This document shows, piece after piece, positions 1 to 32,000 of a stretch of 32,000 nt of DNA. The number at the start of each line of letters is the position of its first letter. The stretch's first letter is position 1. Source of the DNA: Bacteroidota bacterium. GTDB lineage: Bacteria > Bacteroidota > Bacteroidia > Chitinophagales > Chitinophagaceae. Below the pieces are notes generated by a model. It did no database searches and was not told the origin of the DNA. It saw nothing but the letters and a program-made list of their open reading frames with translations. Position numbers and translations under genes: made by a program. The stretch is taken from positions 366,717 to 398,716 of the forward strand of contig JAFDXL010000009.1 in NCBI GenBank assembly GCA_018267955.1. Direction: 5' to 3'.

Positions 1-130
1 CTAATATTTTTAGTGTTATAGTTGAACTATAAATATAAGCCAATTGCAGGCACTACGAGCAGCGTAACAGATTAATAATATCCCTAGTTAAATTGTTTTT
101 GTCTTCCGTTATTAAATTTTCAGATGATAA

Positions 131-1516
131 TCAATTCAACTCTGTTGTGATTTTCTGCCTTACCAAGGCCGTTTTATATGGTACTACAACATATCCAAAG
201 TCCAGATTGTCAATTTTAGGTGCAGAAGCTATAGCACTTCTATCTCCCAAATACTCTCTATATAACTCCTTGTCTGCTTTGGGATCATAAACTATATAGT
301 AGTATTCATTGTTTTCAACTGTAATAAAGTAGAATCGAAATAATTGGTCAATTTTAAAATCCCATACCGCCCTCTGCCCCATTACAAAACTAAGAGAGCC
401 GGGCACCAGTTCATTTTTAAATAGATGAGTTAAACTATACTTATGATCATTTGTAAAGTTGAACACATCATTCGACATTTTTTGAATGTAATATGGATAA
501 TAAGACGTAACATTATTATTATTGTAATAAACCTTGCATTGAATGTACTCTTTCGATAACTCATTAGGTAGGACTTTAGAGAATACAAGGTTGCCATGAT
601 CCTCTTTAAAAACCGCAAGCAGTTTTTTATTTTCCGGATCTGCTCTCATCTTACCTAAAGTAAAATAGTAATCATCATTGTTTACAATAAAGCTCAAAGA
701 ACTAAAAAAATAATCCTGGTACAACAATTCATCAGCTATAATGGGCAATATCTTTATCAGCGAACCATTATAAAATTTGTAAACAAAGTATATGTTTTTT
801 ACGATCGTATCTTCAGTAGATTTTTTCTGAGCAACCTTTGCTTTGCCTAACAAATATAGTGTGTCATTTTTTACGTTATAGCCTACATAAGCATCTTCGT
901 CTACATAGCTATTTGATCCAAGAACCGTTTTGGTAATATTATAAGCAGAATCACTTTTATAACGGATATGCATACTAAACTTGACCAGAGAATCTTCCAG
1001 TTTATATTCAATCATATTTCTGTTTAAACGATCATATTGATATAAAACAGAGTTTACCCAGTTCAACGAATATATCTTTTTGTCACAATACAACGTACCT
1101 ATATGATAATCTTTCAAAATCGTATCCTTGTCGCTTATAAAGCTTATTAACATCGAATAATATTTATCAAAACGGGACAAATCAATGCTTAATTTGAATC
1201 CGTACTTATTGAAAAACAAAATATCAGAAGTACCATTTTTAGGTTGAATGGAAGATATACTATCAGACCAGAAAACTTTTGCCTGCGGATAATTGGCAAG
1301 ATGCAATTTGTTGCAAATATTTATGGAGTCGTCTTTAAAGCGTTCGTTAAATACAAAATAAACATTGCACTTAGATGAAAGCTCTTTTGCTGTACTGATC
1401 TTAGAAAGACAATCTGAACAGTCATTGGGATAAAGCCGGTAATAACATGTTTCTTTGGCGGTAACGGCCAACCAGTTTCCAAAGACCAGGAATATTATCA
1501 GGAAAAAATTTTTCAT
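131..1516 (-). CDS. Hypothetical secreted protein (461 aa) with N-terminal signal peptide
   Basis: Long ORF with an ATG start at 1516. The N-terminus MKNFFLIIFLVFGNWLAVTAKE looks like a signal peptide. A Cys-rich segment (CYYRLYPNDCSDC) follows. I recognise no family. Confidence 0.6.
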   Translation of the reverse strand: MKNFFLIIFLVFGNWLAVTAKETCYYRLYPNDCSDCLSKISTAKELSSKCNVYFVFNERFKDDSINICNKLHLANYPQAKVFWSDSISSIQPKNGTSDILFFNKYGFKLSIDLSRFDKYYSMLISFISDKDTILKDYHIGTLYCDKKIYSLNWVNSVLYQYDRLNRNMIEYKLEDSLVKFSMHIRYKSDSAYNITKTVLGSNSYVDEDAYVGYNVKNDTLYLLGKAKVAQKKSTEDTIVKNIYFVYKFYNGSLIKILPIIADELLYQDYFFSSLSFIVNNDDYYFTLGKMRADPENKKLLAVFKEDHGNLVFSKVLPNELSKEYIQCKVYYNNNNVTSYYPYYIQKMSNDVFNFTNDHKYSLTHLFKNELVPGSLSFVMGQRAVWDFKIDQLFRFYFITVENNEYYYIVYDPKADKELYREYLGDRSAIASAPKIDNLDFGYVVVPYKTALVRQKITTELN

Positions 1517-1840
1517 AGCTGTAGATTAATATATTACAAATGAAGACTGTCATATAACAGTCTTCATTCAGTTATTAAATTTAATTAAATTTCTCCTATT
1601 CACCGAGGTCAGGAACATTTGCCAGGTTACTATTACACTCTTACCAAGGTCCATCCCACTCATTATTTGTAAGAGTACTTGGATAACCGAAGCACACTTA
1701 TACGTTTAAGAAGATACTCAACTTTTCCCGGCTATTTTTTGTTCCCTTTGTCAATATCCGTACATTTGTACAATCCGGTTCTTTGACATACTGTAAACCC
1801 AAACTACAATAATTCTCGCTCAGGAACTTTACTACAAAAA

Positions 1841-1978
1841 CAGGATAACAAAGGTTAGCAATGGTTAACAAAAGTTAGCATTCGTTAGCAAAACAGGACC
1901 CCAAGCGGGCTAATATCATTCATTTTATAATTAGCAACAGGTTAGCACCCTGTTATCAAAGGTTAGCAAAAGTTAGCA
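1841..1978. repeat. Two clusters of about 5 helically phased (10-11 bp) GTTAGCA-like heptamers
   Basis: GTTAGCA at 1854, 1874, 1884, 1941, 1962 and 1972. Variants are GATAACA at 1844, GTTAACA at 1864, ATTAGCA at 1930 and GTTATCA at 1952. The array lies in a 530-bp ORF-free gap. Confidence 0.75.
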
Positions 1979-1995
1979 ATATTACCCTCTAGATG

Positions 1996-2027
1996 AATAG
2001 CCCTCCTCTTTTCAGAAGAAGGCTATT
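1996..2027 (-). terminator. Possible terminator hairpin after the efflux operon
   Basis: AATAGCC (1996-2002) pairs with GGCTATT (2021-2027). The inner stem pairs better on the minus-strand RNA through G-U pairs. It lies 19 nt past the stop of 2046..2354. There is no clear U-tract. Confidence 0.3.
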
Positions 2028-2045
2028 ATCAAACACAAATACGAG

Positions 2046-2354
2046 TTATTCACTAAAGCGCTCCACTGCTACGATGTAGGCATGTATTGGATAGCTAAGT
2101 TCTGTTTGCATATTGTGCTCATTTACTAATTCCATTAATTGATATGCGTATTCCTCATTGGTAAAGCTAAAGAAGAGCACAGATTGAAAATGCTCACCAA
2201 CTTTACCAAACCAGTTGTCCTGCAAATTGGCATGTGCCATATTCTTATGGCCTGTTGTTTCTGCTTCGCTAAATACAGGCACATGTGCCTTCTTAAACAA
2301 GGCTGCAATATCATCCCTGTATTCTATAATGCCGGTTACTGCTATAAGCTTCAT
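2046..2354 (-). CDS. Small cytoplasmic protein (102 aa), last gene of the RND operon; possibly P-II-like beta-alpha-beta fold
   Basis: Lies 34 nt downstream of the RND permease on the same strand. The N-terminal pattern MKLIAVTGIIEYRDDIAALFKKAHVPVFSEAETTGHK resembles the P-II/GlnB-like layout. This rests on pattern resemblance alone. Confidence 0.45.
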   Translation of the reverse strand: MKLIAVTGIIEYRDDIAALFKKAHVPVFSEAETTGHKNMAHANLQDNWFGKVGEHFQSVLFFSFTNEEYAYQLMELVNEHNMQTELSYPIHAYIVAVERFSE

Positions 2355-2388
2355 AAATAATTGCTTTACGGTAACTAAATACCTTGAT

Positions 2389-5300
2389 TTACTTCTTCTT
2401 TAACATTTTAAAATATAATAATGGTACTACCAGCAACGTCAGGAAAGTAGAGGTAATGGTCCCCCCCATCAGTGATATAGCCAGTCCCTGGAATATTGGG
2501 TCGAATAAAATAATGACAGCACCCAATACTACTGCGCCTGCAGTTAACAATATAGGAGTGGTCCTTACCGCACCTGCTTCTATAATTGCTTGTTTCAGAG
2601 GGATTCCCTCATTCAAACGGATGTCAATAAAGTCTATCAGCAGTATGGAATTACGCACCATAACACCGGCAAGAGCAATGAAGCCGATCATAGATGTTGC
2701 TGTAAAATAGGCCCCCATCATCCAATGCCCGAGTATAATACCAATAAGAGATAACGGAATAGCCGCCAGCATTACCAAAGGCACTTTAAAATTCTGAAAC
2801 CAGCCTACGATCAGCATATAGATGATGATGATAACAACTGCGAACGCTATACCAAGGTCACGGAAAACCTCATATGTTATTTGCCACTCCCCATCCCATT
2901 TCAGCGAATAGTCATCTTCAAATTCAGGCTGCCTGGTATATTCTTCGTTAAGCTTATAACCGGCAGGCACTTTCACAGTTTTCAAACTGTCAGACACCTT
3001 TGAAATTGCATAGAAAGGACTCTCCAGTTTACCGGCCATATCTGCCAGCACATACACCACTTCCTTCTGGTTCTTCCGGTAGATGCTCTTGGGTTTTATC
3101 TGCCTGGTAACGCTTACCAGGTCACGAATGGGTACAGACATCCCTTGCATATTCACAACCTGCAAGTTCAGGACATCTTCCATACTCGATTTATCCAGGT
3201 TACTTAATTGCAGGTTGATAGGCGTTTGATTGTAAGATTGTGGCTTGTAAATAAAGCCGGATTGCATGCCTGATATTGCGGCAGCTACCGTAGCTGATAT
3301 TTGTTGTGCAGTTACACCCATGCGCATTGCCTTTTCTTTATCTACTTCTATATGATACTCTGGCTGGTCTGCTTCTACCATCCAATCTACATCTACTACA
3401 TCAGCCGTATGTTCCAGTCTATGCTTGATCTGTCCGGCAATGTCTATTTGTTTATCATAATCAGGTCCGTATATCTCTGCAACAAGCGTTGACAATACAG
3501 GAGGCCCCGGTGGTACTTCTACCATCTTTACATTTGCATGGTACTTAGCCGCTATTTGCTGAATGTCAGCACGCATACCTTTTGCTATTTCGTGGCTTTG
3601 TTGTTTTCTATCTTTTTTGTCTACAAGATTCACCTGGATATCTGCAACATTATCGCCACGGCGCAGGTCGTAGTGCCTTACCAATCCATTAAAACTTATA
3701 GGTGCCGATGTTCCAACGTATTCCTGGTAAGTCCTGACCAGGGGTTGCTTTGCTATATAAGCTGCAATCTCCGCAGACACTGCCTGCGTTCTTTCCAGTG
3801 TAGTACCTTCGGGCATATCTATCACTACCTGGAATTCGTTTTTATTATCAAATGGCAACATCTTCACAGCTACCGTTTTGGTATAGAAAAGAAACATAGA
3901 ACCTATCAACACAATGGCGGTACCAAAAATGAACAGGTAACGACTTCTACGATTCTCCAGTAAAGGGTTGATAAAAGCAAGATATATTTTATACACTCTT
4001 GTATTTTCCAATACAACAGGTGTGCTTTCTCCATGCTTATGTCCACGTTTTTCCTTTTCGCGGAGGAATATATAACCGAGGTATGGCGTTAAAGTTAGGG
4101 CCACCACAAGGGATATCATCATTGCTATAGAAGCACCTATAGGCATCGGGCTCATATAAGGCCCCATCAGCCCGGATACGAATGCCATTGGCAATACCGC
4201 AGCTATTACGGTGAAAGTTGCTAATATAGTAGGGTTACCCACCTCATTAATAGCGAATATAGCAGCCTGCAGCGGTGGAAGTCGTTTCATTTTAAAGTGA
4301 CGGTGCATATTTTCTGCTATAATGATCGAGTCATCTACCACAATGCCTGTAATGAAAACCAATGCAAACAACGTGATCCGGTTTAGCGTATAATGCATAA
4401 AATAATAGGCAAACAAAGTGAGCGCGAAGGTTACCGGCACTGATAGAAATACAACAAGTCCTCCGCGCCAACCCATTGCAAGCATTACAAAAAGTGTAAC
4501 AACTACGATGGCAAAAAACAAGTGCAATAGTAGCTCCGAAACTTTTTCGGATGCAGACTCTCCATAATTACGCGTTATAGTAAGCTTTACATCAGAAGGT
4601 ATTAGCTTTTTCTCAACCTGCTGCAGTTTGTTCTCTATCTGTTCACTCAATCTCATCGCATCTGCCCCCTTCTTTTTAGACACAGCGATCGTTACGGCAG
4701 GATAAGTTGACTTATATGTTTTTGACCCTACATCTGCACGGCCAAATCCCATAGATACATATTGCGAAGGCGTTTGTGCAGCATCAGTAACATTAGCTAC
4801 CTGCCTCAGGTATATAGGTTGCTGTCCGTTTGCTCCTACTACGATATTTCCTACGTCCTCTGCCGATGTAAGAAAGTTACCTGTCACCACAGAATAAGCT
4901 GTATCGTACTGTACGATGGTGCCGCTCTGCATTTGCGAGTTGTTACCTTGTAATGCACGACTGACAGTAAGGAAATCAACATGATTCTGCGCCATTTTTT
5001 CCTTATCAGGCATCACTTTTATCTCCCTGCTTCTGCCGCCAATGATGGTCACATCAGCTACATCCGGTATCTTCTTCACTTCATTGGTGAGTTCCTGAGC
5101 CATCTGTCGCAACTTGAAATCATCATAGTGCTCACTCCATAATGTAAGTCCGAATACAGGTACATCGTCAATAGCCCTTGTCTTAATCAGGGGCATAGTA
5201 ACACCTTTAGGCATACGGTCCATATTCTTCATCAGCTCGCTGTATAGCTTCACCAGGGAGCGTTCAATATCCTCGCCTACATAAAACTGAACGATCAGCA

Positions 5301-5583
5301 TAGCTTGTCCGTTCATAGATGTCGAGTACACATATTCCACACCTTTAATATTAGATATGATCTTTTCCATAGGCGCGGCAACTTTGGTTTCTACATCCTT
5401 GGGGCCCGCACCCGGATAACCGATAAATATATCGGCCATAGGTACTTGTATCTGCGGTTCTTCTTCCCGCGGCATTAAAAATGTGCTATACCCTCCTATC
5501 AGCAGAAAGGCAAACATTAATAGTATGGTCAGCTTCGATTGCAAAAAAGCTTTTGCAATATTGCCGGATAGTCCTTTTTCCAT
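2389..5583 (-). CDS. Efflux RND transporter permease subunit (AcrB/HAE-like, 1064 aa)
   Basis: The size and 12-TM architecture fit the family. The TM4 motif GIVVDDSIIIAENMHRH matches the AcrB-type VDDAIVVVEN. It sits in an operon with MFP and TolC genes. Confidence 0.95.
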   Translation of the reverse strand: MEKGLSGNIAKAFLQSKLTILLMFAFLLIGGYSTFLMPREEEPQIQVPMADIFIGYPGAGPKDVETKVAAPMEKIISNIKGVEYVYSTSMNGQAMLIVQFYVGEDIERSLVKLYSELMKNMDRMPKGVTMPLIKTRAIDDVPVFGLTLWSEHYDDFKLRQMAQELTNEVKKIPDVADVTIIGGRSREIKVMPDKEKMAQNHVDFLTVSRALQGNNSQMQSGTIVQYDTAYSVVTGNFLTSAEDVGNIVVGANGQQPIYLRQVANVTDAAQTPSQYVSMGFGRADVGSKTYKSTYPAVTIAVSKKKGADAMRLSEQIENKLQQVEKKLIPSDVKLTITRNYGESASEKVSELLLHLFFAIVVVTLFVMLAMGWRGGLVVFLSVPVTFALTLFAYYFMHYTLNRITLFALVFITGIVVDDSIIIAENMHRHFKMKRLPPLQAAIFAINEVGNPTILATFTVIAAVLPMAFVSGLMGPYMSPMPIGASIAMMISLVVALTLTPYLGYIFLREKEKRGHKHGESTPVVLENTRVYKIYLAFINPLLENRRSRYLFIFGTAIVLIGSMFLFYTKTVAVKMLPFDNKNEFQVVIDMPEGTTLERTQAVSAEIAAYIAKQPLVRTYQEYVGTSAPISFNGLVRHYDLRRGDNVADIQVNLVDKKDRKQQSHEIAKGMRADIQQIAAKYHANVKMVEVPPGPPVLSTLVAEIYGPDYDKQIDIAGQIKHRLEHTADVVDVDWMVEADQPEYHIEVDKEKAMRMGVTAQQISATVAAAISGMQSGFIYKPQSYNQTPINLQLSNLDKSSMEDVLNLQVVNMQGMSVPIRDLVSVTRQIKPKSIYRKNQKEVVYVLADMAGKLESPFYAISKVSDSLKTVKVPAGYKLNEEYTRQPEFEDDYSLKWDGEWQITYEVFRDLGIAFAVVIIIIYMLIVGWFQNFKVPLVMLAAIPLSLIGIILGHWMMGAYFTATSMIGFIALAGVMVRNSILLIDFIDIRLNEGIPLKQAIIEAGAVRTTPILLTAGAVVLGAVIILFDPIFQGLAISLMGGTITSTFLTLLVVPLLYFKMLKKK

Positions 5584-5623
5584 TCTTGGGATGATTTCCT
5601 GTTTATGTATAAATAATATGATC

Positions 5624-6724
5624 TTACCTAGCTATCCTTACAGCAACGCCATTATATAGGTTACCCTCAGCATGCACGATAAATTGTTCATTTGCAGAAA
5701 GGCCCGATAATATTTCTACCTTATCATTAAATATCTTACCCAGCTTCACCCAACGTAACAATGCCTCATTGGATGAACTCACAGTATAAATTCCATCAAG
5801 ATCTCCTTTATGCACAAGACTGCTAAGCGGAACTAATATTGATTTTGATTCCGGAGCTTGTGCTGTAGCATGGTCTACCGGAATAACAGCTGTTACATAC
5901 ATACCTGCCAATACATGATCTGTATCAGCTTCTTGTATGCTTATTTTAACCACATACATGCCACCGCTGCTTTGGGAAGAGCTACTTACTTCAGTTACTT
6001 TGCCTGGGAGGGTAACAGCAGCAGCATTAATAGACACCTGCACCTCCATGCCGGTTTTTATTTTATCAATCTGGTATTCAGGAACAGATGCCGTCACCTG
6101 TAACAAATGATCTGTTTCCATAGCGAGAATAGGCATGCCAGGATTTGCCATATTACCGGCATCCATAAATTTTTGCGTAATAACACCGCTAAAAGGTGCT
6201 GTAATATTGGTATAAGATATTTGGGCATTAGCCTCATTTCTCATTTGCCTGGCAGCGTCGTATGCTGCTTTTGCCGACTTATATTGCAGCGTAACGTTTT
6301 CATATTCTTTAGCAGATGCACTTTGCTGTTTGTACAATGCTGTATAGCGGTCCATATCTTTGTGTGCGTTCTCATATGCAGCTTCTGCTTGCGAAACGGC
6401 TGCTTCGGCCTGAGATTTCTTTGCAAGAATGTCAGCATTACTTATAGAAACCAACAACTGTCCTTTCTGTACCTTATCCCCGATCTTTACATGGATATTG
6501 CTTATATAACCCATCATACGGGTACTAATATTAGCAGACTGTACAGCTTCAATGTGGCCACTCAATGAAATATTGGTTGCATCTGTCCCTCCAGGCAATG
6601 CAACATTTACAACAATGGGATTAGTTTGTTTATCTAAAGAATTATTAGCATTAGATGAAGAGCAGGCAGTAAGAGAAACTGACATGCCGGTAAACAATAT
6701 GGCTACGATCCATTTATTATTCAT
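5624..6724 (-). CDS. Efflux RND periplasmic adaptor (MFP/HlyD family) lipoprotein
   Basis: Lipobox VSLTAC. The middle is coiled-coil and Ala/Gln-rich (AEAAVSQAEAAYENA). The size is 366 aa and the gene lies between the TolC and RND genes. Confidence 0.9.
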   Translation of the reverse strand: MNNKWIVAILFTGMSVSLTACSSSNANNSLDKQTNPIVVNVALPGGTDATNISLSGHIEAVQSANISTRMMGYISNIHVKIGDKVQKGQLLVSISNADILAKKSQAEAAVSQAEAAYENAHKDMDRYTALYKQQSASAKEYENVTLQYKSAKAAYDAARQMRNEANAQISYTNITAPFSGVITQKFMDAGNMANPGMPILAMETDHLLQVTASVPEYQIDKIKTGMEVQVSINAAAVTLPGKVTEVSSSSQSSGGMYVVKISIQEADTDHVLAGMYVTAVIPVDHATAQAPESKSILVPLSSLVHKGDLDGIYTVSSSNEALLRWVKLGKIFNDKVEILSGLSANEQFIVHAEGNLYNGVAVRIAR

Positions 6725-6748
6725 AATACAGTTTTATATTGTCTTTTA

Positions 6749-8080
6749 TTAAGAATGTGTTGTTAGAAAATTGATGTATATAATGGAGCTGTTACGCTCA
6801 TAAACAGCTTGTGCATACATAAGCTTTTGCTGTGCAAGCTGTGTTTGCGACTGTAATAAGTCTGTTGTATTTACCAAACCTTGCTCGTACCTGTTTTGCA
6901 CTATTTTCAGCGCTTCTGTAGCCTGCGCTACTGCATCCTGCTGTTGTCGTATCTTATAAGCAGCTTCCGTAAACTGCCTGACAGCTTTATTTAATGCCGT
7001 TTGCTCCTGCTCTCTTTTATCGGTCAGTTGTTCTACTAGCTTTGCTCTTTCCAGCACAAGGCTCTTGGTTTTATGGAACGTTTGAAACCCTTTGAAAATA
7101 TCCCATGAAAGCTGCACACCTGCTAAATAGCCATCTGCGGCAAAACCAAACACGCGATTATCGTGCAACTGATAATCGCCAAATGCATTGATCCTTGGCA
7201 GGTAACTAAACCTACTGCTACGCACCATACAAGTATAAGACTCCACTGCTTTTTCCATCGCACGGAAATCTGCCCTATTCATCGGTAAGGCTATAGCCTC
7301 ATCAATAGTGCTATCCAATAACACAGTTTTTGGTTTATATATTTTGCCTTGTTCTTTATTCATTAATAAACCCAGGTAATCAGATGCATTAGCAATGTTT
7401 GATTTTGCCTCTTGTAATTGTGTCTCTACCGATTTCATTTGCACCTGAACATTGAGCAGATCAGATCTTTGTAACAACCCTTGCTGATACCTGTCACTTG
7501 TTTGCTTCAATGTAGCCTGCATAGTTTCCAGTGCTTCTCCTGCAACTATACTAGCATTCCATGCCAGTTGTAATTGCAGGTATACTTGCTGCACCTGCCA
7601 GCTCACATATTCTACATTTCGTTCTGTTTTATACTTATACATCTCCACTTGCCTGGCAGCCCCTCTGCGCTGATATACCATATCTACATTGAGGATGGGC
7701 TGCCTTGCCGAGAAACGAGTCATCATATCACTCGTAATATCCGGTTCATTAAGCGTAGCAGGATTGAAGTCTGCCGGTGCAATAATCTTTTGTTGCAGCT
7801 TGAAGCCAAACGCATTTAAGGGATTGTTAGTTGAAAATGCTGTATAAGAAACATTAAGCTCAGGTAGAAAAACTGCATTAGTTTGCCTGAAGTTTTCTAA
7901 TGCCACTTTTTCGTCTATCCTGGCTATAGCAATATTTTTATTATCAGCTATCGCTGTTTTCACTGCCTGATCCATATCAAGGGTCACTATCTCCTGTCCT
8001 GTAGCCTGCATAGCTGCAAATAGCAGCAATAGCAAGGCTAGCTTTTTAGCTCTGTTTGTCCTTCGTTCGGTTGATATCAT
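6749..8080 (-). CDS. TolC-family outer-membrane efflux protein
   Basis: The sequence has duplicated TolC-like coiled-coil repeats (RYQQGL..., RYEQGLVNTTDLL). I prefer the start at ATG 8080 (MISTERRTNRAKKLALLLLLFAAMQATGQE signal peptide). The ORF-track start at 8140 would overlap the putative -7 box and operator. Confidence 0.88.
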   Translation of the reverse strand: MISTERRTNRAKKLALLLLLFAAMQATGQEIVTLDMDQAVKTAIADNKNIAIARIDEKVALENFRQTNAVFLPELNVSYTAFSTNNPLNAFGFKLQQKIIAPADFNPATLNEPDITSDMMTRFSARQPILNVDMVYQRRGAARQVEMYKYKTERNVEYVSWQVQQVYLQLQLAWNASIVAGEALETMQATLKQTSDRYQQGLLQRSDLLNVQVQMKSVETQLQEAKSNIANASDYLGLLMNKEQGKIYKPKTVLLDSTIDEAIALPMNRADFRAMEKAVESYTCMVRSSRFSYLPRINAFGDYQLHDNRVFGFAADGYLAGVQLSWDIFKGFQTFHKTKSLVLERAKLVEQLTDKREQEQTALNKAVRQFTEAAYKIRQQQDAVAQATEALKIVQNRYEQGLVNTTDLLQSQTQLAQQKLMYAQAVYERNSSIIYINFLTTHS

Positions 8081-8096
8081 TTTAAGAATTTGTGCG

Positions 8097-8104
8097 CAAA
8101 AGTA
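8097..8104 (-). promoter_or_regulatory. Bacteroidota-type -7 box (TACTTTTG, fits TAnnTTTG) for the TolC-MFP-RND operon
   Basis: The minus-strand sequence TACTTTTG lies 17 nt upstream of ATG 8080. Confidence 0.4.
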
Positions 8105-8125
8105 TTGGCACACATCAACCAAAAT

Positions 8126-8141
8126 CGTGACATTAATCACG
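8126..8141. promoter_or_regulatory. CRP/FNR-type palindromic operator CGTGAcattaaTCACG (site 1)
   Basis: Perfect 5-bp arms with a 6-bp spacer. The centre is about 30-35 bp upstream of the putative -7 box. The same arms and spacing recur at 9725-9740. Confidence 0.55.
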
Positions 8142-8204
8142 CTGCACAGATATCGTTTTCATGTATATGGTTGTAATAACAGAATATTATCAATACATAG
8201 GAAT

Positions 8205-8244
8205 ACAACGAAAAGAGACAACCTCTAAATGAGATTGTCTCTTT
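8205..8244 (-). terminator. Rho-independent terminator after the MBL-rhodanese gene
   Basis: Stem AAAGAGACAA (8212-8221) pairs with TTGTCTCTTT (8235-8244). On the minus strand it is followed by TTTTCG. It lies 20 nt past the stop at 8264. Confidence 0.65.
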
Positions 8245-8263
8245 ATTGATACAAATGAGAACT

Positions 8264-9676
8264 TTATAATAATGTAGTAGGACATACATAGTCCGTAACA
8301 GGGAATCTACCTCCGGCTTTTAAAGCTTTAAATCCGCCAACTACATTCACCAGGTTTTCATATCCTCTTGCTTTCATAATGGAGATAAAAATAACAGAGC
8401 GATAACCGGAGGCGCAATGCACATAATATGGCTTACCCTTATCTATAGCCTGCATAGTATCGTTGATATAGTCTAACGGAAGGCTTTCCGCATCTACTAA
8501 ATGTTCGCTCAGGTATTCACTATTCTTTCTTACGTCCAATATATTAACTGGTTTTACCTTCGCAATCGATGCCAATTCCTCATCTGATATAGCATCTATA
8601 TAATCAATCTCTTTACCAGCAAGCTGCCAAGCTGTAAAACCACCTTTCAAAAATCCGATAGCATTGTCGTACCCCACTCGTGCCAGCCTTGTTACCACTT
8701 CCTCTTCCCTACCCTCGTCAGCAACTATTAGCAATGGTTGTTTAATGTCTGTAATTAATGCCCCCACCCAGGGTGCAAAGTTGCCATCAATACCTACATT
8801 AATAGCATTTGGTATAAATCCTTTTACAAAATCCTCCGGAGACCGGGTATCTAATACCAGGGCTTGCGTTTCGTTAGCGGCTGTTTCAAAATCTTCCGGG
8901 CTTAGTTCCTGCTGACCACGCTCCAATACCACATCTATGCTTTCATAGCCCAGCTTATTCATTGCCACATTCATTGCAAAATACCCCGGTGGCGGCATAA
9001 GGCCTGTAGTTACTTCTTTAATAAACTCTGCCTGGGTCATATTTTGCCTCAGTGCATAGTTTATTTCTTTCTGATGCCCTAAGGTATCATAGGTTTCTTT
9101 GCTCATATTTTTGCCACAGGCACTACCTGCACCATGTGCAGGATATACAATAACGTCATCCGGCAACGACATTAGCTTTCGTGTAGATTCATACAATAAA
9201 CCAGCGAGATCTTCCTGTGTAAGATGTGCAGCTTTCTGTGCAAGGTCGGGCCTGCCAACATCCCCAATGAACAAAGTATCACCGCTGAACAGTGCAACAG
9301 GTTTACCGCTTTTATCCTTCAGTAGGTAGCAACTACTCTCCATAGTATGCCCAGGTGTGTGTAACACCTCAAAGCTCACGTCACCTACTCTGAACACCTG
9401 TTTATCTTTTGCTATCAATGCCGGGAACGCAGGTTCAGCATTGGGGCCATATACAATGGTGGCACCGGTTTTGCCAGCAAGATCTATATGCCCGGATACA
9501 AAATCTGCATGGAAGTGCGTTTCGAAAATATATTTAATATTAGCTCCATTTGTCTCGGCTTTTCTTACATATTGATCTACCTCCCTCAGTGGGTCTATAA
9601 TTACAGCCTCCCCATTACTCTCTACATAATATGCACCTTGTGCCAGGCAGCCTGTATAAATCTGTTCGATTTTCAT
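8264..9676 (-). CDS. MBL-fold metallo-hydrolase fused to two rhodanese domains (persulfide dioxygenase-sulfurtransferase-like)
   Basis: Metal motif ETHFHADFVSGH. The C-terminal rhodanese active-site loop is VHCASGYRS. The start is set to MKIEQIYTG (ATG 9676), because the longer ORF to 9739 would run into the operator palindrome. Confidence 0.85.
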   Translation of the reverse strand: MKIEQIYTGCLAQGAYYVESNGEAVIIDPLREVDQYVRKAETNGANIKYIFETHFHADFVSGHIDLAGKTGATIVYGPNAEPAFPALIAKDKQVFRVGDVSFEVLHTPGHTMESSCYLLKDKSGKPVALFSGDTLFIGDVGRPDLAQKAAHLTQEDLAGLLYESTRKLMSLPDDVIVYPAHGAGSACGKNMSKETYDTLGHQKEINYALRQNMTQAEFIKEVTTGLMPPPGYFAMNVAMNKLGYESIDVVLERGQQELSPEDFETAANETQALVLDTRSPEDFVKGFIPNAINVGIDGNFAPWVGALITDIKQPLLIVADEGREEEVVTRLARVGYDNAIGFLKGGFTAWQLAGKEIDYIDAISDEELASIAKVKPVNILDVRKNSEYLSEHLVDAESLPLDYINDTMQAIDKGKPYYVHCASGYRSVIFISIMKARGYENLVNVVGGFKALKAGGRFPVTDYVCPTTLL

Positions 9677-9723
9677 GTTTCTGTATTTTATGATGTAAAA
9701 TTCGGACATACAGAAAATATTTT

Positions 9724-9741
9724 CCGTGACACAAATCACGG
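9724..9741. promoter_or_regulatory. CRP/FNR-type palindromic operator CCGTGAcacaaaTCACGG (site 2)
   Basis: Perfect 6-bp arms with a 6-bp spacer. It lies in the 115-bp gap between the Crp/Fnr gene stop (9792) and the MBL-rhodanese start (9676). Confidence 0.55.
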
Positions 9742-9791
9742 CACAGGCTTATATTTCTATAAGGCAATAAGCATCAGTTATTCTTTAAAGC

Positions 9792-10439
9792 TTAATTCAG
9801 GTGCAGATCTAAGACTTGTATCTTCTGGTTACTTAGGGTGCGTATCATTCCGTTCTCTGCCAGCTTTTTCATTAGGCGGGATACTACCTCTCTCGATGAA
9901 TTAAGTTCTTGTGCTATTGTCGTGTTGTTGACAACCAATATGTCAGAACCAGTAGATTCCTGTTGTTTTTTTAAATAAAAGAGCAGCCGCTCATCCATAT
10001 TCCGAAAAACCACATGATCAATAGTTGAAAGCAATTCCTGGAATCGGTTTCTATAATTTTCCAATACAAAATAGTACCAGCTCTTATAGGTCTTCATCCA
10101 CTTGTCCATATACTCCAATGGCACTGTGATCACTTCTGTTCCCGTTGCGGCTTCTGCTTTTAATTCACTCGCCTGGTGGCGGGCCGCACATATCATAGAC
10201 AAGGCACAAGCCTGTCCAGGTTGTAAATAATACATAAAGTATTCATCCCCTTCCTCATCTTCTCTAAATATCTTTACCGAACCACTTACCACTATAATGA
10301 TAGACCTGAATAACTGGCCGGTCTTCATTAAAGTATCCCCTTCGTGAAACGTTTTAACAGAAGCGTGTTCTAAAAGCTCATCTACCAGTTCCTTATCAAA
10401 ATCGGGGAATAACTCACGGGCTTTCTGTTCTGTAAGCAT
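9792..10439 (-). CDS. Crp/Fnr-family transcriptional regulator
   Basis: N-terminal cNMP-binding-like beta-barrel (FHEGDTLMKTGQ...IIVVSGSVKIF). C-terminal HTH (TTIAQELNSSREVVSRLMKKLAENGMI). I prefer the ATG at 10439 over the TTG at 10466 used by the ORF track. Confidence 0.85.
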   Translation of the reverse strand: MLTEQKARELFPDFDKELVDELLEHASVKTFHEGDTLMKTGQLFRSIIIVVSGSVKIFREDEEGDEYFMYYLQPGQACALSMICAARHQASELKAEAATGTEVITVPLEYMDKWMKTYKSWYYFVLENYRNRFQELLSTIDHVVFRNMDERLLFYLKKQQESTGSDILVVNNTTIAQELNSSREVVSRLMKKLAENGMIRTLSNQKIQVLDLHLN

Positions 10440-10639
10440 GGATTGTAGTTGAATAAGTACAGCCAAAACTAAACGAAATTGCTAATATGCTATAAACTGG
10501 TAAGTTATAGTCTGATAGCACCAACAAATAGACGAACCCATATACATACTTTATCTATATATAACAGTTGTTACGGCATCAATACAAAATGCCTATTACC
10601 CTATTGGCATATCCATTTAGCTCCCCGGCAAACTTGAAC

Positions 10640-10647
10640 TATATTTG
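10640..10647 (+). promoter_or_regulatory. Putative -7 box TATATTTG (TAnnTTTG) for katG
   Basis: Lies 31 nt upstream of ATG 10678. A TTTAG sits about 25 nt further upstream. Confidence 0.35.
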
Positions 10648-10656
10648 ACCTTGTAA

Positions 10657-12918
<2,262 letters not shown>

Positions 12919-12939
12919 GATTAATAATAATCATAAAGG

Positions 12940-12972
12940 CAACTCCCTGCTATATGCGGGGAGTTGTCTTTT
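12940..12972 (+). terminator. Rho-independent terminator of katG
   Basis: CAACTCCC (12940-12947) pairs with GGGAGTTG (12959-12966), followed by TCTTTTA. Confidence 0.7.
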
Positions 12973-13052
12973 ATAGATGGCTATAAGGTAACATTCATGT
13001 AGTCGATCTAACATATCTTTATCTATTGTAAAGAATAATAATCACTATCATC

Positions 13053-13532
13053 ATGCATCATACACGAGTAGCACTCAGACAAACCGAGATACCTGACCTG
13101 GAACGTTTCTTTCAGTTTCAACTTGATCAAGAGGCTATTTATTTAGCGGCATTCACGCCAAAAGATCCAAATAACAAAGAAGCTTACTTAGAAAAATATA
13201 CCAGGCATCTTGGCGACCCAACCATCAACATGCAAACTATATTACTAGGCGAAACTATCGTCGGCAGTATAGCCAAATTTGTAATGGAAGGAGATACAGA
13301 AATCACTTATTGGATTGATAAAAACTTTTGGGGTAAAGGAATCGCTACAGAAGCCCTGAAGAGCTTTCTGACGATTGAGAACTCAAGACCCATCTTCGGG
13401 AGAGTGGCGTTTGACAATATTGGCTCGCAGAGAGTACTGGAAAAATGCGGCTTCCTCAGAACCGGAAAGGACAAAGGCTTTGCGAATGCGCGGCAAGCAG
13501 AGATAGAAGAATATATTTATAAGCTAATGTGA
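13053..13532 (+). CDS. GNAT-family N-acetyltransferase
   Basis: 159 aa with an acetyl-CoA-binding-like motif WGKGIATEALKSFL and the downstream segment NIGSQRVLEKCGF. Confidence 0.8.
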   Translation: MHHTRVALRQTEIPDLERFFQFQLDQEAIYLAAFTPKDPNNKEAYLEKYTRHLGDPTINMQTILLGETIVGSIAKFVMEGDTEITYWIDKNFWGKGIATEALKSFLTIENSRPIFGRVAFDNIGSQRVLEKCGFLRTGKDKGFANARQAEIEEYIYKLM

Positions 13533-13651
13533 TGTGAAGCATCGATTAGTACCTACTTTCCCATATTCGACCGCTTTTTTGACGACATATACAATAAGCG
13601 GGCATTTTTTATTAGATTTGCACCGCTTTAAATAGCAAACACTGAGTCGCT

Positions 13652-13725
<74 letters not shown>

Positions 13726-13730
13726 CTTAT

Positions 13731-13756
13731 AAGGGTTACTCGATTGAGTAACCCTT
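13731..13756 (+). other. Perfect 11-bp-stem hairpin directly after the tRNA (tRNA terminator and/or att-associated inverted repeat)
   Basis: AAGGGTTACTC (13731-13741) pairs with GAGTAACCCTT (13746-13756). AAGGGTTAC recurs at 13843-13851. Confidence 0.5.
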
Positions 13757-13858
13757 ACGTATGTTTACGCAATTTTACTATAATTGGATGATTTTCAGAT
13801 TATTATAACAGATACAGTTTAAACTGGCATCCTACCTTTACAAAGGGTTACAGATTTT

Positions 13859-13882
13859 TAATCGAGCAATTAATCGAGCAAA
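13859..13882 (+). repeat. Tandem 12-bp repeat TAATCGAGCAA(T/A) x2 abutting the integrase start
   Basis: The copies occupy 13859-13870 and 13871-13882. The integrase ATG is at 13885. Confidence 0.7.
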
Positions 13883-13884
13883 TT

Positions 13885-15198
13885 ATGCTGTTACCTCTTA
13901 AAGCCGTAATGCTTAACCGCCCATTGAAGGATGGCACACATGTCATCTATTTTCAGTACTGCTATTCATCTGAAAAACGCGTTTTATTAAACACCGAGAT
14001 TTCTATCCCCAAGCAATTCTGGAATAGTAAACGACAGTCGATTTCTAAATCTCTTCCGTTAGAGTTTGGGATTGCTGAAAATCTAAACTGTGATCTTGCA
14101 CGGATGAAAAAAGTGATTGAAGCACTCATTAGCTTGTCCAATCAATCCAATTCGTTAAATCAAGGACAATTTGTAAAGGATAGATTTAAGCCATCGTTGA
14201 AATTGGAAAGCCTACAAATTGCAGAGGTAAATTCCCATGCATTGATTAAAAAATTACCTAATCTCTTTCAACAAATAGATAATTACATCAAATCGAAGGA
14301 AAAAAAAGTTGTTAGTACTGCAGCATTTCACGCACTAAGAGACCGACTAAGTCAATATCAAACTCATACAAAGAAAGAAGTAACATTTTCTAATCTTGAT
14401 TTCAATTTCTACTCAGATTTTGTTGACTTCCTTACTTATGATTACGTTTTAAAACGAAAAAAAGTCCCTGAATACGGACTTAAATTGAGTACAATTGGTT
14501 CAACAATAAAAAACCTTAGAGTATTCATCAACGATAGAGTAAGAAGAAAAATAGTCCCACCAATTGACCTGGGCGATTTCAAAATATTGGATGAAGAAGC
14601 AGATGCGGTATATCTGACCTACGATGAAGTTGCAGCTATCTACAAGTTAGATCTTACTAATCATTCAGAATTAGAATTAAGCAGAAACTTGTTTGTACTA
14701 GGCTGTCTAACAGGCTTGCGGTTCTCTGATTATTCTACGCTAGAATTTAAAGACTATAGAAAAGGCATGTTATTTAAAAAGACAAATAAACAGGATAACT
14801 GGGTTGTTATCCCCTTACGGCAAGAAGCAAAAGAAGTATTTATACGTTTGTTTGAAAACGGGAAAGAAAGAATATCAAATCCTATTTTCAATAAAGAAAT
14901 CAAAGAAATAGCTGCGATGGCTGGGATTACAGAAAAAGTAACTTTTAGCTACAAAAAAGGTAATAAGGACATTATTATTACGAAATCCAAAGCTCAATTT
15001 GTCACTTCTCATACATGCAGACGCTCTTTTGCGACAAATGAATATCTTGCTGGAACGGATGTAAATTTAATTATGAAAATCACTGGCCATAAAACATTTA
15101 AAGACTTCTTTAAGTATATTAAGGTGAGCCAAGAGGAAGCAGCCAAACGCATCCAAGAGGTCTGGAGTACAAGGGATAACATGAAAGCATTTTCATAG
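13885..15198 (+). CDS. Tyrosine-type site-specific integrase (Bacteroidota phage-integrase family)
   Basis: Catalytic residues sit in context: GLRFSD (Arg), HTCRRSF (His-x-x-Arg), GHKTFKDFFKYI (His...Tyr). The N-terminus looks like an arm-binding domain. The start could instead be the Met at 13909. Confidence 0.9.
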   Translation: MLLPLKAVMLNRPLKDGTHVIYFQYCYSSEKRVLLNTEISIPKQFWNSKRQSISKSLPLEFGIAENLNCDLARMKKVIEALISLSNQSNSLNQGQFVKDRFKPSLKLESLQIAEVNSHALIKKLPNLFQQIDNYIKSKEKKVVSTAAFHALRDRLSQYQTHTKKEVTFSNLDFNFYSDFVDFLTYDYVLKRKKVPEYGLKLSTIGSTIKNLRVFINDRVRRKIVPPIDLGDFKILDEEADAVYLTYDEVAAIYKLDLTNHSELELSRNLFVLGCLTGLRFSDYSTLEFKDYRKGMLFKKTNKQDNWVVIPLRQEAKEVFIRLFENGKERISNPIFNKEIKEIAAMAGITEKVTFSYKKGNKDIIITKSKAQFVTSHTCRRSFATNEYLAGTDVNLIMKITGHKTFKDFFKYIKVSQEEAAKRIQEVWSTRDNMKAFS

Positions 15199-15306
15199 TC
15201 ATCGATTGTTTTGGATACGTAACTTTATTGCGGGTGCGGGATTCAAAATTTGATTTTGGCAATGGCGCACGAGTTCGATTTCTGTTTTGGGCACTTAGAC
15301 CAAATC

Positions 15307-15343
15307 AAAAAACCTCAGTCCTTACAAGGATTTGAGGTTTTTT
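15307..15343. terminator. Bidirectional rho-independent terminator between the integrase and the R-M/ATPase/HNH operon
   Basis: AAAACCTCAgTCCTtacaAGGAttTGAGGTTTT is flanked by an A-run on the left and a T-run on the right. Confidence 0.75.
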
Positions 15344-15404
15344 CTTTTTGTACTCGAACGTTTTTGGGACGACTTTTTGTAAAAACAAAGAAATAATATG
15401 GCTT

Positions 15405-16415
15405 TTAAATTAATCCAGCCTCTCTACAAGCGATGTAATATGGTATTTTAAGAAAATTATCATTGGCAATTTCATTGTTTCTAAATAACTCAAGTTTAGA
15501 TTGAAACACTCTATCATTTGTACGCCTATTTACCCCCATAGCAATGATAGTGTCGAACCAGAATTTCGCATCTTCACTGCATATTTTATCCACGTATCTT
15601 TCTTTAATTCCAAACAACTCCATCCAAGTATCAATTTCCTCCTTATAATGACTATTAGTAATTTTCAGTTCAACCTCATTGGGTTTTAGATTCTTTATCA
15701 CACCAGTAACCTTAATCTTTATATTTAGTTTTGGTTTCTTTGATGCAAAAGGATAAAAAGCTCTCCTTCCAATCTTAGTTTTAGTATTTATTGGGTCTTG
15801 AGTGAGTTTGTAGGAAGTATTGCAAGTCTTACATATAGGCGCTAAGTTATTAGGGTTAACCGAATTAAATGGATAAACATCTTTGGGAAGGTAATGATCA
15901 AAAGCATCTCTTTTAGTTAGTCTATGTGACATAATATCTGAGATGCCACAGAAAGGACATTTTTCGGCACAATTAGTTTTTAGGAAATCATCGTAATAAC
16001 CTTTTATATCTCCACACACATTTTTGAAAGCAGCTTTTTTGAGTAATTCTTTGTATAACAATTTGAAAAAACTCTCTAGTTTAACCCTCAAGGGTTTATC
16101 AATCTTTGCAATGGCATCATATAACATTGGCGTTTTAGCACCTGTACATAATTCTTTAATAGCATTATTGTTTTTAAACCCCATTTTTAGCTTAGCTAGA
16201 TGCTTTTTCTCCAATCCATTGCAAATTCGATATATCTGCTGTATTGGTGTCCTTAGTAATTTTTTCTCAGCTATAACCATTGGCTGAAATTCCGAATGTA
16301 ACTTACCTATCGAAAAATTGCCCTTAGGTTTACACCATACATCTAGAACTAAATGTTCAATATAAGTTTGTAGTTTATAGAAATCATGACTTATAGGCTT
16401 ATATGTATAAAGCAT
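15405..16415 (-). CDS. HNH (beta-beta-alpha-Me) nuclease-domain protein, 336 aa; PtuB-like partner of the upstream ATPase
   Basis: Central motif CPFCG-x14-DHYLPKDVYP-x8-NNLAPICKTCNTSYK (aa 153-203, nt 15807-15959). The N-terminal ~150 aa and C-terminal ~130 aa have no motif I recognise. The start lies 2 nt after the ATPase stop. Confidence 0.75.
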   Translation of the reverse strand: MLYTYKPISHDFYKLQTYIEHLVLDVWCKPKGNFSIGKLHSEFQPMVIAEKKLLRTPIQQIYRICNGLEKKHLAKLKMGFKNNNAIKELCTGAKTPMLYDAIAKIDKPLRVKLESFFKLLYKELLKKAAFKNVCGDIKGYYDDFLKTNCAEKCPFCGISDIMSHRLTKRDAFDHYLPKDVYPFNSVNPNNLAPICKTCNTSYKLTQDPINTKTKIGRRAFYPFASKKPKLNIKIKVTGVIKNLKPNEVELKITNSHYKEEIDTWMELFGIKERYVDKICSEDAKFWFDTIIAMGVNRRTNDRVFQSKLELFRNNEIANDNFLKIPYYIACREAGLI

Positions 16416-16417
16416 TT

Positions 16418-18037
16418 TTATTTTTTTTGTTTTAGAGGTTTAATTTTTTTCAACTGATCTATTGTCAGTAATTTTTCGACTGAATCACCTAGACTATTGG
16501 CTTTCAGTATTGCAGACTGCAAATCAACTGTTCCCTTCTTGTAAGATTGTACTATTTTATCTAACTTTTGATTAGCTAACTCGGATATTGTTTCTGATTT
16601 TCCAAATACCTTCATCGTAATAAGACTAACAGCAGCCCCAAAAGTGTTAATTTTGGGGGTTGAAGTTTTTCCATTTTTAAATATGAAAACGCGCTCAGGT
16701 CTACAATCTGAAACAATAAAAGGAGAATGTGAAGTGATTAATATCTCCTGTTTTCTGATCTTATCAGATTGTACTTTTTCAATTACAGTTTTGTTAATTA
16801 AGCTAATAAGCTTCGATCTCCAATCAGGATTAAAATGTGTTTCTGGTTCGTCGTAAAGCAATAATGAACCAGAGGTGTTTAGCAATATCATGCTTCCTAG
16901 TACATGCATTAATTGATGCTCTCCATCACTTAGGTTTTTATACTTGATTAGCACTCCATTAGTTTTTCTCAATCGCATTTTATCTATACAAAAATTTAGA
17001 TCTTCTCTTGGTGGGGTAGGTATCATGTGTAGTAGATTATCATATGTATTGCTTGGTGCTTCCTTTATTTTTCTACGAACAGATACGGGTTCCTGATGAA
17101 TGTTCAAAAGATTGAGGTAATAGAAATCACGGAATAATATAAGGGCAGAACCAAATTTTCTTTTAAATGCTAAACGTGTTTCCTTATTAACGAAGTAGTC
17201 AAGTTTCAATTCATTTCCCGTCTCTTCATATGTAGTTGCACACTCCTTCAACTTTTCTATTGCAACTTCTAATGCACGGGCAATCTTTATTCTATTGTTC
17301 TTATAATTTGTGTATCTAATAATTACCTCAAAACTATCCAAAGGATCCTCTTTGTCAAGTTTCAAAGCATTGGTTATTACTGAAACTTCATTTTCTTCAG
17401 AAAAGAGACAATTGATTAAAGTTATGAGGTGACTTGTTTCATAATCCAAAAAGAAAAGTCTCGTAAGACCCAGTTCAAGATTATAATCTGCTTGCTGTTT
17501 TTTTTCTAGCTGCTCAAAATATTCATATTTAAGCTTAATAAAAGGATTACTAATTAATTCATTTTGCCCAGAGCTATATCCGATTATATGATTGGGCAAA
17601 ATAAACATAGCTGGATCAGTAGATTCTTCTACTCGTACCCTACCATCAGATTCTAAAGTTATCTTGGGGAGTTCGTTAGCCGATTTTACAATGGTTACTA
17701 TGGTTTCTCTCGAACCTTCCCAATCAAGTGTTTCTATGTTTTTCAGATTGCTGTTTCTAGCTAATTCATAGGTAATATCTATTTGATAAGTTATTTCAAA
17801 GCCAAAGGGTGTGCTGTGCTTTTTTTTATTTTTCCCTTCAGACTCAGAGTATTTTTCCAGATAATAAAATACCTCAGCGACTACTTCTAACAGATTGGAT
17901 TTTCCAGAACCGTTTAAACCTACAAGACAAATAGGCTCAAGTTTATTATCAAACAATTCCACCTTATCAAACCGGAAGTTTACCCCCGCATCTAAGCTCC
18001 TGAATTTGGTGAGCAGTTTAAGGTTTAGCAGTCTCAT
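16418..18037 (-). CDS. ABC/SMC-type AAA ATPase, 539 aa (restriction-system-associated; PtuA-like)
   Basis: Walker A GLNGSGKSN, Q-loop GYSSGQNE, ABC signature LSDGEHQL, Walker B LLLYDEPETHFNP and H-loop ITSHSP. An ATGA overlap links it to the hsdS stop. Confidence 0.85.
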   Translation of the reverse strand: MRLLNLKLLTKFRSLDAGVNFRFDKVELFDNKLEPICLVGLNGSGKSNLLEVVAEVFYYLEKYSESEGKNKKKHSTPFGFEITYQIDITYELARNSNLKNIETLDWEGSRETIVTIVKSANELPKITLESDGRVRVEESTDPAMFILPNHIIGYSSGQNELISNPFIKLKYEYFEQLEKKQQADYNLELGLTRLFFLDYETSHLITLINCLFSEENEVSVITNALKLDKEDPLDSFEVIIRYTNYKNNRIKIARALEVAIEKLKECATTYEETGNELKLDYFVNKETRLAFKRKFGSALILFRDFYYLNLLNIHQEPVSVRRKIKEAPSNTYDNLLHMIPTPPREDLNFCIDKMRLRKTNGVLIKYKNLSDGEHQLMHVLGSMILLNTSGSLLLYDEPETHFNPDWRSKLISLINKTVIEKVQSDKIRKQEILITSHSPFIVSDCRPERVFIFKNGKTSTPKINTFGAAVSLITMKVFGKSETISELANQKLDKIVQSYKKGTVDLQSAILKANSLGDSVEKLLTIDQLKKIKPLKQKK

Positions 18038-19827
18038 ATATTGGTATTAATTGTTACGAAATACATGCCATCATTCAAATTTTTCGTCAACACCTGATTA
18101 TTAATATATCCAAATTCAGCAACTGACTCATTATGATTTTTATCTACAAATACTTGTTTCAATATTTTTTGCCTTAACATATCAAAAACAATGTTTTTCA
18201 AAACCTCATATTGATATTCATATCTTTTTGCCACTGCAAATTTTAAGTCACTAAAACTGAAATATTTGTCCTTATACTTACTATTCAGAATATTTCTAAT
18301 TGCGTCTATATCCAATTCAGCGAAAAAAAGGCTATCAAGACTTTTAACAATTGCTTTTTTACCTTTAATAGGTTTTATATTATCAATAGGTAAATCACTA
18401 ACAATTTCTATTGTTTTATTGGCTTGTGAATCTTCTCTTTGTTTTTCAATCGGTGCTAAACTACCCTTCACGGCTTCTTGTATCTCTTCCCAATCATGCC
18501 CTATTAACTTATGTATTTCATCCCTGCTAATTAATCCCTCTTTAGGCAATTCCATTCCTTCAAAAGGGTCACCGTATCGCTTGTCTTCTTCGGGGGCGGC
18601 AGGGCCAGAGAAGTTGTTAGGTTCTTCTTCTATGGGTACTTTGCTAAGGTCTAGCTCGCCTTTGAAGGCACGCTGGCTGAGCGAGCCATACAGATTCTCC
18701 AACTCTTGCAGACTGGCATTATATTGTTGTTTAAGTGCTTCTGTTTTTTCTACAATTGAAGCGAATTTGTTTTGGAGATCAATATCAGGAAGTATTACAT
18801 TGTACTCTCCAACAATAGTTAAGTTTAAGTTTTCCTGGTTTCCACCTCTCCCTAAACTTCTCAGTTTTTTGTATGAGTTAATTAGTAAATGAAATAGGAA
18901 ATTAGGATTGAAATATCGACTAGGCAATATTGCTGCACAAGCTTGATTAGTACTGGCTATGGTCTTCAATAGTGCAACCTTCCCTCTTGTAATTCCTTGC
19001 CCATACATTGCTAATAATACTGTATCTGGATTGTACAATTTACAGTTAGTTTCTTTTAAAGCTAAATCTGTAATTTTTTCTTCAGTGTCGTAGATGTAAC
19101 CCCAATCTACTTCAGTTGTTTTAACCCAATTATGCTTACCGTTATAATACAAACTTTCATTTTGTCTACTTGGGGTAGCTCCAGTGCCTATTTCGGTTAA
19201 ATTTCCTAGTTTGCGTTTCTCCCACCCCTTCTCATTCCTCACAGGGTCGCCAAACATATCCAGAAAAATAGATTTCAAAAACTCATCCAGCAGCTTGATA
19301 GTTTCTTTTCGTTGTGCTATCAGTTTTTCTGCTTTGCCAAGTATTGTGGCTATGCGTTTCTGGTCATCATAGTTGTCTGGGATAGGGATATCTAATGATA
19401 ATAAACTTGAAATATTGAAACTTGCCTGATTAACTGATTTTTTTGTTATTCTTTTTAGCCTACTCTTAAAATAGGGTGTTCTAAAATAATAGAATGCATA
19501 TTTGGGGTATAGCACATACCTATCAGCCTTTAAACAAAGCAAATTCATTCCGTGAATGATGTCAATGTTCTTAATATCATAATAAGCAACTTTCCCTAAG
19601 TGCAACTCACTATTGATATGGGACATTAATATATCGCCTTCTTTTAAATAGTAATCTTTAAAAGAATCATCCTTTACATTAGCATATCCTAATCTATTTA
19701 GATCAATAGTCCCATCTGCTATAGTTTCAATTCTTGTAATAGGTACCCCATCAGCAATTTTATCTTGCTGAATATTAGCACCGTTTCTAATTGAAAGAAA
19801 TATGTTACCAATCTTCTCCTTCCTCAT
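18034..19827 (-). CDS. hsdS: Type I restriction-modification specificity subunit HsdS with ~200-aa C-terminal extension
   Basis: There are two target-recognition domains. They are separated by a conserved helix (DDQKRIATILGKAEKLIAQRKETIKLLDEFLKSIFLDMFGDP) and followed by a second one (LQNKFASIVEKTEALKQQYNASLQELENLYGSLSQRAFKGELDLS). The protein is 597 aa, against roughly 400-450 for a typical HsdS. Confidence 0.9.
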   Translation of the reverse strand: MRKEKIGNIFLSIRNGANIQQDKIADGVPITRIETIADGTIDLNRLGYANVKDDSFKDYYLKEGDILMSHINSELHLGKVAYYDIKNIDIIHGMNLLCLKADRYVLYPKYAFYYFRTPYFKSRLKRITKKSVNQASFNISSLLSLDIPIPDNYDDQKRIATILGKAEKLIAQRKETIKLLDEFLKSIFLDMFGDPVRNEKGWEKRKLGNLTEIGTGATPSRQNESLYYNGKHNWVKTTEVDWGYIYDTEEKITDLALKETNCKLYNPDTVLLAMYGQGITRGKVALLKTIASTNQACAAILPSRYFNPNFLFHLLINSYKKLRSLGRGGNQENLNLTIVGEYNVILPDIDLQNKFASIVEKTEALKQQYNASLQELENLYGSLSQRAFKGELDLSKVPIEEEPNNFSGPAAPEEDKRYGDPFEGMELPKEGLISRDEIHKLIGHDWEEIQEAVKGSLAPIEKQREDSQANKTIEIVSDLPIDNIKPIKGKKAIVKSLDSLFFAELDIDAIRNILNSKYKDKYFSFSDLKFAVAKRYEYQYEVLKNIVFDMLRQKILKQVFVDKNHNESVAEFGYINNQVLTKNLNDGMYFVTINTNI

Positions 19828-21416
19828 TTCACTGTTATCATTAAATCTTTAAGGCCATCAATAATTTCATTTTCTAATCCACCCTTACCATCTTCTCCAA
19901 TAAGCTTATTCAAAATCACATTAGGTGCATCATATACAACCTCTTCATACTCTTCTTCTTTATACTTGTTTATGCTCAGGTCATATTCGTTATCTGCTAT
20001 TTCTGCCCTCGACACAAAAAAGTGCTGTGCTTTGCGGTCTATCTGTTCTTCCGTATGGCGTGCATGGTAGGCAGCTATTATCCGGTGCAGATCGCCATAG
20101 TCGCGTTCACCATTAGGCAGGCGCAGCTCGTTGCGCTTATCGTCAAGGCTGCGCCCATCACTTTCCATATCGTAGTACCATACATTGGTGGTTTCGCCCC
20201 CTTTCGTAAATACCAGTATAGCAGTAGCCACACCCGCATAGGGCTTAAACACGCCGCTTGGCATGTTTATTACCGCCTTCAGTTCGCACTTGTCTATCAG
20301 TATCTTCCTTAGCTCGGCAAATGCTTTTGCACTGCCAAACAGCACGCCTTGCGGCACCACCACACCTGCTGTGCCACCTATACGCAGCATGCTGTATATA
20401 CGCTCTACAAACAGCAGTTCGCTCTTGGTAGTGCTGATGCTGAAGTTGGGGTTCAGGTCGCCCTTGTCTACACTTCCGGTAAAGGGCGGGTTGGCCATTA
20501 CAATGTCATATACCCCTTCTTCGTTATAGCTCTTGCTTAGGGTATCCATATAGTCTATCCTTGGCTTGGCTATACCATGCATCATCAGGTTCATAAGCCC
20601 TATGCGTATCATGGTAGGGTCTATATCAAAGCCATAAAAAGACTGTTCGTTCAGTATCTTCTTTGCATCTTCGCTCACCAGCTTGTCGGCCATTGTGCCA
20701 CGCACAAAACCATTGTCGTCTTTTTCTCTGTATTGCGGGCTGGTAAATTCTGTAATCAGGTATTTGTATGCAGCCAGCAAAAAGCCAGCAGAGCCACAGG
20801 CAGGGTCTGCTATCTTATCGCCCAGCTTGGGTTGCACCAGCTCGGTTATCATTTCTATAATATGCGTGGGCGTGCGGAACTGTCCGTTTTTACCCGCCTG
20901 GCTCAGCTGGCTGAGGAGGTATTCGTAAAAATCGCCCTGCGCATCTATAAACCTGTTTTCGGTCTTCAGCTCGTCATATATCTCGTCTATGGTTTTTATG
21001 GCTTCTGTCAGCAGGCTGGGCTTAGGAATCAGAAATACCGCATTGGCCATATGTTTGGTAAAGAAAGAGTTTTCATCACCATCCAACTGGCGGATGAACG
21101 GGAATACCGAAGATTGCACAAATACCAGCATTTCTTCGGCAGGCATACGTTTAAAATAGCTCCAGCGCAGTGTTTGTTTATCCAGCTCGCTACCTTCTTT
21201 AGCACCCGGTGGCAAAAACGTTCCGTCAAAAACAGATTCAAAACGTTCTTCCAGAAAAGCTGCATTGCTCTCTTTTATTTTATCGTTCTCATCCAACTGT
21301 TTCATAAACAGCAGGTAGGTTATCTGCTCTATGGCATTGAGGGGGTTAGATATACCCCCGCTCCAGAATTTATCCCAAAGAGATGATACTTTACTTTTTA
21401 AGGAAGGTGTAAGCAT
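19824..21416 (-). CDS. hsdM: Type I restriction-modification DNA methyltransferase subunit HsdM (N6-adenine)
   Basis: SAM-binding motif DPACGSAGFL and catalytic motif VMANPPFTGS. It overlaps hsdS by ATGA and hsdR by TAATG. Confidence 0.95.
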   Translation of the reverse strand: MLTPSLKSKVSSLWDKFWSGGISNPLNAIEQITYLLFMKQLDENDKIKESNAAFLEERFESVFDGTFLPPGAKEGSELDKQTLRWSYFKRMPAEEMLVFVQSSVFPFIRQLDGDENSFFTKHMANAVFLIPKPSLLTEAIKTIDEIYDELKTENRFIDAQGDFYEYLLSQLSQAGKNGQFRTPTHIIEMITELVQPKLGDKIADPACGSAGFLLAAYKYLITEFTSPQYREKDDNGFVRGTMADKLVSEDAKKILNEQSFYGFDIDPTMIRIGLMNLMMHGIAKPRIDYMDTLSKSYNEEGVYDIVMANPPFTGSVDKGDLNPNFSISTTKSELLFVERIYSMLRIGGTAGVVVPQGVLFGSAKAFAELRKILIDKCELKAVINMPSGVFKPYAGVATAILVFTKGGETTNVWYYDMESDGRSLDDKRNELRLPNGERDYGDLHRIIAAYHARHTEEQIDRKAQHFFVSRAEIADNEYDLSINKYKEEEYEEVVYDAPNVILNKLIGEDGKGGLENEIIDGLKDLMITVK

Positions 21417-24211
21417 TATGCTGCTATTGTTTGTATAAAGTTTATTATTTCTTCAATTTCTTTTTGAGAGAATACACCACGTACCCCATCGGGGTGAATA
21501 CGTGTAAAGGGTGCATTGATAAGGTCTTTTTTGGAAGCTGAACCTTTTTCCAGCAAAAAATTCCTGAGCAGGCTCAGAAACTCCAGTTGCCTTACAGACA
21601 GATAGCTGTGTTCGGCTATAAAATTATCGAAAGCTTTTGATACCGTTTCGGCAAATGTTTCCAGTATTTCAAGCCCCAATACGTGTTTTACAAAGGCAAT
21701 GAGCTGTGCCTTTCTGTTATCGTATACCCTGCGAAGCAGGTCTACCGTTATGTGGGGGTGTTGCTGGTGCAATTCCTCAGCGAGCATTTCGGCTTCTTGT
21801 TCGGTAATCGTACCGCCCTGTTTTAGTTTTTGCAATATAGGGCTGGATAGCACCATTTCATTTATCTTCTGTTCTACCAGTTGCCTGTAGTTGGCTACCG
21901 TCAGCCTTTCGTGTTGCGGGCCAAACTCTACATATTCTTTGGCTATGGTGACATCCTTCAGGTTTAGCTTTTCAGGGCTCAGTGGCGCAACAAAAGAGTC
22001 TATAAATTTCATCAGAGGCGCCAGCTTCTCAACAAGCTCATCCATACTTTCTTCTGAAATGACAGACCAGAAATGATTGGTCTGGCTTCGTTGTATGATG
22101 TCCTTTTCATTAGCCACTATATTTACAGACAATGGCAATTCTCCTATTTCTTCAACAATGCTGTCTTTTAAAGCTTCAAACTTGTCTTTATCATTACTGA
22201 GATGTGCCAATGAAATTTCTACAATATCCTTCTCAAATCGCATGGCTTTGTAGTCTACCCCAACAATGGTTCGCATCAAGGGTTTTACCACATTTCGCAA
22301 AAACACAATTTTATCATCATTTAACGCCAACCAAAATCCGGGGTCATCTAATCGCTGCAAATCAGATTTGGCATCCATTATGACAACAGAATTTTGCGGC
22401 AATTGTGCAATCTGAGCCTGCAGTTTGTCTACCTCCTTTCGGGTAATTGCTTCATCTTTTAACTCAATTGCCTTTTCAATCTTATCGAGCCTTACACCAA
22501 ACAACCTGACAGGTAACGGTATTTGTGGCCTTAATTCTTTGCCTTTAGGATTCAGCTTGAAATATTCGAAATTGTCCCAACAGTCTAATATCAGAAAGCC
22601 GTCTTTGGTCGTACACCAAGGCTTTATTTTATCTTTTTCCAGCAACCTTGTTCCCCTGCCTATCATTTGCCAGAACTTAGTATAAGAGAATACCTGTTTT
22701 ACAAAAACAAGATTCTGCACTTCTCTTACATCTATACCTGTATCCAGCATATCTACACTGATAGCAATACGAGGCATATCTTTGTTGGTAAACTGATCTA
22801 ACAATCCGCCCTTACCATGTACCCGAGGGTCATCACTAACAATTACTTTAGCCAGATCTCCCTTATGTTCAGGATAAAGTGCATCGAAAACTTCTTCTAT
22901 ACGCCTCGCATGCGCCTTGCTGATGCAGAAAAAGATAGTTTTACCAGGCAATACACCATTAGCATCTTTGATGCTTTCTTCCATAAACTCTCTGACAATA
23001 AGTGCATTGGTACCCTTATTGACAACAGTCTTCTCTATTTCTGAACCTTCATAATTTATTTCATCAACATCCTTTCCTTCATGCAATAATTTCTTTTGAT
23101 CTTCTAGGCTGATAGTGCGTTTATTAATGCCTTGTTCCAGAAATTTTGTTTTGATTTTCATTACCTGAAAATCTGACAAATATGGTGGCACGTGGGTTAC
23201 TGCCTCTTCGTATGAATAAGCAAATGTTGGAATTCCATCTTCACACTCAAACAACTGGAAAGTATTATGGTCTATAACATCAGTTGGGGTAGCCGTAAGC
23301 CCTAAAGTAATAGCACCAAAATAGTCAAGTATTTCACCGTATGTATTATAAATGCTGCGATGGCTTTCATCCACAATTATCAAGTCAAAAAAATGGGGAG
23401 ATAGGCCATTCTTCTCATCTCTAATAATATTCAGCATTGTTGGATAAGTAGAAACATATATCCGCCTGTCTTTGGCAATTGTTTTCTCTCCTTGTTTCGG
23501 CCATCTGGGCTCATTTGGCAAATGTTCTTTAAAAGCATCCAATGTCTGCGATTGCAAAGCAATTCTATCAACCAAAAACAGCACTCTTTCTGCCCAACCG
23601 GCACGCATTAAGGCATCTACCAATCCTATACAAGTTCTGGTTTTACCTGTACCAGTAGCCATCACTAAAAGAAACTTTCGTTTCCTTTTCTCCACGGCTT
23701 CCATTACACTTCTTATTGAAGCTATTTGATACTCTCGGCCAGCAATTTTTGTATTGATTAACTCACCAGCTAAAGACTTTCTTGCTTTGCGGATATATTC
23801 ATACCTCTCTAAATCATCTCTAGTAGGAAAACCATGCACTTTACGTGGCGGGTAGTTTTCTAAATCCCAAAAGAAAATATCATTTCCGTTGGTATAAAAA
23901 CAGAATGGTAATACTCCCTGTTTCCGTTGTATATGGTAACAATATTGTTTAGCTTGTTCCCTCCCCAGTGCAGCGTCTACAGAAGTCTTTTTAGCTTCAA
24001 CAACAGCTAGTATTTTGCCGTCTCTTCCTAATAAGCTGTAATCGCTAAACTGGCGACCATGGTATTTTGTTGGAGGTTCTGTCACTCCGTTAGGAAGTCC
24101 GACCTCAATATCATACTCTTCAATAACCTGCGTTCGGTCAGATACACTCCAGCCTGCTTCTGATAGCCTTTTGTCGATTATCTCTTTTCTAGTATGTTTT
24201 TCGGTGCCCAA
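21416..24211 (-). CDS. hsdR: Type I restriction endonuclease subunit HsdR (931 aa)
   Basis: N-terminal PD-(D/E)xK-like motif (DYSLLGRDGKILAVVEAKK). Helicase motif I is MATGTGKT and motif II is IIVDESHRS. The apparent start codon is TTG at 24211. Confidence 0.9.
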   Translation of the reverse strand: MGTEKHTRKEIIDKRLSEAGWSVSDRTQVIEEYDIEVGLPNGVTEPPTKYHGRQFSDYSLLGRDGKILAVVEAKKTSVDAALGREQAKQYCYHIQRKQGVLPFCFYTNGNDIFFWDLENYPPRKVHGFPTRDDLERYEYIRKARKSLAGELINTKIAGREYQIASIRSVMEAVEKRKRKFLLVMATGTGKTRTCIGLVDALMRAGWAERVLFLVDRIALQSQTLDAFKEHLPNEPRWPKQGEKTIAKDRRIYVSTYPTMLNIIRDEKNGLSPHFFDLIIVDESHRSIYNTYGEILDYFGAITLGLTATPTDVIDHNTFQLFECEDGIPTFAYSYEEAVTHVPPYLSDFQVMKIKTKFLEQGINKRTISLEDQKKLLHEGKDVDEINYEGSEIEKTVVNKGTNALIVREFMEESIKDANGVLPGKTIFFCISKAHARRIEEVFDALYPEHKGDLAKVIVSDDPRVHGKGGLLDQFTNKDMPRIAISVDMLDTGIDVREVQNLVFVKQVFSYTKFWQMIGRGTRLLEKDKIKPWCTTKDGFLILDCWDNFEYFKLNPKGKELRPQIPLPVRLFGVRLDKIEKAIELKDEAITRKEVDKLQAQIAQLPQNSVVIMDAKSDLQRLDDPGFWLALNDDKIVFLRNVVKPLMRTIVGVDYKAMRFEKDIVEISLAHLSNDKDKFEALKDSIVEEIGELPLSVNIVANEKDIIQRSQTNHFWSVISEESMDELVEKLAPLMKFIDSFVAPLSPEKLNLKDVTIAKEYVEFGPQHERLTVANYRQLVEQKINEMVLSSPILQKLKQGGTITEQEAEMLAEELHQQHPHITVDLLRRVYDNRKAQLIAFVKHVLGLEILETFAETVSKAFDNFIAEHSYLSVRQLEFLSLLRNFLLEKGSASKKDLINAPFTRIHPDGVRGVFSQKEIEEIINFIQTIAA

Positions 24212-24345
24212 GGGATAGTACTATAACCATAAAAATACATTAAGGAAAGCCACAAAACAACTTAATATTTATCCTAATATAACTATTCCGTCAGCCGATA
24301 ATCATGACTTTTAAAATGCAATTCGAGACATATAATAACGGTATA

Positions 24346-24651
24346 CTATTCATTTTTAATAAGGCCTTCAATATCTGCCCATAAATAGAAAACCCTGGAT
24401 TTAATTTTATAAGGTTTCAACACGCCCTCTTTTGCCCATTGATGTAGAGTTTGACGACTAACCTGCAGTAGTTTGCATACCTCTTCTGATTTGAAGATCG
24501 GCTTTTGTGTAAATCCGGTTACTGAAAATTCTACCCTGTCATACAATTTCTCTTTTTTCATATCTGCCAACTCGGTTCGAATTAATTGTCTCATTTTTTC
24601 CCATAGTTCTTCTTGTGACATAGGAATCAAAAAAGGCGTCTTATTATCCAT
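24346..24651 (-). CDS. Helix-turn-helix (excisionase/MerR-like) DNA-binding protein
   Basis: The C-terminal segment FKSEEVCKLLQVSRQTLHQWAKEGVLKPYKIKSRVFY is typical of Xis-type HTH proteins on Bacteroidota mobile elements. Confidence 0.75.
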   Translation of the reverse strand: MDNKTPFLIPMSQEELWEKMRQLIRTELADMKKEKLYDRVEFSVTGFTQKPIFKSEEVCKLLQVSRQTLHQWAKEGVLKPYKIKSRVFYLWADIEGLIKNE

Positions 24652-24850
24652 TGTTTCCTTTGTTTTCTGTTACTAAATTCTTTCTATTTGTTTCAATTAT
24701 GTGATACCAGGTAGCAGCTATCGCAATCATTCCTACAATAATTAAGAATATTTGGTAGTTTGATTCTACCCTAGTTGTAATGCTTTCTTGTCCACTTGAA
24801 TCGATTAATCGAAATCTAACTTCCTGTGTTACTTGTTCGAATTGTTGCAT
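24644..24850 (-). CDS. Small hypothetical membrane protein (68 aa, one TM helix)
   Basis: Contains the hydrophobic helix IFLIIVGMIAIAATWYHII. It overlaps both neighbouring genes (8 nt and 22 nt), which suggests translational coupling. There is no homology evidence. Confidence 0.4.
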   Translation of the reverse strand: MQQFEQVTQEVRFRLIDSSGQESITTRVESNYQIFLIIVGMIAIAATWYHIIETNRKNLVTENKGNNG

Positions 24851-25206
24851 AGCTCAATGGATATTGTTTTATCAGTATTAATTAAATAGCAGTATTTACC
24901 TATTACCTTCCAGACACACAATTTGCTATCTTGTAACTCTCCATTTGCAATGCCCCAATCAAACTGAAGCTGATCGAGGACATCGTAGGTAATTACCTGG
25001 CCTTTTAGATATAATGGGTAGAAATTCGCAAGTATTTGTTCATACTCCCGGAATCTATTGATGAATACTTGTTTTGAATTATATTGCTTCGCGGATCTTT
25101 CTTTCTTCGCTTCGTAATAGCATGCGTCGCTGCAATAGCGTGCAGATGATTTCCTATTGGCTGGAATTAATTTGTTGCAATATGTACACTGCTTTGGCAA
25201 TCGCAT
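24829..25206 (-). CDS. Hypothetical zinc-ribbon protein (125 aa)
   Basis: N-terminal CTYC-x17-CSDAC, a four-Cys ribbon-like motif, followed by a basic stretch. Confidence 0.55.
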   Translation of the reverse strand: MRLPKQCTYCNKLIPANRKSSARYCSDACYYEAKKERSAKQYNSKQVFINRFREYEQILANFYPLYLKGQVITYDVLDQLQFDWGIANGELQDSKLCVWKVIGKYCYLINTDKTISIELCNNSNK

Positions 25207-25277
25207 GGCGTTTTATTTACCGTGCAATTTCTCTAATGGAATATTTTGTAACCAGAAATGTCGAATTCTGGTTTATG

Positions 25278-26129
25278 TCACTTTTTTTTCGTATTGATTG
25301 GGAGATCTAGCTTATGTTGCGTTTTAAGCGCTTTATGAAAATCCTTTGTCAATTGACTTTCATTACTTCTGATCATTAATGTTGATCTATCTTTAGCCAC
25401 TGTATCCCCTGGAAGCTCAAATAAACTTAGAAATTTCTTTACAAAATTAATTTCAGCTTGGGGATCTTGCGGGCCAAATTGCCACATACAAGTAATGGCA
25501 AATCCTATTTCGGCTAATTCCAGATGAGCCTCTTTAGAATCCCAATTGAACTTGTATTTTCTCATTTCATCATATCGGGCATTATTCAACTTGCTACTGA
25601 CAAAATCGGATAACGTATTTAGCAAATTAGTACGATAAGAAAGTTCGTCGTGTATCTGGTTATAATGGTGTTCAGTGAATTCTAATTCACCAGACGATTT
25701 AATATCGCACAAAACATCGGTTCTATTCTTTAATAGTTTGAATGCAATGTTCTGCATGAATGAGACGGGGTTATGCATATCGAATTTCTGAACAGCCAAT
25801 CTTAATTTATATTCTAACGTATCTAAAAATTGAAGCTGATCAATTATCTTATCTATAGTTCGAATTTTTTGCTCAATTAGCGAATTACCTAAATCGATAA
25901 TTTCTGTTCCATAGGCATGTAATGTATTCAGGCCGATAGGAAAAATGAGTTCCTCGACTTGCAATTTATTTCCAGGACTGTTGATTTGATTGGCAGATAT
26001 TGATTCAGGAACACGCACATTAATTGTATTTATTTCCAATAGATCAGTCAATGATTCAATAAAAAAATCGATACTATCCAATTGTAATAATTCATAAAAT
26101 AGCTCAGTCGTAGTTTTTTCCTGTTGCAT
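25278..26129 (-). CDS. RteC-like regulatory protein (283 aa), tentative
   Basis: The size, the position upstream of the Xis-HTH, and the C-terminal pattern resemble my recollection of the RteC C-terminal winged-helix region. That pattern is KFNWDSKEAHLELAEIGFAI...FLSLFELPGDTVAKDRSTLMIRSNESQLTKDFHKAL. Confidence 0.45.
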   Translation of the reverse strand: MQQEKTTTELFYELLQLDSIDFFIESLTDLLEINTINVRVPESISANQINSPGNKLQVEELIFPIGLNTLHAYGTEIIDLGNSLIEQKIRTIDKIIDQLQFLDTLEYKLRLAVQKFDMHNPVSFMQNIAFKLLKNRTDVLCDIKSSGELEFTEHHYNQIHDELSYRTNLLNTLSDFVSSKLNNARYDEMRKYKFNWDSKEAHLELAEIGFAITCMWQFGPQDPQAEINFVKKFLSLFELPGDTVAKDRSTLMIRSNESQLTKDFHKALKTQHKLDLPINTKKK

Positions 26130-26348
26130 AATATAGTCTTCAATGGTTATCAGAATATTCTGGAATCTGCCATACTAATTTATTAAAAGTTGTTCTGATA
26201 CTAATGGAAGTATCCAATTAAATGAATCGAAGTATCACCTAATTCCGGAATAATCCAGTTGCAATAATTTATTTATTGGATTCTATGTCAATTTTTAATG
26301 CTGGGAGTTGTATTTTAGCAATAAGATATTAAGCTGCGTTCTTTTCTG

Positions 26349-26470
26349 CCTCCAGAACCGACCAATTCAACCAAGCAGTAAGCAGCATATATACGCCATT
26401 ATCAGATGCGGCCACGTTTAGGCGTGGGGCTGCTTATTAGGCGTATGCGTTCTTGGTCGGACGTTGGAGG
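26349..26470. other. GC-rich structured intergenic element with nested inverted repeats (candidate ncRNA, or an att or recombination scar)
   Basis: CCTCCAgaaCCGACCAA (26349-26365) pairs with TTGGTCGGacgtTGGAGG (26453-26470). TAAGCAGC (26379-26386) pairs with GCTGCTTA (26429-26436). CCACG (26412-26416) pairs with CGTGG (26423-27). Confidence 0.4.
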
Positions 26471-26544
26471 CTGGTAAGATGTGCCTCACGTCGCTTTTTT
26501 ATTAATGATCCGGAGAGGCCCGGATTTTCCAAAATCGACCAAAA

Positions 26545-27024
26545 ATGAAAAAGCTAATCTTGTTAGCGACCATCTCCTGCCTGACAGTTTTTGCCACCCT
26601 TTTATTCAGTTGTCAAAAAGATGCCTGCGCAAATGTAAAATGTCAGCATGGGGGCACCTGTGCCAATGGATTATGTAAATGCCCAACGGGTTACGAAGGG
26701 AACTCCTGTGAAAGCAGACTATCTGACAAATTTGTTGGCACATATATTGGTACAGACTGTGATGGTACTGCTACCTATATCCTTTCTGCAGCGTCCAACA
26801 CTACAGTTAACCTAAGGGTGCCAGGTCTACCCGGTAGTATGCATGCTTCTGTGAATGGTAACGCCCTTGTCTTTTCTAAACAAACGATTGATGATGGGGC
26901 CGGAAATTACTACTCCGTATCTGGCAATGGTAACCTAAACGGTAATTCGTTGTCCATAGTTCTAACTGCTACAGATATAAATACGGGCGATCAGCAAACA
27001 TGTAGCTTTGATGGTAGTAAATGA
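26545..27024 (+). CDS. Lipoprotein with an N-terminal EGF-like domain
   Basis: Lipobox LLFSC. Six-Cys EGF pattern CANVKCQHGGTCANGLCKCPTGYEGNSCE. Confidence 0.75.
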   Translation: MKKLILLATISCLTVFATLLFSCQKDACANVKCQHGGTCANGLCKCPTGYEGNSCESRLSDKFVGTYIGTDCDGTATYILSAASNTTVNLRVPGLPGSMHASVNGNALVFSKQTIDDGAGNYYSVSGNGNLNGNSLSIVLTATDINTGDQQTCSFDGSK

Positions 27025-27032
27025 TCCTGAAG

Positions 27033-27068
27033 AAAAAAAGGAGCCGCTTTATAAGCGGCTCCTTTTTA
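27033..27068. terminator. Bidirectional rho-independent terminator
   Basis: An A-run, then GGAGCCGC (27040-27047), loop TTTATAA, GCGGCTCC (27055-27062), then a T-run. It lies between convergent genes. Confidence 0.85.
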
Positions 27069-27089
27069 TGAAATCGCTAGCTCAACATA

Positions 27090-28862
27090 TTATTTTGATA
27101 TCAACACCTTTTTCTCTACGACTACCCTACCATCAACAGACAGGTAGCATATAACTAGCCCTGGACTAGTATCTTCAGGAAGTCTTACGTTCAGGGTACC
27201 TGATTTTTCTTTGATTGGTATGTTCTCTGTGATCTTACGGCCCGCAATATCTACGACAGATAATTCGGCATGTTGTTCAATATCACTAGTGAGTGCATAA
27301 AAGACATTAAAATTATCAATAGCAGGGTTTGGAGAAACTAGCAGACTTGCCATATTCTCGTCCATTTTAGAAATTCCTGTAGTGCCATTTTTATTGTTCA
27401 GCATCCTCCCACAGTTTAGACTACTGGTCATGTTAATATTAGTAAATGTTACTTCTATCACGGAACTAGAAGCAAAGGAATCTCGTGGTACATAAAGAGT
27501 TTGAGGATAAGTACCAGTTGAATCCAACGACGTTGTCGAATCCAACGGACAGTTAGCCGTAGAATCTTTTAGCGATGCTGCTACAATACCGAAATAAATG
27601 TCATTATCAGAAGATGCAACTGGGTTAGAATTACCTGCCATAAAAAGATTTCCGTTCAGCATACCACCACCGTTAAAAATATCCATACTCATAACAGACT
27701 CATTACCGGGCAGGCTAAAATCTGTAGATGCAGATATGGAATTTGTAGTAAGAGAAGACACGTGGGCTACCCAAGTATCCATGCCTGTAACAACTCCAGT
27801 CTGTTCTGGATTATAAATGTTATTTGACGGCACGTCAGATATATAGATGTTATCATAAGTGATAGGTAGGGCAGTTGAGATATTTGCATAATAACGCGAA
27901 ATTGCGGTACCGCTTTTTACAACATTGACGGTTGCATTGTTGCCTGCCAGATCACTTCTAAAAATATAATGTTTAGTACCTGAACCTCCAACAAAACCAT
28001 CTAATATATAACCACTAACCAAAAGCTTGTTATTCTTCAGGAATATTTTAGTAGGCCATTCGCTGTTTATGAGTACATTCCCTTCCTTTCCAAAAGTGTT
28101 ATATCCAATATCGTAGTACTTAGTCCAAACGATACTACCATAGCTTCCGCTGAATGGATTATATTTCATGACAACCTGATCGTAATAAGTAGTAGTTGGT
28201 GGTGCTGTCCTATATGCATATCCCAGGATATACACGCTATTGCTATCAGATACGACACTTGTGAATACATCACTATTGTTACTCAATGGCAGCATCTGGT
28301 TATAGGTATTGGAAAGTGTAGCGCTGAAGACGCTTAAAAAGGCATCTACGCTACCGGGCGTAAAGTTATGGCTGCCTACTGCAACCAGGTTACCATTAAG
28401 CGTTTCGCAAACGCTATTGTACAATTCTCCAGCCGTATTTGTATTTGTGTCCCGAACAAATGCCTGGTATAGCAAAGTGCCTGTTGCGTCAAATCTATAT
28501 ATTGCAGCATTATTTCCAGTGTAAATGGAACTGCGACTTGCCGTACCTACGACGACAATATCGCCGTTCTTGGTAATGATCATATCATACAACAAATCAT
28601 CGCCGTTTGTGCCCCATTGCTTTTGCCAGAGGATATTGCCATCCGGATTTATCCTTAGCAATAGGTTGTCAGCGTTTGTTACATTGTTACTGGAATCAAG
28701 ATCGTAGATGTAGCCCGCAATGACGCTGGAGCCATCCGGCAAAGTTTTGATACTACGGGCAATTTCATTCCGGCTTGTTCCGATAGAATAGTGAGCGGTT
28801 TGTGCAATGCTGCCAATATAGCAACATACGGCAGCACTAAGTGCAATTAGTTTTCTCTTCAT
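27090..28862 (-). CDS. Secreted repeat (beta-propeller-like) protein with T9SS C-terminal sorting domain
   Basis: Signal peptide MKRKLIALSAAVCCYIGSIAQ. Recurrent segments of the form xGxxVxxGY/GT. The last ~80 aa fit the Por/T9SS CTD pattern (LLVSPNPAIDNFNVFY...VVDIAGRKI...GLVICYLSVDGRVVVEKKVLISK). Confidence 0.8.
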   Translation of the reverse strand: MKRKLIALSAAVCCYIGSIAQTAHYSIGTSRNEIARSIKTLPDGSSVIAGYIYDLDSSNNVTNADNLLLRINPDGNILWQKQWGTNGDDLLYDMIITKNGDIVVVGTASRSSIYTGNNAAIYRFDATGTLLYQAFVRDTNTNTAGELYNSVCETLNGNLVAVGSHNFTPGSVDAFLSVFSATLSNTYNQMLPLSNNSDVFTSVVSDSNSVYILGYAYRTAPPTTTYYDQVVMKYNPFSGSYGSIVWTKYYDIGYNTFGKEGNVLINSEWPTKIFLKNNKLLVSGYILDGFVGGSGTKHYIFRSDLAGNNATVNVVKSGTAISRYYANISTALPITYDNIYISDVPSNNIYNPEQTGVVTGMDTWVAHVSSLTTNSISASTDFSLPGNESVMSMDIFNGGGMLNGNLFMAGNSNPVASSDNDIYFGIVAASLKDSTANCPLDSTTSLDSTGTYPQTLYVPRDSFASSSVIEVTFTNINMTSSLNCGRMLNNKNGTTGISKMDENMASLLVSPNPAIDNFNVFYALTSDIEQHAELSVVDIAGRKITENIPIKEKSGTLNVRLPEDTSPGLVICYLSVDGRVVVEKKVLISK

Positions 28863-28897
28863 TTAGTGAATATTTAAAGGTTAAAAAAAACTTTAAA

Positions 28898-29140
28898 TTA
28901 GTGTTCCGACAGGTACAGGTGGTCTTTCTTCTTTACCTGCGTTTCCCCGCCCCACATCAGGTCGCTGTTCAGCGCCAGCGGATAGCCAAGCCTGCCCATC
29001 CTGCTAGAAGCATTGCCGATCAGCTCATCGGGGGTTACATTGTCCATGGCGGCTATCGCCCCATCCATAATGCTGGTATCGGAGGTATAGCTGAAGTAAT
29101 TTTTGATATAAGTGTTCTGGTTCAGGTGCAGGAATATTGC
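28898..29140 (-). pseudogene. GC-rich 3' gene remnant (80 codons plus stop) lacking a start codon
   Basis: The minus-strand frame reads AIFLHLNQNTYIKNYFSYTSDTSIMDGAIAAMDNVTPDELIGNASSRMGRLGYPLALNSDLMWGGETQVKKKDHLYLSEH*. The frame is open back to a TGA at 29186-29188, and the first ATG appears only at codon 40. The block 28961-29020 has 36/60 G+C, against 17/60 at 29461-29520. Confidence 0.5.
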
Positions 29141-29262
29141 AATCTTTATATTGTTTCTTTTTTGCCTGGGCTTTAATTCTACTATTCAGCCTTCACGGCG
29201 TTGGCACCATTCATCGTTCGAATGACTATTTGCCAAGATGTTCGCTATGACAGTTTTTCAAA

Positions 29263-29919
29263 TTATTTGATTTCTACGCAAGAAATAATAAGCTTGTTCC
29301 CATTCTTGATATAATCTATTTCTGTATAAAGAGGCAGCATATATTTTTGATCAACAAGCTGAAAACCTTTGTAAGGTTCCTCATGTGTATATAAATGTTC
29401 TATTCTATTGAGATCGAAGACAAATACCTTTCTTTTATTTTTGTCAATAGAATAATAATCTTCCTTATTAGAGTAGAAATAATCTGCCCGAATAAAAAAA
29501 TAATTCAGATTAACATCCACAAATCTAGCGGTCCCGTTTAGACTATAAATAGTATCTGTTATGGTTCTTTGAGCCCCATTCATTGCTCCAGGGCTGTCAT
29601 CCTCTATTAATCTGCGTAATATAGCATTAGGGTAACGTACAATGTATTGTCCTATGTATTCTTTTCTACTTACACTTCTAAACCGTTCAATTTGGACATT
29701 TCTACCGTTCACGGTGCTATCGGTAAAATAGCTCTTGCTAATAGATCTTACCACATTAAACTTATTCCTATCAATAATTACTGTGATTTTCTTGTAAGCG
29801 GTATCAATTTTAGCCGTCTTATTCGGTTGGATATATTTGGCTTGAAATACAAATATTTTTGCAATCGCATCTTCATTGAACCAACATAAAAAAAACAAAC
29901 ATGCAACAATTAATCTCAT
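29263..29919 (-). CDS. Hypothetical exported protein (218 aa); candidate second or orphan immunity protein
   Basis: Signal-like N-terminus MRLIVACLFFLCWFNEDAIA. It is AT-rich and lies downstream of the toxin-immunity pair. Confidence 0.55.
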   Translation of the reverse strand: MRLIVACLFFLCWFNEDAIAKIFVFQAKYIQPNKTAKIDTAYKKITVIIDRNKFNVVRSISKSYFTDSTVNGRNVQIERFRSVSRKEYIGQYIVRYPNAILRRLIEDDSPGAMNGAQRTITDTIYSLNGTARFVDVNLNYFFIRADYFYSNKEDYYSIDKNKRKVFVFDLNRIEHLYTHEEPYKGFQLVDQKYMLPLYTEIDYIKNGNKLIISCVEIK

Positions 29920-30033
29920 AATATTTTTTTTACTATAACGTAGCCTACATACAAACCTTCACTCTACTGTAACGTCTACTGCGTCTTAACATCGAACTTT
30001 GTCGATCATTAACATTTCGGGTACACCATCCTA

Positions 30034-30474
30034 CTAGTTATTATAATTAGTATACAACTCATATTCAGCTATAACCGTATCAGGTAAATATTTACCCGTA
30101 TAATCGAACCCTAACCGGATGTACGCTTCTTCCAAATGATTGCTTTCGTCGTATCCTTTATGTATGGGAATGATGATATTTTCTAACTTTCTTATACCTC
30201 TTAAAGTGTCGTATAGTATTTCCCATTTTCTTTGAGAGGGAGTTCCATATTTTTCAAAAAGATCGTGAGCTCTATTTATATCTGATTTCACAATAAATTT
30301 CCATTTAAAATTATATAAATCGGAATCTAACAAAGCATATGCTGCTTTATCATCATTCATGTTTATATACTTAACAAAACGTTGAGCTGTTGCTATTTTG
30401 TTATCCGCGTTACGTTTAAAAGCACAGCTCGCAAATAAAACCGCGATACTAAAAAATAAGATTTTCCTTTTCAT
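30034..30474 (-). CDS. Lipoprotein (146 aa); candidate cognate immunity protein
   Basis: Lipobox VLFASC. The start lies 10 nt after the toxin stop on the same strand, and the gene shares the toxin's AT-rich composition. Confidence 0.6.
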   Translation of the reverse strand: MKRKILFFSIAVLFASCAFKRNADNKIATAQRFVKYINMNDDKAAYALLDSDLYNFKWKFIVKSDINRAHDLFEKYGTPSQRKWEILYDTLRGIRKLENIIIPIHKGYDESNHLEEAYIRLGFDYTGKYLPDTVIAEYELYTNYNN

Positions 30475-30484
30475 TTAGAATATT

Positions 30485-32000
30485 TTACTTGGTATTGTTA
30501 TGCCAGTCACCACTATTCCACCAGCCACCTTTACCGCCACTAGCTTTATTGACATTCGAAATATCTCTATACTTATCCACCATTTCAGGTTGTGTTTTAA
30601 TACCATTTTTAGATCCTAATTTAAATGCTGTTTCCATTAAGTTAATTAGATATCCAGTTTGCTGTTCAATGACCTGATTTGATTTACCTTTAATATTTAC
30701 ACTTGGCAAAGTGCCATCCATGAGCAAATTAATTAAGTCTGCTTTTCCTTTTCCGCTGGAAAATATACTTGGCAACCCATTTGCATTATTCACGATTTTT
30801 GTCGCTCTATAAAAAGCTCGTCTATCCCTCCCTTCTTTGGCACTTGCATTCCATAAACCTTTATTATATTGATTAAGAATGACATATTTGCCTGCATCAA
30901 CACTTCCTCCAATTGCATCGGCGGCTTCATATCTGCCTAGCGATTTAGAACCAGAAACAATTCCTTTTGAAGAACTTGTTGCTTCTGGAGAGGCATCATC
31001 GGCTTGTGCAGGATCTAACCATTCAGGAATTCCAGGCCTACCATCAATGTATTCACCATTATAATCCGAACCATTAATACCTACAGGAGCGCCTAAACTA
31101 TAGCCGACATGACCTCGGCTATCTAATAGTTCTACAGGAATATTACTTTGAATGGTTTGAACCGTATAAAAGTCGGTAGACGGTTTTATTTTTGCAGATC
31201 CTGTATATTTCATTTGATACATAGCGCTATTAATAGGTAATAATTCCAGTCCCTCCAAGTCAATTCCTATTATCGGATTTTCTTGTGCAAATCCATAGGG
31301 AGTGTATGCCGGATACTTAACAGATAATGGATCTCTAGTATTAAACCTTGCTATCCTATCGTCATACTCCCTAAACCCATAATCCTGGAAGTTTCCAATC
31401 CCAGCAATCTCATTATCCTTCTCTTTGCCGTTGAACCCGAATCGGTACCCATCCCTCGGCACATCGCAGAGCGTATACGTGCTATAGACATAGCGTATTA
31501 ATCCTATATCAGTCACCGGTGGAATGTGTATCCTCGGGCTGCCGCCACCTGTAGCCTTCATATTCATCTGCCCGCTGCTGCTGGTGGGCGTAAAGCTGAT
31601 ATTATAAGTGCCGGTACTCGGTATCGATACACTGCCTATCTGGTTCCAGCCGCCCGAGCCGTCCGGCTCCACGATCTCCGCCATCCAGCTGCCTGCAAGG
31701 TCATCTATCGTTAAGGTAACCGTATAGCTCACATCCGTCTGCGGCAATACATAGGTACTGCTGCTGCCGATACCCGCGCCGCTACCCGTAATAGTAAGCG
31801 CATTGCCCGTTTCCGTAGTATTGGTGCTGAGGCTGGCGCCACCTATGGCCGTAGTGTTCTGTGTACTGCCCGATATCCTGAAACCTCCGCTGCCTGCCCC
31901 ACCCGTAGGATCGTTCAGCAATAAGCCGGGTTTAACTTGCAGCCGGTCTATCACCTGTGTGATGGTCACGCAGTTCTGCCCCGTGCTGTCTTCCACATAC
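30485..32000 (-). CDS. Polymorphic toxin, 3' part (partial; continues beyond the window): RHS-type core motif plus unrecognised ~250-aa C-terminal domain
   Basis: Core sequence DGYRFGFNGKEKDNEIAGIGNFQDYGFREYDDRIARFNTRDPLSVKYPAYTPYGFAQENPIIGIDLEGLE (nt 31244-31453). The frame is open to the window edge, so the GTG 'start' at 31996 is an ORF-track artefact. Confidence 0.85.
   Translation of the reverse strand, partial: YVEDSTGQNCVTITQVIDRLQVKPGLLLNDPTGGAGSGGFRISGSTQNTTAIGGASLSTNTTETGNALTITGSGAGIGSSSTYVLPQTDVSYTVTLTIDDLAGSWMAEIVEPDGSGGWNQIGSVSIPSTGTYNISFTPTSSSGQMNMKATGGGSPRIHIPPVTDIGLIRYVYSTYTLCDVPRDGYRFGFNGKEKDNEIAGIGNFQDYGFREYDDRIARFNTRDPLSVKYPAYTPYGFAQENPIIGIDLEGLELLPINSAMYQMKYTGSAKIKPSTDFYTVQTIQSNIPVELLDSRGHVGYSLGAPVGINGSDYNGEYIDGRPGIPEWLDPAQADDASPEATSSSKGIVSGSKSLGRYEAADAIGGSVDAGKYVILNQYNKGLWNASAKEGRDRRAFYRATKIVNNANGLPSIFSSGKGKADLINLLMDGTLPSVNIKGKSNQVIEQQTGYLINLMETAFKLGSKNGIKTQPEMVDKYRDISNVNKASGGKGGWWNSGDWHNNTK

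Follow-up and report, generated by a model that had tools for sequence, protein, structure and literature searches.

[quoted passage not shown] Since the DNA-recognition genes are always immediately followed by the pair, these two genes probably give the system an additional anti-phage arm and are not there by chance. We tentatively read the pair as a PtuAB-like effector that is tethered to the methylase-specificity core and under its control, and that would serve as a guard or a back-up arm.

Open reading frame calls in the window place hsdR, hsdM, hsdS, the ATPase gene and the HNH gene in one tightly coupled minus-strand unit (Table 1), and a recheck of the frames matched the positions given in the preliminary description of this DNA exactly. 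Its junctions, read in the order from hsdR to the HNH gene, were also the same on rereading: TAATG, ATGA, ATGA and a 2-nt gap. One base is common to the hsdR stop and the hsdM start (TAATG), while ATGA overlaps join hsdM to hsdS and hsdS to the ATPase gene. A strong terminator had been proposed after the HNH gene only, and the hairpin found there folds with −20.1 kcal/mol (z = −3.75 versus shuffles). Elsewhere on the minus strand, a simple terminator scan of positions 14800–25500 returned just two weak 5-bp candidates, one in hsdR and one upstream, at the level of chance (8 matches in total versus 8.2 expected).

Table 1. Features of the window discussed in the text
Feature	Position	Strand	Remarks
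tRNA-Arg(TCT)	13652-13726	+	island-edge context
Tyrosine integrase	13885-15198	+	after tRNA-Arg(TCT)
Intrinsic-terminator-like hairpin	15307..15343	−	A6 and T6 flanks; closes the five-gene unit
HNH nuclease partner, 336 aa	15405..16415	−	HNH finger motifs
ABC-type (PtuA-like) ATPase, 539 aa	16418..18037	−	NCBIfam TIGR04435 member
hsdS, specificity subunit, 597 aa	18034..19827	−	Methylase_S domains to ~aa 395
HsdS C-terminal tail, aa 396-597	18037..18642	−	variable linker, then conserved end motif
hsdM, N6-adenine methyltransferase subunit, 530 aa	19824..21416	−	motif I DPACGSAGF, motif IV NPPF
hsdR, type I restriction subunit, 931 aa	21416..24211	−	TTG start; ResIII/SF2 helicase, EcoEI_R_C
Small HTH_17 (excisionase/AlpA-like) gene	24346..24651	−	just upstream of hsdR

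The type I identity of the three hsd genes was confirmed by Pfam, PADLOC and NCBIfam. The window contains the full set expected of a type I R-M system: an HsdR with helicase domains (ResIII, 143 bits; EcoEI_R_C, 91 bits) and an N-terminal PD-(D/E)xK-type nuclease motif (D57...E72-A-K74), an HsdM whose N6_Mtase match scores 205 bits and whose NPPF lies at aa 309, and an HsdS with Methylase_S in two stretches. HsdR is the best conserved of the operon proteins: its median identity to the window copy over 70 related loci is 66%, and the corresponding medians are 56% for HsdM, 34% for the HNH protein and 32% for the ATPase. The faster divergence of the last two compared with HsdR and HsdM fits the behaviour typical of arms-race components.

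The ATPase belongs to NCBIfam family TIGR04435, 'restriction system-associated AAA family ATPase' (396.8 bits versus a cut-off of 300, E 1.7e-118), to which it aligns end to end (residues 1–532 to profile positions 1–566 of 568). The GenBank record of the window protein (MBS1780241.1) has the same name, and PGAP names the E. coli copies likewise; the family name covers the ATPase only, and as an association, and the literature searched yielded no paper about this operon. The motif set listed in the preliminary description could be located in full: Walker A (G40–S47, including K46), the Q-loop region (YSSGQ, 154–158), the signature (LSDGE, 369–373), Walker B (LLLYDEPE, 392–399) with the D-loop (400–404), and the H-loop (TSHSP, 435–439). 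A family alignment of 20 sequences shows each of them unchanged or almost unchanged; conservation was read directly from it, regular-expression counts being too strict, for the H-loop especially. Among PADLOC models the best match was PtuA1 (PDLC00293, 172 bits), with other PtuA models at 40–80 bits; the NCBIfam PtuA equivalog NF041760 gave 31.6 versus a cut-off of 500. A profile search of the PDB ranked PtuA chains first (9kjx, 8ee4 and 9e8z, from type I-A retron and Septu PtuA; E 2e-10 to 2e-8). These matches are confined to the C-terminal half of the ATPase and extend over the region after the H-loop; the next-best solved relative is AriA (E 1e-5). The ATPase is thus related to PtuA, though not clearly a Septu PtuA.

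The HNH protein consists of an N-terminal helical domain (aa 13–148), a Zn-finger HNH core (aa 150–205), a beta region (aa 206–255) and a C-terminal helical domain (aa 258–332), and its AF2 model has a pLDDT of 90.5. The finger (C153-x-x-C156-G, D173-H174, N190, C195-x-x-C198-N199), already recognised in the preliminary description, is invariant in a 22-sequence alignment, and the motif is kept in 154 of 160 family members, the family being made up of full-length proteins of 335–375 aa. It has no dedicated Pfam, NCBIfam or PADLOC model. Foldseek returned nothing significant for the model in the PDB (best E 0.88) or BFVD, and when PDB sequences were searched with the family profile, only chance coiled-coil matches came up, PtuB not being among them. 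PADLOC PtuB models reach 32 bits on residues 143–210 only (the 64-aa finger), and NCBIfam contains no PtuB/TIGR02646-type match at E ≤ 0.01; the ~270 residues outside the finger lie in conserved domains of their own. Identity with PtuB is ruled out by the finger-only score, the missing NCBIfam match and the missing PDB fold match. The label 'Septu-like' thus fits the ATPase in so far as it is PtuA-like and fails for its partner, and the earlier suspicion of a divergent, undescribed subtype is supported.

The nearest relatives of the HNH protein are the PADLOC candidates PDC-M01B and PDC-M62B; judged by sequence comparison, the family is a distant sister of PDC-M01B, not of PtuB. PDC-M01 and PDC-M62 are untested cassettes of an ATPase and an HNH-like protein from BREX, DISARM and type I R-M loci (10.1101/2024.01.29.577857, Payne et al. 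2024), an association which the window pair shares, and the PDC-M01 locus of E. coli E7476 has the same gene order (HsdR-HsdM-HsdS-PDC-M01A-PDC-M01B). Aligned by hhalign, PDC-M01B and the HNH family match over ~170 residues, i.e. the finger and the following domain (97.6% probability, E 2.8e-12). On the window protein the PDC-M62B model scores 46 bits (aa 51–274, ~220 residues) and PDC-M01B 58.8 bits (aa 135–212), and on the window ATPase PDC-M62A and PDC-M01A score 70 and 58 bits, both below the PtuA model. No family member exceeds ~70 bits with PDC models (22 members, five subclades alike), compared to 809 and 357 bits for a true PDC-M01 locus. We therefore rejected membership in PDC-M01 or PDC-M62: matches are not full-length, and the homology is at the superfamily level only. 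The layout differs too, the window pair standing at the operon end after hsdS and not between R-M genes. MADS membership was rejected as well (MAD3 NF047739, 24.3 versus a cut-off of 420; MAD2, 115 versus 720; five genes, not eight).

Conservation of the pair was followed through 164 related loci. In 126/128 loci the HNH gene is immediately preceded by the ATPase gene, and further upstream, always on the same strand, come hsdS (104/104) and hsdM (98/98), counted over the loci with enough sequence; hsdR is found within the locus in 75 of the 82 evaluable cases. The constant partner of the pair is hsdM-hsdS, not hsdR. The ATPase stop and the HNH start overlap by 1 nt in 103 loci, and hsdS and the ATPase gene share an ATGA overlap in 69. 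Other embedded genes (RhuM-Fic, KilA-N, Schlafen/AlbA_2, DUF1016) vary, and the pair stays constant. Thus, a pair described earlier as 'welded onto' an R-M operon is instead a fixed part of the lineage, and the co-occurrence check proposed with that description came out in favour of pairing. The suggestion that this is a candidate defence module working with the R-M system is likewise favoured by TIGR04435 membership and by an hsdS-ATPase-HNH order conserved in essentially every related locus. Hosts belong to Pseudomonadota, Bacteroidota, Cyanobacteria, Bacillota, Chlorobi and Nitrospirae, with one archaeal MAG; the lineage was detected in 216 of ~185,000 species genomes scanned, and 1.8% of complete E. 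coli genomes (96 of 5426) have the operon.

HsdS carries a family-specific C-terminal tail in every subclade, loci lacking hsdR included. Its conserved end reads Y-E-x-L-K-x-I-V-F-x-x-L...L-K-Q-V-F...V-T-I. The tail is also present on a short, 352-aa HsdS of a different M/S family, so that it co-varies with the ATPase-HNH pair across two M/S families, whereas HsdS of the sister PDC-M01 locus is tailless; we know of no HsdS tail accompanying PrrC or RloC. A typical tail was modelled as a disordered linker followed by a winged-helix-like domain at low confidence (pLDDT 61), and this model had no significant fold matches (best E 0.26). Searched against 5.8 billion proteins, the tail profile gave 15 matches only, all to short HsdS fragments, and the long tail of the window as query returned a single protein. 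We propose that the ATPase-HNH pair docks on this tail.

Known systems suggest how such an arrangement could work. In Septu and in type I-A retrons (Ec78/Eco7, Ec83), adjacent and translationally coupled genes likewise encode an ABC ATPase and then an HNH protein. PtuB is held between the C-terminal domains of PtuA under ATP regulation (PMC12065111), and PtuAB is sequestered by Retron-Eco7 (PMC12673091, PMC12640716). Type I-A retrons thus join PtuAB to a separate nucleic-acid-handling module, as does the window operon, where a similar restraint is possible; Septu, in contrast, is an autonomous two-gene system, and the window-type pair follows hsdM-hsdS wherever the upstream region is readable. 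PrrC and RloC also combine an ABC-type NTPase with the nuclease it regulates and are encoded right after hsdS in type I loci, almost only there (10.1101/2024.01.29.577857; PMC12707154). EcoprrI keeps PrrC silent until the T4 protein Stp triggers it (PMC12707154; 10.1101/2024.01.29.577857). PrrC and RloC differ in being single polypeptides with a C-terminal anticodon nuclease, located between hsdS and hsdR; the window has two separate proteins, of which the nuclease carries an HNH finger, at the operon end, and no PrrC or RloC model was among the listed PADLOC and NCBIfam matches of the family scan. In PARIS an ABC ATPase holds a nuclease until Ocr or Stp triggers it (10.1101/2024.01.29.577857); its effector AriB is a Toprim rather than an HNH protein, PARIS is unlinked to hsdMS, and AriA models match the window ATPase weakly (52–62 bits).

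By analogy with these systems, the pair is most likely a guard or, failing that, a second restriction arm. The effector module of a distinct type I lineage would be formed by the PtuA-like ATPase and the family-specific HNH nuclease, made from the HsdS transcript and assembled like PtuA-PtuB, with the nuclease between the ATPase C-terminal domains. This complex would dock on M2S1 through the HsdS tail and stay silent there. A phage that disables or occupies M2S1, perhaps one that makes a DNA-mimic anti-restriction protein, would make the ATPase switch state and so free or activate the HNH nuclease, which would then cut tRNA (as Septu and retron-Eco7 do) or DNA and stop the infection. Such a guard would have parallels in the PrrC of EcoprrI and in type I-A retrons holding PtuAB.

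Loci without hsdR bear on the choice between guard and second arm. Seven of the 82 evaluable loci (L002, L043, L081, L082/083, L088, L125) have no hsdR within ~9–10 kb and are flanked by housekeeping genes. Under the second-arm explanation, which we consider unlikely while giving it serious weight, M2S1 at unmethylated sites recruits the tail-tethered ATPase-HNH complex for ATP-controlled cutting of foreign DNA, redundantly with HsdR in five-gene operons and in its place in four-gene ones (hsdM-hsdS-ATPase-HNH). Operons devoid of hsdR are what it predicts, and so is the invariance of hsdM-hsdS; most of these operons, four in number, keep an intact NPPF methylase, which a self-protecting R-M system needs and which fits a methylation-dependent restriction role. 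A flexible linker with a small docking domain, as modelled, would suit bringing a nuclease to a complex that sits on DNA, and a long flexible tether is no less suited to DNA recruitment than to allosteric silencing. Li et al. reportedly found in 2024 that Septu PtuAB is active on DNA in vitro. On the other hand, the HsdR nuclease motif is intact in 76/76 full-length copies from related loci and HsdR is the best conserved operon protein, which argues that it is not being replaced. The hsdR gene of 'hsdR-less' loci may also lie elsewhere in the same genome, and a 1746-aa helicase is encoded near the pair of L125. Recent studies identify the in vivo target of PtuAB as tRNA-Tyr, which Septu cleaves, and not as DNA (PMC13096335, PMC12673091).

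One further group counts against DNA cutting. In the L082/L119 clade, which lacks hsdR, the HsdM homologue has LPIH instead of NPPF, and a DNA nuclease directed by an M-S module that does not methylate would hit the host. Because NPPF is replaced, the M-S module of this clade should hardly modify DNA and looks like a scaffold or sensor; the argument comes from one small clade (L082/L083/L119). A more specific form of the guard reading, possible though on the doubtful side, generalises this: the M-S core would be the sensor and the PtuAB-like pair its dedicated effector, joined by a kleisin-like winged-helix HsdS tail that binds the ATPase head, with hsdR optional and the methylase of one clade a catalytically dead bait.

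It is improbable that the pair is an autonomous Septu-type system hitch-hiking in type I loci, which would act as cargo hotspots where co-transfer benefits both parties. Independent systems are indeed embedded in such loci, among them TgvAB (PMC11411939), DarTG2 (PMC12255303) and many cassettes (10.1101/2024.01.29.577857). The ATPase is PtuA-like, related loci do carry variable cargo, and in L110, the sole possible exception to the rule, the pair follows a DUF2326 protein with no hsdMS in the 2.1 kb available upstream. However, independent cargo is patchy, as opposed to the unbroken presence of hsdS and hsdM, the fixed order and the stop/start overlaps reported above; true Septu is embedded in Hma only at 0.7% (10.1101/2024.01.29.577857); and the tail, missing at the PDC-M01 locus, follows the pair from one M/S family to the other. 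Least probable is an accessory for R-M management (processing or repair of HsdR-made DNA ends, or limitation of self-restriction): SbcCD and Rad50-Mre11, also ABC ATPase-nuclease pairs, act on DNA ends, Walker A gives weak matches to Rad50 and linkage to a system making double-strand breaks is strict, but the Rad50 matches cover the P-loop only and the best relatives are the defence ATPases PtuA and AriA, 539 aa is too short for a coiled-coil insertion of SMC/Rad50 length, the pair persists without hsdR, where no breaks arise, and its fast divergence relative to HsdR and HsdM speaks of conflict rather than housekeeping.

If the preferred guard or back-up reading is true, a widespread type I lineage is a five-part machine whose last two genes are ignored by defence-system finders. 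It would provide the second case, after retrons, of a PtuAB ATPase-nuclease co-opted by another immune module, and the second obligate R-M "guardian" after PrrC, here with an identifiable tether, the HsdS tail, so that coupling could be tested by deletion. How a restriction system turns into a sensor could be studied in natural variants, those without hsdR and those whose methylase is dead. Should the sensor-effector form be true, it would define a new immune class, built on an R-M recognition module that has partly or wholly become a decoy sensor for phage anti-restriction proteins, paralleling the co-option of PtuAB by retrons. Natural E. coli hosts allow direct testing with standard phages and known anti-restriction proteins.

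An ATPase-HNH fusion (P0169) was considered as Rosetta-stone evidence and rejected; it combines an N-terminal ATPase half with HNH sequence from ~residue 96 and is most likely a deletion derivative. As for the genomic setting, the operon is carried by an integrated island. The tRNA-Arg 3′ end was not found again as a direct repeat of more than 10 nt, which leaves the island's far end undefined; its near border, on the side of the HNH gene, is marked by the tRNA-Arg gene and the integrase.

The genes for a PtuA-like ABC ATPase and an HNH protein close a five-gene type I restriction-modification (R-M) operon. All five minus-strand open reading frames named in the preliminary description were found with unchanged boundaries, and we obtained the same reading of their junctions, which run TAATG, ATGA, ATGA and a 2-nt gap from hsdR to the HNH gene and are signals of co-translation. 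A hairpin with A6 and T6 on its flanks (-20.1 kcal/mol, z = -3.75) follows the HNH gene, and a simple terminator scan (8 hits in total against 8.2 expected by chance) gave nothing comparable within the operon, in line with the claim of a terminator only after this gene. Since a tRNA-Arg(TCT) gene, a tyrosine integrase gene and an HTH_17 gene adjoin it, the operon lies in an integrated island; a search for direct repeats of the 3′ terminus of the tRNA gave none above 10 nt. Just before the tRNA lies an open reading frame with two peroxidase-domain stretches (catalase-peroxidase-like), set in GC-rich DNA (0.51), which is unconnected with the ATPase-HNH pair.

Coordinates of features in the window, in related loci (L-numbers) and in the proteins of the window operon
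Feature	Sequence	Position	Strand	Remark
hsdR	window	21416-24211	minus	931 aa, TTG start
hsdM	window	19824-21416	minus	530 aa
hsdS	window	18034-19827	minus	597 aa
ATPase gene	window	16418-18037	minus	539 aa
HNH gene	window	15405-16415	minus	336 aa
Terminator hairpin	window	15307-15343
tRNA-Arg(TCT), then Bacteroidota-type tyrosine integrase	window	13652-15198		adjoins operon
HTH_17 (excisionase-like) gene	window	24346-24651		upstream of hsdR
Peroxidase-domain ORF	window	10678-12918		746 aa
HsdS tail	window	18037-18642		HsdS aa 396-597
Residues after AFKGELDL	HsdS	aa 387-597		211 aa
Walker A	ATPase	aa 40-47		includes K46
Q-loop region	ATPase	aa 154-158
Signature LSDGE	ATPase	aa 369-373
Walker B	ATPase	aa 392-399
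N-terminal helical domain	HNH model	aa 13-148
HNH core	HNH model	aa 150-205
Beta region	HNH model	aa 206-255
C-terminal helical domain	HNH model	aa 258-332
HsdM homologue with LPIH	L082	4817-6256
HsdM homologue with LPIH	L119	2785-4224
DEAD/ResIII helicase	L125	12600-17840		1746 aa
DUF4145-like ORF	L097	9109-9645		178 aa
DUF2326 protein and pair	L110	384-4718
PDC-M01 locus, E. coli E7476	NZ_CP035817.1	305441-314343		L166

The type I subunits are identified alike by Pfam, PADLOC and NCBIfam. HsdR has ResIII, EcoEI_R_C and HSDR_N domains and retains the motif D57...E72-A-K74, HsdM carries NPPF, and the two Methylase_S stretches of HsdS end near aa 395, with about 200 residues beyond them without domain assignment. 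The complete set of ATPase motifs claimed earlier (Walker A, Q-loop, signature, Walker B and H-loop) was located, together with a D-loop. In profile searches this protein aligns end to end with NCBIfam TIGR04435 (396.8 bits, curated cut-off 300), whose title, ‘restriction system-associated AAA family ATPase’, is also its GenBank name (MBS1780241.1), and its best PADLOC model is PtuA1 (PDLC00293, 172 bits). When a profile of 20 family members was compared with solved structures, PtuA-type chains came first (retron I-A PtuA 9kjx, Septu PtuA 8ee4 and retron Ec83 9e8z; E 2e-10 to 1e-7), followed by AriA of PARIS. These matches extend from the signature motif through Walker B and the H-loop into the C-terminal domain.

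All residues of the proposed HNH finger are in place (C153-x-x-C156, D173-H174, N190, C195-x-x-C198-N199), and the suspicion that the protein is divergent or undescribed was borne out. It scores 17.9 bits against Pfam HNH, under the cut-off of 21.4, belongs to no NCBIfam family and is annotated as ‘hypothetical protein’. Its 88 relatives among 5.8 billion proteins, nearly all of 335-375 aa, can be aligned along their whole length with 28-57% identity. When 1.84 billion cluster representatives were searched exhaustively with a profile, 426 clusters were recovered at E <= 1e-30, 1136 at E <= 1e-10 and 5809 at E <= 1e-3. In an alignment of 22 sequences the zinc-finger HNH residues are invariant, as are C90, W264 and, in an NFLK motif close to the C-terminus, F321-L322, all far from the finger. 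The AlphaFold2 model is confident (pLDDT 90.5, pTM 0.85), and Foldseek found nothing significant for it in the PDB (best E 0.88) or BFVD. PtuB was recovered neither by this fold search, although several entries of the PDB library contain PtuAB, nor by a sequence-profile search of the PDB with the family. PADLOC PtuB models match the 64-aa finger alone (32 bits); its highest PADLOC scores are to PDC-M01B (59 bits, in the finger region) and PDC-M62B (46 bits, over aa 51-274), the HNH-like components of two candidate cassettes, and no other family member or subclade scores higher against them. One relative, P0169 (587 aa), joins the N-terminal half of the ATPase, up to and including the Q-loop region, in frame to HNH starting around residue 96; it resembles a deletion derivative more than a designed fusion.

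The linkage of the pair to type I genes was analysed in 80 loci from species-representative genomes (where 216 relatives occur among 185,579 species), 80 from metagenomes and 4 from exact protein look-up, by scoring their open reading frames with HMMs made from the proteins of the window operon; counts of upstream genes are restricted to loci with enough upstream DNA. The ATPase gene lies immediately upstream of the HNH gene in 126 of 128 loci, hsdS upstream of the pair in 104 of 104, hsdM in 98 of 98, and hsdR within the locus in 75 of 82. Throughout, the order is R-M-S-ATPase-HNH on a single strand, with a one-base overlap of ATPase stop and HNH start in 103 loci and an ATGA overlap of hsdS and ATPase genes in 69. 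In these loci the pair shows obligate linkage to hsdM-hsdS. One of the two loci without the adjacent ATPase (L007) is an ORF-calling artefact; the other (L097) has R-M-S, a DUF4145-like ORF in place of an ATPase gene, and the HNH gene, whose product has a degenerate HNH motif. The sole candidate for a pair without R-M context is L110, where a protein of 570 aa, with DUF2326 at its C-terminus, precedes the pair. There, hsdMS is not visible in the short stretch available ahead of the ATPase gene (2.1 kb); the contig ends about 0.4 kb before the DUF2326 gene.

Hosts include Pseudomonadota (among them Citrobacter, Kosakonia, Nitrosomonas europaea and Burkholderia), Bacteroidota, Cyanobacteria, Paenibacillus, Chlorobiaceae, Nitrospirae, Lentisphaeria and one Promethearchaeota MAG. 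About 25 loci (L009, L034, L042, L044, L054, L074, L101 and L131 among them) hold additional genes that vary from locus to locus while the pair stays constant: RhuM-Fic, KilA-N and Schlafen/AlbA_2-HATPase_c_4 (also -HTH) between hsdR and hsdM, and DUF1016/YhcG PD-(D/E)xK proteins between hsdM and hsdS. Across 70 complete loci, identity to the window has a median of 66% for HsdR, 56% for HsdM, 32% for the ATPase and 34% for the HNH protein, so that the former two are conserved about twice as well. GC content is 0.49 in hsdM of the window versus 0.31-0.35 in hsdS, ATPase and HNH genes; mosaic origin or strong constraint might account for this difference and for the higher HsdR/HsdM conservation.

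hsdR is dispensable for the linkage. Seven loci (L002, L043, L081, L082/L083, L088 and L125) have no HsdR homologue within 9-10 kb and are flanked by housekeeping or unrelated genes. In L125, a DEAD/ResIII helicase is encoded 1.5 kb downstream of the HNH gene and could be an alternative motor subunit. HsdM retains NPPF in L002, L043, L081, L088 and L125. In the L082/L119 clade, found inside glycosyltransferase clusters, LPIH is aligned at the NPPF position and [DNS]PP[FYW] occurs nowhere in the protein, which judged from these residues is probably inactive as a methyltransferase; a tailed hsdS, the ATPase gene and the HNH gene follow it.

Every HsdS in the related loci extends 111-284 residues (median 140) beyond the usual C-terminal helix (AFKGELDLS), and the tail in the window is unusually long. 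A variable linker, frequently acidic or proline-rich, leads to a conserved end, F-x-F-x-x-L ... Y-[DE]-x-[IV]-K-x-x-[IV]-F-x-x-L-x-x-G-x-L-x-Q-x-F-D ... I-x-L, carried by the window, the hsdR-less loci and even the short (352 aa) HsdS of L082, a member of another M/S family. Apart from this motif, the window tail has almost no relatives (one match in 5.8 billion proteins); its DKRYGDPFE stretch also occurs in metagenome locus L100. A model of a typical tail (pLDDT 61) is disordered over its first 40 residues, beyond which it forms four helices and a beta hairpin. Foldseek matched it exclusively to winged-helix domains (best E 0.26), among them kleisin domains on SMC-type ATPase heads (ScpA 4i99_C, MukF 7nyw_D, JetA 8dk1_E); as none is significant, we take this likeness as a lead, not a result.

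In a ‘guilt-by-embedding’ survey, BREX, DISARM and type I R-M loci yielded the cassettes PDC-M01 and PDC-M62, both listed as untested candidates (10.1101/2024.01.29.577857). A true PDC-M01 locus in E. coli E7476 has an identical R-M-S-A-B layout, HsdR (1137 aa)-HsdM-HsdS-PDC-M01A-PDC-M01B, but its HsdS ends at 396 aa and lacks the tail, and PDC-M01B is a distant homologue of the HNH family by profile comparison (probability 97.6%). This places the pair in a superfamily of type I-attached PtuA-like ATPase + HNH cassettes, as a separate family that has an HsdS tail of its own. This second five-gene layout is probably the commoner one in E. coli, where the short hsdR match by which it was located is present in about 400 genomes. 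PADLOC v2 has no model for the ATPase-HNH family of the window, and no paper on its operon was found in the literature searched.

Observations in the preliminary description thus hold in full. Its reading as a Septu-like candidate defence module is supported by the linkage and the PtuA kinship and needs refinement at the partner, which matches PtuB in the finger only. PtuB sits between the PtuA C-terminal domains under ATP control (PMC12065111); retron-Eco7 sequesters PtuAB, which upon infection degrades tRNA-Tyr (PMC12673091, PMC12640716), and Septu cleaves the tRNA-Tyr variable loop (PMC13096335). PrrC is embedded almost exclusively in type I systems (10.1101/2024.01.29.577857); EcoprrI silences it and the T4 protein Stp sets it free, while Ocr is a trigger of PARIS (PMC12707154; 10.1101/2024.01.29.577857). 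We tentatively favour a guard mechanism, in which the ATPase-HNH complex would dock via the HsdS tail on the methylase-specificity core (M2S1) and come under its control. The effector would stay silent as long as M2S1 is free to work; a phage anti-restriction factor that occupies or disables M2S1 would release it, and the HNH nuclease would then cut tRNA or DNA. The dead-methylase, hsdR-less clade best fits this guard mechanism, because M-S there would be only bait or scaffold.

Its main rival, a second restriction arm in which M2S1 on unmethylated DNA recruits the nuclease, appears somewhat less likely; it agrees with the flexible tether and with hsdR-less operons in which NPPF is kept. An autonomous, hitch-hiking pair is improbable, being hard to reconcile with hsdS and hsdM in all 104 and 98 loci. 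A repair or housekeeping role is very improbable given the kinship with defence ATPases and the fast divergence of the pair.

The pair is not categorically new: the ATPase family already bears this association in its name, sister cassettes appear on a list of defence candidates, and the idea of a guard is old. What is new, with no description found in the literature searched, is the family of the HNH partner, the layout of five (or four) genes that is kept almost without exception across phyla, the tail on HsdS, and the hsdR-less and dead-methylase variants. The pair occurs on two plasmids and in no phage record. It is present in 96 of 5426 complete E. coli genomes, where PGAP names the products ‘restriction system-associated AAA family ATPase’ and ‘HNH endonuclease’; in O111:H11 strain 8D an operon with all five genes occupies 804485-813387 of NZ_CP077469.1, inside an integrating conjugative element, and E. 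coli is a direct test host for the system.

Follow-up and report, generated by a model that had tools for sequence, protein, structure and literature searches.

Polymorphic Rhs toxins, with their orphan cassettes, form a well-understood class. In structures of Rhs and TcC proteins, the tip is released autoproteolytically via two conserved Asp residues at the end of the core. [quoted passage not shown] The orphan rhs-CT/rhsI pair of Salmonella Typhimurium LT2 was shown experimentally to be activated by recombination with the main rhs gene (Koskiniemi et al. 2014, PMC3967940). Lipocone proteins are defined by a core of four helices, the second of which bears a conserved His and the fourth a conserved Asp (PMC12419801), and immunity genes that stand alone have been documented (PMC12247911). 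The locus that we describe lies at the end of the window, i.e., the whole stretch of 32,000 nt that was analysed, and its arrangement is of a well-known kind. It is probably an orphan rhs-CT/immunity cassette behind a giant Sec-exported Rhs gene, with a tip that acts on the cell envelope and a lipoprotein that confers immunity. The families of the tip and of the lipoprotein are rare and absent from the databases.

The main Rhs gene of the locus, which ends 2.6 kb past the window, encodes 3431 aa with a signal peptide and is always preceded by a gene for a ~2000-aa partner together with LolA3-like and Skp-like genes. Its YD repeats are visible in the translation and match TIGR01643 (18.5 bits, cut-off 15.8, aa 1937-1965); the Pfam model RHS_repeat gave no match in this gene, and the NCBIfam model of the Rhs-associated core, TIGR03696, scores slightly below its cut-off (30.3 against 32.5 bits). 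The gene carries its own tip of peptidoglycan-degrading type, a homologue of lambda lysozyme (1am7, E 2e-22), which is likewise partnered by a lipoprotein. We rejected a T6SS-delivered Rhs effector as an explanation, since neither TssC (PF05943) nor Hcp (PF05638) was found in the 98%-complete genome, and the main gene has no Pfam match to PAAR and starts with a Sec-type signal peptide.

The orphan cassette is headed by a minus-strand ORF (30485-31999) that is open up to the window end, with a visible portion of 503 aa, and that reaches window-equivalent position 32554 (G000:C10:397201-399270), 555 nt beyond the window. Its start ATG corresponds to a Met codon inside the main gene (aa 2776 of 3431), and the ORF encodes neither a signal peptide nor an Rhs shell; YD/Rhs repeats were not found in it either, as expected of an orphan. 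Its protein aligns with that of the main gene ungapped, with 7 mismatches within the first 376 aa, and identity collapses from aa 377, where the motif YRFGFNG begins. The DNA of this shared fragment (copy B) has its counterpart (copy A) at the 3' end of the main gene, 2773 nt beyond copy B, such that one shared core precedes two different tips in the locus, the lysozyme-like one and one of 254 aa. Both tip modules are AT-rich (G+C of 32-39% vs 53-57% in the shared core). Copies A and B show a dN/dS of 0.06 and a dS of 0.22 (387 codons). A third copy (C), which marks the distal edge of the cassette array, shows 95% identity with copy B along 331 nt and with copy A along 227 nt, with 6-8 synonymous and 0-1 non-synonymous differences. 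All three core copies have thus been under purifying selection, which suggests that they diverged inside translated genes rather than as duplicates in decay. Homologous recombination could use copy B as a substrate.

Features of the cassette and its surroundings, in window coordinates.
Feature	Position	Strand	Remark
Orphan rhs-CT ORF, visible 3' part	30485..32000	-	full length 689 aa
Repeat copy B (core fragment)	31392..32000 (visible)	-	94.6% DNA identity with the main gene's 3' end (1224 nt)
Gly/Ser/Thr-rich insertion, 184 aa, between GMLMPGR and YRFGFNG	31448..31999	-	G+C 54-58%
Divergent last ~66 aa of the Rhs-associated core (YRFGFNGKEKDNE...RDPL...NPIIGIDLEG)	31250..31447	-	TIGR03696 match
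Candidate toxin tip, 254 aa	30488..31249	-	undescribed family, rare; aa 436-689 of the full ORF
146-aa lipoprotein, lipobox (LFASC)	30034..30474	-	candidate cognate immunity protein
218-aa protein, probable signal peptide	29263..29919	-	cassette cargo
Conserved ~50-nt element with 6-bp hairpin in the leader of copies B and C	29180..29231	-	sequence conservation
Repeat copy C, third cassette head	28901..29231	-	~100-nt leader and first 56 core-fragment codons, ends at a stop

The Rhs-associated core sits directly before the variable tip of the orphan, where TIGR03696 matches aa 370-436 (34.3 bits, cut-off 32.5). Its divergent end starts with YRFGFNG at nt 31447, and the last residue, the G of IDLEG, is encoded at 31250-31252. 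Judged by the alignment of the two proteins, this end is part of the swapped cassette and lies outside the shared repeat. It retains ...REYDDRIARFNTRDPL..., including both aspartates (of YD and of DP), and by analogy with the known Rhs and TcC structures the tip of the orphan would be cleaved off autoproteolytically. The long insertion upstream of YRFGFNG is placed inside the core, at a site that most relatives fill with 7 aa, locus L011 with 82 aa and locus L009 with 320 aa; it is lineage-specific and had no match in Pfam or PHROGs. In sliding windows, G+C drops from 0.55-0.58 to 0.32-0.34. An original prediction, made by reading the letters of the window, had described much of this architecture. 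Its RHS-type core was recovered, its estimates for the end of the core (about 31244) and for the tip (about 250 aa) are close to our measurements, and its G+C counts (34/60 in 31801-31860 and 22/60 in 30661-30720) were reproduced exactly. It had also reported a Gly/Ser/Thr-rich region ahead of the core in place of YD repeats: the stretch is present, but it lies inside the core, and the YD repeats are found further upstream, in the main gene. Similarly, the designation as a polymorphic toxin holds for an Rhs module with a variable tip, but the unit is an orphan cassette and not the deployed toxin; the main gene bears another tip.

A search of 1.84 billion proteins places the tip family in 29 clusters. 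The tip is found C-terminal to a Bacteroidota Rhs core without exception, and 26 of the clusters are short orphan-like ORFs. A profile search with the tip retrieved 6 proteins, to which a metagenome scan added one fragment; a word-indexed homologue search with the tip alone as query returned nothing. The N-terminal half is conserved (LPxNSxxYR, NIPxxL, GxPVGxxGxD), the middle is a variable low-complexity linker, and the C-terminal half is a four-helix region (WNAxxKExxxRxxFYxAT, DLINxxxDGxLP). All residues invariant in the family are retained in this tip; the invariant polar ones include D62, E139, Y147, N174 and D178 (numbered from the start of the tip). We found no match in Pfam (searched with the single protein and with 16 members one by one), NCBIfam, PHROGs or PADLOC, nor in the PDB by sequence or by profile, and the searches of family libraries and the PDB revealed no homology to any enzyme. 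The domain, which the original prediction had also failed to recognise, is on the evidence of its sequences a real and rare family that is new to the databases.

AlphaFold models of the tip reached a pLDDT of 46 (4 sequences) and 51.7 (10 sequences) and are confident for residues 134-242 only, i.e., for the four C-terminal helices. The Foldseek search that had been proposed was carried out against the PDB with this low-confidence model; it returned generic helical matches, e.g., TPR domains (best E 1.7), and no fold was assigned. The tip lacks Cys as well as any TM-like segment (its Kyte-Doolittle mean over 19 residues peaks at 0.58), and no His is invariant or nearly invariant across the family. 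A pore-forming or membrane-inserting tip, for which a hydrophobic helical hairpin or a glycine zipper would be expected, was rejected because at this peak hydropathy the tip has no hydrophobic segment. We also rejected a Lipocone/TelC tip, given that no His is conserved, that TelC is absent from the PDB profile results and that Foldseek gave no such match, a test limited by the low confidence of the model.

The ATG of the lipoprotein gene lies 10 nt after the stop of the orphan ORF, and both this gap and the lipobox agree with what had been predicted. The proposed survey of homologous loci revealed a tight linkage: the tip is directly followed by a divergent member of the lipoprotein family in 10 out of 10 loci. 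The family evolves fast (15-31% identity between members), the lipobox Cys is present in every member, and an out-of-sample match was found in locus L020 (E 5e-9). In arrays of several cassettes, distinct tips go with distinct partners; the sole ORF of the L019 array that matches the lipoprotein family is the one after this tip. In a sample of 401 genomes, the lipoprotein is present in all five that encode the tip and occurs alone, amid housekeeping genes, in four further ones. These stand-alone lipoproteins interleave with the tip-linked members and form no separate conserved branch. The tip never occurs without the lipoprotein and the lipoprotein sometimes occurs alone, which is the asymmetry predicted by a toxin/immunity pair. 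The original prediction regarded conservation of a downstream gene independently of the tip as an argument against immunity; the independence observed here runs in one direction and thus fits immunity rather than refuting it. These patterns support the view that the tip and the lipoprotein are a putative toxin/immunity pair. Action in the periplasm or envelope, as originally proposed, is the best inference for the tip, and its sole basis is that the tip-specific partner is an exported lipoprotein. On the same carrier, the peptidoglycan-degrading type of tip on the main gene also has a lipoprotein partner, which suggests that the carrier delivers envelope-acting tips.

The stand-alone genes could reflect a housekeeping role of the lipoprotein family. 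The lipoprotein would then serve the envelope in an accessory or housekeeping function, and the tip would act in the cytoplasm or be no toxin at all. Such a role fits the four genomes in which the gene stands alone beside housekeeping genes, as well as the lack of a recognisable catalytic motif in the tip, but it sits badly with the very fast evolution of the family, its linkage to the tip in all ten loci, the arrays that pair each distinct tip with a distinct partner and the interleaving of stand-alone with tip-linked copies. Immunity genes that stand alone are, moreover, known (PMC12247911), and we consider a non-immunity role quite improbable. The next gene of the cassette raises another question, as the original prediction counted both exported proteins as candidate immunity proteins. 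The N-terminus of the 218-aa protein is short and hydrophobic and ends in AIA followed by K, which by eye makes the predicted signal peptide plausible. The protein had no match in the family libraries searched and has one relative (83% identity) among 5.8 billion proteins; it is nearly an ORFan, and its gene is single copy in its own genome. A search of the 9 other tip loci found no homologue (best E 0.2). Being nearly an ORFan and missing from all other tip loci, it was rejected as a second immunity protein, so that of the two predicted candidates the lipoprotein stands. We regard the 218-aa gene as cargo unrelated to the tip, possibly the leftover partner of a lost cassette. That the 146-aa and 218-aa proteins are jointly required to neutralise the tip is very improbable: both genes are within the AT-rich cassette flanked by repeats B and C, and both products look exported, but no other tip locus has a homologue of the 218-aa protein, and in L010 and L019 the next cassette starts straight after the lipoprotein gene.

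The remaining alternatives concern the orphan ORF itself. Copies B and C have a conserved leader of ~100 nt in common. Its ~50-nt element occurs at just two sites in its own genome (copies B and C). In at least 7 further genomes of the genus it is scattered through intergenic regions and is not specific to Rhs loci; it showed no Rfam family and no covariation. Promoter and terminator scans of the locus yielded nothing above chance, and the Bacteroidota -7 motif (TAnnTTTG) was not found in the leader. Lacking both a signal peptide and the Rhs cage, the 689-aa protein would not be deliverable as it stands. It might still be expressed from its own ATG in a role without delivery, e.g., to keep the immunity gene transcribed and translated or to act in the producer, which would account for the ATG start, the leader common with copy C and the absence of a terminator-like site between the orphan ORF and the main operon. 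We judge this unlikely, because the ATG is simply a Met codon from within the main gene, the leader is without the -7 motif, and the orphans of other loci begin at different internal Met codons, located in the conserved motif GMxMPGR. It is just as unlikely that the cassette is a non-functional relic, i.e., a displaced old tip in decay. The missing export signals would be expected of a relic, and the truncated copy C shows that deletions happen in the array, but none of the three cassette ORFs is disrupted, the differences between the core fragment and the main gene are nearly all synonymous, and the tip has kept every family-invariant residue.

We thus prefer the reading of an orphan toxin/immunity cassette that could be joined to the main gene. 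Recombination between copies A and B would delete 2773 bp, carrying the lysozyme-like tip and its lipoprotein, and would leave the main gene fused to the 254-aa tip. Freed from the Rhs cage after delivery, the soluble, Cys-free tip would most likely attack a periplasmic or envelope target of the rival cell. In sibling cells, the lipoprotein, anchored on the periplasmic side, would bind and block it, and unrelated bacteria that have the lipoprotein alone would be likewise protected. A more far-reaching version, which we hold to be conceivable rather than probable, is that the tip founds a new family of envelope-attacking enzymes, that its inhibitor is a roaming stand-alone defence gene, and that the carrier represents a T6SS-independent, Sec-dependent Rhs route of Chitinophagales, with its ~2000-aa partner, undescribed in diderms.

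The architecture itself is not new. What is new is the tip family with its matching lipoprotein family, neither of which is in Pfam, NCBIfam or the PDB, and their toxin/immunity relation has clean genomic support. A small soluble tip that probably attacks the envelope might lead to an enzymatic activity or a target that is new. The locus is also a further example of Rhs toxins in diderms without T6SS, which raises the question of their route to rival cells and across the outer membrane.

Like the pairs Tae/Tai, Tge/Tgi and TelC/TipC, the locus would couple a soluble, enzyme-like toxin domain to an immunity protein that is exported or lipid-anchored as the toxin acts outside the cytoplasm; it differs from them in that the tip has no sequence or detectable fold similarity to these toxins, and the active-site His of Lipocone/TelC has no counterpart. 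The immunity side resembles the orphan and acquired immunity genes of Bacteroidales (PMC12247911), which are also fast-evolving and occur in genomes that lack the cognate toxin. The Bacteroidales genes protect against T6SS effectors and are often grouped in dedicated islands, whereas here single genes are found between housekeeping genes and their protective role is putative. [quoted passage not shown] The Salmonella carrier is linked to a T6SS, whereas the carrier here is a 3431-aa Rhs protein with a Sec signal peptide in a Chitinophagales genome without TssC/Hcp; the homology is long (1.2 kb), a conserved leader of ~100 nt heads each orphan unit, and recombination is here a prediction from the sequence. 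WapA of Bacillus subtilis and Streptococcus suis (PMC12704120), a T6SS-independent toxin exported by Sec, shares the signal peptide, the YD/Rhs repeats, the polymorphic tip next to its immunity gene and the orphan cassettes, but it is wall-anchored in Gram-positive bacteria, whereas the present carrier belongs to a diderm and is accompanied by the ~2000-aa partner and the LolA3-like and Skp-like genes.

The minus-strand ORF extends past the end of the window, and translation of 20 kb more of the contig revealed an orphan rhs-CT array, consisting of a main gene with a first tip and immunity gene, an orphan with a second tip and its partner(s), and a truncated third head. Pfam does not recognise the lysozyme-like tip of the main gene, whose immunity gene is likely the 182-aa lipoprotein gene. 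The orphan aligns without gaps to the main gene from residue 2776; its first 376 residues differ at 7 positions, and protein identity collapses from YRFGFNG onwards. The homology starts at the same nucleotide in the three core repeats (copy A in the main gene, B in the orphan, C in the truncated head). Copies B and C share a leader of about 100 nt that is lacking in the main gene, and copy C abuts the start of the gene of a T9SS-sorted 590-aa protein (27090-28862). In the source genome, a conserved element of about 50 nt is confined to the two orphan leaders; elsewhere in the genus, at least 7 genomes carry 1-3 intergenic copies of it, flanked by unrelated genes. Rfam has no family for it, and no covariation was seen.

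Features of the locus. The window is G000:C10:366717-398716; L006 and L007 are stretches of the same contig that extend past its end.
Feature	Position	Strand	Remarks
Truncated third head, 56-codon remnant	window 28898-29068		
Copy C	window 28901-29231		95% identical to copies A and B; leader + 56 codons, then stop
~50-nt conserved element, CCGAACGATGAAYGGTGCCAACGCCGTGA..GCT..ATAGTAG	window 29180-29231 and L006 4382-4434	minus	invariant 6-bp hairpin
Orphan rhs-CT ORF, full length 689 aa	L006 2202-4271 = window-equivalent 30485-32554	minus	
Copy B	window 31392-32615		94.6% DNA identity to copy A over 1224 nt
184-aa Gly/Ser/Thr-rich insertion in Rhs-associated core	window 31448-31999	minus	
182-aa lipoprotein gene	L006 4529-5077		overlaps main gene's stop
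Main-gene tip, last 223 aa	L006 5074-5745		matches phage lambda lysozyme/lytic transglycosylase (PDB 1am7, E 2.4e-22)
Main Rhs gene, 3431 aa	L006 5074-15369		N-terminal signal peptide, YD repeats, Rhs-associated core
Operon ahead of main Rhs gene	L006 15380-19999 + L007 1-8079 = G000:C10:410379-422078		conserved

The drop in composition that the original prediction placed near the core is real and informative: GC is 53-57% in the shared core and 43-48% in the body of the main gene, against 32-39% in both tip/immunity modules, and the swapped modules thus differ from their carrier. The earlier block counts (34/60 and 22/60 G+C) were exact, as was the 10-nt gap before the 146-aa lipoprotein gene; the core ends at 31250 (predicted at about 31244) and the tip has 254 aa (about 250). 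The Gly/Ser/Thr-rich stretch described as preceding the core is present, but it is an insertion between GMLMPGR and YRFGFNG. At this site (GMxMPGR/YRYGFN), most relatives have 7 aa, against 82 aa in L011 (a tip-bearing locus of a Chitinophagales MAG), 184 aa in the window and 320 aa in L009 (Taibaiella MAG). Located at the cage's plug end, the inserts resemble folded domains rich in beta structure, and none had a library match.

Over 387 codons, 50 synonymous and 12 non-synonymous changes separate copy A from copy B (dS 0.22, dN/dS 0.06); between copy C and either of the others, the counts are 6-8 and 0-1, respectively. Since the changes are mostly synonymous, the core copies diverged under protein-level selection. 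These values are at odds with a decaying recent local duplication. They fit cassettes that would be former ends of working genes, of this lineage or another, later stacked by recombination.

The source genome has a single copy of the tip, and of 401 genomes sampled from the order, 5 carry it. When 1.84 billion representative proteins were searched exhaustively with HMMER, only 29 clusters of homologues emerged; a second protein collection provided six further members. In all 29 clusters the tip is C-terminal and begins right after a Bacteroidota-type core end (...IDLDGLE). Most clusters (26) are orphan-like ORFs or fragments of 119-448 aa, and the remaining three belong to long Rhs proteins of 767, 1011 and 1900 aa. 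Among the six members from the second collection, the one from Flavisolibacter tropicus is annotated solely as "RHS repeat-associated core domain-containing protein". In the 405-aa member P0013, found among the representative proteins, an N-terminal signal peptide of its own and an unrelated head of about 100 aa are joined to the tip by no more than the final ~30 aa of an Rhs core; the protein resembles a pared-down, Sec-secreted form of the toxin that lacks the Rhs cage.

The N-terminal half of the tip has conserved motifs (LPxNSxxYR, NIPxxL, GxPVGxxGxD), the middle is a variable low-complexity linker, and the C-terminal half is helical (motifs WNAxxKExxxRxxFYxAT and DLINxxxDGxLP). The invariant polar residues are D62, Y67, N126, Y147, T150, N174 and D178, with E139 nearly so. 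The original prediction recognised no catalytic motif, and this stands: searches of Pfam, NCBIfam, PHROGs, PADLOC and, by sequence as well as by profile, PDB gave no match. AlphaFold2 models reached a pLDDT of 46 with 4 sequences and 52 with 10, confident only for four helices at residues 134-242, and a Foldseek search of this low-confidence model against PDB had a best E of 1.7. The family shows no conserved His. The tip has no Cys and no hydrophobic segment, and the latter sets it apart from pore-formers. The helical half had suggested a possible link to the Lipocone/TelC toxins, whose active site requires a conserved histidine (PMC12419801); we dropped this link because that histidine has no counterpart in the family. 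Our best guess, held with low confidence, is that the tip is a soluble hydrolase or transferase with wall or lipid-linked precursors as its substrates.

We sampled tip loci from species genomes, metagenomes and relatives (n=10 counting the window: L009, L010 from a Bacteroidetes MAG, L011, L012, L013=L019, L015, L016, L017 and L020). The ORF directly 3' of the tip encodes a lipoprotein of 126-165 aa (mature) in 10/10 loci. These partners are only 15-31% identical to that of the window and link transitively (for example window-L009, E 3e-14; L009-L010, 6e-5; L010-L011, 4e-8; L016-L015, 1e-3). A profile from nine partners recovers the tenth, that of L020, left outside the profile (E 5e-9), and in the six-cassette array of L019 it matches solely the ORF after this tip; the pairing is thus specific. 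The arrays in L019 (1318-13071, GCA_038207175.1) and L010 (MAG contig JABDAV010000118.1) have six or more orphan cassettes, each comprising about 350 aa and a partner of 120-200 aa, and only one cassette per array carries the studied tip family. Precomputed Pfam hits give the first gene of L019 an ADP-ribosyltransferase-type tip.

In the same 401 genomes, the lipoprotein profile matches all 5 tip genomes and 4 others, where the lipoprotein occurs by itself between housekeeping genes (proS, clpX, dxs) and the vicinity is free of tips and Rhs fragments; one more match outside the tip genomes was a false positive. The stand-alone lipoproteins interleave with tip-linked ones, and the closest relative of the window lipoprotein is a stand-alone copy beside dxs (33% identity, E 7e-20). 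Independence from the tip, which the original prediction counted against the pairing, is thus one-sided: the lipoprotein occurs alone in 4 genomes, the tip never without it. This is the pattern expected of a toxin/immunity pair. Of the two exported candidates proposed for immunity, the 146-aa lipoprotein is retained and the 218-aa protein is not: it has no homologue in other tip loci (best E 0.2), no family match, and one relative among 5.8 billion proteins (83% identity, on a 1.1-kb contig). It is cassette cargo.

The orphan would not be deliverable as it stands, because it has neither signal peptide nor cage. Crossing over between copies A and B would remove 2773 bp and place the tip on the main gene; such recombination was demonstrated for Salmonella orphan Rhs (PMC3967940). 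The core end of the orphan keeps the YD and DP aspartates. After delivery, self-cleavage at this end would let the tip act in the periplasm or on the envelope, since the antidote is presumably lipid-anchored outside the cytoplasm. This site of action is backed by the same carrier bearing a tip that degrades peptidoglycan and is paired with a lipoprotein. The lipoprotein would bind the tip and neutralise it.

The main gene begins with a Sec signal peptide, and neither TssC nor Hcp was found in the genome (98% complete). Both observations set the locus apart from T6SS Rhs effectors. The operon ahead of the main gene encodes a 953-aa, a 390-aa, a Skp/OmpH-like chaperone, a 207-aa, a 1935-aa and a LolA3-like protein; the 1935-aa product has no known domain and ends in a YD-like repeat. 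A homologue of this partner, of about 2000 aa, lies upstream of the giant Rhs gene on the same strand in 10/10 cases across the genus, which points to a T6SS-independent route, and the operon is possibly a system for exporting Rhs proteins that has not been described before. The same genome has a second giant Rhs gene (G000:C6:178578-194641, open frame of 3425 aa) with its own upstream partner of about 2100 aa.

The locus shows the tested defining features of Rhs polymorphic toxins and of orphan rhs-CT/immunity modules. Its architecture is ordinary, and its tip and immunity families are undescribed. Orphan immunity genes have a known spread, which the stand-alone lipoproteins found here resemble (PMC12247911).
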